This document shows, in pieces, positions 1-64,000 of a DNA stretch of 64,000 nt. Position 1 is the first letter of the stretch. The number at the start of each line of letters is the position of its first letter. The stretch is from an uncultured delta proteobacterium (GTDB lineage Bacteria > Myxococcota_A > Polyangia > Fen-1088), in assembly GCA_963737265.1 (NCBI GenBank), contig CAVTRY010000018.1:1-64000 (forward strand). The letters are read 5' to 3'. The translations under genes and the position numbers were made by a program. The notes beneath the pieces were generated by a model. The model was not told the DNA's origin. It did no database searches and saw only the letters and a program-made list of their open reading frames with translations.

Positions 1-697
1 GCGACGATACAGCTCGGCGCCGTGCCGGATGATCCGCCGGTCGGTTTGCGGGCCGAAGCCGAGCGCCACCGGCTGGCCGTGGTGGTCGATGATGATGCGG
101 ACGGCGGCGGCGGCCTGGTCGATGGCGTCGCACAGCAGTGCGGCGGTGTAGCGGGCGGCGGGCGGCTGGTAGTCCTCCCCCGCCGCGTCCAGGCGGATGA
201 CGGCGTGGAAGTGGACCACGCCGCGGGCCTGGTATTCGGTCACCTTGACGAACCGGATGCGGAGCTGGGCGCGGAGGGTCTTCTGGCTGACCCCGGCCAG
301 CCGGGCCAGGCGGCGGGGGATGGTAGGTGACGAACCGGCGCCACAGATCCGCCGCGTAGGCGTTGAACAGCACGGCGGCTTGGTAGTCGTAGCAGTCCGG
401 GCACATCGGCTGGCCGAGGCGGGGATCACCGTCGACGTGCCGGGTCGGGCAGGAAACATCCCGGCCGTGCGGGCAGCGCCGCGCGGTCGCGTCGCGGCGG
501 GGACGGCATGGGAGCACGGTCTTACCGCGCATCCGGCGGGCGTGGACCGGGCCGAACGAGGGGGCGGTGAGGGTTGCGAACACGCACGGATGCGCGGCAA
601 TCGTCTCGGGGATGCTCTTGCCGCCGCCGGCCAGCGCGGCAGCCCGGGCGTCCCGCTTGTAGACCGCCGAGCAGGACGGGCAGACGGCCTCGCGGCG
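1..697 (-). pseudogene. Fragment of RepSA-family replication initiator (pSAM2/AICE-type), frameshifted, truncated at both ends
   Basis: Manual reverse-strand translation gives RREAVCPSCSAVYKRDA, HPCVFATLTAPSFGPVH, LGQPMCPDCYDY, DLWRRF and FVKVTEYQARGVVHFHAVIRLD, which are typical RepSA motifs. Not in the ORF track. Confidence 0.8.
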
Positions 698-1368
698 CGG
701 CGGTCAGGCGCTCGTGGGCGTCAACGTGACGTTCGAGCGCGGTCACTTCACCGCCGTGATGGGGCCGTCGGGCTCCGGCAAGTCGACGCTGCTCCACTGC
801 ATGGCGGGGCTGGACCGCCCGACGTCGGGGCAGGCCTTCGTCGGCGACGCCGAGATCGGGACGCTCGACGACGCGGGACTGACCAGCCTGCGGCGCGACC
901 GCGTGGGCTTCGTGTTCCAGTCGTTCAACCTGGTCCCCACCCTCTCGGCCGCCGAGAACATCCGGCTTCCGCTCGACCTCGCGAAGGCGAAGCTCGACCA
1001 GGCGTGGTTCGACTTCCTCGTCGACAAGCTGGGCGTGCGCGAGCAGCTCGCTCGCCGTCCCGCCCACATGTCCGGCGGCCAGCAGCAGCGGGTGGCGTGC
1101 GCCCGGGCGCTGATCCGTCGTCCCGACCTCGTCTTCGCCGACGAGCCGACGGGCAACCTCGACTCCAACTCGACGGCCGCGATGCTCGGCTTCCTGCGGA
1201 CCTCGGTCAGCGAGCTCGGCCAGTCGATCGTGATGGTGACCCACGACCCTCGCGGGGCGTCGTATGCCGACCGGGTCGATCTTCCTCGCCGACGGGCAGG
1301 TGGTCGGCGAGCTGCTCGACCCGACGCCCGACTCGATCCTCGAGCGGATGCGCACGCTGGACGGCTGA
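698..1368 (+). CDS. ABC transporter ATP-binding protein (LolD/MacB-like), N-terminus missing, frameshift near 1280
   Basis: Walker A GPSGSGKST, signature MSGGQQQRV, Walker B/D-loop VFADEPTGNLD, H-loop VTHD. TGA at 1366-1368 after frameshift correction. Confidence 0.85.
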
Positions 1369-1369
1369 G

Positions 1370-3908
1370 GTGTGGCGGGTCACGATCAAGGAGCTCTGGG
1401 CGCACAAGCTCCGCCTCGCGCTGACGGCGATCGCGATCGTGCATTGGCGTCACGTTCATCACGGGCACCTACGTGCTCACCGACACGCTGCACAACACCT
1501 TCACGACGCTGTTCGGCGGGATCTACAAGAACGTCAGCTTCCAGGTCCGGGGCGTCAGCCAGTTCTCCGGCCAGTTCGGCACCGCCGTGCGCAACCCGAT
1601 CCCCGAGTCGCTGCTGCCCGAAGATCCGCTCGGTGCCCGGCGTCGAGGCCGCGGCCGGGACCGTGCAGGGCTACGCACAGTTCGTCTCGCCGTCGGGCTC
1701 GGCGATCGCCAACGGGCGGCGCGCCGACGCTCGGGGTGTCCTTCGACCCCAACGCCAAGATCTCCGAGCTCCACGTCGTCGACGGGAGCGCGCCCACCTC
1801 GCCCACGACGTCGTCATGGACCTCGGCACGGCGCAGAAGTACGGCTTCCACGTGGGTCAGCGCGTCAAGGTGCTGCTGCAGGGGCCGCCCGAGACGTTCA
1901 CCATCAGCGGCCTCGCGAAGTTCGGGACGGTGAACAACCTGGCCGGGGCCACGCTGGCGGCGTTCCAGACCGCGACCGCGCAGCGGCTGTTCGACGAGGT
2001 CGGCCAGTTCGACTCGATCAACGTCGTCGGCGAGCCCGAGCGCGGACAAGGCGACGGTGCAGCGCGCCATCGCCGCCGTGCTCCCCCACGGCGTGGAGGT
2101 CGTCTCCGCCCAGACCGTGATCAACGAGCAGGCGAGCGCCATCAACAACGCGCTCTCCTTCTTCTCGACCGCGCTGCTCGTCTTCGCGTTCATCGCGCTG
2201 TTCGTCGGCGGGTTCACGATCGTGAACACGTTCTCGATCCTCGTGGGCCAGCGCACCAAGGAGCTCGCGCTGCTGCGGATGGTGGGTGCGAGCCGACGCC
2301 AGGTGTTCCTGTCCGTGCTCGGCGAGGCGGCGATCGTCGGGCTCGTCTCCTCGCTCCTCGGCATCGGGCTCGGCGTGCTCGCCGCGGACTGGCCTCGAGG
2401 CGCTGCTGCGCGGGTTCGGGGTCGACCTGCCGACCGGACCGCTCGTGTTCGAGACGAGGACCGTGCTCGTCGCGCTGCTCGTCGGGGTCGGCGTCACGAT
2501 CGTCGCGTCGGTCAGCCCGGCGCGGCGCGCCGTTCGCATCCCGCCCATCGCCGCGGTCACCCAGGTGACCGGCCTCCAGGACGTGCCGCTGCGCCGGCGG
2601 GTGATCGCCGGCTCCGCACTCGCCGTCGGTGGGCGTCGTCGGCCTCGGCATCGGGCTCTCTGCACCGGCCATCCAGCTGGTCGGCCTCGGGGCGGTCGGC
2701 ATCTTCGTCGGCGTCGCCATGGTCGCGCCGGCGCTCGCGAAGACCCGTCGCGAGCGTGATCGGCCGACCTATCGCCGGGCTGCTCGGCATCGCCGGGACG
2801 CTCGGCCGGGAGAACTCGATGCGCAGCCCGACGTCGCACCGCCCAGACCGCGTCCGCGCTGATGGTCGGGATCGCGCTCGTCTCGGCGATCGCGGTGTTC
2901 GGCGCGTCGCTGTCGAGGTCCGCGACCGAGAGCATCGACCAGGCCCTCAACGCGAACCTCCTCGCTCACCTCCACCAGCAACGGCCAGAGCTCCAACATC
3001 AGCTCGGAGATCCCCGGACTGGTGTCGCACCTGCCGGGGGTGACCGCCATCACGACCGTCTACGGCGGGCAGTTCGTGTTCCGCGACTCGGTCAGCACCC
3101 TGCAGGCCGTGACGCTCCCGGGCCTCGCCAAGACCGTGGACTTCCGCATGACCGCGGGTAGCCACGAGCGCGATGGCGGACGGCGAGCTGCTCGTCAACA
3201 CGGTGACCGCGAGCGCGGACCACCTCGCGGTCGGCGACACCGTCTCCGTCCGGTTCGCCGAGACGGGCAGGACCACGATGCGCATCGGCGGGATCTTCGA
3301 GGCGAACGTGCTGATCGGCACCTACGTAGTCGGAGCGCCGCTACTTCCTGCGCCACTTCGAGAGCCCCGCCCCGGGAGGCCGTCGCGGCTCGCGACCGAC
3401 GGGAGCACGGCGACGCTGGACGCGGTCACCGCCGCGGTCGCGCCGTACCCGAACGTCCAGGTGCAGACCCGCCAGCAGTTCGAGCAGGCCAACACCAAGG
3501 CGGTCAACCAGCTGCTCGGCCTCGTCTACGCGCTGCTCGGCCTCGCGGTGCTCATCGCGCTCATCGGCGTCGTCAACACCCTGATGCTGTCGGTGTTCGA
3601 GCGCACCCAGCGAGCTCGGCCTGCTGCGTGCCGTCGGCATGCGCCGCCGCCAGGTGCGCAGCGATGATCCGCTCGGAGGCCGTGATCCTCTCGCTCTTCG
3701 GCGCGGTCATCGGCATCGTGATCGGCACCGGCCTCGGCCTCGCCCTCGTCGACTCGCTCCGCGCCCAGGGCGTCTCGGCGACCGCGGTCCCGGTGAGAGC
3801 CTGCTCGTGTTCCTCGTGCTCTCTGCGCTGCTCGGGCTCCTCGCTGCGAGCTGGCCGGCGCGGCGAGCTGCGCGCCTCGACGTGCTGGCCGCCATCGCCG
3901 CCGAGTAG
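1370..3908 (+). CDS. FtsX-like (ABC3) permease, many frameshifts
   Basis: GTG start, then WRVTIKELWAHKLRLALT. Fragments contain IVNTFSILVGQRTKELALLRMVGAS and VNTLMLSVFER. C-terminus WPARRAARLDVLAAIAAE*. Confidence 0.85.
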
Positions 3909-4124
3909 CGCCTCCGCTCCAACAGCCTTCGGCGCCACGCGCAGTCCGACCTCGACGTCGGCGAGCTCGGCGTTCGCCGACGCTCGCCCGCTGACGGTGG
4001 CTACGAGCTCGTCGCAGCTCTGGCATCCGACCCTGCGACCCGCACCAGGTCCATGCCCGTGGGCCGTGGCGCCTTGGTAGTTTCAGTCCGCTCTGCCAAG
4101 GCCGTGTCGAATGCGAGGGGGACC

Positions 4125-5366
4125 ATGCACCGGATCGAAGCCGACGTCGTCGTTCCCGGTCGTGGTGCGCCCATCAGCCAGGGTTGCGTGGTTCTCGACG
4201 GCGCCTCCATCAGCTATGTCGGGCCGGTGCAACAGGCTCCGTCGACACCCGGTGCCACCTTGCACCATGTCGCCGCCGTCATGCCCGGACTGTGGGACTG
4301 TCACGCGCACTTCCTTGGGGTGTTCACCCCTGACCTTGCCTCGATCGCCACGATTCCGCCTCCCTTGATGGCCATGCGCGTCGCAGCGGACGCCAAGGTC
4401 GCGCTCGACGCCGGGTTCACCAGCGTGCGTGAAGTTGGGGGCATGGGCGTGTGGCTCACGAGGGCGATCGAAGAGGGCACGGTGGACGGTCCGACGGTGT
4501 ACGGCGCCGGCGCGGTCTTGAGCCCAACGGGCGGGCACGCCGACCTGCACATGTACCCGCCGGACTGGATCTGCGACCTCGCGGACCATCTGGGAGTCCT
4601 TCGGCAGTGCGATGGCGTGCCCGAGTGTCTCCGCGCGGTCCGACTCCAGCTGCGCGTTGGCGCAAGGCTCATAAAGATCTGCGCCTCCGGCGGTGTCATG
4701 AGTCAGATTGACCACCCTGTCCACCAGCAGTTCAGTGACGAGGAGCTCCGCTGCATCGTTGAAGAGGCGGGGCGCGCTGAGCGCATCGTCGCGGCGCACT
4801 GCCACGGCAAGCCAGGGATCATGGCAGCGCTGCGCGCGGGCGTGCGGACGATCGAGCACGGCACTTATCTCGATGAGGAGGCCGCGGACGCGATGCGCGA
4901 GTCGGATGCCGTGCTCGTGCCCACGCGCCTCATCGTCGAGGAGTACCTCGCAAATGGTCGCGAGATGGGACTTCCGGACTACGCCTACAACAAGCTGGTC
5001 GCGATGGCAGACACGCACGCCGAGGCGATATCGCTGGCGCATGAACGTGGCGTTCGAATCGCGCTCGGTACTGATATCGGCGGGTCCGGCTCGAAGGTGC
5101 CCGCCCGCTGGGGCCAGAACGGCGCTGAGCTGACGTACCTCGTGAAGGCCGGTCTCTCACCCCTCGAGGCGATTGAGGCTGCGACGGCCACGGCCCCGAC
5201 GACCCTCGGCCCGCAGGCGCCTCGCTCGGGACTGCTGCAGGCGGGATACGACGCGGACGTCATTGCGATCAGCGCCGACCCGAGCATGGAGGTGTCGATC
5301 CTGTCGAGCCCCGCCAACATCACCCACGTCTGGAAGTCGGGCACGCTCGTAAAGACGCTGCCCTGA
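4125..5366 (+). CDS. Metal-dependent amidohydrolase (Xaa-Pro dipeptidase-like)
   Basis: MPGLWDCHAH (HxH), IKICASGGV, AAHCHG, IEHGTYL, ALGTD motifs. ATG at 4125. Confidence 0.9.
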   Translation: MHRIEADVVVPGRGAPISQGCVVLDGASISYVGPVQQAPSTPGATLHHVAAVMPGLWDCHAHFLGVFTPDLASIATIPPPLMAMRVAADAKVALDAGFTSVREVGGMGVWLTRAIEEGTVDGPTVYGAGAVLSPTGGHADLHMYPPDWICDLADHLGVLRQCDGVPECLRAVRLQLRVGARLIKICASGGVMSQIDHPVHQQFSDEELRCIVEEAGRAERIVAAHCHGKPGIMAALRAGVRTIEHGTYLDEEAADAMRESDAVLVPTRLIVEEYLANGREMGLPDYAYNKLVAMADTHAEAISLAHERGVRIALGTDIGGSGSKVPARWGQNGAELTYLVKAGLSPLEAIEAATATAPTTLGPQAPRSGLLQAGYDADVIAISADPSMEVSILSSPANITHVWKSGTLVKTLP

Positions 5367-5511
5367 GGCTGCGCTCCGACGCTCGGAGCGGTGCGACGGC
5401 TCACGGGACCCCACGTGCCGTGCAACCCCTCTCGAGGGCCCGCGACCTGCATCGGCACCCTCGAAGGGCGCATCGCGTGCGAGGGATCCGCGAGCGGAGG
5501 TCCGGTCGCCG

Positions 5512-7651
5512 ATGAGGGTTCCGACGATGGGGGCATGGACGATGCGCGGTGTCCGCTGCATGGTGCCCGCGGCGTGCGTCATCGCCTTCCAGCTCGTCGC
5601 GTACCCCATCCCATGGGGGCTCACGCTCCAAGGCGTCGTGATCGGGCTGCTGGGGGCCCTCGTCGCGGTCGGGATGGCGCTCGTCTACCGATCGAATGGG
5701 ATCCTCAACTTCGCCCAGGTCGAGCTCGGGCTCGCGCCCACCGTGCTCAGCGTGTCGCTCATCACGTACAGCGCGATGAACTACTTCCTCGCGCTCGCCA
5801 TAGGGCTCGCGGGCGCGGTGCTCGTCGGCGCGATCGTCGAGCTGGCGATCATCCGGCGGTTCTTCCGTTCACCGCGCCTGATCCTCACCGTCGCCACGAT
5901 CGGGCTCTCTCAGCTCTTGGTGGGCGCCGCCCTGTTCATTCCGAAGATCTGGAACGCACAGCCTCTGCCGATCATCGTGCACATCCCTCTCAGCTTCCAG
6001 TTCACCGTGAGCCCGCTCGTCTTCACCGCGGACCACGTCGCCGCCATGGTGGTCGCACCGCTCTGCCTGCTCGGCGTGGCGCTCCTGCTGCGCTACACGA
6101 GCATCGGGATCGCGGTGCGCGCGAGTGCCGAGCGTGCAGATCGCGCCTCGATGTTGGGCGTGCCGGTGAAGCGCCTCGAGACGATCGTCTGGGTGGTGGC
6201 CGCGGTCCTCTCCTTCATCGGGATCTTCCTCCAGGCAGGCATCCTCGGCGTGCCGGTGGGCGCCGCGTTCAACTACACGGTGCTCCTCTCTGCCCTCGCC
6301 GCGCTCGTGCTCGGCAACTTCGTCAACCTGCCGACGATCGCACTTTCGGCCGTGGCGCTCGGCGTGCTCCAGCAGGGGGTGCTGTGGGACCAGATCAACG
6401 ACCCTCAGCTCATCGACGCCGTCCTCGCCGTCGTGGTGATCGCCGCAATCGTGCTACGGCGCGTCGGCAGCTCGAGGCTGGTCGCAGGGTCGGTGTCGAC
6501 GTGGTCCATCAGCGATGCCGTCCGTCCGGTCCCGATCGAGCTGCGCAGGCTGGCCGAGGTCCGGGTCGCCCGCGTCGCGCTGGGAGGGCTCGCGGCCACC
6601 GCCGTCCTCGCCCTCCCATGGATCCTCTCGGGCAACGCCGGCAACCAGCTGAAGGCGACGGCCGTCGTGGTGTTCGTCATGATCGCGCTCTCGGTCACGA
6701 TCCTCACCGGGTGGGCTGGTCAGGTGAGCCTCGGACAGATGTCGTTCGTCGGCTTCGGGGGGGCCGTCGGCGCCTACTGCAGTCAGACGCTGCACCTCGA
6801 CCTCAGCATCGCGTTGCTCGCGGCGGGCGTCGCGGGTGCCGTTGTGGCCACGGTCGTGAGCCTGCCGGCGCTCCGCGCCCGTGGCTTCGTCCCCGCGGTG
6901 ATCACGTTGGCCTTTGCGATGGCCAGCTCGGCGTACTTGCTCAACCCGCAGTACTTCTCTTGGATCCCCTCGGGTTCGGTCACCCGACCGAGGCTGTTCG
7001 GCCTCCTCTCGCTCACCTCTGAGCCCGGCTACTACTACTTCGCGGCAACCTGCCTCGCTCCTGGTGATCCTGGGACTGCGGGGTATCCGAGGGTCACGGA
7101 CAGGAAGGGTCCTGATGGCGCTGCGCGAGAACGAGCAGGCCGCAGAGTCCTTCGGGGTGCACGTGCTGCGGGCCAAGGTGACCGCCTTTGCCATCTCGGG
7201 ATTCGTCGCGGGGGTCGCAGGCTGTCTCCTCGTCCACCTCCTCGAGGCATTCAACCCGGCGGTGTACGGCACGGACCAGAGCATCCTCGTCTTCATCACC
7301 GCGGTCTTCGGCGGACTGGGATCGATGCTGGGCGCGGTGCTCGGCGCGATCGTCCTGCAGGGTGGCCAGTGGTTCCTGCCCGCCGAGTGGCAGATCCTCG
7401 TCTCCGGCGCCGGGGTCCTCCTCATCTTGATGGTGCTCCCTGGCGGCCTGTGCGACGGCGTGTTCAGGATCCGCGACCATCTGCTGCGCCGCGTGGCCCT
7501 TCGCCGCCGCCTCCTCTCGCCCAGCCTCCTCGCGGATCGAGCGCCTCCGCCGGGTGCGGTCGTCTCCGACACCGGGCACCCCGACGTCGTTGACCCCGAG
7601 GTCGCGCCTGCGACGCTGCACCACCTCGTCGAGGAGGAGGCGGGACTGTGA
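5512..7651 (+). CDS. Fused LivH-LivM-type ABC permease, frameshift near 7060
   Basis: GMALVYRSNGILNFAQ (LivH-like), LTGWAGQVSLGQ and GRVLMALRENEQAAESFGV (LivM-like). Start codon uncertain. Confidence 0.85.
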
Positions 7652-9800
7652 GTTCGACCGCCGACCAGGGGGTCGTCACCGTGCGGGGCGGGCGACTCGG
7701 CCGGGCCCTCGTGCAGCTGACCGACGGCGGTCCGGTCGGAGCGCTCCTCATCCTCTTCGGGCTGAACATGGTCGCCCAGATGGACGCGACGGGGTTCGGC
7801 ATCCTCGTGCCGAACATTCGCGACGCGTTCCACCTCTCCGACACCGGCGTCCTGTCGATGATCGCGGTCACCGCACTCGTCGGACTCTCCCTGCAGGTGC
7901 CCATCGCCCAGCTGGCCGACCGTCGCGCAGAGGACCAGGCTGATGCTCGCCGGCGCGGCCATCTTCTGCGCGTTCAGCGTCGGCACGGGGCTGTCGTTCA
8001 CGCTGTGGGTGCTCGTGCTCATGCGGTGCGGCGCTGGGATCGGTGTCGCCACCGTCGGGCCCACCCACAACTCGCTCCTCGCCGACTGGTATCCCATCAA
8101 CGCGCGCCCGCGGGTCTACGCCTTCCACTACAGCGCGCTCGCACTCGGTGCGCTCTTCGGTCCCGTGCTTGCGGGGACGCTCGCCTCGGCGTTCAGCTGG
8201 CGTGCGCCCTTCTTCGCCTTCGCGGTTCCCGGCGTGATCCTGATCCTCTGCGGCCTTCGTCTCAGAGAGCCGAGCCGCGGCATCCAAGAGCGCGTCGCGA
8301 TGGGTGTCACCGATGCGCGCGAGACCGAGGAGCCCCCGCCGTCGTTCTCCGAGGGGTGGCGCATGACGTGGAAGATCGAGAGCCTGCGCCGGATCTTCTG
8401 CGCGGTGCCGTTCCTCGCCGCCTCGCTCATCGGCTTCTCGTCGCTCGCCTCGATCCTCTATCAGTCAGAGTTCCACCTCAACGTCGCTGAGCGCGGCTGG
8501 GTCGCCGCGGCAGCAGAGCCCCTCCAACTGGTGGGCCTCGTCATCGGAGCGAGGGTCGGCTCGCGACTCATCGAGCGCGATCCCGGGCTGATCATCAGGT
8601 TCCTGGCCGTCGTCGCAGCCGTCTGCGCCGGCTTGCTCGCCGTCTTCGCGATCGTGCCGGTGCTGTGGGTCACCATCGTCGCGAACATGGCGGTGACCGC
8701 GTCGCTGGCTGCGATCGGCGCAGGGATCTACAGCTCGCTGTCGCTCGCGATCCCGCCGAGGAGCCGCTCCCTCGGCTTTTCCATGGCGGCGATCTGGGTC
8801 ATCCCTGGCCTCATCGTGCTCCCCATCATCGGCGCGCTCTCCGACGCGCTCGGCGTGCACGTCGGCATGCTCGCGCTGGTGCCCGTGTTCCTCGTCGGCG
8901 GCTTGATCCTGTCGACGGCGGGGCGGGTCCTCGACCGCGACATCGCACAGGTTCGCACCGTGGCGGCGGCGCGGGCCGAGGTCCTCGACGCGCGCCGCAG
9001 GGGGCTCGTCGAGCTGCTGCTCGTCAAGGACCTGTGCGTCGCCTACGGCCAGATCCAGGTGCTGTTCGGCGTGAGCCTCGAGATCGCAGAGGGCGAGATC
9101 GTCGCCCTCCTCGGCACCAATGGCGCGGGGAAGTCGACGCTGTTGAAGGCGATCTGCGGGATCACCGAGGCTGACAAGGGAGCCGTGATCCTCGACGGCC
9201 GCGACATCACCCACGCGCCTCCGAACGAGATCGCTGCGCTCGGGGTCACCGAGGTACCTGGCGGCCAGGGCGTGTTCCCCTCGCTCACGGTCGCGGAGAA
9301 CCTGCGCGTGGCCGGGTGGCTGGACCGACGCACGCGCCACCTCGCCGCTGAGCGGGTCAGCGACGTGCTCGCGATGTTCCCCGTGCTCGCCACCCGCCTC
9401 GGGGACCAGGCGGTCAACCTGTCGGGCGGCCAGCAGCAGATGCTGGCGCTCTCCATGGCGTTCCTCGCGCGCCCGCGGCTCCTGCTCGTCGACGAGCTGA
9501 GCCTCGGCCTGGCACCCGTCGTCGTCGAGCAGCTGCTGCCCGCGATCCAGCTGATCGCAGCGAAGGGGACGACGGTGATCCTCGTCGAGCAGTCGGTGAA
9601 CCTCGCGCTCACGATCGCGCAGCGTGCGTACTTCATGGAGAAGGGCGAGATCCGCTTCTCCGGGCCGACGCGCGAGCTCCTCGAGCGCCCCGACGTGCTG
9701 CGCTCGGTGTTCGTCGAGGGCGCGGCATCGCAACGCGCCGATGCCACCTCGACACCGCTCGCGCAGCGCGTCGCAGCGGGCGCGCCCCGGGCGGCGCGCC
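7648..9800 (+). CDS. MFS transporter domain fused to LivF-type ABC ATPase, frameshift near 7930
   Basis: Multi-TM MFS region (QLADRR, SLLADWYP) runs in frame into GTNGAGKST, LSGGQQQM, LLVDELSLGLAP. Confidence 0.8.
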
Positions 9801-10600
9801 GTCGCTCGAGGTGCGGGGCATCTCGGTGCGCTTCGGCGGCATCCACGCGGTGCGGGATCTGACGCTGTCGGTCGCTGGGCGAGAGATCCTGGGCATCATC
9901 GGGCCGAACGGCGCCGGCAAGACGACGCTGTTCGACCTGATCTCGGGGTTCACGCGCAACGACGGGGGTGCCGTCGTCTTGAACGGCATCGACGTGACGA
10001 GGTGGCGCCCGAGCCGCAGGGCCCGCGCAGGTCTCGGCCGTTCGTTCCAGAGCGCGCGGCTGTTCCCGGCCCTGACGGTGGCAGAGACCCTCTCGGTCGC
10101 CCACGACCGCTTCGTGGCGGCAAGGGACCCGCTGCGCGCGGCCTTGCACTCGCCGGCGTGGCGGCGCAGCGAGCGGCGCGTCGCGTCCGACGTGGAGGAG
10201 TTGATCGAGCTCTTCAGCCTCGGCGCGTACCGCGACAAGTTCGTCAACGAGCTGTCCACGGGCACCCGTCGGGTGGTCGACCTCGCGTGCCAGGTCGCGC
10301 ACCGTCCGACCGTCATCTTGCTGGACGAGCCATCGAGCGGCATCGCCCAGCGCGAGACCGAGGCCCTGGCGCCCCTGCTCTTGAACCTGCGCGACGCGCT
10401 CGGCGCGAGCCTCGTCGTCATCGAGCACGACATGGGCCTCGTCACCGCGGTGGCCGATCGCCTCGTCGCCCTCGACCAGGGTCAGATCCTCGTCGAGGGC
10501 GAGGCAACCACCGTGTTACACGATGCCCGAGTGGTCGAGGCCTATCTCGGGTACAGCGAGGCCGCCGTCAGCCGCTCGTTCGTGCGACCCGCCCCGAGAC
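9801..10600 (+). CDS. LivG-type ABC ATPase domain, probably the fused C-terminal part of the preceding protein
   Basis: GPNGAGKTT, LSTGTRR, LLDEPSSG, IEHDM, VVEAYLG. No stop codon separates it from the preceding domain, only a frame change near 9790. The 3' end is uncertain. Confidence 0.75.
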
Positions 10601-10675
10601 CTCCGAGCTGGGCGCCAGGGCAACGCGGGGGACAGCGTGCAATAGTTCGCCGACGTACGACCGGGGGGGAACCCA

Positions 10676-12344
10676 ATGAGCAGCTCGACGCATCGTCGGG
10701 ACGCCGTCAGGCCGCGGAGGTCCATCCTTCAGACCGCCGTCGCCCTGGGACTGACGACCGGACTCCTGGCCACGTTGCACGCCACGAGCAGCGGGGCCTC
10801 GACGGCGCCATCCGCCAAGTGGGCGCCCAAAGGCGTGCTCTCGTTCGCGCAGGCGAAGGCCGAGGGCAAGGTCAAGTCCATCAACTGGGGCGCCGAACTG
10901 CAACACGACGCTCGGTCTCTACAAGTACCCCGACGTCAACGCGATGGAGTGCTACGCGCCGTTCACGGGATCCAACGGGGGTGCGACCGCACAGGGCGTG
11001 ACGGCGACGTCCATCAAAGTCGTCGTGTACCTGCCGGAGCAGAACGATCCGGCCCTCAGCTACATCGAGGGCGCGATCAGGGACACCGCGACGAACGCGG
11101 AGACCGAGGCGACCATGCAGGGCTGGGACGGGCTCTTCAACCACTTCGCCCAGCTCTACGGTCGCACGATCGACCTCGTGCCCTTCGTCGCCACCGGGGA
11201 GTCCACCGACCCCGTCGCCGCGCACGCCGACGCACTCACCATCGCGACGAACATCAAGCCGTTCGCCGTGCTCGACGGGCCCGCCCTCGAGACCTCCAGT
11301 GCCTTCGCCACCGAGCTCGCCTCGCAGCACATCCTGTGCATCAACGGCAGCATCAACCCGAACATGTCGTACTACGCGGCGCACTCCCCCTACCTGTGGC
11401 AGCTCGGGATCTCGGGTCAGCAGCAGCTCACGCACCTCATGACGTACCTCTCCCGCGAGGTCGCTGGTCGCAAGGCCTCCTTCGCGGGCGATGCGAGCCT
11501 GAGGTCCAAGACCCGCAAGTTCGGCGTCGTCGTGCTCGGCACGTCCACGTTCACCCCGAGCGTCCTCAAGCAGTTCAAGAAGGCCGGCGTGCCGATCGCC
11601 CAGGTGGTCACCTACGACTCCCCGCTCGATCTGCTGACGAGCGCGCCGACGCTGATCGCGAAGCTGCGCTCCGCGGGCGTGACCTCGATCATCTTCGACG
11701 GCGACCCGATCGCACCCCAGGCGCTCACCCGGGCGGCCGCGAACCAGGGCTACCACCCCGAGTGGATCCTCAGCGGCTCGGTCCTGTCGGACACCGCGGT
11801 CTTCGGGCGCACGTACGACCAGTCGGAGTGGAGCCATGCGTTCGGGATCTCCTTCGGCACCGCCCGCGTGGCGGTTGACGGGCTCAAGGCCCTCTACCAG
11901 TGGTACACGGGCGCCAACCCGCCGGACCTCACGAGCGCGGTGATCCCGTACTCGGCGCTGGCCCTGCTGGTGCCGGTGCTCCAGGAGGTCGGGCCCGACG
12001 TCACCGCCCAGAACTTCAAGAACTCCGCCTTCTCGGCTTCCGCGGGCCAAAGAGATGATCACCTCGGCGATGTACACCTACGGCAAGAAGGGCATCTGGC
12101 CGTACGCCGACTACGCCGGCGTCGATGACGCGACCGAGGTGTGGTGGAACCCGACCGCAGCGGCCCCGACGAGATCGGCCGCGCCGGCACGGGGCTCTAC
12201 GAGTACGTCGACGGAGGGAAGCGCTACCTCCCGAGCGCATGGCCGAAGTGGACGACGAAGGCCTTCAAGACCGCCGGCGCGATCACCATCTATCCCCGAG
12301 CCCCCGCCGGGGAGCGTCCTCCGGTCTACCCGCCGCCCAGCTGA
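10676..12344 (+). CDS. Extracellular ligand-binding (Liv/PBP type I) protein, frameshifted
   Basis: Signal peptide-like N-terminus, then NGGATAQGVTATSIKVVVY and AANQGYHPEWIL. Split across ORFs starting 10676, 10944, 12055 and 12141. Confidence 0.75.
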
Positions 12345-12350
12345 GCGGGG

Positions 12351-13238
12351 ATGTCGAGGCGCACCGTCGCCGAGGTCCGCAGGCACCGCGTCCCGACCTG
12401 GTGGTCGGACGCGAAGCTCGGGATCTTCGTGCACTGGACGCTGGCGTCGGTGCCGGCCTACGCCCCGGTGGACGCCGACATGTCCGACCTACTGGCCCGT
12501 CGCGATCCCCACGCGCTCGCCTCCTCGCCGTATGCGGAGTGGTACCAGAACTCCCTCAGCTTCGAGGACAGCCCCGTGGCCGCGTACCACGCCCAGCACT
12601 TCCCTGGCCGCCCCTACAACTCGTTCGCGTCGGAGTGGGAGGCGGGCCTCGAGCACTGGGACCCCGCGGCATGGGCTCGGCAGTTCGCCGCGACCGGTGC
12701 TCGCTACGTCGTGCTCGTGACGAAGCACCATGAGGGCTACTGCCTGTGGCCGAGCGAGGTCGCGAACCCACACGCCCCCTCGCTGCGCTGCCCGCGTGAC
12801 GTCGTCGGCGAGCTGGCCGAGGCCGTGCGGTCCGTGGGACTGCGCTTCGGCGTGTACTACTCCGGTGGACTCGACTGGACCTTCAACGACCATCCGATAG
12901 GGAGCTTCAGCGACCTGCTCGTGGCCCAGCCTCGCGGTGCGTACCTCGGGTACGCCGACGCGCAGGTACGCGAGCTGATCGATCGCTACGAGCCGTCGGT
13001 GCTGTGGAACGACATCTCGTGGCCCGGCGACGTGGCGCAGCTGGCCGATCTCCTCTCGTACTACTACCGCCGAGTGCCCGACGGCGTCGTCAACGACCGG
13101 TTCATGCCCTGGTCGCCGGTGTGGCGCATCGCCACGACTCGGCCCGCGCGCTGGGTCATCGACGCCCTGGTCGCCCGTGGTGCGCGAGCGGATCGGGGGA
13201 TCGTCGCCGCCGCGTCGCCGCTGTTCGACGTGCGCACC
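12351..13238 (+). CDS. Alpha-L-fucosidase (GH29), C-terminally truncated at a sequence junction
   Basis: WWSDAKLGIFVHW, YAEWY, VTKHHEGYCLW, LWNDISWP, VVNDRF. Only about 296 aa before unrelated sequence. Confidence 0.85.
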
Positions 13239-13280
13239 GATGACCAGCCGAAATTGGTCAACTGAAGTTGGTGAACTGAG

Positions 13281-15191
13281 ATGACTCCGCCTGACGCTTC
13301 TTACAACGCAGATCACATTACCGTCCTCAAGGGGCTGGAACCGGTGCGCCGGCGCCCCGGCATGTACATCGGTGGCACGGATGCGAAGGGCTACCACCAC
13401 CTCTTGTGGGAAATCGTCGACAACAGCGTGGACGAAGTCATCAACGGCTACGCCACGCACATCGACGTGATCTTGCACAAGGATCACCGGTCGGTGACGG
13501 TGACCGACAACGGCCGCGGAATTCCCGTCGACATCAAGAAGGAATTCAACAAGTCGGCGCTGGAGCTCGTGCTTACCGTTTTGCACGCGGGCGGAAAATT
13601 CTCCTCGGGCCAGTACCAATATTCCGGCGGCTTGCACGGCGTGGGGGCGTCGGTCGTGAACGCCTTGTCAGAGGAGATGATTGCGCGGGTGAAGCGGGAC
13701 GGCTTCGAATGGGAGCAGCGCTATGCGCGCGGAGAGGTCGCCAGCAAGCTGGGTAAGATTGGGCCGGCACGTGGCACTGGCACGTCCATCTTCTTTCGGC
13801 CCGACCCGCAGATCTTCGGCAAGCTGGATTTTTCAGCGGAAACCATTCGTTTTCGTCTGGAAACCAAGACCTATTTACACCGGGGCCTAAAGATTACTTT
13901 CCGCGATGAGGCGGCCGGCACCTCGGAGGTCTTGCAACACGACGGCGGAATTGCCGATTTTCTGAGCAAGATGATCGCCGATCGAGGCAAGGCGCCGACC
14001 ACGCCGCAATCCTTCTATTTTCAGCGCGAAGACGGCATGCGCGTCGAAACCGCTCTGCAATGGACCGAATCGCACGAGGAGACCCTGCGCTCATATGTGA
14101 ATGGAATTCCCACCACCCAAGGTGGATCGCATGAACAGGGCCTCCGTCAGGCCATCGTCAAGGCCGTGAGGTCCTTCATGGACGCCGCGGGCCTCGAACC
14201 CAAGAACCTGACCATTACAGCCGAGGACATCCGCGAGGGAATCGTCGGCGTGCTTTCGATTTACCTGCACGAACCGCAGTTTCAGGGGCAAACCAAAGAG
14301 CGCCTTGGCAATCCAGAGGCTCAACAATTAGTCGATTCCGCCGTCCGGCCGGCGCTCGAAACTTTCCTGCTCGAAAATCGCACCGCGGGCGCCACCATCG
14401 TCGAGCGCATTGTTCTTGCCGCCAAGGCGCGCGCGGCATCACGAGCGGCGTCGCAGGCGGTGTCGCGCAAGACGGCCATCTCGCACCGTCTGAATCTACC
14501 CGGCAAGTTGGCTGACTGTTCGTCGACGGATCCGGCGAAGAGCGAGCTGTTCATCGTCGAGGGCGATTCCGCAGGCGGCTCGGCCAAGCAAGGTCGCGAG
14601 CGCCGCTACCAGGCGATTCTTCCCTTGCGCGGCAAGGTGCTCAATGCCGAGCAGGCGTCGTTGCAGAAGGTTCTTTCGAACAAGGAACTTCAAGACGTCG
14701 TCTCAGCCCTCGGCTGCGGCGTGGGCGAGGCGTTTACGATCGAGCGGCTGCGCTACCACAAGATCATCTTCCTCATGGACGCGGATTCCGACGGCCACCA
14801 CATCGCGACCCTGCTGCTGACGTTCTTTTTTCGCCATCTGCGGCCGCTCATCGAAAGCGGCAACGTGTACCTGGCCCAGCCGCCGCTCTTTCGCATCGAC
14901 CACGGCAAGGAAACCTACTGGGCGCTCGACGAGGCTGACCGCGAGCGCATTGTCGCCACGTTGCCCAAGAACGCGCGGCCCGAGGTTATGCGCTTTAAGG
15001 GGTTGGGCGAAATGCAACCGGAGGAATTGAAGCGCACAACCCTCGACCCGACGTCGCGCCGTCTGCTGCGGGTGTCGGTATCCGATGTGGCCGAGGCCGA
15101 CCGCATCCTGACCGACCTCATGGGCAAGGACGTGGAAGCCCGCTTCAACTTCATCATGGAACGGGCCTCCCAGGCCGATCTCGATCTCTAG
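13281..15191 (+). CDS. Type IIA topoisomerase subunit B (ParE/GyrB-like)
   Basis: [61 protein letters not shown]. Confidence 0.95.
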
Positions 15192-15192
15192 G

Positions 15193-16095
15193 CTAGTGCC
15201 GGCCGTGGCCGCCGAAATGGCCGCCGCCGAAGTGTGCGCCGCCGCCGGTGCGGGGCGCTGGCGCGTAGTTGCTTCTTGGGGCCAATCCGCCAGGTGCCGG
15301 CGCGCCTGCCCGAGGAGCCCCCGGCGCCGCGCGGTAGGCGCCGCCCGCGCCGTGCCAGGCAGCGCCTGCACGCATCGGGGGCGGAACCGAGGTGATTCTC
15401 GGCGCCACGATGTGTCCGCGGAAAAATGCTCCGTGACCGTAGTAGCGTGGGTAATGGGCGCGATAGTAGAAGTGGTAGTAGGGCCAATAGGTCCAGAAGA
15501 ACGGATCGTAGGGGCCCTCCCAGTAGAACCACGACCCGACGGTGACAAACAGCGGAGACCACGGGCGCCAGAAGTGGCGATGGGGTCCGATCATGAAGCA
15601 CCAGCCGCCGCCGTAGGCCGCGAGGATGGGGTGAGCTCCGTAGTAGCTGTAGGTCTCGCCAGCATAGCCGAAATCGCTTGGGTCTCCGATGAAGTAGTAG
15701 CAGCCGTTTTCCAGACTAAACAGGCGCAGATCGAAGGGCGGGTAGGGATGGATATGCCGTCCCGGTCGGTTGTCCCAGGTGGCACCGGGTTCGACGTTGC
15801 TGTCAACGGGGTGCGGACCTTCAAAGCAAAAGCCGCCACCCGCGGCGGGCACGGCCGGACCTTCGGCGAAGGGGGGAATGGGCGGCGGCGGTCCCTGTGG
15901 CTCTTCCTCCGCGGGACCGGGGGTTGCGTAGCCTGGCGGCATGGCCTGCCCAGCCGGGCCATTGGGCGCCGTCGCTTCGCCCACTGGCGCACCAGCCCCG
16001 GCTGGGGATTGGGCCTGTGCCCGCACGCTGCGCCCCGCCAGCCCTGGCAGGGACGCGGCGAGCACAACGATCATTGATGCAGCCTTGCGTGACAT
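15193..16095 (-). CDS. Secreted Pro/Gly/Tyr/Trp-rich hypothetical protein
   Basis: Signal-like N-terminus, Pro-rich linker, aromatic-rich core with two GGxCF-x(1-2)-GPH motifs, Gly/His tail. Confidence 0.7.
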   Translation of the reverse strand: MSRKAASMIVVLAASLPGLAGRSVRAQAQSPAGAGAPVGEATAPNGPAGQAMPPGYATPGPAEEEPQGPPPPIPPFAEGPAVPAAGGGFCFEGPHPVDSNVEPGATWDNRPGRHIHPYPPFDLRLFSLENGCYYFIGDPSDFGYAGETYSYYGAHPILAAYGGGWCFMIGPHRHFWRPWSPLFVTVGSWFYWEGPYDPFFWTYWPYYHFYYRAHYPRYYGHGAFFRGHIVAPRITSVPPPMRAGAAWHGAGGAYRAAPGAPRAGAPAPGGLAPRSNYAPAPRTGGGAHFGGGHFGGHGRH

Positions 16096-16135
16096 TGGGT
16101 ACCCCTGCGTGAAGTTTGTTCCAACGCCAGGCTAC

Positions 16136-16151
16136 AGCAAAACTGGAGCCA
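16136..16151 (-). promoter_or_regulatory. Putative sigma54 (-24/-12) promoter
   Basis: Minus strand reads TGGCTCCAGTTTTGCT (GG-N10-GC), about 40 bp upstream of the start at 16095. Confidence 0.55.
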
Positions 16152-16311
16152 AGATCGCGCGCGGCTAAACTGCGGATTTTTCAGGCCGAGACACCGGTCC
16201 ATTAGATCAATGTGGTGCAAACGACCGGCAGGGGTGTGAATGTGCTTCACGCGGCCAATCGGCCGATGCAAACTTGCCACCCAGTCAGACGGAATCATAC
16301 AGGAGAGAACG

Positions 16312-16773
16312 ATGTCGATCGAGACCCAGCTTCAGGATCTGCTGAAGGAAGCCATGCGAAGCAAGGATGCCCGCACCGCGGACTGTATCCGGATGATCAA
16401 GACCAAGCACATGGAGCGGCGGACGGCCGCGGGATTCAAGGCGGCGCTCGACGACGCGCTTTGGTTAGACGTGATTACCGCCTACCAGAAGCAGCTCCGC
16501 AAAGCACGCGACGAATACGCTGGTTTGGGCGAGCGCGGGGCGGAGAGCCTGCCCCAGCTCGATTTCGAGATCGCACTGTGCAGCCGCTTCCTTCCGACCA
16601 TGGCGAGCGAAGACGATGTGCGCGTGGCGGCCAAGGAAGCCATCGCGCGCATGGGTGTGACCGATGCCAAACAGGCCGGCAAGGTCATGGGCGACATCAT
16701 GAAGACCAACAAGGGCAAGTTCGACCCGGCCATGGTCAAGCAGCTGGTCGAGGAGGAGCTGACGAAGAAGTAG
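16312..16773 (+). CDS. GatB/YqeY domain protein
   Basis: LKEAMRSKD...IRMIKT, GKVMGDIMK...GKFD. AGGAGA RBS upstream. Confidence 0.9.
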   Translation: MSIETQLQDLLKEAMRSKDARTADCIRMIKTKHMERRTAAGFKAALDDALWLDVITAYQKQLRKARDEYAGLGERGAESLPQLDFEIALCSRFLPTMASEDDVRVAAKEAIARMGVTDAKQAGKVMGDIMKTNKGKFDPAMVKQLVEEELTKK

Positions 16774-16776
16774 CGT

Positions 16777-17659
16777 TCAACCTAAATTGGCGACGCGCAA
16801 GGCGGTCAGGATCATGCGCGTCGCGGGCGACTGGTTGAGGGTATAGAAATGGATGCCCGGCGCACCGCCAGCGAGCAATCCGATGCATTGGGCGGTGGCC
16901 TGGGCCAGGCCGAGCTGCATGGTCGCGGTCGGATCGTCGCGACGGCGGTTTAGCTCGGCTTGCAACAGCGGCGGGACGCTTGCGCCGCACATGCGGGTGA
17001 TGCGCTCGATCTGGGCCGCGTCTGTGATAGGCATGATGCCGGGGATGATGGGAACGGTGATGCCGGCGTTGCGCGCACGTTCCACGAAATCGAAGTAGCA
17101 GCGGTTGTCGAAAAAGAGCTGCGTCACGATGAAGTCGATGCCGGCGCGCACCTTTTTCACCAGGTTCGCCATGTCGCGGTCGAGGTCGCGGCACTGGGGA
17201 TGGCCTTCGGGATAGCCCGCGCCGGCCAAACACAGCCGGGCGCCGTAGCGCTGTCGAATGAAGGCAACCAAGTCCGAGGCGTGGAGGAATCCACCCGGCG
17301 GCTGGACGAAATCCGCGGCGTCGGCCGGGGGATCGCCGCGCAGGGGGATCAGGTTCTGGACGCCACCGTCCACCAGGCGATCAAGGACCGCCGCGATCTC
17401 GTTTCGCGTCGCCGCGACGGCGGTGATGTGGGCCATGGCGCGCATGCCCTCGTCGCGCTGGATGCGCATCACCAAATCCACGGTGCGGTCGCGCGTTCGA
17501 GCCGCCCGCTCCGTAGGTGACCGAAACGAAATCCGGGGCGAGATCCTTGAGATCGCGGATCGTGCGCGCGAGATTGGCCGCGCCGGCTTCGGTCTTGGGC
17601 GGGAAGAATTCGAAGGAAAAGAGCCTCTTGCCAGAGGCGAAGTGATCGGAGATTTTCAT
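16777..17659 (-). CDS. metF: Methylenetetrahydrofolate reductase, one +1 frameshift near 17497
   Basis: [49 protein letters not shown]. Confidence 0.9.
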
Positions 17660-17674
17660 GGCTAGGGACAAGTC

Positions 17675-18745
17675 CTAGCGCGCGCTGGTCGCCTCGCCAA
17701 GCCGTTCCAACCGATGGCGGGCCATGCCGGCATCAATCACGATCGTCTCGCCACGGCGCTCGGGCGCCTCGAACATCAGGTCGTGGCAGATTTCCTCGAT
17801 CAAGCCGCGCAGGATCCGCGCGCCGGTCTTGCGCTGTCGCGAGAAGGCCGCGACCTCGCGTAGCGCCTCCTCTTCGAAACGCAGTTCCACGCCGTCGGTG
17901 GCCAGCAGTGCGCTGTATTCGCGCACGACCGAATCTGGCGGCACGGTCAAGATCTGGAGCAAGTCGTTCTCCGAAAGTGGATCCATTTCCACCCGCACGG
18001 GAAGACGGCCGAGAAACTCAGCCAGCAGGCCGTACTCGATGAGATCCTTTTCGGTGATGGGCCGCTCGTGCTTGGTCGCGCCGCCGACCTCGCGACCGAA
18101 ACCGACGGATCTGTTTTCCTCGTACGGGCGCAGATCGGTGAACGTACCGGCGCAGATGAACAGGATGTTTTGCGTGTCCACCGGTACGAAGTCGTGTTTG
18201 TTCCAGTGTTGGGTCACGTTTTGCGGCACGAACACTTCGCGGCCTTCGAGAAGCTTGAGCAGGCCTTGTTGCACGCCTTCGCCGCCGATGTCGCGCGCGC
18301 CGGCACCTGTGCGCGCGCTGTGCGTGCGGCGTGCGATCTTGTCCACCTCGTCGACGAATACGATACCCCGCTCGGCGCTCTCCACGTCCTGCCCGGCCTT
18401 GGCAAGAAGCTCGCCCAGCATCACTTCCACGTCCTTGCCGTAGTAGCCAGCCTCCGTGTATTCAGTCGCATCCGCGATGCTGAACGGCACGTCGAGAAAC
18501 TCCGCCAGGGTGCGCGCGATGTGCGTCTTGCCGCAGCCCGTGGGGCCCATGAGCAGGATGTTGGACTTCTTGATGAGCGACTTGCCGGCAGCGTTTTTTC
18601 GATCGCAGCGTTTGAGATGGTTGTAGGCCGCGATGGCGATGGTTCGCTTGGCGCGTTCTTGCCCGATGATGCGCTTGTCGAGGAAGGCGAAAATCTCCCG
18701 TGGCGTGGGTAATTGCTCGGCAACAATCCGCGGCTTTGTCTTCAT
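17675..18745 (-). CDS. clpX: ClpX-like AAA+ ATPase lacking the N-terminal zinc-binding domain
   Basis: IIGQERAKR, KSNILLMGPTGCGKT, TEAGYYGKDVE, VDEVDKI, GEGVQQGLLK, VGF loop. Confidence 0.88.
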   Translation of the reverse strand: MKTKPRIVAEQLPTPREIFAFLDKRIIGQERAKRTIAIAAYNHLKRCDRKNAAGKSLIKKSNILLMGPTGCGKTHIARTLAEFLDVPFSIADATEYTEAGYYGKDVEVMLGELLAKAGQDVESAERGIVFVDEVDKIARRTHSARTGAGARDIGGEGVQQGLLKLLEGREVFVPQNVTQHWNKHDFVPVDTQNILFICAGTFTDLRPYEENRSVGFGREVGGATKHERPITEKDLIEYGLLAEFLGRLPVRVEMDPLSENDLLQILTVPPDSVVREYSALLATDGVELRFEEEALREVAAFSRQRKTGARILRGLIEEICHDLMFEAPERRGETIVIDAGMARHRLERLGEATSAR

Positions 18746-18845
18746 TGCGGCCAGCATCGCACGGCACGAAAATCCCCGCCAAAGTGGGGTCCTAAGTCCG
18801 CGGAGTTACACGCAAGTCAGCGGAACATTCGCACTCGGTCATGGG

Positions 18846-20123
18846 TCACGGCAACCGCGTGGTCATTGCCGTGCGCAGGAAGTCTTGCCAGGGAACGAGG
18901 CGGTTGATCTCGGCGAGGATGCGGCCATCCGGCGTGGCCACGCGGATAGCGGGCAGGGTATCGACGTGGTACTTGGCTTTGATAGCGGCGAGGGATTCGT
19001 CGTCGCTTTCGTGGCTGAGGTCGATTCGTAGCAACACGAAGTTGTCAAGAGTCGGGGCCACGTCTGCGCGGCCGAAGACCTTGACGTCTATCTCCTGGCA
19101 AGGCAGGCACCAGTTGGCCATGAAGTCGACCAGCAAGGGCTTGCCCGCGGCGCGCGCGGCGGCTACGGCGGCGGGTTCGGAGCGGAGCCATTCGATGTGA
19201 ACTTTCGGCGTGAGAACGTAGTTGGTCAGGGCGAAGAGGCCGAAGACCGTGAGGGCGATGCCCGCGGACTTGCTGATGGTCGGACGAATGCCGTCGGCAA
19301 ACGCCAGGTGGGTGGCGCCGAGGGCAAGGCCGGCGACGATCGCCAGTCCGGCGGTGACGGCGAAGAGGGGCGAATGGCCGGTGATTTGCCCGAGCACGGG
19401 AACGACGGGCTTTAGGTAGTAAAGGCCAGCCACCAGCAGCGCGATGCCGAACACGCTTTTGATCGCGTTCATCCACGGTCCGGACTTCGGCAGCTGCATC
19501 GAGAATCCAGCAATGGCCCAGAACGGGACACCGATGCCGGCGGCATAGGTGGCGAGCAAGAGAAATCCGTGGCCGGCATCGCGTGTGGTGGCGACGTAGG
19601 CCAGGATGCCGGCGAGAGGAGGACCGGTGCACGGCGCGGAGATGAGCCCGCCCACGAGACCCATCAAGAAGGCGCCGGCGAAACCCTTGCCGCCCACGCT
19701 CGACAGCCGCTCTTGTAGGGCCGCGGGCAGGTTCAAATCGAAGGCGCCGAACATGGACGCGGCCATGGCGAAGAAGAACAGCGCGAGCGGAACCACGACC
19801 CACGGGTTGGCCAGGAAGGTTCCGAATGCCTTGCCGAGCAAGGCGAAGGTGGTGCCTAGGGTTCCGAACATGACGGCGATGCCGGCCACGTACACGGTGG
19901 CGAGAAGAAATGCGCGGCCGCGCGACGAGCCGCCGTGGCCGCCAAAGATACCGATGGTGATGGGAATCATCGGATACACGCACGGGGTGAGCGACGTCAG
20001 CAGGCCCGCGGTGAGAGCAAAGGCAAAAGCGTGCAAGGCTCCACGGCTGGCAGCGGCCGAGAAACCGCTGGCCTGTGCGGCGGCTGGAGCAAGGAGCGAA
20101 AGAAGCACGAAGAAGAACGGCAC
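18846..20123 (-). CDS. DsbD/CcdA membrane domain plus thioredoxin-like domain
   Basis: LTPCVYPMIP, SAPCTGP, LPKSGPWM, C-terminal ANWCLPC. Confidence 0.9.
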   Translation of the reverse strand: MPFFFVLLSLLAPAAAQASGFSAAASRGALHAFAFALTAGLLTSLTPCVYPMIPITIGIFGGHGGSSRGRAFLLATVYVAGIAVMFGTLGTTFALLGKAFGTFLANPWVVVPLALFFFAMAASMFGAFDLNLPAALQERLSSVGGKGFAGAFLMGLVGGLISAPCTGPPLAGILAYVATTRDAGHGFLLLATYAAGIGVPFWAIAGFSMQLPKSGPWMNAIKSVFGIALLVAGLYYLKPVVPVLGQITGHSPLFAVTAGLAIVAGLALGATHLAFADGIRPTISKSAGIALTVFGLFALTNYVLTPKVHIEWLRSEPAAVAAARAAGKPLLVDFMANWCLPCQEIDVKVFGRADVAPTLDNFVLLRIDLSHESDDESLAAIKAKYHVDTLPAIRVATPDGRILAEINRLVPWQDFLRTAMTTRLP

Positions 20124-20387
20124 GGGCTGAATCTAGCACAGCGACGGTCCAATGGCCGCCGAGCTCGGACGAGGATCGTCTCGGCGTAGCGTTTCGCGCG
20201 CGACGGGAGGCCATCACTGGGCCACGCTTGGGCGGGGTACACCGCGCCGGTTTTCGCCGCATACAGCACCTTTTCTCGGGCTAATGCGCGCGCTTCATTA
20301 CAGGCTTGGGGACATGGTGGAACTCAGGTCCCCGCCATTTCACCCAATCGCTAGTGGGGTATCTAAGCCCGCCGGAGGGGCAAGCCC

Positions 20388-21323
20388 ATGCACGTGATGA
20401 TCGACAACGCGGCTTTGGCGGAGGAGTTGGTGTTGAGCGAGGCGCGCGCATGGCTGCTGCTGCGTGCCCTTGGCCGGCGGGCGGGGGCAGGCCAAGCGGT
20501 GGCGCAGGCGTGCGGCGTGCGCGTCGACGAGTACGGCCGCCTCGAGGAAGTCAAGCTGGGACAAGGGTGGCTGGATGTCTTCCCCGATGCGGCGCCCCTC
20601 TTTCAGCCCATGTTGTCGCTCGCACCGTCGGTCGAGCATTTGCTCGAGCTCTATCTGCCCATGTGTGTGGGGGCGAGCGGCAGCGATCTCGTGGTCGGCC
20701 ATGTCGGCCAGAGCCTGGATGGTCAGATTGCGACCTCGACCGGCGCTTCCTACTACATCACCGGACCGCAGGATCTGCTACACACGCACCGCCTGCGTGC
20801 CTTGTTCGATGTGGTCTTGGTGGGGAGGGCCACGGTGGCCTGCGACAATCCGCGCCTAACCACGCGACTGGTTCCCGGCGACAATCCAACCCGCGTCGTT
20901 GTGGATCCGGCCTTGCGGGCGCCGGTGGATCGGCAGGTCTTTTGCGATGGCGCGGCTCCGACGCTGGTGCTGTGTCGGCAGGGCATGGGGAGCGACGGCG
21001 CTCACCACGGATTGGCGGAAATCGCCGAGATTCCCTCGACCGGACCATGCCTGGCACCTGCCTTGCTGCTCGCCAAATTGAGACGGATGGGCCTGCGCCG
21101 CATCTTCATCGAGGGCGGGGGAGTGACGGTGTCTCATTTCCTGCGAGCGGGACTTCTCGATCGTCTGCATGTCACCATCAGCCCGATGTTTCTCGGCCAA
21201 GGTCGGCCGGGTGTGTCCCTGCCGAAGCTCGACAGTCTCGACCAGGCGTTGCGACCGCGAGTTAGCCGGTTCGCGCTCGGGGACGACATGCTTTTCGACT
21301 GTCAGTTCGAGCGAACGTATTAG
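20388..21323 (+). CDS. RibD C-terminal (reductase) family protein
   Basis: GQSLDGQIAT, HRLRA, DNPRLTTR, IEGGGVTVS. No deaminase HAE/PCxxC motif. Confidence 0.85.
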   Translation: MHVMIDNAALAEELVLSEARAWLLLRALGRRAGAGQAVAQACGVRVDEYGRLEEVKLGQGWLDVFPDAAPLFQPMLSLAPSVEHLLELYLPMCVGASGSDLVVGHVGQSLDGQIATSTGASYYITGPQDLLHTHRLRALFDVVLVGRATVACDNPRLTTRLVPGDNPTRVVVDPALRAPVDRQVFCDGAAPTLVLCRQGMGSDGAHHGLAEIAEIPSTGPCLAPALLLAKLRRMGLRRIFIEGGGVTVSHFLRAGLLDRLHVTISPMFLGQGRPGVSLPKLDSLDQALRPRVSRFALGDDMLFDCQFERTY

Positions 21324-22393
21324 TGGAGAGCCGGCGCATGCACTGGTTCATCGTGCCAGATCTCGACGGGCCCATCACGGGAGGCACGCTGTTCAATCGC
21401 ATGTTGATCGAGGCGTTGCGGGAATCCTTCACCGTCTGCAACGTTCTGCCCTTGGCCAGAGCGACCGCGGTTCTAGCCCGGGCTGCGCCGGGGGACACAT
21501 TTTGGGTGGATACACTGCATCTCGATGCCTTTCCCGATCTTGTGCGTGCGGCACCCGCAACCGTGCCGGTAGCCTCGATCATGCACTACTTGCCCTCGCT
21601 CATCGTCCATGGCGACGGCATGCGCCCGGCCGACTTGACACGAGCCGAGGCCGAAGCGCTGCGAGTCGCCGCTGGATTCCTAGTGCCAAGCCCCTTGATG
21701 CGCCACATCGTCGAAAGGTTCGCGGGGGCACAATGTCCGATTGTGCACGTTGAACCAGGACGCCTGGCGCAGGGGTGCGCGGCTCTGCCATTTCCGCCCG
21801 TGCGGGCCGTGCTGGTTGCGAATCTGGTGCCCGGCAAGGGCGTGGAACCCTTCCTCCACTATCTTGCCCGGGAGCTTTTGGCGACCGACGACTTTCACCT
21901 GACCATCGTGGGTACCTCCGCTCTCGATCCGGCGTGCGCCGAGCGCTGCCGGCGTCTGGGCGCGGATCGGCGTCTCGACGGCAGGGTCGTCTTCGAGGGC
22001 GGGTTGTCGCCAGTCGAGACCATGGCGCGAATGGAGACGAGTAACATCCTCATCTCGTCGTCGGTCATGGAGTCCTATGGCATGGCCCTGGCGGAGGCTC
22101 GGACCTTGGGCCTCCCCATCGTGGCCATCGATGGCGGTAATGTGGCCGCGCTGGTGGCGGCACGCGCGGGCGGCGAAGTCGTGAGCAATGCCAAAGATTT
22201 GGTCATGGCTTGCCTGTCCCTGGCACGCGATCCCGCCGAGCATCGTCTGCGCATCGAACGTGCGCGCGTCCATGCCTTACCGCCCCGGCCGTGGACGCTC
22301 GCGGCGCGAGACTTTGTCGCGCAAGTAGCCGCGCCGAGCGAGAGCAGTTGGAGGACTTGCGCCGAATCGGAGCCCTGCTGCGATGGCCGGTGA
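21323..22393 (+). CDS. GT4-like glycosyltransferase
   Basis: TGGTLFN, ANLVPGKG, ESYGMALAEA...GLPIV. Confidence 0.85.
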   Translation: MESRRMHWFIVPDLDGPITGGTLFNRMLIEALRESFTVCNVLPLARATAVLARAAPGDTFWVDTLHLDAFPDLVRAAPATVPVASIMHYLPSLIVHGDGMRPADLTRAEAEALRVAAGFLVPSPLMRHIVERFAGAQCPIVHVEPGRLAQGCAALPFPPVRAVLVANLVPGKGVEPFLHYLARELLATDDFHLTIVGTSALDPACAERCRRLGADRRLDGRVVFEGGLSPVETMARMETSNILISSSVMESYGMALAEARTLGLPIVAIDGGNVAALVAARAGGEVVSNAKDLVMACLSLARDPAEHRLRIERARVHALPPRPWTLAARDFVAQVAAPSESSWRTCAESEPCCDGR

Positions 22394-23363
22394 GCGCGAG
22401 CTTTGGTTCGTGGCCCCGCGGCGGGTCGAGGTACGGTTGGGTTCGCCGCTGGCCGCGCTCGCCGAGGGCGAGGTGAAAGCCCGTGCTCTCCACTCGGGAA
22501 TTAGCCAGGGCACCGAGATTCTCCTCTATCGCGGCGAGGGGCCGCGGTTGTTCGACCCTTCGCTGGATGCACCCGGAGCGCCTCTTTTTCCCCGCCGCTA
22601 TGGCTACGCGTGGGTAGGGGAAGTCAGCGAAAGCAAAGCGCGAGGCTTCGAGCCTGGCCAGCGCATCTTCGCGTTGCGACCGCACGGCGACGTGCACCTG
22701 CTCCAGTCCCGGGATTCGCGCCGCATTCCCGACGGGATCCCCAGCGCGCGCGCCACGCTCGCGGCCAACTTGGAGACCGCGCTGACGGTCGTTTGGGATG
22801 CTGGGATTGCCCTTGGCGACGACGTGGTCGTGCTGGGTGGCGGGGTGGTCGGGCTGCTCACTTCGATGTTGGCCAAGAAGGCGGGCGCGGCTCGGGTGCG
22901 CTTGGTCGAGCCGGCACCGCGCCGACGGCGTGCCGCCCTTGCCCTAGGTGTCGATGGAGCGTGCGCGCCGAATGCGGACCAGCCGTGTGGCGATGCGGAC
23001 GTGGTCATCGAAGCCAGCGGGGATCCAGCCTGCCTCGATTCCGCCATCCTGCACGCGGGTCAGGAGGCCATCCTCGTGGTCGCCTCCTTCTATGGCGAGC
23101 GGCGAAGTCCGATTTCTCTCGGATCCGAGTTCCACCGCCGCCGACTCATGTTGAGAGCCAGCCAAGTGTCCCATTTGCCGCCGGCCAAGATCCCACGTTG
23201 GGACCCGGAACGCCGTTTCGCTCGCGTGCTGGATTACTTGCGCGACGAACGGCTGGACGGCTTGCTCGATCCGCCGGTTCAGCTTGGCGAAGCTCCCGCG
23301 GTATTCGCGCGTTTGGACGCCGACCCCGGCGGATTTCTTCACACCGTATTTGCGTACCGTTAA
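22383..23363 (+). CDS. MDR/zinc-binding alcohol dehydrogenase-family protein
   Basis: SGISQGTE, YGYAWVG, ANLETAL, GGGVVG, FHRRRL. Confidence 0.85.
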   Translation: MAGERELWFVAPRRVEVRLGSPLAALAEGEVKARALHSGISQGTEILLYRGEGPRLFDPSLDAPGAPLFPRRYGYAWVGEVSESKARGFEPGQRIFALRPHGDVHLLQSRDSRRIPDGIPSARATLAANLETALTVVWDAGIALGDDVVVLGGGVVGLLTSMLAKKAGAARVRLVEPAPRRRRAALALGVDGACAPNADQPCGDADVVIEASGDPACLDSAILHAGQEAILVVASFYGERRSPISLGSEFHRRRLMLRASQVSHLPPAKIPRWDPERRFARVLDYLRDERLDGLLDPPVQLGEAPAVFARLDADPGGFLHTVFAYR

Positions 23364-23512
23364 AATGGGAACCCTCTCTGTGGCGAAAAGACATGCTGCT
23401 CATACCCACGCAGACAGCGTTCTTGACGGTCTAACTTAGCTTGATGTTCATGGCGTTTCCGGGTCCTTGCGCTCCACTTGCACTCCTGCGGTTCGTGCGG
23501 CAGCCTTCCGGC

Positions 23513-23914
23513 ATGTTCTGCGTAGCCGTCTCCGATCACTGCATGGTTGCACACAGTTTCGCTGACGCCTTCTTTGGGCCCGCGCAGCGGTTGCATGGAG
23601 CCACCTATACCGTTGAAGTCGAAGTCCGCGCGGCCGCGCTGGGGGCGCACCACGTGGTGATGGACATCGGGGCTTTGCGGGGAATCGTGCGGCGGACGCT
23701 TGATACCATCGACTACAGCAATCTCGACGACCACCCGGCATTCCCGGAGCGTACGTCGACCACGGAACGCCTGGCCGAGCATTTGGCGAATTTGGTTTCC
23801 GATACGATTGCAGCGTTGCCCGAGGATGCCCAGCCTATCGAGCCGGCGGTTCTGTGCCTGCGTCTGCGCGAAACGCCCAACGCGTGGGCGAGCTTCGAGC
23901 GCCCGATTCCCTAG
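23513..23914 (+). CDS. 6-pyruvoyl/6-carboxy-tetrahydropterin synthase (QueD/PTPS) family protein
   Basis: MVAHSF, AQRLHGATY, DYSNLDD, TTERLA, LRETP. Confidence 0.85.
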   Translation: MFCVAVSDHCMVAHSFADAFFGPAQRLHGATYTVEVEVRAAALGAHHVVMDIGALRGIVRRTLDTIDYSNLDDHPAFPERTSTTERLAEHLANLVSDTIAALPEDAQPIEPAVLCLRLRETPNAWASFERPIP

Positions 23915-24077
23915 TTCCGCCCGTCAGAATTTCAACCATGTTTGGGTCGCCGATGCATCCCGTCCAGCTTCGTTGCTCCTCGGTTACGCACGTCCAGTAT
24001 GCGCCCTCGTCGCGCCTCGCCGGCCGGGCGCCTCGGTGGCCGAAGCATGGCCGCTCTCCTGACGGGCGGGACTAGAT

Positions 24078-24107
24078 CACCGATATTGTCAGAGCACCGA
24101 TATTGTC
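24078..24107. repeat. 13-bp direct repeat CACCGATATTGTC x2
   Basis: Copies at 24078-24090 and 24095-24107, about 40 bp upstream of the PhaR-like gene. Confidence 0.7.
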
Positions 24108-24147
24108 GATTCCGTTCTGGGTCAAATTCGTGGCATACTCCGTCGTC

Positions 24148-24390
24148 ATGCGAATCATCAGACGCTACTCGAACCGCAAACTGTACGACACGCAGGAAAG
24201 CCACTACGTCACCCTGTCGCAGGTGGCGACGCTGGTGCGAAGTGGTGAGGAAATTCGGGTTATCGCTAAGGAGACCAACAGCGATCTCACTGCGGCGACG
24301 CTCGCCCTCATCATTTTCGAGGAAGAAAAGCGCGGCCCGCGCCTTCCCGTCAACGGACTACGCCGAATCATCCAGACCGGCGTGATTTAG
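24148..24390 (+). CDS. PHA-synthesis regulator (PhaR N-terminal) DNA-binding domain protein
   Basis: [21 protein letters not shown]...[11 protein letters not shown]. Confidence 0.85.
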
Positions 24391-26539
24391 CCTTCGCGCG
24401 GTCCAGGGGGCGCGTGGCGTGGCCTGGCCGCTCGGGCGGGACCAAGCACCCTCGTTCATGTCCGATGAGGTCGGTTCGCCGCATGCGCGTGAGCGCTTGG
24501 CGGAGCGTTGGCCAGTTCTCTGGATCGTGATAGCGAAGGAATGCCTTCTGTAGCCTTCGCCTGGTCTCGCCCTTGACCACCGTCACCCTGGCGTCGGCCT
24601 CGCGGTTGAGCCGTGCCAAAGGATTGCGTTCGCTGTGGTACATAGCCGTCGCCAGTGCCATCGGCGTGGGTAAGAACGCCTGGACTTGCTCGGGCCGGAA
24701 GCCGTTGCGTTTGCACCACAGGGCAAGCTCCAGCATGTCCTCGTCGGTGGTGCCAGGATGGGCGGCCATGAAGTACGGGATCAAGTACTGTTCCTTGCCG
24801 GCTTCGCGGGAAAACCGGTCGAACAGGGCGCGAAACTTCTCATAGCTGCCGATGCCGGGCTTTTGCATCTTATCGAGCGGCCCGGACTGGCTATGCTCGG
24901 GGGCGATTTTTAGATAGCCGCCAACGTGGTGCTTGACCAGCTCTTCCACGTATTCAGGCGATCGGACGGCCAGGTCATAGCGAATGCCCGAGCCGATGGT
25001 GATCTTCTTGATGCCCTTGATCTGGCGGGCACGGCGGTAGAGCCGCACCAGCGCGCCGTGGTCGGTGTCGAGGTTGGGACAGATGGCGGGATAGACGCAC
25101 GAGAGGCGGCGGCACGCGGCCTCGATGTCCGGGTCGCCGCAGGCCAAGCGGTACATGTTGGCGGTGGGTCCGCCGAGGTCGGAGACAACGCCGGTGAATC
25201 CCGGCGTCTTGTCGCGAACCGCTTCGATTTCGCGCACGATGGATGCCTCTGACCGGTTCTGGACGATGCGGCCCTCGTGTTCGGTCAGCGAGCAGAAGGT
25301 ACAGCCGCCGAAGCAGCCGCGCATGATGTTGACCGAACACTTGATCATGTCGTAGGCGGGCAGTGACTGACTGCCGTAGCCTGGATGAGGACGGCGCGAA
25401 TAGGGTAGGTCGTAGACCGCGTCCATGTCGGGCGTCGTCAGCGGCAGCGCGGGCGGATTCAGCCAGACGTCCCGATCGGCGTGCCGCTGCACCAGCGCCC
25501 GGGCATTGCCGGGGTTGGATTCAAGATGCAGCAAACGCGAGGCGTGCGCGTACAGCAACGGCGAGCGCGTGACCGCCTCGCAAGAGGGCAGGCGCACCAC
25601 CGTGTTCGCCGGGGCAAGGCCGGCAAGGTGCAGGGGTGTTTCTGGCTTGCGCGCGTCGAGTTCGACGAAGCCCTTGGGCAAGCGGCCGCTCGGGCACGCG
25701 AAGGCGGTGCCCCGAATGTCGGTCAGGTTTTGCGGCTTCTCTCGATTGGCCAGGCGGTGGGCGATCTCGACCACCTGGCGTTCGCCGTTGCCGAATACCA
25801 GCAGGTCGGCCTTGGCGTCGAGGAGGAGCGAACGCCGAATCTTTTCCGACCAGTAGTCGAAGTGAGCGACACGCCGCAGGCTAGCCTCGATGCCACCGAG
25901 GATGATGGGCACGTCGGAGAAGGCCTCGCGGCAGCGTTGCGCGTAGACAACCGTGGCACGATCCGGGCGCAAACCGGCCCTGCCACCGGGCGAATAGGCG
26001 TCGTCGCTGCGAATACGTCGCTCGGCCGTGTAGTGATTAACCATGGAATCCATGTTGCCGGCGGTAACGCCGAACATGACCACTGGTTTTCCCAGCGTCG
26101 CGAAAGCGTCGGCGGAACGCCAGTTGGGTTGCGCGATGACCCCGACACGGAATCCCTGTTCTTCGAGCACGCGGCCAATCAAGGCAGCGCCGAAGCTCGG
26201 GTGATCGACGTAGGCGTCGCCCGTCACCAGAATGACGTCGCAGGCGTCCCAGCCGAGCATGTTCATTTCCTCGCGCGACGTGGGCAGCATGGGAGCCGGG
26301 CCGAAGCGCTTGGCCCAGTGCTTTCGCCTGGAAAACAGCGTCGGACGCAATCGCGCTGGCGACACGATTTGCCACGGGCGGGGACGATGGGAATGGTTTG
26401 TCTTCACGGAGTCGGCTAAGCGTAGCAAGGGATCATCGGCAGGAGCGGGGTCGAGATGCGTGCGGAGCTGCACTCCCGGTTGCGCGATCGTGCTAGCCTC
26501 CGATGCGACCCAGAGCGCCGCCGGGCATCTTGACGACAA
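24368..26539 (-). CDS. YgiQ family radical SAM protein (start uncertain)
   Basis: [46 protein letters not shown]. Confidence 0.9.
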
Positions 26540-26554
26540 CCGGAAGGAGATCGC

Positions 26555-27463
26555 ATGGACTACCAGCAGCCGCCCGGATTCCCACCCCTGCCGAGCCTAC
26601 ACCAGTCGGACATACCGCCGCCACTACCGCCGATGAATTTTCGGCCGCCGTCGAGATTGCCCTGGTATTTGACTGCGGCTGTCGCTGGCATCGCCGTCTA
26701 CGGCGCCTACTGGGTCCATGGCGAGCGCTCGCGGTTGAACGCCAAAATCGAGGCAGCCGGAGACGCGGCCCGAGCGGCCCAGACGGAAAGTCAGTCGCTC
26801 GAAGAACAGCTGACCGCGCTGCAATCCGAGAAAGATGCATTGGAGGCCGACAAAGAGGCCCTGACCACGGCGCGGGACAATCTCGCCAAGAACGTCGAGG
26901 AGAAGTCGAGCGAGTTGGCCACGCTCAAGGGCACCACCGACGAGCTCAAAGAAAAGATGAAGGACGAGATCGCCAAGGGCGACATCCAGTTGACCGAGAG
27001 CGGGGGCAAGCTGCGTGTCGGTCTGGTGGACAAGATTCTGTTCGACTCGGGCGAGGCTTCAATTTCGAAACGCGGGGAAGGCGTGCTGGCGCGCGTGGGC
27101 GTGGTGCTGGCCGGAATAGAGGATCGGCAGATCCAAGTTTCCGGCCACACTGACAACACACCTATATCGGACAAGTTGAAGGCGCAGTTTCCCACCAACT
27201 GGGAACTGTCGGTGGCGCGCGCAACTAACGTCGTGCGGTTTCTGCAAGACAGCGCCAAGCTGCCGCCCGACCGCTTGGTGGCCAGCGGTTACGGCGAATA
27301 CCAGCCCATCGCCAGCAATCGAACTCCTGCCGGGCGCGCCAAGAACCGTCGCATCGAGCTTCTGCTGACCCCGGCGCTGGCGCCCAAGAGGATTCCGAAG
27401 GTCGCGCTCAAGGAGAAGCACTCGCCCGAGAAGAAACACAGGCACCACAAGAAGCACCACTAG
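26555..27463 (+). CDS. OmpA/MotB family peptidoglycan-binding protein
   Basis: TM segment, coiled coil, [28 protein letters not shown]. His/Lys-rich tail. AAGGAG RBS. Confidence 0.9.
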
Positions 27464-27686
27464 CCATTTTCTTTAGTCGGCCTGCGTTGCCGCGGTCGGC
27501 GGCGATGGCTGATGCGCAATCGACGGGGGTGCAGGCGAGATAGCTCGGACACCTGAATCCCAACGCCGGCAGTGGAATCCAAAGAAACTGCATAGCGAGA
27601 TCAGCTCACTCATCGCGAAGGTGTCGGAATTGTAACTTTGCCATCCCTTCAATTGTGTGTTGGCAATTGTTGCGCTAGAGCCATTC

Positions 27687-28928
27687 ATGCTCCTAACAAG
27701 TTCTTTCCGAAACGCCACGACCCTAAGCAGTTTGGCAATCGTCGGCGCGGCAATATTCGTCGTTGGATGCGCAGAGAGCAAAGCCGGTACTCCCCCACCC
27801 GCGCCGCCGGCGGTTGTTGTCGTGCCTGTCGTGCAACGAGACGTGTCGCTTTACATCGAGGCGCTAGGAAGTCTCGATGGCTACGTCAACGCGGACATTC
27901 GTGCGCGCGTGCGCGGAATCTTGGCTGGGCAACGCTACCAGGACGGCGCCACCGTCAAGCCGGGACAATTGCTATTCACCATCGATCGGTCCGAGTTTCG
28001 GATCGCGGCGGATTCCGCCCGCGCCGCGCTCGCACGTGCGGAGACGGCGCGGGCGCACAACAAGGCGCTGCTCGCGCGGCGAACCAGCCTGGGCGCGGCC
28101 AAGGTGGTCAGCCAGCAAGAGGTTGAAGACGCCGAGGCCGCGGCACGCGATGCCGAGGACCAAGTGCACGTGGCCAAGGCCCAGCTCGCGCAAGCCGCGC
28201 TCAACCTTTCCTACACCGAGATTCGATCGCCGGTGGGAGGCTTGGCGGGACTTGCCCAAGTGCGGACCGGGAATCTCGTCGGGCAGGACGGGCCCACGCT
28301 CTTAACCACGGTTTCCCAGGTGAATCCCATGCGCGTGAGCTTCCCCATGAGCGAGGGCGACTACCTCAAGGCAGCCGAACGCCTCAAACGCCTCGACGGA
28401 CGGGATCTGGCCTGGGCCGAGAAGCAATTTTCGGCCATGAAAGACGGCAAGAACAGTGCGATCGAGGGCGCACTGGATCTCATCCTGTCGGATGGCACGA
28501 TCTACCCACAAAAGGGCATTATCGTTGCGGTGAACCGACAGGTCGACACGAGCACGGGGACGATTGAGCTGCAGGCGCTATTTCCTAACCCGGACAATTT
28601 GCTGCGGCCCGGGCAGTACGGGCGCGTGCGCATGCGCCGAACCGACGCGGGTGCCAACGCTCTGCTGGTGCCCGAGAAAGCACTGATTCAGATTCAGGGT
28701 AGCTATTCGCTGGCTGTGGTTGGGTCGGGCAACAAGGTGTCGCTGCGGCGGGTGGAAGTGGGCCCGGTGGCGGGGACGTCGCGCATTATCACGTCGGGCA
28801 TCGGCGCGGGCGAACGGGTGGTGGCGGAGGGCGTGCAGAAGGTGAGCGACGGAATGACGGTTACTCCGCAAGTGCTTGCGTCGCTGCAAAAGACGGGTGC
28901 AGCGGCCGCGCCGCCTGCGCCGCACTAG
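27687..28928 (+). CDS. RND efflux periplasmic adaptor (lipoprotein)
   Basis: VVGC lipobox, IRARVRG, LSYTEIRSP, LRPGQY. Confidence 0.9.
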   Translation: MLLTSSFRNATTLSSLAIVGAAIFVVGCAESKAGTPPPAPPAVVVVPVVQRDVSLYIEALGSLDGYVNADIRARVRGILAGQRYQDGATVKPGQLLFTIDRSEFRIAADSARAALARAETARAHNKALLARRTSLGAAKVVSQQEVEDAEAAARDAEDQVHVAKAQLAQAALNLSYTEIRSPVGGLAGLAQVRTGNLVGQDGPTLLTTVSQVNPMRVSFPMSEGDYLKAAERLKRLDGRDLAWAEKQFSAMKDGKNSAIEGALDLILSDGTIYPQKGIIVAVNRQVDTSTGTIELQALFPNPDNLLRPGQYGRVRMRRTDAGANALLVPEKALIQIQGSYSLAVVGSGNKVSLRRVEVGPVAGTSRIITSGIGAGERVVAEGVQKVSDGMTVTPQVLASLQKTGAAAAPPAPH

Positions 28929-28949
28929 GCCACGACCCGAGGGATCGAC

Positions 28950-31900
28950 GTGATCTCGGCCTTCTTCATTCGCCGCCCCATCGTGGCCATGGTCATCGCC
29001 ATCGTCACCGTGCTCATCGGCGCGGTGTCGCTGGTGGGGCTGCCCATCGCCCAGTTTCCGCAGATCATCCCGCCCCAGATCAACCTCAGCACCACCTTCA
29101 CCGGGGCGGATGCGGTCACCATCGAGCAGTCGGTCGCTACGCCCATCGAGCAGCAGATGAACGGCGTCGACAACATGCTCTACATCCAGTCGACCAACGC
29201 CAACGACGGGACGATGAACCAGCGGGTTACCTTCGACGTCGGGACCAACATCGACATCGACAACGTGCTGGTGCAGAACCGTTTCTCGCAGGCGCAAACC
29301 TTCCTGCCCCAAGACGTCAAGAACTTTGGCGTCACCATCAAGAAGTCGTTGGCGTTTCCGCTGATCGTCGTCTCGCTGTATTCGCCCGACGGCCGTTACG
29401 ATGCCTCGTTTCTGACCAACTACGCGACCATCAACGTCAACGACGCGCTCTTGCGCATCAAGGGCATCGGCGATATTCGCAACCTCGGCGCATCCGACTA
29501 CGCCATGCGGGTCTGGCTCAAACCCGATGTGCTCGCCCGCCTGGCCATGACCGTGACCGATGTCGAGAACGCGATCCGCGCGCAGAATGTGGTCAATCCA
29601 TCCGGGCAGGTCGGAGCCGAGCCCGCGCCCACCGGCCAGCAATTTACGTACACCGTGCGCGCGCAAGGGCGGCTGGTGACGCCCGAGGAATTCGGCGACG
29701 TCATCGTGCGCGAGAACCCCGACGGATCGCTGGTGCGCGTGCGCGACGTGGCGACCATCGAGATGGGCTCGCTCAACTACAACCAAGCCGGTGCGTTCAA
29801 CGGGAAACCAGCCGGTGTTATCGCGGCCTTTCAGCTTCCTGGATCGAACGCCTTGGATGTTGCCGCTGCCGTGCGTGCGTCGATGGAAGATCTCAAGAAG
29901 CGTTTTCCGCCCGGCATGGACTATGAGGTTTCGCTCGATACCACCGCGCCCGTGAAGGCAGGCATCCAGGAGATTCTCATCACCCTGCTCGAAGCCATTG
30001 GCCTCGTGGTGCTGGTGGTGTTCATCTTTCTACAAAGCTGGCGCGCGACCTTGATCCCGCTCCTCACCGTGCCGGTCTCGCTGGTGGGTGTGTTTGCCGT
30101 GTTTCCGCTGCTGGGATTTTCGATCAATACGCTCTCGTTGTTCGCCCTGGTGCTGGCCATCGGCTTGGTCGTCGATGACGCCATCGTGGTGGTCGAAGCG
30201 GTGGAACGCCACATCGAGGAAGGCCTTTCGCCCAAGGACGCGACCTTCCACGCCATGTCCGAGGTCACTGCCCCGGTCATCGGCATCGCTTTGATTTTGG
30301 CGGCAGTGTTCGTCCCGGTCGCCTTCATGGCCGGCATCACCGGCCGCCTGTACCAGCAGTTCGCACTGACTATCGCTGTATCGGTGCTCATCTCGGCCTT
30401 CAATGCCTTGACCCTGAGTCCGGCGCTGGCGGCGTTGCTGTTGCGTCCGCGCGGCGAAACGCGAGGACTCTTCGGGCGCGCCGGTCACGCCTTCAATCGG
30501 GTGTTTGAACGGGCGACAATCGGGTACATACACGTCAACGCACGCCTCATCCGCAAGCTCGTCATTCCACTCGTCTTGCTCGCGGGCGTGTCAGCGCTGT
30601 CCGTGGCGATCGGCCGCAAGCTGCCTTCTGGATTCGTCCCTGAAGAAGACAACGGCTACGCCATCATCGGCGTGCAACTACCCGACGCCGCGTCTCTTCA
30701 GCGCACCAAGGCCGTGTTCAAGAAGGTCGAGGAGATTCTGGCACACACCGAAGGCATTCGTACCTACAACACGGTGGCCGGCTACAGTTTCTTCACCGGA
30801 TCGGCCGCAAGCTACGTGGGCACCGGTTTCATGGGCTTTCAACCATGGAGCAAGCGCGACAAACCCGAGCTGACCGCCAAGGGCATTCTGCGCAAGGTGA
30901 ACGCGGAGTTCGCCAAGATCCCCGAGGCGCGCGTGTTTGCCTTGGCGCCGCCGGCGATTCCAGGCATCAGCGCCGCGGGCGGCTTCAGTCTGTTCCTGCA
31001 AGACCGCAGCGGCGGCAGCGTCGAGTTCCTCGCCCAGAACGTCAAACGTTTCGTCGAGGCAGCGCGCAAGCGCCCTGAATTGCAGAACGTGATCCCGAAC
31101 TTTTCACCCTCGGTGCCGCAGATCTTTGCCGAGGTGGATAAGGAAAAGGTGATGAAGCAGGGCATTCCCATCGCGGATGTCTACGCCACGCTGCAGGCCT
31201 TTCTGGGGGGCGCCTACGTCAACGACTTCACCCGCTTCTCGCGCCAGTGGAAGGTGTTCGTGCAGGCGGCGCCTGATGCGCGCCGGAATCCCGACAATCT
31301 CAAGGACTTCTACGTGCGCAACGGCAAGGGCGAAATGGTTCCGCTGTCGACGCTGGTGAACGTGCGCGCCACGGCCGGCCCCGAATATACCGTTCGTTTC
31401 AATCTCTATCGTTCGGCGGAAATCATCGGCTCCGCGTCCCCGGCATACAGCTCTGGCGAGGCCATTGCCGTGCTGGAAAAGGTCGCTGCGGAGACCCTTC
31501 CGCCCGAGATGGGCTACGCCTGGAACGCGCTTTCCTATCAAGAGAAGATATCGCAGGGCGGAACGGCGAAGGTCCTCGGATTGTCGTTGGTCTTCGTCTT
31601 TCTCATTCTCGCGGCCCTCTACGAAAGCTGGACCCTGCCGTTCAGCGTGCTCTTGAGCACGCCAGTTGCGGTGCTGGGCGCCTATCTCGGGCTGCTCTCG
31701 AGACATTTCGACAGCAATGTCTACGCGCAGATCGGATTAGTCATGCTGGTCGGCCTCACGGCGAAGAACGCCATTCTTATTGTCGAGTTTGCCAAAGAGC
31801 GACTCAAGCACGGCCGTCCGCTCGTGGACGCCGCGCTGGAGGGAGCGCGCTTGCGGCTGCGACCGATTCTGATGACGTCGTTTGCGTTCATCTTCGGCTG

Positions 31901-32141
31901 TCTGCCGCTGTGGATCGCGGATGGCGCGGGGGCCGCGGCCCGGCGCATGCTCGGCACCACAGTGGTCGCGGGCATGTCGGCGGCAACCCTGCTTGGCATC
32001 TTTTTCGTTCCCGCTTTGTTCGTGTTCATCGAACGCATCGGTGGGCACAAGGATGTCGCGCCCGTGGCCGCCGCGCCCGCCGCCGTGTCGGATACGGGGG
32101 CCGTGGCAAGCGGGCCGGTTCGCCTCTTGGGGGGCGAGTAA
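28950..32141 (+). CDS. HAE1 RND efflux permease
   Basis: 1063 aa. FFIRRPI, GLVVDDAIVVVE, KNAILIVEFA, RLRPILMTS. Confidence 0.95.
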   Translation: MISAFFIRRPIVAMVIAIVTVLIGAVSLVGLPIAQFPQIIPPQINLSTTFTGADAVTIEQSVATPIEQQMNGVDNMLYIQSTNANDGTMNQRVTFDVGTNIDIDNVLVQNRFSQAQTFLPQDVKNFGVTIKKSLAFPLIVVSLYSPDGRYDASFLTNYATINVNDALLRIKGIGDIRNLGASDYAMRVWLKPDVLARLAMTVTDVENAIRAQNVVNPSGQVGAEPAPTGQQFTYTVRAQGRLVTPEEFGDVIVRENPDGSLVRVRDVATIEMGSLNYNQAGAFNGKPAGVIAAFQLPGSNALDVAAAVRASMEDLKKRFPPGMDYEVSLDTTAPVKAGIQEILITLLEAIGLVVLVVFIFLQSWRATLIPLLTVPVSLVGVFAVFPLLGFSINTLSLFALVLAIGLVVDDAIVVVEAVERHIEEGLSPKDATFHAMSEVTAPVIGIALILAAVFVPVAFMAGITGRLYQQFALTIAVSVLISAFNALTLSPALAALLLRPRGETRGLFGRAGHAFNRVFERATIGYIHVNARLIRKLVIPLVLLAGVSALSVAIGRKLPSGFVPEEDNGYAIIGVQLPDAASLQRTKAVFKKVEEILAHTEGIRTYNTVAGYSFFTGSAASYVGTGFMGFQPWSKRDKPELTAKGILRKVNAEFAKIPEARVFALAPPAIPGISAAGGFSLFLQDRSGGSVEFLAQNVKRFVEAARKRPELQNVIPNFSPSVPQIFAEVDKEKVMKQGIPIADVYATLQAFLGGAYVNDFTRFSRQWKVFVQAAPDARRNPDNLKDFYVRNGKGEMVPLSTLVNVRATAGPEYTVRFNLYRSAEIIGSASPAYSSGEAIAVLEKVAAETLPPEMGYAWNALSYQEKISQGGTAKVLGLSLVFVFLILAALYESWTLPFSVLLSTPVAVLGAYLGLLSRHFDSNVYAQIGLVMLVGLTAKNAILIVEFAKERLKHGRPLVDAALEGARLRLRPILMTSFAFIFGCLPLWIADGAGAAARRMLGTTVVAGMSAATLLGIFFVPALFVFIERIGGHKDVAPVAAAPAAVSDTGAVASGPVRLLGGE

Positions 32142-32143
32142 CC

Positions 32144-33433
32144 GTGGCGGCGCTTTTCCGCCCCAAGATTGGCGTGGCACCGGTTTTGGTATCCCTCTTG
32201 GCGCTGGCCTCGACCAATGCTCGTGCCCAGGCCCCGAGGACCATCCGCGTGACTTGGCAGCAGGCGCTCGATCGGGCGGCTGCACGCAATCCATCGGCCT
32301 ACGTTGCCCAGCAGGAGATCGCGCGTGCCGACGCCCTGGTTCGGGAAGCACGGGCGGGCTGGCTGCCCATCTTGACCGGAAATGGATCGTATGTCCGCCT
32401 CGATTCGGCGCGCTCGTTTGCCGGCACCGTGACGACGCCTATCGCCGAGTGGAACGGGAACATCCAACTGACCGTGCCGCTGGTGGCGCCGTCGGCGTGG
32501 GCCAGCGACTGGCACGCTCAAGACAACCGCACGCTGGCCACCGCGAGCGCCGCCGACGTACGCCGCCAACTGGCCACCGCCGTCGGCCGCGTCTATCTGA
32601 CCGTTCTGTTACAACACCGTCAATTTGAAGTGGCGGCGCGTGCCCGCGACACTGCGCGCTCGCACTACGACTACGCGCACACGCGCCTGGGACTGGGGCT
32701 GGGCAATGGCGTCGACGATGCGCGCGCAGAGCAAGAGCTGCGCACCGACGACGCTCAGCTCAAGGACGCCGAAACCGCGCTGGTGCGGGCGCAGAGCGCA
32801 CTCGCGACCCTGCTATCCGAAGAGGATCTGGTGGATGTGGCCGATGCCTTCGATTTGGCCGCCGCTCCCGCGCCGGACACAGCGCTCGACAATGCGCGAA
32901 GCCGCAGGGCGGACGTGCGTGTGCTGGAGGCGCGCCGGAACGCCAGCGCGCATCTGCGGCGCGATGATTGGGTCTACTACGCGCCCTCGTTGCTCGCGCA
33001 AGCGCAGGCATTCAGAGAGACCGAATCGGCGCTTCAACCTGGGAGTGGTTGGCAGATAGCGGTGGTGCTCTCCATCCCCTTTTACGACGGAGGAATGCGC
33101 TACGGCGTGCGCAGAGAGCGAGACGCTGTGGACGAGGAAGCACGCGCGCAGCTCGAAGCGGGCCTGCGCCAAGTGAGCGTCGAGGTTCGTACCGCTTTCC
33201 GAGTCGTCGCCAACGCGGACGAGAGTCTGCGCTCCGCTCGCGACGCCGCCGCCGCGGCCACCACCGCGGCGGTGCTGGCCGACAAGTCCTATCGCGGGGG
33301 CGCCAGTACCAACATCGAAGTGGTCGACGCCGAACGCCGCGCCCACGACGCGGATTCGGCCGTGGCCCTGGCCGAGGACGCCGCTCGGCAGGCGCGCCTC
33401 GATTTGTTGGTCGCAACCGGCGTCTTTCCCTGA
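32144..33433 (+). CDS. TolC family outer membrane protein
   Basis: Signal peptide, helical repeats, LSIPFYDGG, YRGGASTNIEV. Third gene of the RND operon. Confidence 0.88.
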   Translation: MAALFRPKIGVAPVLVSLLALASTNARAQAPRTIRVTWQQALDRAAARNPSAYVAQQEIARADALVREARAGWLPILTGNGSYVRLDSARSFAGTVTTPIAEWNGNIQLTVPLVAPSAWASDWHAQDNRTLATASAADVRRQLATAVGRVYLTVLLQHRQFEVAARARDTARSHYDYAHTRLGLGLGNGVDDARAEQELRTDDAQLKDAETALVRAQSALATLLSEEDLVDVADAFDLAAAPAPDTALDNARSRRADVRVLEARRNASAHLRRDDWVYYAPSLLAQAQAFRETESALQPGSGWQIAVVLSIPFYDGGMRYGVRRERDAVDEEARAQLEAGLRQVSVEVRTAFRVVANADESLRSARDAAAAATTAAVLADKSYRGGASTNIEVVDAERRAHDADSAVALAEDAARQARLDLLVATGVFP

Positions 33434-33469
33434 GTGCATCAGCGGCAGCCTTTCGGATTTCGATCCAGG

Positions 33470-34093
33470 GACATCCTGGGCCTGCTGTTCCTCAAGCGGC
33501 TGTCGGATCGCTTCGAGGAGGAATGCGAGGCGCTCCAGGGCAACCGGAACGCCAACCCGGAAGATCCCGACGAGCACGACTTCTTCGTGCCCAAGAAGGC
33601 TCGCTGGGCCGAGCTGCAAAAGACGGCGACCAACATCGGCGAGGCTTTGAACAAGGCGTGCTCGGCCCTGGAAGACGCCAACCCGAAGACCCTGGAAGGG
33701 GTGCTGGCGGGCATCGACTACAACGACGAGCGACGGCTTGGCGACAATCGCAACCGCGACAACGTCCTTTCCCGCCTGGTGCAGCACTTCTCGCGCGTGA
33801 ACCTGCGCAACGCGAACCTGTCCGAGCACGACCTGCTGGGGCGCGCCTACGAGTATCTTATCGAGAAGTTCGCCGCCGACGCCGGCAAAAAGGGCGGGGA
33901 GTTCTACACGCCCAAGAAGGTCGTGGAGCTCATCGTCGCCATCTTGCAGCCCCAGGCGGGCATGCGCATCTGCGACCCCACCGCGGGCTCGGTCGGCATG
34001 CTCATCGCGTGCGCCCACTACATCGAGGACCACGGCGGCAACCCGAAGCTGCACAACCTCCCCGGCGCGCGCATCGAGAAGGGCGACACCTTG
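33470..34093 (+). pseudogene. hsdM: Type I R-M methyltransferase fragment
   Basis: LLFLKRLSD, DLLGRAYEYLI, KKGGEFYTP, ICDPTAGS, GDTL. N-terminus and NPPF motif absent. Confidence 0.85.
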
Positions 34094-34199
34094 TGGCGAA
34101 CATTCAAGACCTGATCCGCCGAGTAGACATCGTGGGCGGGATCCTGGGACCGGTCGCCGCATTCAAGATGGCCCCGCGGTATGCAAGCACAAGCAGCAG

Positions 34200-35798
34200 C
34201 GGCATCGAGCAGCTCTTGCGTTACCAGGAGATCGGCGAGCACTACCGCGAGCTGGGCATACCCCGGCTTTTCGAGACGGTGCAGGTCTTGGTGGCCACGT
34301 GCGGGCAGGCGGCCAGCTTTGGCGCGGTGACCACGCCGCTGCGGTTCTTCGCCGAGTGGAAGAGCGCCTATCCAAGGAGCGAACGCGATGTGGAGAGACT
34401 GGTCAAGCGACCGCCCACGCCCCAGGACACGCAGCTCGCGGGCCTGCTTGCCCCTGAGGTACTGCTCGAACGTGTTCCGCAACTTCACCGTCTTCGAGCG
34501 CGACAACAAGACTGGGAAGACCATCCGAAAGATCCCGCGCTACCAACAGTACGGTGCCGTCTCGAAGGCCATCGCGCGTGCGGGAAATGCCAAACGCCCG
34601 ACAGGCCGGGGCGGCATCGTTTGGCATACCCAGGGCTCGGGCAAGAGCCTAACCATGCTTTGGCTGGCCATCAAGCTACGGCGGGACGAGGCGCACGAGA
34701 ACCCCACGCTGGTGCTGGTCACGGATCGCGTGGATCTCGACGAACAGATCGCCAAGACCTTCCAGGCCTGCGGCTTTCCCAACCCCCGGCGGGCCGAGTC
34801 GGTGCGCGAGTTGCGCGACCTTTTGCGCGGGCACCAACGACGACGAAGCCGACCTGGTCAAACACCACACCGACAAGGAGCAGCGCAAACGGCTGGTCGA
34901 GCGGTTCCTCAAGGCGACCGATCCGCTCTCCAGCCTGATTGTCTGCTGCGCGTGAAGGACAGAGACGACCTCAATGGCTGCGTAAACGTGCTTCTGCCCG
35001 AGGACGTGCGCGCCGAGTTCGCCGAGGCGTTCCGCCAATTCGCGCAGAGTCTGGACATGATCCTCCCCGATCCAAAGGGGCTGCCCTATGTCCGGGACTT
35101 CCGCTGGCTGGGCAAGATTCGCAAGGCGGCCTCGGCCAGGTTCCAGGATCCAAGCCTCGACATCTCGGATTGCGCGCCCAAGGTGCGGAAGCTCATCGAG
35201 GACGCGATCGTGGCCGAGGGCATCCAAATCCTGGTGCAGAGGGTGAGCCTGTTCACGCCCGAGTTCGACGAGAAGCTGAAGGCGCTCAAGAGCGACGATG
35301 CGAAGGCGTCGGAAATGGAGCACGCGATCAAGAACGAGATCCACGTCAAGCTCAACGAGGATCCGGCGTACTACCTGTCACTTCGCCAACGCCTGGAAGA
35401 GATCATCGAGTCGCGCAAGGCCCGGCGAATCGACTCGGCCAAGCAGCTCGAACTCTTGCAAGCCATCGTCAAAGACCTGAAGGGACCAACCGAGCAAGCC
35501 GGAAAGCTCGGGCTTTCTTCGACGGGGTTCGCCCTGTACGGCCTGCTTCACGAGGGCAAGGCGTCGCTGGCGTCCGTTGGGGCTGCGCCGAGCTACGGTG
35601 ACAAGCCGGACGAATCGAAGGTGGCGCTTGCGACAATCTTGGAAGAGGCGGTGGCCCCCCACGTCGGCATTGTGGATTGGGTGAGCCGCGAGGACGTGCA
35701 GAAGGATATGCGGCGCCTGGTGAAGCGGCAGCTCCGCGCTGCCCACACGCCCGAGGACAAGCTCAACGGCTTGGCCGAGCAGTTGGTGGACCTTTTGA
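34200..35798 (+). pseudogene. hsdR: Type I R-M restriction subunit remnants with internal deletions and frameshifts
   Basis: EQLLRYQ, RYQQY, WHTQGSGKS, VTDRVDLDEQ, C-terminal VDW...MRR. No DEAH box visible. Confidence 0.85.
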
Positions 35799-36172
35799 GA
35801 CCGCGCACTTGGGAAGACGAAGCGGCCGGTTTCCGTCACCGGCTGCAAGTCGCGAAGAATGGCCACCGCCTGCGTGGACAGGGGAACGATGTGTGGCGTC
35901 TTGGTCTTGCTGGTGGTGAAGCGCCATTCCGCCGTATCTAGGTCGATGCTGGCCCACTCGGCCGAGCGCAGCTCACCAGGACGCACGAAAACCAGCGGCG
36001 CCAGTCGGACCGCGGCCATGACAACCGGCGTACCTTTGTAGCCGTCGAGGATGCGCAGGAGTTCGGCAACCCGCGCGGGTTCGGTGACGGCGGCGAAGTG
36101 ACTCCCGGTCACGGGCGCCAGCGCGCCACGCAGGTTAGCAGAAGGATCGCGCTCGGCGCGGCCGGTGGCTGG
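35799..36172 (-). pseudogene. Internal fragment of a P4-like tyrosine integrase
   Basis: ATGRAERDPSANLRGAL, FVRPGELRSAEW, HIVPLS, FVFPSARS. Both ends missing. Confidence 0.85.
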
Positions 36173-36184
36173 AAGATATAACTG

Positions 36185-36256
36185 TAGGCGGGACAGGGAT
36201 TGAACCTGCGACCCGGCGCGTGTAAGGCGCCTGCTCTGCCGCTGAGCTACCCGCCT
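36185..36256 (-). tRNA. tRNA-Val(TAC), CCA not encoded
   Basis: AGGCGGG/CCCGCCT acceptor stem, TAGCTCAG D-arm, GGCGC-CT-TAC-AC-GCGCC anticodon arm, GGTTCAATCC T-loop. Confidence 0.95.
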
Positions 36257-36286
36257 GCGGGGGCGGTAAGTGTACACAAGCGCGGG

Positions 36287-37153
36287 CTAGAAGGTAAGTC
36301 CAAGACCGCCGCCGCCGGGGAAGAAAAACAGCGAGACTGGCGCCTTGCTTTCATCGATGGGCCTGCTGTATCCAACCAGACCGTCGATGACGCCGTAGAC
36401 ATAGGTTGCCGTGAAAACGCCCACGGCAATCCAGTTCGTCGTCTTCAGTCCCATCGCGACGTCGTAACCGTGGCGATACAAATCGCCGTGCTGATGCCAG
36501 GACCGCAGCAGCAGCAACGACGTGGAGGAGGTGGCGAGCGAGACGACGCCCACGCTGAGGATCCCCCAGCCTTTGACGTTGTCGTCGTTCTTGAATTGTC
36601 CGACCGGAGGCAAGAAATTCCAGTAGGGATGCCGATCGGAGCGCTGGCGCACCAGATGTTGGTGGCGCAGGCTTTCGAAGAACTCGACCAGCTCGGGTCG
36701 AGTGGTGGTTGGGTCGAGTCGCGCTTTGGGATCCTTGCGCAGAAGCTCGGTGAAGGCCGTTTCTGCTCCCAGCGGACGGTTGGTCAGGTATAGGCCGATG
36801 CCCAGCAGGCGGAAGGCCTGTGTCTGTTCTTCGGGAGAAGCAGGCAGAAGGCCCTCGGCCACGGGACGGGCTGCTTCGACGACCTGGTTCATGTCGCCAT
36901 ATTCGTAAGCGGCAACTGCCCGAACCAGGGCAGCGGAAGCGTCCTTGGGCAGGCTATTCGGCGTTTGCGTCGACGGAGCCTTTTGCGCTGCTGGCTCGCC
37001 GTCGTCGGTGTCGAGCGAAATCTCGGGATGCAAGGAATTTCCGGTTGCCGGTGTTCCCCTGGGCGCCGGGGTTTCCTTGGCCAGCAGTGGGGCCGGGTAG
37101 GCGAGGCACACCAGGGCAGCTAGGACCACGGCCGTATGGGATGCTCCTCTCAT
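36287..37153 (-). CDS. Secreted TPR-like hypothetical protein
   Basis: Signal peptide, helical repeat (AVAAYEYGD, AETAFTELL), hydrophobic segments, C-terminal GLGLTF. Confidence 0.7.
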   Translation of the reverse strand: MRGASHTAVVLAALVCLAYPAPLLAKETPAPRGTPATGNSLHPEISLDTDDGEPAAQKAPSTQTPNSLPKDASAALVRAVAAYEYGDMNQVVEAARPVAEGLLPASPEEQTQAFRLLGIGLYLTNRPLGAETAFTELLRKDPKARLDPTTTRPELVEFFESLRHQHLVRQRSDRHPYWNFLPPVGQFKNDDNVKGWGILSVGVVSLATSSTSLLLLRSWHQHGDLYRHGYDVAMGLKTTNWIAVGVFTATYVYGVIDGLVGYSRPIDESKAPVSLFFFPGGGGLGLTF

Positions 37154-37218
37154 CGATCTGCACGGCAATTGGCGCAGACCTTGCGCCTCTAGTCAATCGC
37201 TGGATTGTCGATTCGCAT

Positions 37219-38955
37219 TCATTTCGGGCGCGCGACGGCGAGCCGGCCGTCTTGTTCCGTCACCGTTCGTTCGATTCTCCCGCCCGGGGGCAGCTCGACC
37301 TCGCCGACAAATTCCCTCGGGCTCTGCTTGCCGCGGGAGCAATAGACCTTGTGCTTGCCTGGCGGGATGTCGTGGAAGACCGGCATCAGATCGCGCGCAG
37401 GATGCTCGTCGAGGCTTGGATAGCAGAAGCCACCCTTGGCGAAGAGCGCAATGGTTCCCGCGCGCGGCTGCGGCTTTTCTTGGGCTGGCGTGGGCTCTGG
37501 CTCGGGGACCGGCGCCTCCGGTGGCGGAAGGGCGCGCGTGGCACTCGCGGTCCGCGTAATTGCGGAGCCCGGCCCCGCTTCGCGTCGCTGGCGCCATCCA
37601 CGAATTTTTTCCACGGCCGGAACGACCGGTGTCGAGGCTAGGCTGGATCGGGCGGGTTGTGCGGCGACGGGTGGCGGCGTGGGCACTGCCGGCGATGTGA
37701 CAGGTGTCGGGGGCGGCTTGCGCGCAAGCCGCGGCTTGGCGAGCCACACGATTCCGAGCGCGACCAGTAGCCCCACCAGGACCACAGCCAACTTGATGAT
37801 CAGTCGACCTGCGGAAAGCCGCTTGAGTAGTCTCTCGGCGCCGGCGTGATTGGGGACGTAGGCCGTGGCGTGGCCGATCTCTGTCAGGGCTCGGGCAAGC
37901 TGGCCGTGTCGCACGTGCTGTCGTGCGCGAGCGAGCGCGGCATCGGCGACGCGAGGACGAAGCTCGGCAAGAGCGGCCTCGGGATCGGCGAGAAATCGCC
38001 GCAAAGCTTGCGGTTCGGGCGCCAGTCCGGCGGCGCTGGTGAAGGCGCGCAAGTCGGAGGCCAGGACCGTTGCGCCGGGGTAGCGGTCCGCAGGGTCGGC
38101 CTTTAAGCAGCGCATGATCAGCGGCTCGAAATCCGGCCCTACTGTCGCGACCACTTGCGACGGTCGGCGGAAAGTCCCGCGCAGGATCGCGGCAATCATG
38201 GTGAAGGGATCCTTGCCGGCAAAGGGCGGAATGCCGGTGACCATCTCGTACAACATGGCGCCCAGCGACCAGATGTCGGATGCCGGCGAGACGTCGTGGC
38301 CGCGCGACTGTTCGGGCGACATATAGGCGGGCGAACCCACCAGCGCGCCGGTGGCGGTCATGGTTTCCATGCCGGTGATGTGGGCCACGCCAAAATCCGT
38401 CAGCACCACGCGGCTGCTATCGCCGCTTGATTCGATCATCACGTTGTCCGGTTTCACGTCCCGGTGAACCACGCCGCGCTCGTGCGCCACCGCCAACGCC
38501 TCGGCCAACGGCAGGGCAATCATGGCGGCGCTCTCGGGCAAAAGGCGACCGCAGTGGTCTTCAAGAACCTTGCGCAGGGTGGGGCCTTGGATCAGCTCGG
38601 CGACGATGTAGCTCGGCTCGTCGTCGGTGGCGCTGACGAAGTCGTAGATCTCGAGGATCCCGGGATGTTTGAGCGCGGCCACGGCATGGGCTTCGCGCCG
38701 GAAGCGCTCGCCCGCTCCTCCGCGCGCCGCATGGGCCATGGTCATCACTTTGAGCGCGACGTCGCGCCCAAGCTGGGTGTCACGCGCGCGGAAAACCGTC
38801 GCCATGGCACCGTGTCCAAGGGTCGAGATTATCTGGTAGCGGCTGGGGGTAGCGCCAACTTTGGCCAAGACCGGAGCGGTCGCAAACGCACGGTCAGGCG
38901 ACAGCGATCCAGCATCCAAATTCCCTTCGCCCGGGCCCTTGGATGCCGCGGTCAT
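37219..38955 (-). CDS. Membrane-anchored Ser/Thr protein kinase
   Basis: LGHGAMATV, VALK, HRDVKPDN, DFG, GSPAYMSPE, DIWSLG. TM segment and Pro-rich linker. Confidence 0.95.
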   Translation of the reverse strand: MTAASKGPGEGNLDAGSLSPDRAFATAPVLAKVGATPSRYQIISTLGHGAMATVFRARDTQLGRDVALKVMTMAHAARGGAGERFRREAHAVAALKHPGILEIYDFVSATDDEPSYIVAELIQGPTLRKVLEDHCGRLLPESAAMIALPLAEALAVAHERGVVHRDVKPDNVMIESSGDSSRVVLTDFGVAHITGMETMTATGALVGSPAYMSPEQSRGHDVSPASDIWSLGAMLYEMVTGIPPFAGKDPFTMIAAILRGTFRRPSQVVATVGPDFEPLIMRCLKADPADRYPGATVLASDLRAFTSAAGLAPEPQALRRFLADPEAALAELRPRVADAALARARQHVRHGQLARALTEIGHATAYVPNHAGAERLLKRLSAGRLIIKLAVVLVGLLVALGIVWLAKPRLARKPPPTPVTSPAVPTPPPVAAQPARSSLASTPVVPAVEKIRGWRQRREAGPGSAITRTASATRALPPPEAPVPEPEPTPAQEKPQPRAGTIALFAKGGFCYPSLDEHPARDLMPVFHDIPPGKHKVYCSRGKQSPREFVGEVELPPGGRIERTVTEQDGRLAVARPK

Positions 38956-39500
38956 GGCGACTTAACCCCCGGTCCGCCAGGCTTGCCCAGCGCGGCCTGG
39001 GCCTCGCCGAGTTTTTGGTTGATGATGGCCGTGTTGGGCTCGAAAGACCGCGCGAAGTTGAAATTCATCGTCGCGCCTTTGAAATCCTTACGGCCGAGGG
39101 AAATCATGCCCAACCGAAAGAACTTCTTGGCTTCCTCGTGCTTGATGGTGTCTTCGGGATTTTGCGGCGCGCGCGATTCTCTGTCCGTGCTGGTCAGTCT
39201 CATTTTTCCGTCGGCCAGGGCGCGTGCGTAGGCCACGCGTTTTTCGGGCGTCGTCAGGATGCGATAGCCCTCGCAAATGCGGGCGTAAATGGTCTCCAGG
39301 CGCTCCTTCAAATCGCGGTTGTCGAGCGCGTGGTAGCGGTCCGGATGCAGGTCATTCGATACGCGGTAGAACGCCGCGCGAATCTCCGACTGCGACGTCC
39401 CGGGCGAAACGGCAAGCAAGTCATAGTAGGAAAGGCGATCGAGCTTTCTGAACGTCTGCTCGACGAAGGCTGCAAGTTGATCGGGTGTTAGAGCGGGCAT
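38952..39500 (-). CDS. J-domain protein with C-terminal TPR-like helix
   Basis: SYYDLLAV, EIRAAF, LHPDRY. ATGA overlap with the kinase gene. Confidence 0.85.
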   Translation of the reverse strand: MPALTPDQLAAFVEQTFRKLDRLSYYDLLAVSPGTSQSEIRAAFYRVSNDLHPDRYHALDNRDLKERLETIYARICEGYRILTTPEKRVAYARALADGKMRLTSTDRESRAPQNPEDTIKHEEAKKFFRLGMISLGRKDFKGATMNFNFARSFEPNTAIINQKLGEAQAALGKPGGPGVKSP

Positions 39501-39510
39501 GGACGGCTAC

Positions 39511-41121
39511 CTATTCCAATACCTCGGGATCGAGGATCTCCGGCAACCCAGAACCTTCCTCGGATTTATGGCGTTCCAGTGCTTCTGCCACTTCCACGTC
39601 GGTCATGCCACCGCGGACGTTGACGGCGGCCTCGCGAGCGACTCCGGTTGTGGCGTCGCGCGCACGCACGCGCAGGATGCCGTCGGTGTCCACGCGGAAG
39701 GTGACCTCGATGGCGACTTCGCCTCGTCGGGCGGGCGGAATTCCGCTCAGCTCTAGCTCGCCGAGCGGGACGTTTCCGTCGAAGCGGCGCGATTCGCCCT
39801 GGCACACCTGGATGCGCACTGAGCTTTGCTGATCGGCCGAGGTGGTGAAGATGCGCGTTTGCTCGACCGGAACAGGGACGTTGCGGTCGACAATGCGCTC
39901 GGCGAAGCCGCCGGTGACGGCGATGCCGAGCGCCCGAGGCGTGACGTCGAGAAGCACGGCGCGACTGGCCAGGTTGTCGCCGGCGTGGGCAAGGTTTTCG
40001 GCTTGAATCGCGGCGCCCCAGGCCACGACTTCGTCGGGGTTCAGATCGGTGCGCGGCGGGCGACCGAAGTGGCGCTCGACTTCGGCGCGTACCATGGGCA
40101 CCCGCGTTGTGCCGCCGACCAAGATGACCTCGTCGATTTGCGAGGCCGCGAGTCCAACCGATGCTAGGACTTCTTGGCTGGTCTGGATGGTGCGCATGAC
40201 CAGGCCACGGACGGCGGTCTCGAATACGTTGCGGGCGATGTGAAAGCGCAAGGCGAGCTGCTCGCCCCGGCTTCCGACGGCGATGTTCTTGAGCTCGCCG
40301 CGCGCCTCGGTGAAGTCGGACAGATGGCGTTTCACCTGCTCGGCGGCGATGAGCAGGCGCGCACAGGCGGCCTGGTCGGTGCGCGGGTCGAGACCGTGCT
40401 CGGCGCGAAACAGCTCGGCCAGGATGTTGAGCAAGGCGGTGTCCATGTCGTCGCCGCCGAGGAAGGTGTCGCCGCCGGTCGCCAGCACTTCGAAGACGTC
40501 GCCTTCGACTTGCAAGACGGTGATGTCGAAGGTGCCGCCGCCGAAGTCGTAAACCGCGATCCGTTGCGACATGTTCTGGCCGAGGCCGTAGGCCAGCGCG
40601 GCGGCGGTCGGTTCGTTGAGCACGCGCAAAACGTCGAGACCGGCGATGCGGCCGGCATCGATGGTGGCTCGGCGTTGGGCATCGTTGAAATTCGCCGGCA
40701 CCGTGATCACGGCGCCGGTCACAGTATCGCTGAGGAAGAGCTCGGCGCACTGGCGCAGGTAGCCGAGCAGAAGTCCGGAAACTTCGGGAATTGTGTAGGT
40801 TCGATCGGGCCCGACAAACACGGCCTGTTCGTTGTTGCCCTCGCGCAGCTCATAGGGCAGGCGTGTGATGGCCTTCTGAACTTCGTCGGAGCGAAACGGG
40901 AGGCCCATCAGGCGCTTGCCGGAATAGACGGTGTTCTTGGGATCGACGATCCGGCGCGCCACCGCCTCGCGCGAGAAGTATTTCAGGCCGTCCGACGAGA
41001 ACGAAACCACCGAAGGATGCAAGTAGCCGCCGTGGGTGGCCGGAACGACCACCACCTGGGCGTCGCGCACGGTCGCAATCACGGAGTTCGTCGTGCCGAG
41101 GTCGATTCCAACTACTGACAT
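39511..41121 (-). CDS. Hsp70 family protein (DnaK paralog, short C-terminus)
   Basis: GIDLGTTNS, TVPANF, NEPTAAALAYG, DFGGGTFD, VGGTTRVP. 536 aa. Confidence 0.93.
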   Translation of the reverse strand: MSVVGIDLGTTNSVIATVRDAQVVVVPATHGGYLHPSVVSFSSDGLKYFSREAVARRIVDPKNTVYSGKRLMGLPFRSDEVQKAITRLPYELREGNNEQAVFVGPDRTYTIPEVSGLLLGYLRQCAELFLSDTVTGAVITVPANFNDAQRRATIDAGRIAGLDVLRVLNEPTAAALAYGLGQNMSQRIAVYDFGGGTFDITVLQVEGDVFEVLATGGDTFLGGDDMDTALLNILAELFRAEHGLDPRTDQAACARLLIAAEQVKRHLSDFTEARGELKNIAVGSRGEQLALRFHIARNVFETAVRGLVMRTIQTSQEVLASVGLAASQIDEVILVGGTTRVPMVRAEVERHFGRPPRTDLNPDEVVAWGAAIQAENLAHAGDNLASRAVLLDVTPRALGIAVTGGFAERIVDRNVPVPVEQTRIFTTSADQQSSVRIQVCQGESRRFDGNVPLGELELSGIPPARRGEVAIEVTFRVDTDGILRVRARDATTGVAREAAVNVRGGMTDVEVAEALERHKSEEGSGLPEILDPEVLE

Positions 41122-41205
41122 GGTCTGTTTGCTGCCGTGGGGGCGAATTTGGCCTCGTGCGATGATACCTCATCGCCACCCGAGAGCGAGAAAGGGAAGT
41201 GCGAG

Positions 41206-42810
41206 CTAGTGCGGGCCGTGTGGGTGTTCGGGGTCGTAGCGGCCGTTGCCATTCACGTCGAAAAAGATGGGGTTGGTCAGGGCCAGCGGGTACACGCCGA
41301 AGATCCGGTTGTCGCCCACGACCGGCGCCATGATCTTGTTACCGTCGACGCGAATCACGGCGTAGCCGTCGGCTGCCAGGGCGATCTCCTCGGTCACGCG
41401 AAAGCGTTTGACGTCTTGGCTTTCCGGAACCGGCCAGCGCTTGGCCTCCTTGCCCGACACGTACAGGATTACGCGATTCACCGAGATCCACGGCGCGGCA
41501 TCCACTTCGATGTCCAAGACGGCCTTGCCGCCGAGGGCGGGCACGAGATCGCCGATGTCGCCCCGGCCGGACCTCACGCGCACGAAGGGGCCGGTGGTGA
41601 AAAAGGCGTGGTGGTTCTTGACGGCGGTGGCGACTTCTTGGGGCGTGACGTGATCCGGCCGATCGTCGCGCACGCGCACGTAATTGCGCGGGTAGCCGCC
41701 CATGTTGTACGTCAGATGATGAGTGTCTGAATTGCCCGTGGCCGTGGCCAGGTGGCCGTGGTTGAGCAGGCCGAGCCAGTCGTCGATGGTGCGGTCCACG
41801 CTCTTGCGCGCCGGATCCTGGTAGCCGTTGAGGACCTCGATGGCGTCGAAGTCGAAGGAAAATCCGGGGCGGCCGGCTCGATCCGAGTGTGGGTCGAATT
41901 CGCCGACGATAAAGTAGCCCACCTCGGAGTCGAGGCGCGGGTGATGCACGTCGATCAACGCCGCGGGCGCATTCTCCCGGACGTTGGCAAATATCTCTTT
42001 GGCGTTGTGGCCGCGAACCAAGATCGCGCCCTGTCCCGCGCGCGCTCGATCTTGCGGAAGGGGAAACGCGCCGAAATGGCCCCAGCCGTTGGTGGTGAGC
42101 TCGTCGCCGAGGGCGCTGGTGATAAGCGCTTCCAACCCAAGCTGGCGGATGGAGGGTGCGTAGCTGGTCACGGCGTTGTGGTCGGTGGACACGATCATGT
42201 CGATACCGTCGGCCACGAACTCGATGATCCGATGGGTGAGCGGCACGATCGAGTCCGGCGACGGCGCCGCGTGGACATGAAAGTCGGCGGACAGCCAACC
42301 GGTCGTGTCCACCACGTGGCGTAGCCGGGCGGTAAGCGTCGCGCCTTGCTGGCCAATTTGAACCTTGCGGTTCACCGACACGTCCCATTCCGGACCGCGG
42401 CTGACGTAGATGTCGTAGCTGCCGAAGGGAACGCGGATCGTCTCGCTGCCGACGGCGGAAAAAACGCGCTCGAATGCCGCGATAGCCAGCTCGCCCTCGG
42501 GGCGGCCGATGTCGTTGTGGGTGAAGGTCGGCTTGGGGGTGCCCTCGACGCCGACGAAGGTCAGCTTGCACGGGATCGGCTGTCCGCTATCCGCATCGCG
42601 AACGTCATAGGTCAGAAGGCCGCCGGCGTGGCAGTTCACCGGCGCGTGCTCTTGGTCGATGGCTGGTGCGGCTTCCTCTGGGTGCTTGCAACCTGGCACC
42701 GCGGCCTCGTCGGGATGAGGCCATGCCTGGGATACGAGGCCGAACGACGCGAGTGCGGCGCCGACCGCCGCCAGGAAAAGATGCGAGCGCCAAGAAGATG
42801 GAGGATGCAT
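41206..42810 (-). CDS. Secreted PHP-domain (CehA/McbA-like) metallohydrolase
   Basis: SRGPEW, ADFHVH, STDHN, GHFGAFP, HHPR, GNSDTH, TNPIF. Confidence 0.85.
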   Translation of the reverse strand: MHPPSSWRSHLFLAAVGAALASFGLVSQAWPHPDEAAVPGCKHPEEAAPAIDQEHAPVNCHAGGLLTYDVRDADSGQPIPCKLTFVGVEGTPKPTFTHNDIGRPEGELAIAAFERVFSAVGSETIRVPFGSYDIYVSRGPEWDVSVNRKVQIGQQGATLTARLRHVVDTTGWLSADFHVHAAPSPDSIVPLTHRIIEFVADGIDMIVSTDHNAVTSYAPSIRQLGLEALITSALGDELTTNGWGHFGAFPLPQDRARAGQGAILVRGHNAKEIFANVRENAPAALIDVHHPRLDSEVGYFIVGEFDPHSDRAGRPGFSFDFDAIEVLNGYQDPARKSVDRTIDDWLGLLNHGHLATATGNSDTHHLTYNMGGYPRNYVRVRDDRPDHVTPQEVATAVKNHHAFFTTGPFVRVRSGRGDIGDLVPALGGKAVLDIEVDAAPWISVNRVILYVSGKEAKRWPVPESQDVKRFRVTEEIALAADGYAVIRVDGNKIMAPVVGDNRIFGVYPLALTNPIFFDVNGNGRYDPEHPHGPH

Positions 42811-42850
42811 TGGCCGATGATAGGCCAAGACCGCGCGTCTGCGCCGCGAC

Positions 42851-44002
<1,152 letters not shown>

Positions 44003-44105
44003 GACGATGGGCTCCTTTCCGTTGGGGGATGGTACGAAACTAGCGCTTGGGCTTCGATTTGGCGAATTTATTGTGATCGTATTGTCTATTTACAGGTTTT
44101 ATAAT

Positions 44106-44120
44106 ATAAATATCGTTAAT
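44106..44120. promoter_or_regulatory. Putative LysR box (T-N11-A) in AT-rich divergent promoter
   Basis: ATAAATATCGTTAAT between the divergent leuA and LysR genes. Confidence 0.5.
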
Positions 44121-44141
44121 ACATTCTGACACGGGATTCCC

Positions 44142-45008
44142 ATCGACCTTTCTACCCTCGAAGTCTTTCGGATCGTCGCCGCTGAAAAAAGCTTTTCGCG
44201 GGCGGCCGTCAAATTGGCACGCACGCAGCCTGCCATCTCGCTCGCCGTGCAGCGGCTCGAACAGGACCTGGGCGAATCCCTCATCGACCGCAGCGGGCGC
44301 CAGGTTCGCCTCACCGATGCCGGCCAAGTCGTTCTCGATCACGCCCGGCGCTTCGAGAATTTGCGCTCCGAGCTCACGTCGGCGCTGGCCGAGCTGCGCG
44401 ACAACGCCACCGGGCGCTTGCTTATCGGGGCCAACGAATCGGCCATCCTCTACCTGCTTCCGCTCATCAGCCGCTACCGTCGCCAGTATCCGCGGGTGAA
44501 GGTACAGGTGCGGCGCAGCCAATCGAGCAAGATACCGACGGAAATTCTCGAGGGAGATCTGGAGCTCGGTGTGGTGAGCTACGATCCCAACGACGACCGC
44601 CTCACCTCGCGCATCATCTACACCGACCACCTGGCCTGTGTCGTCTCGCCCCAACATCGACTGGCGCGACGCCGGTCGGTTTCCATTGCCGACCTGGGCA
44701 TGGAAACCTTCATCGGTCACATCGTGGTGTCCCCGTATAAAGAGGTCGTGGTGCGCGAATTCGAACGGCTGAAGGTTCCCCTCAACCGCGATTTGGAAAT
44801 GCCGACGGTCGAAGCCATCCGCAAGATGGTCCAGCGTAACGAAGGTGTGTCGTTCCTGCCGCGCATGTGCGTCGAGGACGAGATCGCCCAAGGGACGTTA
44901 CGCGAGATTCATGTCAAGGGTCTGATGGCCGAGCGCAAGATTCGCCTCGTGCATCCGGCCGGCCGGACGCTGTCGCACGCCGCGCGCGCCTTTCTGGCGC
45001 TGCTTTGA
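44142..45008 (+). CDS. LysR family regulator with apparent non-ATG start (ATC)
   Basis: IDLSTLEVFRIVAAEKSFSRAA...TQPAIS HTH. In-frame TGA at 44127 and no ATG/GTG/TTG before the HTH. Confidence 0.85.
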   Translation: MDLSTLEVFRIVAAEKSFSRAAVKLARTQPAISLAVQRLEQDLGESLIDRSGRQVRLTDAGQVVLDHARRFENLRSELTSALAELRDNATGRLLIGANESAILYLLPLISRYRRQYPRVKVQVRRSQSSKIPTEILEGDLELGVVSYDPNDDRLTSRIIYTDHLACVVSPQHRLARRRSVSIADLGMETFIGHIVVSPYKEVVVREFERLKVPLNRDLEMPTVEAIRKMVQRNEGVSFLPRMCVEDEIAQGTLREIHVKGLMAERKIRLVHPAGRTLSHAARAFLALL

Positions 45009-45026
45009 TGTGCTCTCGTTTCTAGT

Positions 45027-46400
45027 CTAGGGTTCGTCGCTTTCGTCGTCCGGGTCGGGCGCCTCGCCGGAACGCTCGATGGCGCGGTAGAGCGTCCGGC
45101 GGTCGATGCCGAGCTTGGCGGCTGCTTTTTTCTTGTTGCCGCCGCTCTCGGTGAGCACGAGGGCGATGTAGCGCTTCTCGAGCTCGCCCAGGGTGGGGCG
45201 GTCGTCGATGATTCCCGCCGGCGATGCCGGCGATCCGCCGTAGACCTCGACGGGCAGGTCCGACGGCAGGACCACGTTGCCTTTGGCCACTGCCACCGCG
45301 CGTTCGATGGCATTCTCCAGCTCGCGAACGTTGCCGGGCCAACCATAGCGGCAGAGAACATCGAGGGTCTCAGGCGACACGCTGGCCTCCGCGCGGCCTT
45401 CGCGCTTGGCGACCTTGTTGAGGAAGTGGCGCACGAGAATCGGGATGTCTCCGGCTCGGTCGCGCAGCGGCGGCATGCGGACGGTGACTACGTTGATGCG
45501 AAAATAGAGGTCTTCGCGGAAGCGGCCAGCTCTCACTTCGGCCTCGAGATCGCGATTGGTGGCGCACACCAGGCGCACATCCACACGGATGGCCTCGGTG
45601 CCTCCCACTGGGCGCATTTCCCCGTCTTGCAGGACGCGCAGGATTTGCGCTTGCATCTTCGGCCCCATGTCGCCGATTTCGTCGAGGAACAAGGTGCCGC
45701 CGTTGGCGGTTTCGAATAGACCGCGCTTGGCCGCGATGGCACCCGTGAAGGCGCCGCGCGCGTGACCGAAGAGCTCCGATTCGAGCAATGACTCGGAAAG
45801 CGCAGTGCAATTGACGGGCACGAAAGGCTTGGTGGTGCGTGGCGAACGGTTATGGATGGCGCGCGCGACTAGCTCCTTGCCCGTTCCCGATTCGCCCACG
45901 ACGAGCACGGTGGCAGTCGACGGAGCGACCCTGGCGACCAGCTTGTAGACGTCGAGCATGCGCTGGCTCTTGCCCTCGATGTCGGCGACTTGGTTCTTGG
46001 GGCCATGTGCCGGGGCGGCGCCCGCCTCGGCCGACAAACGCCGCCGTTCGAGCGCGCGGGCCACGGTCAGCCGGAGCTCTTCGATGTTGAACGGCTTCGA
46101 GACGTAGTCGTAGGCGCCATGTCCGATGGCTTCCATGGCGCCGGTCACGTCCCCGAACGCGGTGATGAGGATGACCGGCGTCGCGGGCGTTCGTTCGGTA
46201 AAGGCGCGTAATACATCCAGGCCGCCCACGCGTTCCATGCGCACGTCCGACAGAACCAGGTCGTAGCGTCCGTCGGCGGCGCGCGCCACCGCGGGAGCGC
46301 CGTCGTCCACGGCCTCGACCTCGAAGCCGTCGCTGCGCAAAATCTCGCAAAGCAGGTCGCGCGCCACCGCGTCGTCTTCAACTACGAGTACCCGGGTCAT
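45027..46400 (-). CDS. Sigma54-dependent response regulator (NtrC/AtoC family)
   Basis: Receiver domain, [27 protein letters not shown], Fis HTH. Confidence 0.95.
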
Positions 46401-47965
46401 GCTGTTCCTCCCGTGGACAGTTTGCGCGCGCCAGACTCGCCATCGCTGGCAGCGTGCAAGGGCAGGTGGACGGTAAAGGTCGAGCCCTTGCCGGGCGTGC
46501 TTTCGACTTCGATGGATCCACCTAAGGCTTTGGCGAGCTCACGGCAGATGGCGAGGCCGAGCCCGGTGCCCTTTCCCCGCCCTTTGGTCGTGTAAAAAGG
46601 CTCGAAAATACTGCGCAGATCCTCGGGCGAAATGCCCGCGCCGGTATCGGCGACGGCGATGCTGACCCTCTCGTTTTTCACCTGCGCCGAGACCGCGACG
46701 TGGCCGTCGCGGGCGATGGCGTCGAATGCGTTGGACAGAAGATTGATGATGATCTGGCGCAGCAGTCCGGGATCGGTGACAAAGCCGGAAGGCTCGTCGG
46801 CAATTTCGATGGCCACGACGCGTTTGGAGGCCGATTCACCGCCGCCCGTGACCTCGATGGCTTCTTGCAGAAGCTGGCGCAACGAAGTAGGCTTACGATC
46901 GGGTTCAAGCCCTCGCGTCGAATCGAGATAGTCGCGCACGATGCGGCCGATGCGGGCGATTTCCCGCGTGGCTACGTCCAGGCGCTCGCGCAGGGCCGGT
47001 TGCAAATCGCGCTGCAGGAGCGCGAGCTGCAAGTGGCCCGAGACCGACGAGAGTGGGGTGCCAATTTCGTGCGCGAGTTGGGCGGCAAGCTGGCCGAGAG
47101 TGGCGAGACGGACCTTGGACGCGTTTTCCTGGCGCAGGTCATTGAGCAAGCGGTTGAGCTGGGCCAACGCCATGTTCTTGCGCGACAGATCCAGCGTCGC
47201 CAGGTCGATTTCCTGCGCCAGGCGCAGATTGAATTCGCGGATTTCGCGATTGGCGTTTGAAAGCTGGTCCAGCATCTGGTTGAAACCCAGCGAAAGCCGT
47301 CCCACCTCGTCCGGTGCCCCCATGGCAACTCGGCGGTCGAGGTCGCCACCTTCTACGTCGCGCATCGCCGTTGCCAGCGTTTCGAGCCGGCGCAAGACGA
47401 CGCGATTGATGAGAAAGCCCGTGAGCAGAACCAGGGAGATGAGGTGCGCGCTCCCCAGGATCAGCGACCAACGCTCGGTGACTTTGATAATGGATTCGAC
47501 CGGGCCTAGACTCCAGTGCATCAGCAGGTTGCCCTGCCACGGACCCTTTAAGTCTACGACTCGCTGCAAAATGTAAACGTCGCCTTCGGTAGCCTTGCGC
47601 GAATACACGATTGGCTCGCGGGGAAGCGACGACAGACGCGTGATTTCGGTGGCCTCGCCGCGCGGGGCGACGATGCGCACCGACGGCGAACTCGGAACGT
47701 CGTGCTCGACCACCAGTTGTAGCCGCTGGATGCGCGGGTGCCGGTTGATGAAGTTCGACAGGGCGATCGCGTAGTCGCGTTCCTCGGCGTCGGGCTCGAA
47801 TCGCTCCAAGTTCTGTTTGATGTCGTCCGCGATCTCGTCGGCTGACGCCTGCGCCTGCCGAGTGAGTTCGCGGCGCATAGCATAAATGCGCACCCACAGC
47901 GTGGCGCCAGCCGTCACCGCCGCGCTGGCGGCGACCAGAATCCACACTTTGCCTCGGATCGTCAC
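46397..47965 (-). CDS. HAMP sensor histidine kinase
   Basis: Two TM segments, HAMP, AHEIGTPL, NLLSNA, DTGAGI, GTGLGL. Confidence 0.93.
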   Translation of the reverse strand: MTIRGKVWILVAASAAVTAGATLWVRIYAMRRELTRQAQASADEIADDIKQNLERFEPDAEERDYAIALSNFINRHPRIQRLQLVVEHDVPSSPSVRIVAPRGEATEITRLSSLPREPIVYSRKATEGDVYILQRVVDLKGPWQGNLLMHWSLGPVESIIKVTERWSLILGSAHLISLVLLTGFLINRVVLRRLETLATAMRDVEGGDLDRRVAMGAPDEVGRLSLGFNQMLDQLSNANREIREFNLRLAQEIDLATLDLSRKNMALAQLNRLLNDLRQENASKVRLATLGQLAAQLAHEIGTPLSSVSGHLQLALLQRDLQPALRERLDVATREIARIGRIVRDYLDSTRGLEPDRKPTSLRQLLQEAIEVTGGGESASKRVVAIEIADEPSGFVTDPGLLRQIIINLLSNAFDAIARDGHVAVSAQVKNERVSIAVADTGAGISPEDLRSIFEPFYTTKGRGKGTGLGLAICRELAKALGGSIEVESTPGKGSTFTVHLPLHAASDGESGARKLSTGGTA

Positions 47966-48054
47966 GGCGCAATCCTATCCGCAATCGCTCCTGCTGCTTC
48001 GATCAGTTTCCAGGCTCACGCTCGGTGCCGGGAGCGCGCCGCAGAGCTTGGCGG

Positions 48055-48094
48055 AAAAAGAAAAGCCCCCGGAACGGTCATCCCGGGGGCTCTT
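48055..48094 (-). terminator. Rho-independent terminator after the small secreted protein gene
   Basis: Minus strand AGCCCCCGG-loop-CCGGGGGCT followed by TTTCTTTTT. Confidence 0.8.
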
Positions 48095-48158
48095 CGGGAA
48101 GAGCCAGGACGTCCGGGAAAAACCCGTCGTCCTGAGCGCTTCAAGGCGTGGAAGTCGA

Positions 48159-48341
48159 TTACTTCGCGGCCTCGCCGTCGGTCTTCTTCTCATCGGCCTT
48201 CTTGGCCTTCTTGCCCTTCTTCTTGGCCGGCTTCTCACCTTCGGCAGCAGCGGCCTTTTCTTCGCCAGCGGAGGCCAGCGAGGTGCTGGCCAACGGGATC
48301 GCGAAGGCAAGAGCGAGGAGGATAACGCGAGTGAGCTTCAT
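48159..48341 (-). CDS. Small secreted Lys/Ala/Glu-rich protein (60 aa)
   Basis: AAGGAGA RBS, signal peptide ending ASA, mature part GEEKAAAAEGEKPAKKKGKKAKKADEKK. Confidence 0.8.
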   Translation of the reverse strand: MKLTRVILLALAFAIPLASTSLASAGEEKAAAAEGEKPAKKKGKKAKKADEKKTDGEAAK

Positions 48342-48400
48342 TGGGGTCTCCTTGTTGTCTGTTTCCGTGAACCTTGCGGTCCGGTTGTTCCTCCTTCCCT

Positions 48401-48416
48401 TGCAGCGAGTGTGCCA
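48401..48416 (-). promoter_or_regulatory. Putative sigma54 promoter
   Basis: Minus strand TGGCACACTCGCTGCA (GG-N10-GC), 60 bp upstream of the ATG at 48341. Confidence 0.7.
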
Positions 48417-48523
48417 CGACAGGGAAGATTCATCTTATCAATGATCTTAGCAACTTACGCTGATCTTGTGGAAATCAGCAAGATGGGGTGTGTGGCGGTT
48501 CTGTCACCTGGCCGAGAGCGTTG

Positions 48524-48540
48524 TGAGGCAAAATGCCTCA
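48524..48540. promoter_or_regulatory. Palindrome TGAGGCA-AAA-TGCCTCA, candidate enhancer-binding site
   Basis: Perfect 7-bp inverted repeat about 110 bp upstream of the sigma54 motif. Weaker dyad GTGGCGG-TT-CTGTCAC at 48492-48507. Confidence 0.5.
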
Positions 48541-49014
48541 TTGCTTTTGCTCTGACTGGGTAAGAATGGCGATGTTCTTCGCTCCCGCCTTTTTGGCGAT
48601 AGCCATGAGGTCGACCGCCGCGCCGAGGAAGACGCTCTTGTCGCCACGCAGGAGTAGCGTTTCCGAATCCACCTCGACCAATGCCTTGTGAATTTCTTCC
48701 TCAAGGCGCGCGGGATCGATCTTGCGCGACAGAAGATAGAGCTCGTTGTTTTTGGTAACGGTGAGGACCGGGTCGGTGCGCCGCTTGGTCACCGCGCCCG
48801 CGGCATTGGCCTTCGGCAAGGCAACCTTCACGCCGGTTCGCGACGACACCTCGGATTCCACGATGGCCGTGGAAGTCACCATGAAGATAATGAGGAGCAC
48901 GAGGAAGACGTCGGTAAGCGGAGTGATGTTGATCTCCGCGACGATGGATTCTCGCGCTTCGCCCTCGGCCTCCGCGTCTGCGCTCGGGTCGTCGATTTGC
49001 ACGCTCATCGACAT
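48538..49014 (-). CDS. ExbD/TolR family protein
   Basis: EINITPLTDVFLVLLIIFMVT, LRGDK. Confidence 0.92.
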   Translation of the reverse strand: MSMSVQIDDPSADAEAEGEARESIVAEINITPLTDVFLVLLIIFMVTSTAIVESEVSSRTGVKVALPKANAAGAVTKRRTDPVLTVTKNNELYLLSRKIDPARLEEEIHKALVEVDSETLLLRGDKSVFLGAAVDLMAIAKKAGAKNIAILTQSEQKQ

Positions 49015-49027
49015 GGCATGAACCTAG

Positions 49028-49711
49028 CTAGGACGGCGGCGGACTGCCGGGCGCCTGCGCTGGCACGGCGGAGACGACACTGCCGCGGGACTTGGCGAAT
49101 TCGCCCAGGGCCAGCAGGAACTCTTCGCAGAAGACCTTATATTGAATCGCGATGGCGCCGACTTTGGCCACGAAATAGTTGTAGGCGATGATGGCGTAGA
49201 TAGCGACCAGGAGTCCGGCCGCGGTCGCGACCAAGGCGGCAGCGATCCCTTGTGAAACCACCTTGAAACCGCCCGTGCCGGCCATGGACATGGACTGGAA
49301 CGCCTTGAGGATGCCGACCACGGTGCCGAAAAGTCCAACGAAGGGCGCCGACGAGCCGACGGTGCCAAGCGCCCACAGGAATCGCCTGAAGCCAGCCAGC
49401 GCGACGACACGCTGGGAATTTACTGCCTCGGTGGTTTTGTGCGGGGTTTTGCCGAACACGCGCAGGCCGCGGCCGAACACCTCGCCCAAGGGATCAGTCC
49501 CGGTTTCGCACAGGGCGGAAGCTTTGGCTAAGTCGCCTTTCTCCACCGCCTCGACGACACGATTCTTGAACGCCTCGGATCTGGGAAGAACCTTCCACAA
49601 GGCGTAGATGCGCTCGCAGATGACTGCCATTCCGGCCACCGACCACAACAACAGCAGCAAGAGAATGGCCCACTCGTCGTGGATGAGGTTGCGTATGGTT
49701 TCCCAGGTCAT
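49028..49711 (-). CDS. MotA/TolQ/ExbB proton channel protein
   Basis: APFVGLFGTVVGI, GIAAALVATAAGLLVAI. Confidence 0.92.
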   Translation of the reverse strand: MTWETIRNLIHDEWAILLLLLLWSVAGMAVICERIYALWKVLPRSEAFKNRVVEAVEKGDLAKASALCETGTDPLGEVFGRGLRVFGKTPHKTTEAVNSQRVVALAGFRRFLWALGTVGSSAPFVGLFGTVVGILKAFQSMSMAGTGGFKVVSQGIAAALVATAAGLLVAIYAIIAYNYFVAKVGAIAIQYKVFCEEFLLALGEFAKSRGSVVSAVPAQAPGSPPPS

Positions 49712-49777
49712 TGAGTTGGCTCAGTAGGGTGCTAGCTCGGCGACGCTTTGTCCAGCTTCTCCGCTACAATGGCAACC

Positions 49778-52024
49778 ATGTCACAGCGTGGACCAGGCGC
49801 AAGGTTGCCAAGGCTGGGTCGCCAGTTGCTGGCCGCCGGCTTGATTCTCGACGCTGCCGAGCTGGTTTGCTGCGGACTTCCCCTGGTGTTGTGGATGCGG
49901 AACTTGCCGTGGGGAATGCTTTGGTTGAAGGTTGCGCTGCCCCTGACGGTGACCGCGTGGGCGGCGGCGGCGCTGCGCATGGCCTATCTGCTGCGGCCTC
50001 TTCTCGATCTTGTGACGGCGATTCGCCAGGGCGGCAAGCCCAGGCCGCCCGAGGCCGAGGTGGCCCGCCTCGCGCTTTCGCGTGCCCCGCGCGAGGTGGC
50101 GGTGGTGCACCTATTGGTGTGGGCGGCGGTCGCTGCCTCGCTTCCCCTTCACGCGGTTTTCAGGGGTGAGCGCGATCCGCTGGGCGCGGCGGCGCTGATT
50201 CAGCTTGTCCTGCTTACCTCGGCTGGGTTGGCGGCGATTCGCACCTTGGCACTCGAAATCATCATGGGACCCACGCGTCCCATTCTACTTCCGAACCTGC
50301 AGGGGATCCGGGTCTTCGCCGATCGCTACCGGGGCGCCCTGTTGGCCGTTGGGGTTGCGCTGCTTGGGCTGTGGCAGACGGTGCTGGCGTTTTTCGCTAT
50401 CACCTTGGGACAGATACCAGGTGTCGCTTTGACCTCGGGCATGTTCGCGCTGTGGCCGGTCCTGATTTTGTCGGCGTATGCCTGGTGGCGCTTGCTGCTG
50501 GCGCGTACCCGGCCTGTCGAAGAGTACTTCGATCTGGCGTTGCGAACCAAGGCGAGCAAGGGTCCGCCGCGCGACGATCCCACGGCCGTGGCCGCCTTCG
50601 TCGCCGCACAACGCACGCCCTATTCCCTGGCCATGATCCAGTCGCTCGCGTTTCTGTCCGCCGGTCTGTTTGCGGTCGTCTACTTGCGCGCCAGCCGGGA
50701 CATGCCGCTGGCGACGGCGGGTAGGCTGTTTCTCATCGTTCTTCTCGTCTCGCTGATTGCCGCCATCTACCAGACGCTGCTACTTCAGCAGATTCTTCGA
50801 CCTCTCATCCGCCATCTTGGCTCTCGGCATTCCCTTCCGCTCGAACAGGTCCGCGCGCCCTACGGGCTGCGTGCCAAGTTGGGCACGACGATGGCGTCGG
50901 CGTTGGTCGCTTCTTGCGCTTTTTTGTGGCTGCAAGGTTCCGGGCAGGTTCATTCATCTTGGGGAGTCGCACCTCTCGTCGTTGCGGCGGCGCTGATTGC
51001 CGGCATCCTGCTCCTGATCATTCGAGACGTGGTGGCGCCGCTGCGCACCCTCGAAGATCGATCCGGCGAGATGGCGAAAGGGCAGCTGGCACGGCCGGTA
51101 CCGCCGTGGGGAGAGGCGGATGAAATCGGCCGTCTGGCTGTGATTTTCGAGGAGATGCGGCGGTCATTGCGCGATCGCCTGCGCTCGACGGAATCCATCA
51201 ACGTGGATCTGGAGCGCGAGGTGCAGCGGCGAACCCTAGCCCTCGAACAGCGCAACGCCGAGCTGCACGAAGCTTTGGACAAGTTGCGGCGCGCGCAGGA
51301 CAACCTCGTGCGCAGCGAGAAGCTCGCTTCCATGGGCCGCCTGGTGGCCGGCATCGCCCACGAGATTAACAATCCCGTCAATGCCGTCATCAATTCTCTC
51401 GGACCCCTCGAAGAAATCGTGAAGCAGATTGCGACAGGCGAGGGCGGCGCCGCGGCCACGCTGGCCCAAGAGGCCGAGGAAGTCTTGGCCGTGGTGCAAC
51501 GGGGAGCCGCTCGCACCAAGGCCATCGTTCAGGCGCTGCACGGCTACGCGCGCGGCGACGATTCGGTCCAGCGCGAAGTCTGTCTGGCGCGCAGTGTGGA
51601 GGACACGCTCGGGTTGCTCCAGCATCGCTTGCGCAAGGTGAAGGTTGTGAAAGCCGTCGGCCCCGACGTGCGCATCATGGGTTTTCCGGGGCAGGTCGAT
51701 CAGGTGCTCATGAACTTGCTCACCAACGCCGCGCAGGCCATGGGCGACCGGGGCGGAACTATCGAGATCGCTGCCAGCAACCGCGACGATAGCGTGTTGC
51801 TGACCGTCGCGGACGAAGGGCCGGGAATTCCGCAAGAAATTCTGCCGCGCATTTTCGATCCGTTCTTCACCACCAAGGATGTCGGCGAAGGATCCGGTCT
51901 AGGGCTTTCCATCGTTCACGGCATCGTCGAGCGCCACGGTGGCCACATCGACGTCGACAGCCAGCTGGGCCAGGGGACCAAATTCTCGATTTCGTTCCCC
52001 CTTCCACCGTCGGGCCCGCCCTAA
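49778..52024 (+). CDS. Multi-TM HAMP sensor histidine kinase
   Basis: Many TM segments, DEIGRLA HAMP, AHEINNP, NLLTNA, DPFFTTK, GSGLGL. Confidence 0.9.
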
Positions 52025-52048
52025 GCCGTCGGTTGCGGTCGTTGAGTT

Positions 52049-52744
52049 CTAAGTTGGCATCGCGTGGTCGGCCGGCCTCTTGCTGATGAAGCTGAGAACC
52101 AGCACCCAAAAACAGAGCGCGAGATTGAAAAGCGGAATTTGCAGCGGCGCTGGCAGGCAGTAGATGATGGCCACGGCCGGAAACCAAACCGCCCAAGTCG
52201 ACATGAGCGTTACCGGCACGGAGAAGGTCAGGAAGTCGACACCCAACCTCGACCGTATCGCGCTTAACGAGAAGGAACTTTCCTTCCACATGAAGGCCAG
52301 TGCCGATATCGGGGCCGACCAAAACGGATTGTAGATGAGCTGATCCACCAGCACCTTGCGCACGATCGTCCCCGGGGACGCGTGATGACCAAACATGTGC
52401 GACTGCAAGCGATAGAACAGATCGACCTCGACGCCCTTGTAGGCCCAGAAAAGCGTGTAGAAAGCGAGCTCGGCCACCCATCGATTGCGACGAATCCTTC
52501 CTTTGACCATGAGAAAGAGAAAGGGCACACAGCCGCCAAAGAGCGCCGTGGTTGTCGCCGAGAAGGCAAGACCGTAGCGGCTCTTCCATTGTCCGACGCC
52601 GTCGAAGACGGCATGGGCAGAGGGGGAGATCCGGTCCACGCAGACAAGCACGAGGGCAAGAGTCCATAACGCGAGCCCTGGCAGAGCATTTTGCTTCATA
52701 CCGGCCATTCCCGAGGCAAGGAGCTTTTTCCCGTCGAGTTTCAT
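52049..52744 (-). CDS. Mpv17/PMP22-like membrane protein
   Basis: KVLVDQLIYNP, WAVWFPA, YCLPAPLQ. Confidence 0.7.
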   Translation of the reverse strand: MKLDGKKLLASGMAGMKQNALPGLALWTLALVLVCVDRISPSAHAVFDGVGQWKSRYGLAFSATTTALFGGCVPFLFLMVKGRIRRNRWVAELAFYTLFWAYKGVEVDLFYRLQSHMFGHHASPGTIVRKVLVDQLIYNPFWSAPISALAFMWKESSFSLSAIRSRLGVDFLTFSVPVTLMSTWAVWFPAVAIIYCLPAPLQIPLFNLALCFWVLVLSFISKRPADHAMPT

Positions 52745-52827
52745 TTGCGTCCGCGCAAGAGTAACAGAGTGGTAATGATCGGTGTGCCGCCGGTGGCGAG
52801 GCTCTAACCCTCGCCGCTCGGACTGCA

Positions 52828-53334
52828 CTACCGCCGTCGCCGATACGTCTCATACGTGAAGCGCACCGGTTGGTGACTCACGCTGTCGACCCCTTCGTGG
52901 GTTTCCTCGAACAAGCGTTCCCAGTCGTTCGCATCGTAATCTGGGAAGCGCACATCACCCTCGAAATTGCGATGGACACGCGTCAAGTCGAGGACATCGG
53001 CTACCTTCATGGCGAGACGGTAGATGGTTGCGCCCCCGGTGATGAACGCCTTCCCTTCGCCCTTAGAGTGCACGTAGGCGATAGCTTCGTCGAAGTCGTG
53101 AAACAACGTGACCCCCGGCTGGTAGTCGCGATTCGACGTGAGCACGATGTTCTCGCGCCCCGGCAGCGGACGGGATGGCAGGGATTCGTAAGTTGCGCGT
53201 CCCATGATACAGGGGTGCCCGAAGGTCAAGCGCTTGAAGCGCCTGAAATCCTCGCTGATGCGCCAAGGGATGTCGTTCTTGCTGCCGATCACGCCGTTTT
53301 CGGCTACGGCGGCAATGATAATGATCTGGGTCAT
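52828..53334 (-). CDS. folA: Dihydrofolate reductase
   Basis: AENGVIG, IPWRISEDFRRFK, IMGRATY, RPLPGR, GGATIY. Confidence 0.95.
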   Translation of the reverse strand: MTQIIIIAAVAENGVIGSKNDIPWRISEDFRRFKRLTFGHPCIMGRATYESLPSRPLPGRENIVLTSNRDYQPGVTLFHDFDEAIAYVHSKGEGKAFITGGATIYRLAMKVADVLDLTRVHRNFEGDVRFPDYDANDWERLFEETHEGVDSVSHQPVRFTYETYRRRR

Positions 53335-53349
53335 GGGGATGGCACTCGT

Positions 53350-54216
53350 CTAGACGGCGATCGCGAAGGCAATCTTGGGATGGTGCCGGTACCCTTCCAC
53401 GCGCGTTTGCTCGTAGCTCCAGGAGAAGATGTCGCGCGCCCCTCCCGTGACGATGATGGGCAGCGGGTAGGGATCGCGTTGCAGCTGAAGTTGCATGCCC
53501 TCGACGTGGTTGACGTAGACGTGCGTGTCGGCCAGAAAGCCCACCAGGCGCCCTTCCGCAAGCCCCGATTCGCGGGCAAGCAGGTGAAGCAGCAAGGCGT
53601 AGCTCGCGATGTTGAAGGGCAAGCCTAGCGCGACGTCGACGCTGCGTTGGTTCCACATCAAGTTCACCTTGCCGTCGAGAACGGTCACCTGGAACCCGTA
53701 GTGGCAGGGCGGAAGCGCCATGCGGTGAAAATCGACTGGGTTCCACGCCGAGACCAGCATCCGCCGATCCTCCGGATTGGATTTGAGCCTTTCGACGAGG
53801 TTCCGCAGTTGATCGATTCCCTGCCCGCGCGGAGGCTGGTCGTGCGCAACGTACTCGGCACCGAAGTGGCGCCACTGCCAACCGTAGATCGGCCCAAGCT
53901 CGCGCTCTGCCATCATTTTGGCGCGGGTTTCGTCGTCGTGCCCGTAGGGCACGCGCTCGGGACTGCACCACTCGTCCCAGATGTGGTTGTTTCGAGAACG
54001 CAGCCACTCCTTGTCGGTGATCCCTCTGATGAAGAACTCCAGCTCCGAAGCGACCAGGCGAAACGGCACCGACTTGGTCGTCAGCAGGGGAAAGCCGGCC
54101 CCGAGATCGTGCTCGAAGATGGCCCCGGGCAGCGTCAGCGCCTCGACGCCGGTGCGGTTTGGCTTCTTGACCCCCTGATCGAGGATTCGGCGGGCGATGT
54201 CCAGGTAGGCTTGCAT
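53350..54216 (-). CDS. thyA: Thymidylate synthase
   Basis: NRTG, FPLLTTK, GPIYGWQWR, LPPCH, QRSVD, PFNIASY, HVYVNH. Confidence 0.95.
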   Translation of the reverse strand: MQAYLDIARRILDQGVKKPNRTGVEALTLPGAIFEHDLGAGFPLLTTKSVPFRLVASELEFFIRGITDKEWLRSRNNHIWDEWCSPERVPYGHDDETRAKMMAERELGPIYGWQWRHFGAEYVAHDQPPRGQGIDQLRNLVERLKSNPEDRRMLVSAWNPVDFHRMALPPCHYGFQVTVLDGKVNLMWNQRSVDVALGLPFNIASYALLLHLLARESGLAEGRLVGFLADTHVYVNHVEGMQLQLQRDPYPLPIIVTGGARDIFSWSYEQTRVEGYRHHPKIAFAIAV

Positions 54217-54235
54217 GAGCGTTTCCTGCCCCTTC

Positions 54236-54808
54236 CTAGCGCCGGGGGCGGACATCGTCTACCCCAACTCGTCGCCACGCGTAGTCTCGGCGATGTAGAA
54301 GCGATGTCGACGGGTGCTTCCCTGAAATGGGGGCTGGGGCTTCACCTCGCCCCGCGCAGGTGGGATCGGAGGGAAAAACAGGGAGGAACGGAGGACCAGA
54401 GGAATCACGGGTTGGGTTGACGAGGCGGCGGAGACCCTCGCGAAGTACGGGGACGTGGAAATTGACGAGCAGGCCCACCGGCAGTCGTAGGAGCTTGAGA
54501 TAGGTAATGACCTGTGCCAAGTGGACAGGAAGCAACTGCTCTACCGCCTTGACTTCGACGACCAAACGGCCTTCCACCATGAGGTCGAGGCGATAGCCGC
54601 AGTCGAGGTCAATGCCTTTGTACTGCAGAGGAATCGCGACCTGACGTTGCGTGCGAAATCCACGCAGGCCTAGCTCGCGCGCCAGGCAGTGCTCGTAGGC
54701 CGACTCAAGCAGCCCGGGACCGAGGTGACGGTGGACTTCGATGCAGGCGGCGATAATTTGCCCAGTAAAGTCATCCTGTCTCTGTTTCTCCGTTCCTCGC
54801 TGTTCCAT
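54236..54808 (-). CDS. GxxExxY protein (PD-(D/E)XK nuclease-like). Conserved core ends near 54416 and the ORF reads out through the element end
   Basis: HRHLGPGLLESAY, RLDLMV, VVEVKAV, AQVITYLK, GLLVNF. Confidence 0.9.
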   Translation of the reverse strand: MEQRGTEKQRQDDFTGQIIAACIEVHRHLGPGLLESAYEHCLARELGLRGFRTQRQVAIPLQYKGIDLDCGYRLDLMVEGRLVVEVKAVEQLLPVHLAQVITYLKLLRLPVGLLVNFHVPVLREGLRRLVNPTRDSSGPPFLPVFPSDPTCAGRGEAPAPISGKHPSTSLLHRRDYAWRRVGVDDVRPRR

Positions 54809-54890
54809 ATCTGCGTTTTCGGCGGCACTCCGCCAGAAGTTGCTACCTCACCGAGCCCCCGGCTGGGGCCCCCGTTTCAGGGAGGCACCC
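54312..54890. mobile_element. 579-bp transposase-less TIR element with 9-bp target-site duplication, carrying a GxxExxY gene
   Basis: TIRs 54312-54334 and 54868-54890 match at 21/23. GATGTCGAC at 54303-54311 and 54891-54899. Inner inverted repeats 54377-54401 and 54780-54804 match at 22/25. Confidence 0.8.
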
Positions 54891-55056
54891 GATGTCGACG
54901 GCAAGCTTGACGACGCAGCGATAAGAAGCATAGCTTCTGCGCCTAGAGACCAAGAATGACTGCGGGAAATGGCTAAATAGCCGGTTGTCGTGTCCGGCTT
55001 CTGGTTGACGGTTCCCCTCCTTTTTGATGGCTCCCAAGAGAAAGGAAACAAACGTG

Positions 55057-55893
55057 ATGACTAGAGCGCTTACAGGTACTGCCCTTGCCCTATTTCTCGT
55101 GGCCTGCGGCAGCAGTGGCAGCAGCACAAGCAACGGCAAGGACGGCGGCGGCACGAGCAGAATGGATGGCGACAGCACGAGCAGCATAGACAGCACCACC
55201 GACACGATCGACAGCGCCACCAGCAGCATCGACGGCGCCACCGGCAGCATCGACAGCGCCACCGGCAGCATCGACAGCGCCACCGGCAGTATCGACGGCG
55301 CCACCGGCAGCATCGACGGCGCCACCGGCAGCATCGACAGCGCCACGGGTGGCATCGACAGCGCGAGCAGCATCGACAGCGCCATGAGCAGCATCGACAG
55401 CGGCGTCGGCAGCACCGACAGCGCCATCGGCAGCACCGACAGCGCCAACGGCAGCACCGACAGCGGCAGCACGCTACTCGGAGGCTGCCCTGACCTCTCT
55501 GGCGTGTACAATGTAACAACGGAGATTGTAAGCACGACCTGCCCCCTGGGATTGCACGTCATCACGCAGCCAATAACCTGGACGTTCGTACAGACTGCAC
55601 CGAGCTGTAATTTCACCATGACCAATTCCCTGTACCCAACCTCGCTTTATGCGGGACAATTCAGCATGGTCGGGACCCAGGCTAGGGTGACTTGGACCTC
55701 GGCGACCCCTGCTCCCATCGTTAGCGGCTACGCCCTGACGTACACGGCAGAGAGTCTCACGATCACGCGCGCGGTGGCGCCAGCGACGGCGACGCTTTCA
55801 GGCAGCTTTGATTGGAACAGTGCCTATCCTTGCTCCGGCACTACGAACGTCTGCAGCGGCAGCGTTGCCTCGGGTTGCCTCACGCCCAACTAG
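55057..55893 (+). CDS. Lipoprotein with 7-aa tandem repeats and a Cys-containing beta-rich C-terminal domain
   Basis: LVAC lipobox, (SIDSATG)n, six downstream Cys. AAGGA RBS. Confidence 0.75.
   Translation: MTRALTGTALALFLVACGSSGSSTSNGKDGGGTSRMDGDSTSSIDSTTDTIDSATSSIDGATGSIDSATGSIDSATGSIDGATGSIDGATGSIDSATGGIDSASSIDSAMSSIDSGVGSTDSAIGSTDSANGSTDSGSTLLGGCPDLSGVYNVTTEIVSTTCPLGLHVITQPITWTFVQTAPSCNFTMTNSLYPTSLYAGQFSMVGTQARVTWTSATPAPIVSGYALTYTAESLTITRAVAPATATLSGSFDWNSAYPCSGTTNVCSGSVASGCLTPN
55183..55470 (+). repeat. Coding 21-bp tandem repeat, about 14 degenerate units
   Basis: Consensus AGCATCGACAGCGCCACCGGC. One internal unit is shortened to 18 bp. Confidence 0.9.
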
Positions 55894-55988
55894 CGCTATC
55901 TCGGCTGGCGGTAGCACGAGCGGCCAGGCTGGCGCGAGGGTGCCCGTGGCCGATGACTCCACTTGGACCTTGCTCTACGACTGCGTGG

Positions 55989-57698
55989 CTACCTCGCCGC
56001 CGCGTCGATCATGCGCACCAGGGCGTCGTGGTAGGCCGTGAATGGGCACGGCTCCTCGACTATCTTGCCCGCGCTGTCGTCACGGTTGGGTTCGCGCAGG
56101 AAAAGTGGCACGAATCGATCGTAGCCGTAAGGGCTGCCGTGGCTGGTGCCGCCCTGCTTGACTAGGCCGGTGTCGAAAAACGAGCCCGGGGCCAGAACGA
56201 CGAAGTAGTCGCCACCAATGCCCGGATGGATCGACCGGCACACCAGCGCCTCGATGGAGACTTCCTGGCTCTCCGGGCAAACGGCCGGAAAGGTGGCGAC
56301 GTCGAGCGCCTTTTCCACGCCGGGAATTTGCCTCGCGAGCGCGCGTTCGAGCGCGCGCCCGAAGCGCGTTCGCAGCCTCGCGTCGAGTGAACGTCCGGTC
56401 GGGCTCAAATACACATAGGGATCGACGACTCCAGCGACGGCCTTGTCATCCATGAGGACGCTCTTGGCCACGGCCCGCGCGACCTCCGCGACTTTTTCCG
56501 GGAAGATGCGATGGCCAGGGCCGCAGGGCTTCTTCGCCGCCAGCGCGTCCTTGCCGCAGGCCGGGCGCTCTTGCTCGGGCAGCGGGGCGATGCCGTGATC
56601 GCCGGTGAGCGCGATCGACCAACTGGTGGGACCGAAGCGACGATCGAGCTCGCCGAAGAACCAGGCGAGCGCGGCATCGAGGCGCAGCAGCTCGTCCCAG
56701 GCCTCCCAGGAATCCGGACCAAAAACATGGCCGATGTAATCGTTGGCGGAAAGCGAGAGCGCGAGAAATGTCGGACGCCCTCGGGCTTCGTCGTCAAGAA
56801 GCTTGAGCGCGATTTGCAAGAGCAAGCGATCCGAGCGCGGTTCGGTCCGGAACGCGCCACCGGGCTTCCGCGACTTGCTCGCCAGGTGCGGAAATTCGGT
56901 GCCGAATCCGTCTAAATCGCCTTCCCCCGGACCTGCGTCGGACTGCGCGTGCCGCTTGAGCCAAGCCTCGTCGAGCGGTTGCCAAGGCTCGGCTTCGAGG
57001 GCGGCGATCGCCGCGGGCTCGATGAGCGGCCCGAGCGACGGCGGAACGCCCGTGCCCAAGCCCTCCGACGCGACGAACGTCCCAAGGTCCGGGTCGAACC
57101 ACAGTGCGACGTCGGGCGACCTGCCCGCGCCGAACGCGGCGCCGCGGTCCTTGAGCGACAGCGCCGCGACGAACCCGGCCTGTCCGTGGCGGGCGCGGAA
57201 ATAGTCGGCAAGGACGGGCGGAAAACCCTCTGGCAGCGAGATGCCCACCCCCTTGCCGGCCGGACCCTCGACGGTCAAGCGCTTCTTCTTTGCGTCGAGA
57301 AGGATGCTTTGCGATCTTCCCTCCGGCCCCCACACCTCGTTGGCGACGATGCCGTGCTGGCGCGGAACCAGGCCGGTGAAAAGGGATGCGTGGCCAGGCG
57401 CGGTCTCGGTGATGGCGTGGGCGAATGCCATTTCTTGGAAGTAGGTTCCTTCGCGTCGCAGGCGCGCGAACCCACCAGAAGCCGGCAGCGTTGCCAGACG
57501 CTCGCGGGCGACCCAGGCGCCCAGTTGGTCGATGACCAGCGCGAGGACGAGCGGAGCGCGTGGCTGGTTCGCAACCGGCCGTTCAATTTCCGCACGCGGG
57601 GAAGTGACCTGCGCCGAATTCCGCGCCGACGCCTGGGTGGCGGTCGCCCCGCAGCTCGCGGTGAGGAGCAGCCATGCGGCCATCGGTCGCGGTTTCAT
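55989..57698 (-). CDS. Alkaline phosphatase/phosphodiesterase family (PafA-like) lipoprotein
   Basis: VIDQL, TETAPGHA, SLKDR, DYIGHVFGPDS, TGDHG, TSHGSPY. Confidence 0.88.
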   Translation of the reverse strand: MKPRPMAAWLLLTASCGATATQASARNSAQVTSPRAEIERPVANQPRAPLVLALVIDQLGAWVARERLATLPASGGFARLRREGTYFQEMAFAHAITETAPGHASLFTGLVPRQHGIVANEVWGPEGRSQSILLDAKKKRLTVEGPAGKGVGISLPEGFPPVLADYFRARHGQAGFVAALSLKDRGAAFGAGRSPDVALWFDPDLGTFVASEGLGTGVPPSLGPLIEPAAIAALEAEPWQPLDEAWLKRHAQSDAGPGEGDLDGFGTEFPHLASKSRKPGGAFRTEPRSDRLLLQIALKLLDDEARGRPTFLALSLSANDYIGHVFGPDSWEAWDELLRLDAALAWFFGELDRRFGPTSWSIALTGDHGIAPLPEQERPACGKDALAAKKPCGPGHRIFPEKVAEVARAVAKSVLMDDKAVAGVVDPYVYLSPTGRSLDARLRTRFGRALERALARQIPGVEKALDVATFPAVCPESQEVSIEALVCRSIHPGIGGDYFVVLAPGSFFDTGLVKQGGTSHGSPYGYDRFVPLFLREPNRDDSAGKIVEEPCPFTAYHDALVRMIDAAAR

Positions 57699-57907
57699 TC
57701 GGCTATTGTAGGCGCGCCGGGACGCGGGGTGCACCATCGGAATGCGCAAGTCGCGAATTTGTCGCGCGACTGACACCATTTCCGCTTTCCGGGGGATCTG
57801 AAGCATGTAGGGAATGCGACCGCGGCGCTACAAAGAGACGGCGATCACGCCTCTATCGCCCGAAGACCTATTCCCTTAGTATGTCGCGCGCGATGCAGGC
57901 AATTTCG

Positions 57908-59758
57908 ATGACAAACAACGCTCGTTCTTCCAAAGCTCCGGCTACGATCTTCCTCGTCGTGCTTTTCGCGGCGATCTCATTCGGCGGCATCGGTTGTCTC
58001 AACATGCAGACACGTTCGGAGGAGCCGCTCGTTCCGGCCGCCACGCGCGCAGCGGGGGTGCCGGCTCCCGATATCGAACAGCTGCTCGGCCAGATGACCC
58101 TGGAGGAGAAGGTTGGCCAGATGGCCCAGGCATCGCGCGTCGCGCTTCAAGGCGCCGAAGTGCGCCAGGTGTATTTGGGATCGGTGCTGAACGGCGCCCA
58201 GGATTTGGTCAATCCCAACACGGCCGAAGCTTGGGCGGACGCCATCGATCGCCTACAGATGCAGGCCTTGGGAACGCGACTGGGGATTCCGCTCATCTAC
58301 GGCGTGGATGCCGTGCACGGCCACGGCGAGCTGAAGGGCGCGGTGGTTTTTCCGCACAATATCGGTCTCGGGGCCACGCGCAATCCGGACATCGCCGAGA
58401 AGGCCGGCAAGATCACGGCCGAGGAAGTGGCGGCCACAGGAATTCGTTGGACCTTCGCCCCGTGCATCGCTGTGCCCCGCGACGAGCGCTGGGGGCGCAC
58501 GTATGAAGGGTTCGGTGAAACGCCAGAGCTGGCCAGCATGTTCGCGCCGGCGGTCGTGCGTGGCCTGCAGGGGGAAAGGCTGGGCGCGCCGGAATCGGTC
58601 GTGGCGTGCGCCAAGCACTTCGTCGCCGACGGTGGGACGCAAAATGGCGTGAACGAAGGCGACGCGCGCATTTCCGAGCAGGAGTTGCGCGCGATTCACT
58701 TGCCGGGCTACGCGGCCGCGGTCAAGGCGGGCGTGGGCAGCATCATGGCCTCGTTCAGCAGTTGGAACGGCCAGCGCATGCACGGCCAGAAGTACCTCAT
58801 CACCGACGTGCTCAAGGGCGAGCTCGGCTTCCAAGGATTCGTGGTGTCCGACTGGGAAGCCATCAAAACGATGGGGACCAGCTACAAGGAAAATGTCGCG
58901 AATGCCATCAACGCCGGCGTCGACATGGCCATGGAGCCAAACGACTTTCGTCAGTTCATTCGCACCGTGAAATCGCTGGTGAGCTCCAATCGCATTCCCA
59001 TGTCCCGCATCGACGATGCGGTTCGCCGCATCCTGCGCGTCAAGGCGGCCGCCGGGCTATGGGAGCACCCGATGACCAACCGCCACCTGGCGACGCAGAT
59101 CGGATCGGCGGAACACCGGGCCGCGGCGCGCGAGGCGGTCCGGCAGAGCCTGGTGCTGCTCAAGAACGACAAGCAGGTGCTGCCGCTGAAAAAGTCGGCG
59201 AGCGTGCACGTGGCGGGCGCCAAGGCCAACGATATGGGCGCGCAATGCGGTGGCTGGACGGTGGGCTGGCAGGGCAGCCTTGGGCCCGTGACACCCGGAA
59301 CGACCATTCTACGTGCCATCGAGCGCGCGGTCGCGCCCCACACGCGGGTGACCTCGTCTCGCGACGGTAGCGGGGCCGGGCAGGGCGATGCAGTGGTCGT
59401 TGTGGTTGGTGAAACCCCGTACGCCGAAAGCAATGGGGATCGAAAGGAGCTCGCGCTGTCGTCCGCCGATCGCGCCGTCATTGCGAACGCGCGCAAGTCG
59501 GGCAAGCCGGTCGTCACCGTTCTGTTCACCGGCCGGCCCATCATCGTCGAGGACTGGCTGCCGCTGACCGATGCGTTGGTCGTGGCTTGGCTGCCGGGCA
59601 CCGAGGGGGCTGGCGTGGCGGATGTTCTCTTCGGCGACTACAAGCCAACCGGCAAGCTGCCGCACACATGGCCCCGCTCGATGCAGCAGATCCCCATCAA
59701 CTTCGGCGATGCGAAATACGATCCGCTGTTTCCGTACGGGTTCGGATTGAGCTACTAG
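57908..59758 (+). CDS. GH3 beta-glucosidase/exo-glucanase
   Basis: MTLEEKVGQ, DAVHG, RWGRTYE, AKHF, VSDW, WLPGTEG, PYGFGLSY. Start uncertain. Confidence 0.92.
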   Translation: MTNNARSSKAPATIFLVVLFAAISFGGIGCLNMQTRSEEPLVPAATRAAGVPAPDIEQLLGQMTLEEKVGQMAQASRVALQGAEVRQVYLGSVLNGAQDLVNPNTAEAWADAIDRLQMQALGTRLGIPLIYGVDAVHGHGELKGAVVFPHNIGLGATRNPDIAEKAGKITAEEVAATGIRWTFAPCIAVPRDERWGRTYEGFGETPELASMFAPAVVRGLQGERLGAPESVVACAKHFVADGGTQNGVNEGDARISEQELRAIHLPGYAAAVKAGVGSIMASFSSWNGQRMHGQKYLITDVLKGELGFQGFVVSDWEAIKTMGTSYKENVANAINAGVDMAMEPNDFRQFIRTVKSLVSSNRIPMSRIDDAVRRILRVKAAAGLWEHPMTNRHLATQIGSAEHRAAAREAVRQSLVLLKNDKQVLPLKKSASVHVAGAKANDMGAQCGGWTVGWQGSLGPVTPGTTILRAIERAVAPHTRVTSSRDGSGAGQGDAVVVVVGETPYAESNGDRKELALSSADRAVIANARKSGKPVVTVLFTGRPIIVEDWLPLTDALVVAWLPGTEGAGVADVLFGDYKPTGKLPHTWPRSMQQIPINFGDAKYDPLFPYGFGLSY

Positions 59759-59791
59759 CGGCTACCTGAACATTCGGATAGTCTCGGCGGA

Positions 59792-61264
59792 ATGTCGGGA
59801 CTCGAAATGGTCGTCGTCGCTGTGGTCGCCTTGGCGCTGGGCGCGGTCGTGGCTTGGACCTGGTCCGCGGCGCGCGAACGAAGGCGTGGCGAGGGAAAGG
59901 TACGCGAGGTGGAAGCCCGCCTGCGCGAGAGCGAGGCCAGGATGCTCCATGCCGACGGCGGGGCGCGGGCCGCGCAGGCCACGGCCGAGGAGTTGCGGCG
60001 CACGCTCGGCGTGGCCGAGGACCGCGCGCAACGGCTCGGCGACGAGCTTGGCGAGACGCACAAGGCGCGGGCCATCGCTGAAACCCGATGCGCGGAGTTG
60101 CGCCGCAATCTCGACGAGCAGAAGGACCTGCTGGGTAGCGCCCAGGAAAAGCTGGGCGACGCATTCCGCGCGCTGGCCGCGAAGGCGCTGGCGGCGAACA
60201 ACGAGGGCTTTCTGACCTTGGCGGCCGAGAAGCTTACCGCGGCTCGCAAGGAAGCCGACACCGCACTCGAGGCGCGCCAAGTCGCCATCGACGGCCTGCT
60301 CAAACCGGTCAAGGAATCGCTGGAGCGCGTGGATGCGAAGATCCAGGACATGGAGAAGGAGCGCGGACAGGCCTACGGCCGTTTGACCGAGCTCGTGCGC
60401 AGTCTTACCGAAACGCAGAGCAAGCTCTCGACGGAAACCGGCAATCTTGTGCGCGCGTTGCGGGCACCGGCGGTGCGTGGGCGCTGGGGCGAAATCCAGC
60501 TTCGCCGCGTGGTCGAGCTTGCCGGTATGGTCGAGCACTGCGACTTTTTTCAGCAGGAAACCCTCGACGGCGAGGACGGCCGCTTGCGTCCGGACATGAT
60601 CGTGCGGCTGCCGGGCGGGCGCAACGTGGTCGTCGACGCCAAGGTGCCGCTCGAGGCGTACCTCGATGCGCTCGATGCCACCACGGAGGATGCGCGCGTT
60701 CTGCACATGGGTCGGCACGCCACGCAGATTCGCAACCACGTGCTCAAGCTCTCGGCCAAGAATTATTGGTCCGAGCTGCCGTGCACGCCGGAGTTTGTCG
60801 TGATGTTTCTGCCGAGCGAGGCGATGTACAGCGCAGCCTTGCAGGAAATGCCGTCGCTGCTCGAGGAAGGTGTCGGCAAGCGCGTGCTCATCGCCACGCC
60901 CACGACGCTCATCGCGCTGCTGCAGGCGGTGCACTTCGGCTGGCGCCAGGAATTGCTGGCGGAAAACGCGCAGGCCATCAGCAACCAAGGGCGCGTTCTG
61001 CACGAACGCATGTCCACCATGGTCGAGCACTGGAGCAAGGTCGGCGCGGCGCTCGAACGCGCAACGGAGAACTTCAACAGCGCCGTGGCGTCGTTCGAAG
61101 GGCGCGTGCGCCCGGCCGTGCGTAAGCTGGAAGAATTGGGCGCCGCGGGAAAAAAACAAATCGACGAGGTCAGCCCGGTCGAGTCTCGGCCGCGTGTGCT
61201 GGTCGCCGATGAAGACGGCAAGCGCGGGCTTAGCGCCGAACCTCGGGATCCGCCGTCAATCTAG
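59792..61264 (+). CDS. rmuC: DNA recombination protein RmuC
   Basis: RGRWGEIQL, RPDMIVRLP, VDAKVP, FVVMFLP, ATPTTLIALL. Confidence 0.93.
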   Translation: MSGLEMVVVAVVALALGAVVAWTWSAARERRRGEGKVREVEARLRESEARMLHADGGARAAQATAEELRRTLGVAEDRAQRLGDELGETHKARAIAETRCAELRRNLDEQKDLLGSAQEKLGDAFRALAAKALAANNEGFLTLAAEKLTAARKEADTALEARQVAIDGLLKPVKESLERVDAKIQDMEKERGQAYGRLTELVRSLTETQSKLSTETGNLVRALRAPAVRGRWGEIQLRRVVELAGMVEHCDFFQQETLDGEDGRLRPDMIVRLPGGRNVVVDAKVPLEAYLDALDATTEDARVLHMGRHATQIRNHVLKLSAKNYWSELPCTPEFVVMFLPSEAMYSAALQEMPSLLEEGVGKRVLIATPTTLIALLQAVHFGWRQELLAENAQAISNQGRVLHERMSTMVEHWSKVGAALERATENFNSAVASFEGRVRPAVRKLEELGAAGKKQIDEVSPVESRPRVLVADEDGKRGLSAEPRDPPSI

Positions 61265-61272
61265 ACCGGCTG

Positions 61273-61713
61273 CTAGCGCCGGGCCAAGCCCTGGGCGGTC
61301 CAGACAACGTATTCACCTGGCCGGAAGGGCAACTGGTCCTGGTAGACGAAGTTCTGCAAGCTGCCGTCGTCGAAGCGGACGAAGACCTCGAAGGTACGGC
61401 CGACGTAGCCGCCGCGGCTGGCATCCGCGCCGATCATCGCGCCCTCCGCGGCGCCGAAGAAGGTTCCGAAGCCGCGACCGCCAAGAGCGGTACCGAGGAC
61501 GCCGCCGATGACAGCGCCGGCCACGGCCCCGCTTCCCGGGTCGCCCTGCTGGTGTTGAACGGATTCGCGAATGGATTCAACTCGCCCGTAGCGCGCCCAA
61601 TTGCCCTGAGCGTTAGGAGGGCCCCACGTCGCGGTCGATGCCGTGGTCGTGGCGCATGCCGGAGCCAGCAGCGCGAAGACAAGGACTGGAAACAGAGCAA
61701 CGTTTGGTTTCAT
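61273..61713 (-). CDS. Glycine-zipper lipoprotein (SlyB-like)
   Basis: APAC lipobox, GAVAGAVIGGVLG, VRFDDG, FRPGE. Confidence 0.8.
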   Translation of the reverse strand: MKPNVALFPVLVFALLAPACATTTASTATWGPPNAQGNWARYGRVESIRESVQHQQGDPGSGAVAGAVIGGVLGTALGGRGFGTFFGAAEGAMIGADASRGGYVGRTFEVFVRFDDGSLQNFVYQDQLPFRPGEYVVWTAQGLARR

Positions 61714-61959
61714 GGGCCACCTTCGCATTCCAATCATGGCGTTGCATTTCGTGTGCCCGCCAGCGATTTCATACCGAAGCAGCGCAGACAGGCGCGCCCG
61801 CCTCGTGTGCCACGTCGCGCGTGTGCCGCGGGTTCACTCTGTGCGGAGGCCGCAACATGAGAGGGAATTGCGAACAGCAGCGTCGGCGTCCCGCATGATT
61901 TGGACGCGAAACCACATCGTCCTAGCAAGGGAGAGGCCGAGACGGGTAGACTGCCGCGC

Positions 61960-63429
61960 ATGGATTTAGGTTCCCATCACCGGGCTGACTTGCAACGGGT
62001 CGCGCGCCAAGCGCTGCGCGACCGTGGTCTGCTGCCCGATTTCGACAGCGGCGTCGTTCGCCAGCTTGGCGACATTCATGGACCCGCGACGGAAAGCGGG
62101 GGCGACATTCGCGATCTGCGCGGTTTGCTCTGGTGTTCGATCGATAACGACGACTCGAAAGACCTGGACCAGCTTTCGGTGGCGCAAGACCTGGGCGGAG
62201 GCGACGTCAGGATCCTCGTGGCCATCGCCGATGTCGACGTCTTGGCCGCCCGGGGAACGCCCATCGACGCGCACGCGGGCCAGAACTCGGCCTCGGTGTA
62301 CGTCGCCGGCCACGTGTATCCGATGCTGCCGGAAATGCTGTCCACCGATTTCACGTCGCTCGGTCCAGATGTCGATCGGCTGAGCCTGGTTGTCGAGTAC
62401 GTCGTACGCAAGGAGGGGACCCTGGGCGAGAGCGCGGTCGTGCGCGCGATCGTGCGCAATCGAGCCAAGCTCGCCTACAATGCCGTCGCCGCATGGCTCG
62501 ACGGTCAAGGGGCGCTGCCCGATGCCGCGGCGGCTGTGCAGGGAATGGACAACCAGCTTCGCACGCAGGACGAAGTGGCGGCGCGGCTGCGCCGTCTGCG
62601 TCACCAAAAGGGTGCGCTCGATTTGGAATCGCTGGAAGCGCGGCCGATTTTTCACGGAGACACCGTGGTGGGCTTGCACGCGGAGCTGCCCAACCGAGCC
62701 AAGTGGTTGATCGAGGAATTCATGATCGCGGCCAACGGCGTGGTGGCGCGCTTTCTCGAAGCCAAGTCCCGTCCGTCCTTGCGTCGCGTGGTCCGCTCGC
62801 CCGAACGTTGGGCCAAGATCGCCGAGGTTGCCGCCCATCTGGGCGAGTCGCTGCCAGGGCAACCTTCGGCGCGTGCCCTCGAGGCGTTCTTGGTGCGACG
62901 GCGGGCGGCGGATCCGCTGCGTTTCCCCGACCTGTCGCTGGTCATCGTCAAGCTGATGGGCGCGGGCGAGTACGTCGCCGAGCTGCCGGGTGCGACGCCC
63001 ATCGGACACTTCGGGCTGTCCGTCAAGGACTACGCCCACGCGACGGCGCCCAATCGTCGTTTCCCCGATCTCGTCACGCAGCGCCTGCTCAAGGCTGCGC
63101 TTGAGGACCATCCGTCGCCGTACGGCATCGCGGAGCTCGGCGCGATTGCCCAGCACTGCACGTTGCAAGAGGGGAACATCGCCAAGGTTGAGCGCCAGGT
63201 AAACAAGTCCGCGGCGGTGCTGCTGCTGGAAGAACGGGTGGGCGAGAGCTTCGACGGCATCGTCACGGGCGCGGCGGACAAGGGCACCTGGGTCCGCGTC
63301 TTCGATCCGCCGGTGGAAGGCCGTATCATGCGCGGCCTAACGGGGCTGCGCGTGGGCGATAAGGTTCGCGTGACCTTGGTAGCGACGGACTTCGAGCGCG
63401 GACACCTCGACTTCGCTCGAACGCAGTGA
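61960..63429 (+). CDS. RNB-domain exoribonuclease (RNase II/R family)
   Basis: SIDNDDSKDLDQ, AIADV, IEEFMIAAN, HFGL, TAPNRRFPDL, C-terminal S1 domain. Confidence 0.92.
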   Translation: MDLGSHHRADLQRVARQALRDRGLLPDFDSGVVRQLGDIHGPATESGGDIRDLRGLLWCSIDNDDSKDLDQLSVAQDLGGGDVRILVAIADVDVLAARGTPIDAHAGQNSASVYVAGHVYPMLPEMLSTDFTSLGPDVDRLSLVVEYVVRKEGTLGESAVVRAIVRNRAKLAYNAVAAWLDGQGALPDAAAAVQGMDNQLRTQDEVAARLRRLRHQKGALDLESLEARPIFHGDTVVGLHAELPNRAKWLIEEFMIAANGVVARFLEAKSRPSLRRVVRSPERWAKIAEVAAHLGESLPGQPSARALEAFLVRRRAADPLRFPDLSLVIVKLMGAGEYVAELPGATPIGHFGLSVKDYAHATAPNRRFPDLVTQRLLKAALEDHPSPYGIAELGAIAQHCTLQEGNIAKVERQVNKSAAVLLLEERVGESFDGIVTGAADKGTWVRVFDPPVEGRIMRGLTGLRVGDKVRVTLVATDFERGHLDFARTQ

Positions 63430-63448
63430 GGCGAATGACTGGAGCCCC

Positions 63449-64000
63449 CTACGCGAAGCGCGCCACGCTCGATACCATGTGGCCGGTCTTCCAAATATCT
63501 TCGATCATCGCTTGCTTTTCTTGGTCCAGGCGCACGACGGCGATGCGTTGCTTGTCTTGTTCGAAGGCTGTCACGCTGACCACGCGCACGGAATGCTTCT
63601 TGGCGAGATTCGTGACGAAGGCGAAAACATCTTCGTCGTCGTTCACGTCGAACGAGATGCGCACCCCTGGCGAACCAGCGCCGAGCGCCGCCAACAGCGC
63701 GCGTGAAATATCGGAACCGGTGATGATGCCCGACAGCCGGGCACCGGACACGACAGGGAGCGCGTTCAATCGTTTTTCGACGAGAAGGCGGGCCGCGCCT
63801 TCGATGGGCTCGTCGGGTACGACTGTGATCGGCGTGCTGGTCATGATTTGACGAATAGGTCGCGCCAGCTCTTCCGCGACGGCGCCCATCAGCGAAAAAG
63901 GATTGAGATCCGGTGGACAGGCGCGCAGCAGGTCGCTCTTGGTCACCAGCCCGACCAATCTGTCATCCTCGACGACCGGCACCTGGCGGATGCGCCGGTG
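63449..64000 (-). CDS. CBS-pair plus ACT-like domain protein (AcuB-like), start beyond the window
   Basis: IRQVPVV...LVGLVTKSDL, LNALPVV...GIITGSDI. Confidence 0.85.
   Translation of the reverse strand, partial: HRRIRQVPVVEDDRLVGLVTKSDLLRACPPDLNPFSLMGAVAEELARPIRQIMTSTPITVVPDEPIEGAARLLVEKRLNALPVVSGARLSGIITGSDISRALLAALGAGSPGVRISFDVNDDEDVFAFVTNLAKKHSVRVVSVTAFEQDKQRIAVVRLDQEKQAMIEDIWKTGHMVSSVARFA

Follow-up and report, generated by a model that had tools for sequence, protein, structure and literature searches.

A 579-bp unit carrying a GxxExxY nuclease-family gene is a real and recently active transposable element that has no transposase of its own. The unit lies in the window, the 64,000-nt stretch of DNA analysed here (contig C18:1-64000, from a genome of 6.55 Mb in 25 contigs). 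It is best explained, at a probability of about 0.85, as a mobile insertion cassette that belongs to the ISKra4 group, is non-autonomous and, with the GxxExxY gene as its passenger, is mobilised in trans. Because an ISKra4-family transposase is absent inside the element and present in trans on contig C20, the element would be a derivative of an insertion sequence (IS) and not an IS itself. A preliminary description of this DNA had put forward either a MITE with a nuclease passenger mobilised in trans or a minimal element in which GxxExxY aids its own spread. The first proposal is favoured by the lack of a transposase, the ISKra4-type ends, the 9-bp flanking direct repeats (TSDs) and the spread of copies in which the open reading frame (ORF) is dead. 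The second is disfavoured by the spread of such ORF-dead variants, although occurrence of the same gene module in a different shell and its intact catalytic residues speak in its favour.

The element and its copies

Reading of the sequence at window 54303-54899 bore out the preliminary description with respect to the TSDs, the terminal inverted repeats (TIRs) and the GxxExxY gene, all of which were present as described (Table 1). The TIR arms, taken as 54311-54334 and 54868-54891, span 24 nt and are ~91-92% complementary, which equals 21/23 for arms of 23 nt. An inner inverted repeat of 25 nt (88%) tightly encloses the ORF, its arm at 54377..54401 coding for part of the C-terminal tail of the ORF. 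The ORF itself is a 190-aa frame that exits the element via the left TIR and terminates in the flank; the absence of a stop codon within the element is a point missed by the earlier description. On one side the element is neighboured by thyA-folA, divergently oriented (thyA was assigned by a PF00303 match and folA by reading its translation), and on the other by a repeat-rich ORF at 55024. The -35-like hexamer next to the right end points away from the element and toward this latter ORF as part of a putative promoter. A simple scan of positions 54150-55100 for sigma-70-type promoters and terminators found none, an Rfam search of the element returned nothing real and a search of a plasmid collection gave no match.

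Table 1. Positions of the element, its repeats, its gene and the adjacent hexamer in the window
Feature	Position	Strand	Basis or remark
Whole unit, 579 bp	54312-54890		TIRs at the tips and flanking TSD
TSD, left copy, GATGTCGAC	54303..54311	.	sequence reading; direct repeat D13
TIR, left, GGGTGCTTCCCTGAAATGGGGGC	54312..54334	+	inverted repeat I1; start of all 31 full copies
GxxExxY / PDDEXK_3 nuclease ORF	54236..54808	-	PF13366 and TIGR04256 profile matches
Inner inverted-repeat arm	54377..54401	.	I2; directly 3' of the nuclease domain in the direction of the gene
Inner inverted-repeat arm	54780..54804	.	I2; spans ORF codons 2-10
TIR, right, GGGTGCCTCCCTGAAACGGGGGC (read from the tip inward)	54868..54890	-	inverted repeat I1
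TSD, right copy, GATGTCGAC	54891..54899	.	sequence reading
-35-like hexamer TTGACG	54907..54912	+	begins exactly 16 bp from the right TIR

When the unit was searched by BLASTN in its own genome, 31 full-length copies of 92.9-100% identity were returned, and the alignments of all 31 begin and end exactly at the TIR tips. Eight further copies (four interrupted, three truncated and one internally deleted remnant that was detected by BLAST alone) bring the total to ~39. The copies are found on 11 contigs and their flanks are unrelated. Perfect 9-bp TSDs surround 29 of the 31 full copies, in agreement with the expectation of the preliminary description that copies with different TSDs would be found elsewhere in the genome. 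These TSDs comprise 28 distinct 9-mers because two tandem copies on contig C17 have the same one; as these two copies are not identical and the 9-mer occurs there three times, the same target was struck twice. One of the two exceptions has a 10-bp TSD while the other, belonging to an older 93% subfamily, has one that matches at 7/9 positions. A fuzzy TIR search allowing up to 4 mismatches to the left TIR identified 73 ends, all inside element copies and together covering the 31 full, four interrupted and three truncated ones. Two of the interrupted copies hold a 1434-bp IS of the PF01609 (IS4-type DDE) family, each with an 11-bp TSD and in different positions and orientations. The resulting two 2-kb versions were considered as an autonomous master and rejected, being ordinary copies with the nested 1434-bp IS.

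Logan contigs of four soil-metagenome runs showed a depth of ~60-95 in the element vs ~3 in the flank, although these runs are possibly the source sample itself and so do not count as independent evidence. The loose ends of the contigs fell at most 2 bases from 54312 or exactly at 54890 and continued into the flanks of other copies. An empty allele reading AGAAGC-GATGTCGAC-GGCAAG, which the preliminary description had also anticipated, was not found. The flanks gave no DNA-level alignment in 12 same-genus genomes, and neither an empty-site joint nor an excision product was present in the Logan contigs of the four runs.

The ORF was intact in 14 of the 31 full copies, differed just in its tail in 2 and was disrupted in the remaining 15. 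A frameshift, 200C>-, recurred in 7 copies from separate loci, one of which had its frame restored by a second indel. Loss of the start through 497T>G was common to 3 copies, as was 211->G, and the shared disrupting changes lie outside homopolymer runs. Since ORF-dead variants recur at several loci the ORF is judged to be dispensable, and the nuclease not needed, in cis. Gene conversion between copies, and not transposition, could in principle have produced the shared ORF-disrupting variants.

Target sites and ISKra4-group insertion sequences

Insertions were concentrated at one distance from -35-like hexamers, exactly 16 bp upstream of them, which is the published hallmark of the ISKra4 group. 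Of 30 independent sites, 6 had GTCAA 7 nt past the TSD on the left side (p = 5e-14, uncorrected for ~94,000 tests), and read outward this is TTGAC. The pattern was spotted before the work of Guerillot et al. 2014 was found. At 6/30 sites a hexamer matching TTGACA in at least 5/6 positions was located at a distance of exactly 16 bp to the left TIR, and at one more, that of this window, to the right TIR; the other 36 left distances combined held 1 such hexamer. With at least 4/6 positions matching, a hexamer at 16 bp was found at 15/30 sites (11 left and 4 right), the 36-distance control referring to the level of at least 5/6 only. These figures derive from a simple hexamer match, as opposed to the promoter predictor of PMC3942029. 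An intact IS on contig C20, described below, lies 16 bp from TCGACA, and the 16-bp spacing was seen at 5/24 ends of a 1782-bp ISKra4-like IS in this genome.

In the available parts of Guerillot et al. 2014 (PMC3942029), the ISKra4 group is p-MULT4 of the Mutator superfamily, placed beside IS256 (p-MULT1), with inverted repeats of 18-39 bp and direct repeats of 8-9 bp. At more than 20% of its sites, insertion took place at a constant distance, 13-17 bp, upstream of the -35 box of a sigmaA promoter, a published spacing that includes the 16 bp seen here, and four ISKra4 elements bear extra genes (PMC3942029). The preliminary description had given IS256/Mutator-like elements as an example of transposition with such ends; this was close, the group being ISKra4, which stands beside IS256 in the Mutator superfamily. 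The present data independently confirm the rare preference of ISKra4-group transposases for promoter-proximal sites, both for an element that is non-autonomous and for a new lineage.

A profile search of the genome with NF033572 (ISKra4 transposase) returned three lineages. One is a single-copy, 2120-bp ISKra4-family IS at C20:66979-69098 with the 9-bp TSD GGAAAGCGG. Its transposase (C20:67228-68484) is intact and scored 256.8 bits on NF033572 vs a cut-off of 205. The ends of this IS, GGGTGCCTAACCGAAACGGGGGA and GGGTGCCTACCTAAACCGGGGGT, are both 19/23 identical to the right TIR of the element and 17/23 to the left TIR, and no similarity between the IS and the element was found past the TIR. 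In the whole genome these two ends were the only sites outside element copies that are 4 mismatches or fewer from a TIR. Contig C20 also has two copies of the element, so that IS and cassette reside on one replicon. Two further candidates were rejected as a source. The ISKra4-family gene at C7:242277-243649 shares 27% identity with the C20 transposase, and no TIR match was found for it. The 1782-bp ISKra4-like IS (~11 copies), which at 177.8 bits is below the cut-off, resembles the element in its TSD length of 9 bp and its promoter spacing but matches the TIR at just 11/23 positions. The genome is otherwise rich in ISs, with IS21-like, IS3-like, ISL3, IS91-like and PF01609 (IS4-type DDE) families assigned from Pfam matches.

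An exact TIR-pattern scan of metagenome contigs resulted in 11 contigs. Four of these (L144, L147, L149 and L151) contain ISs of 2.0-2.15 kb with exact TIR-pattern matches at both bounds, and encode ISKra4-family transposases with 73-74% identity to that of the C20 IS. None of the four has a GxxExxY gene. The end of the L147 IS matches positions 1-54 of the element at 92.7%. These exact-end ISs occur in metagenome contigs only and are absent from this assembly. Taken with the L147 match they mean that there are autonomous ISs sharing the ends of the element, which the preliminary description had suggested looking for and which the C20 IS indicates at lower identity, and that the left end of the cassette descends from such an IS. 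A search of genome contigs for relatives of the C20 transposase returned 8 loci, of which 7 (61-74% identical) were checked for ends. GGGTGC-type ends were observed in 5 of the 7, one of them 20/23 to the element TIR, and perfect 9-bp TSDs surround two Bryobacterales copies. A search with the C20 transposase as query gave nothing in G018, G009, G011, G005 and G003, fragmented assemblies that hold TIR-like ends or the inner module of the element. All TIR matches that were located in ISs belong to the ISKra4 family.

On the preferred reading, that of a cassette mobilised in trans, two ends of an ISKra4-group IS would enclose a passenger gene and no transposase. A DDE transposase from elsewhere would bind the 23-nt TIRs and insert the element through a 9-bp staggered cut, preferably 16 bp upstream of sigma-70-type -35 boxes. 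Its likeliest source would be the intact IS at C20:66979-69098 or a closer relative that was recently lost, and we infer cross-mobilisation by the C20 transposase. Repeated rounds of transposition, probably by way of a circular intermediate as proposed for the Mutator superfamily, would then account for the ~39 copies. The GxxExxY gene would ride along as a passenger that is still in its own short inverted repeat and is dispensable in cis, the nuclease presumably taking no part in movement.

The nuclease passenger and competing explanations

No transposase was found in the 579-bp element and the sole ORF with a family match is that of the passenger. Its nuclease domain comprises aa 13-129 (window ~54425-54772). 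The protein matched PF13366 (PDDEXK_3) at E 7e-41 and 139.7 bits vs a cut-off of 22, and TIGR04256 (GxxExxY) at E 1.4e-41 and 141.5 bits vs a cut-off of 35. G32, E35, Y38, D75, E85 and K87, which make up the GxxExxY motif and the D...ExK core, are all present and are invariant or near-invariant in alignment A2. Together with G30, H96, N116 and F117, likewise found here, they are kept in 55-58 of 58 class sequences. An AF2 (AlphaFold) model with a pLDDT of 93.6 has a restriction-endonuclease-like fold. Foldseek gave Cas4 SSO0001 as the best match (E 9e-3) and nothing below E 1e-3, and a sequence search of the PDB with the protein gave no match. In VIA-align the model was matched to R.SwaI (Z 7.9), Cas4 (Z 7.3) and Hjc (Z 6.0), and the top 37 matches by Z were all nuclease-fold chains, with middling values of Z 5.2-7.9. 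The modelled fold supports the passenger as a predicted nuclease. Comparison of this genome with same-genus copies gave a dN/dS of 0.13-0.36, indicative of purifying selection, and the protein is therefore functional over the longer term. In the available parts of Steczkiewicz et al. 2012 (PMC3424549) the GxxExxY family has an unknown function and "multiple transfers". In the literature searched, the papers naming GxxExxY or PF13366/PDDEXK_3 contained no mention of mobility or of residence in a TIR/TSD cassette.

PF13366 matches number 43 in this genome, of which 42 are within element copies, the exception being C22:198374-198724. Among 301 genomes sampled from the class, 49 have the family, mostly with 1-4 matches and at most 9. 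The proposal that the element could explain GxxExxY copy expansion consequently holds for this genome, other class genomes having 0-9 matches. The inner module (element ~44-539) was found without the TIRs of this genome in two genomes of the same genus, G005 (91%) and G009 (82%, two copies). Two more, G003 and G004, contain derivatives of ~290 bp that lack the ORF core, with 11 near-full-length matches in a different inverted-repeat shell and shorter matches numbering 6 more in G003 and 3 in G004. The presence of the nuclease module in two different mobile shells within the genus hints that its pairing with the shell is perhaps not accidental. The TIR type was found by pattern search in 8 of 89 genomes of the order. 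In one of these, G011, a TIR pair with 2-3 mismatches and a TSD that is degenerate surrounds genes for a ClC channel and a MarR protein, and G018 of another genus has one exact single TIR end.

The flanks of GxxExxY genes were surveyed, as envisaged in the preliminary description. Strong inverted repeats (score of at least 40) lie closely around the ORF at 15 of 52 class loci, and the arm sequences differ between paralogues. Controls at the same score gave 0 loci when reversed, 2 with direct repeats and 0 with shuffles, and 23/52 loci scored above the best shuffle. The arms are tandem 8-9-nt purine-rich units beside the ATG, with the complement after the domain. Within the genus, 91.6% of the cells of the inner repeat were paired (15 sequences); covariation was not significant, a single compensatory pair being matched by 76 of 500 shuffles. 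Rfam searches around 20 inverted-repeat-bracketed GxxExxY loci detected no rRNA or other family and lend no support to an intervening-sequence origin for such loci.

These observations bear on the alternative that the GxxExxY gene and its own flanking inverted repeat form a selfish module which enters shells non-randomly or raises their copy number. Here the nuclease might, for instance, cut DNA and repair would copy the element, the protein acting in trans while a DDE transposase integrates. Such a role would fit the occurrence of the module without the present TIRs in G005 and G009, the ORF-deleted derivatives inside a different shell in G003 and G004, the strong inverted repeats of varying arm sequence around GxxExxY genes, the purifying selection and intact catalytic residues, and the count of ~39 cassette copies vs one IS copy. 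We nevertheless consider it unlikely. ORF-dead lineages have spread like intact ones, even if supply in trans from intact copies is possible, and the ORF-deleted derivatives in G003 and G004 are themselves multicopy. TIRs of the same type surround unrelated cargo in G011, the covariation of the inner repeat in the genus is not significant, and the low copy number of GxxExxY across the class (49/301 genomes, 9 or fewer) argues that the gene alone is no driver of expansion. It is similarly doubtful, in a broader version, that GxxExxY genes in their own tandem-unit inverted repeats, the units of which would also code for the N- and C-terminal tails of the protein, are a class of unrecognised selfish nuclease cassettes that ride on or invade transposon shells and boost the copy number of these shells. 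If that were so, the present ISKra4-ended element would be a partnership caught mid-burst and the ORF-deleted copies in G003 and G004 the remains of another.

The element could alternatively be autonomous, with GxxExxY as the sole transposition protein, responsible for cleavage at the TIRs as well as for the staggered 9-bp cut in the target. This is very improbable, even though the gene is the only ORF with a family match in a high-copy element and its predicted fold is that of DNA-cutting enzymes such as R.SwaI, Cas4 and Hjc. The TIRs, the TSD length and the 16-bp promoter spacing fit a DDE transposase family that is present in the genome, and the ISs that share these ends carry a transposase gene but not GxxExxY. 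In 15/31 copies the ORF is no longer intact, and variants of this kind have spread. No strand-transfer activity is known for the PD-(D/E)XK fold by itself, which also counts against autonomy. That the copies stem from segmental duplication or recombination, or from an assembly artefact, and not from transposition is conceivable for a 25-contig draft MAG with 7.6% estimated contamination, but next to impossible given 28 distinct perfect 9-bp TSDs at exact TIR bounds with unrelated flanks on 11 contigs, breaks of separately assembled public-run contigs at most 2 bases from the same two boundaries, and two copies interrupted by another IS, each with its 11-bp TSD.

Implications and comparison with known systems

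Under the preferred reading of a cassette moved in trans, a gene expansion is given a concrete cause: the 43 PF13366 matches, as compared to 0-9 in 300 sampled relatives, would reflect passive amplification in an IS-derived cassette and not duplication under selection. The ~39 cassettes inserted just upstream of promoters could rewire the expression of neighbouring genes, and in this window the region where this may occur is that between thyA-folA and the repeat-rich ORF. The inverted repeats around many GxxExxY genes in turn offer a handle on the role of these nucleases.

A known example of a mobile insertion cassette is MIC231 of the Bacillus cereus group. Another is the qnrS2 cassette on the Aeromonas plasmid pAC3, as described in the available part of PMC5444012. 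Like these, the element has the TIRs and TSD length of an IS family, a protein-coding passenger in place of a transposase and a matching autonomous IS. It is unlike them in its ISKra4-group parent, in its ~39 near-identical copies within one genome and in having a GxxExxY nuclease as passenger, the ORF of which has no stop inside the element. Classical MITEs are non-coding. The element resembles them in being short and non-autonomous, in a copy number that is high relative to that of the parent IS and in sharing the TIRs and TSD of the parent, but unlike them it codes for a protein that is intact and subject to purifying selection.

With the ISKra4 group, as portrayed in the available parts of PMC3942029, the element shares TIRs of 23-24 nt that start with G, direct repeats of 9 bp, a spacing of 16 bp between the insertion and a downstream -35 box, and the extra genes that some members have. 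It departs from the group in its lack of a transposase. In the same source near-perfect inverted repeats are associated with insertion in both orientations, whereas the insertions observed here are 6:1 toward the left end despite 91% complementary TIRs (PMC3942029). The word MITE is absent from the main text of that paper. As a member of the GxxExxY family (TIGR04256 / PF13366) the passenger is typical, scoring far over both cut-offs and having all family-conserved residues; its residence in a TIR/TSD cassette is a feature that the family literature searched does not mention. The kind of element is thus a known one, while the combination of an ISKra4 parent, a nuclease passenger and ~39 copies appears to be new.

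Inverted repeats around GxxExxY genes and ORF-deleted derivatives

Across the class, inverted repeats of 25–75 nt were found to bracket many GxxExxY ORFs, strongly so in 15 of 52 loci (L080-L135, L095). These repeats consist of tandem purine-rich units of 8–9 nt, such as CACAGAGGA or CACGGAGG, that code for N-terminal residues of GxxExxY, and the complement of the same units codes for its C-terminal tail. In genome G274, pairs of GxxExxY genes in opposite orientation were observed inside inverted repeats of about 360 nt (L092-L094). Three 1-kb units, 99% identical and each with a GxxExxY gene, were observed on contig C2 of genome G313 (L080-L082); obvious TIRs were absent from these three units.

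Derivatives of the GxxExxY module of about 290 bp, from which the ORF core is missing, were found in genomes G003 and G004 (L021-L044), with 11 near-full-length matches between them. The shell around these derivatives is a different inverted repeat, beginning GGGAACCCTGAGAGGGCACCCCTTTCAAGG, whose tips form a hairpin, and CGCGAT is common to their flanks.

Location of features (G000, genome of the window; G011, a compared genome)
Feature	Location	Remark
Inner inverted repeat of element	window 54377-54401 / 54780-54804	same bracket type as many other GxxExxY ORFs
Right-end case of 16-bp spacing	window 54900-54912	flank and -35-like hexamer
Repeat-rich ORF	window 55024-55893	
Tandem pair of element copies	G000:C17:62354-63520	non-identical; 9-mer CCGTGGCGC present three times
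Copies interrupted by 1434-bp IS	G000:C20:14118-16133; C23:162554-164571	
Copies with extra inserts	G000:C13:547670-548445; C20:7328-8008	about 100-200 bp each
1782-bp IS	G000:C2:48037-49818	about 10 more copies
144-aa open frame	G000:C20:68527-68961	3' of transposase within ISKra4-family IS
ClC/MarR unit (L075)	G011:C405 83-2585	

Neighbouring genes, insertion sequences and other cargo

The ORF beside the element has a lipoprotein-like N-terminus and at least nine tandem repeats of 21 nt, that is, 7-residue units such as GSIDSAT; no Pfam family was found for it. Two element copies are interrupted by a 1434-bp PF01609 (IS4-type DDE) IS with ends CATAGGCATTAACCC, an 11-bp TSD and about 10 copies in G000, and extra inserts were observed in two other copies.

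The 1782-bp IS has the TIR GGGTGGGTTGCACGGG, a 9-bp TSD and an ORF of 606 aa that scored 177.8 bits on the ISKra4 transposase profile NF033572, under the cut-off of 205 bits, and had no Pfam match. This IS is a divergent ISKra4-like lineage. The 144-aa frame of the single-copy ISKra4-family IS, without a match in Pfam or NCBIfam, may be a passenger gene. A TIR pair of the element's type, with 2–3 mismatches and a degenerate TSD, encloses genes for a ClC chloride channel and a MarR regulator in G011, and this unit may represent a second cassette with different cargo.

Insertion sites and orientation

A -35-like hexamer (at least 5/6 matches to TTGACA) lies exactly 16 bp downstream of the insertion at 6 of 30 left ends and 1 of 30 right ends of the G000 sites; the same distance was observed at 5 of 24 ends of the 1782-bp IS. 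At the tandem pair, one promoter-proximal target received two insertions. The orientation of the G000 insertions relative to this hexamer is skewed 6:1 toward the left end despite element TIRs that are 91% complementary; Guerillot et al. 2014 (PMC3942029) associate near-perfect IRs with insertion in both orientations.
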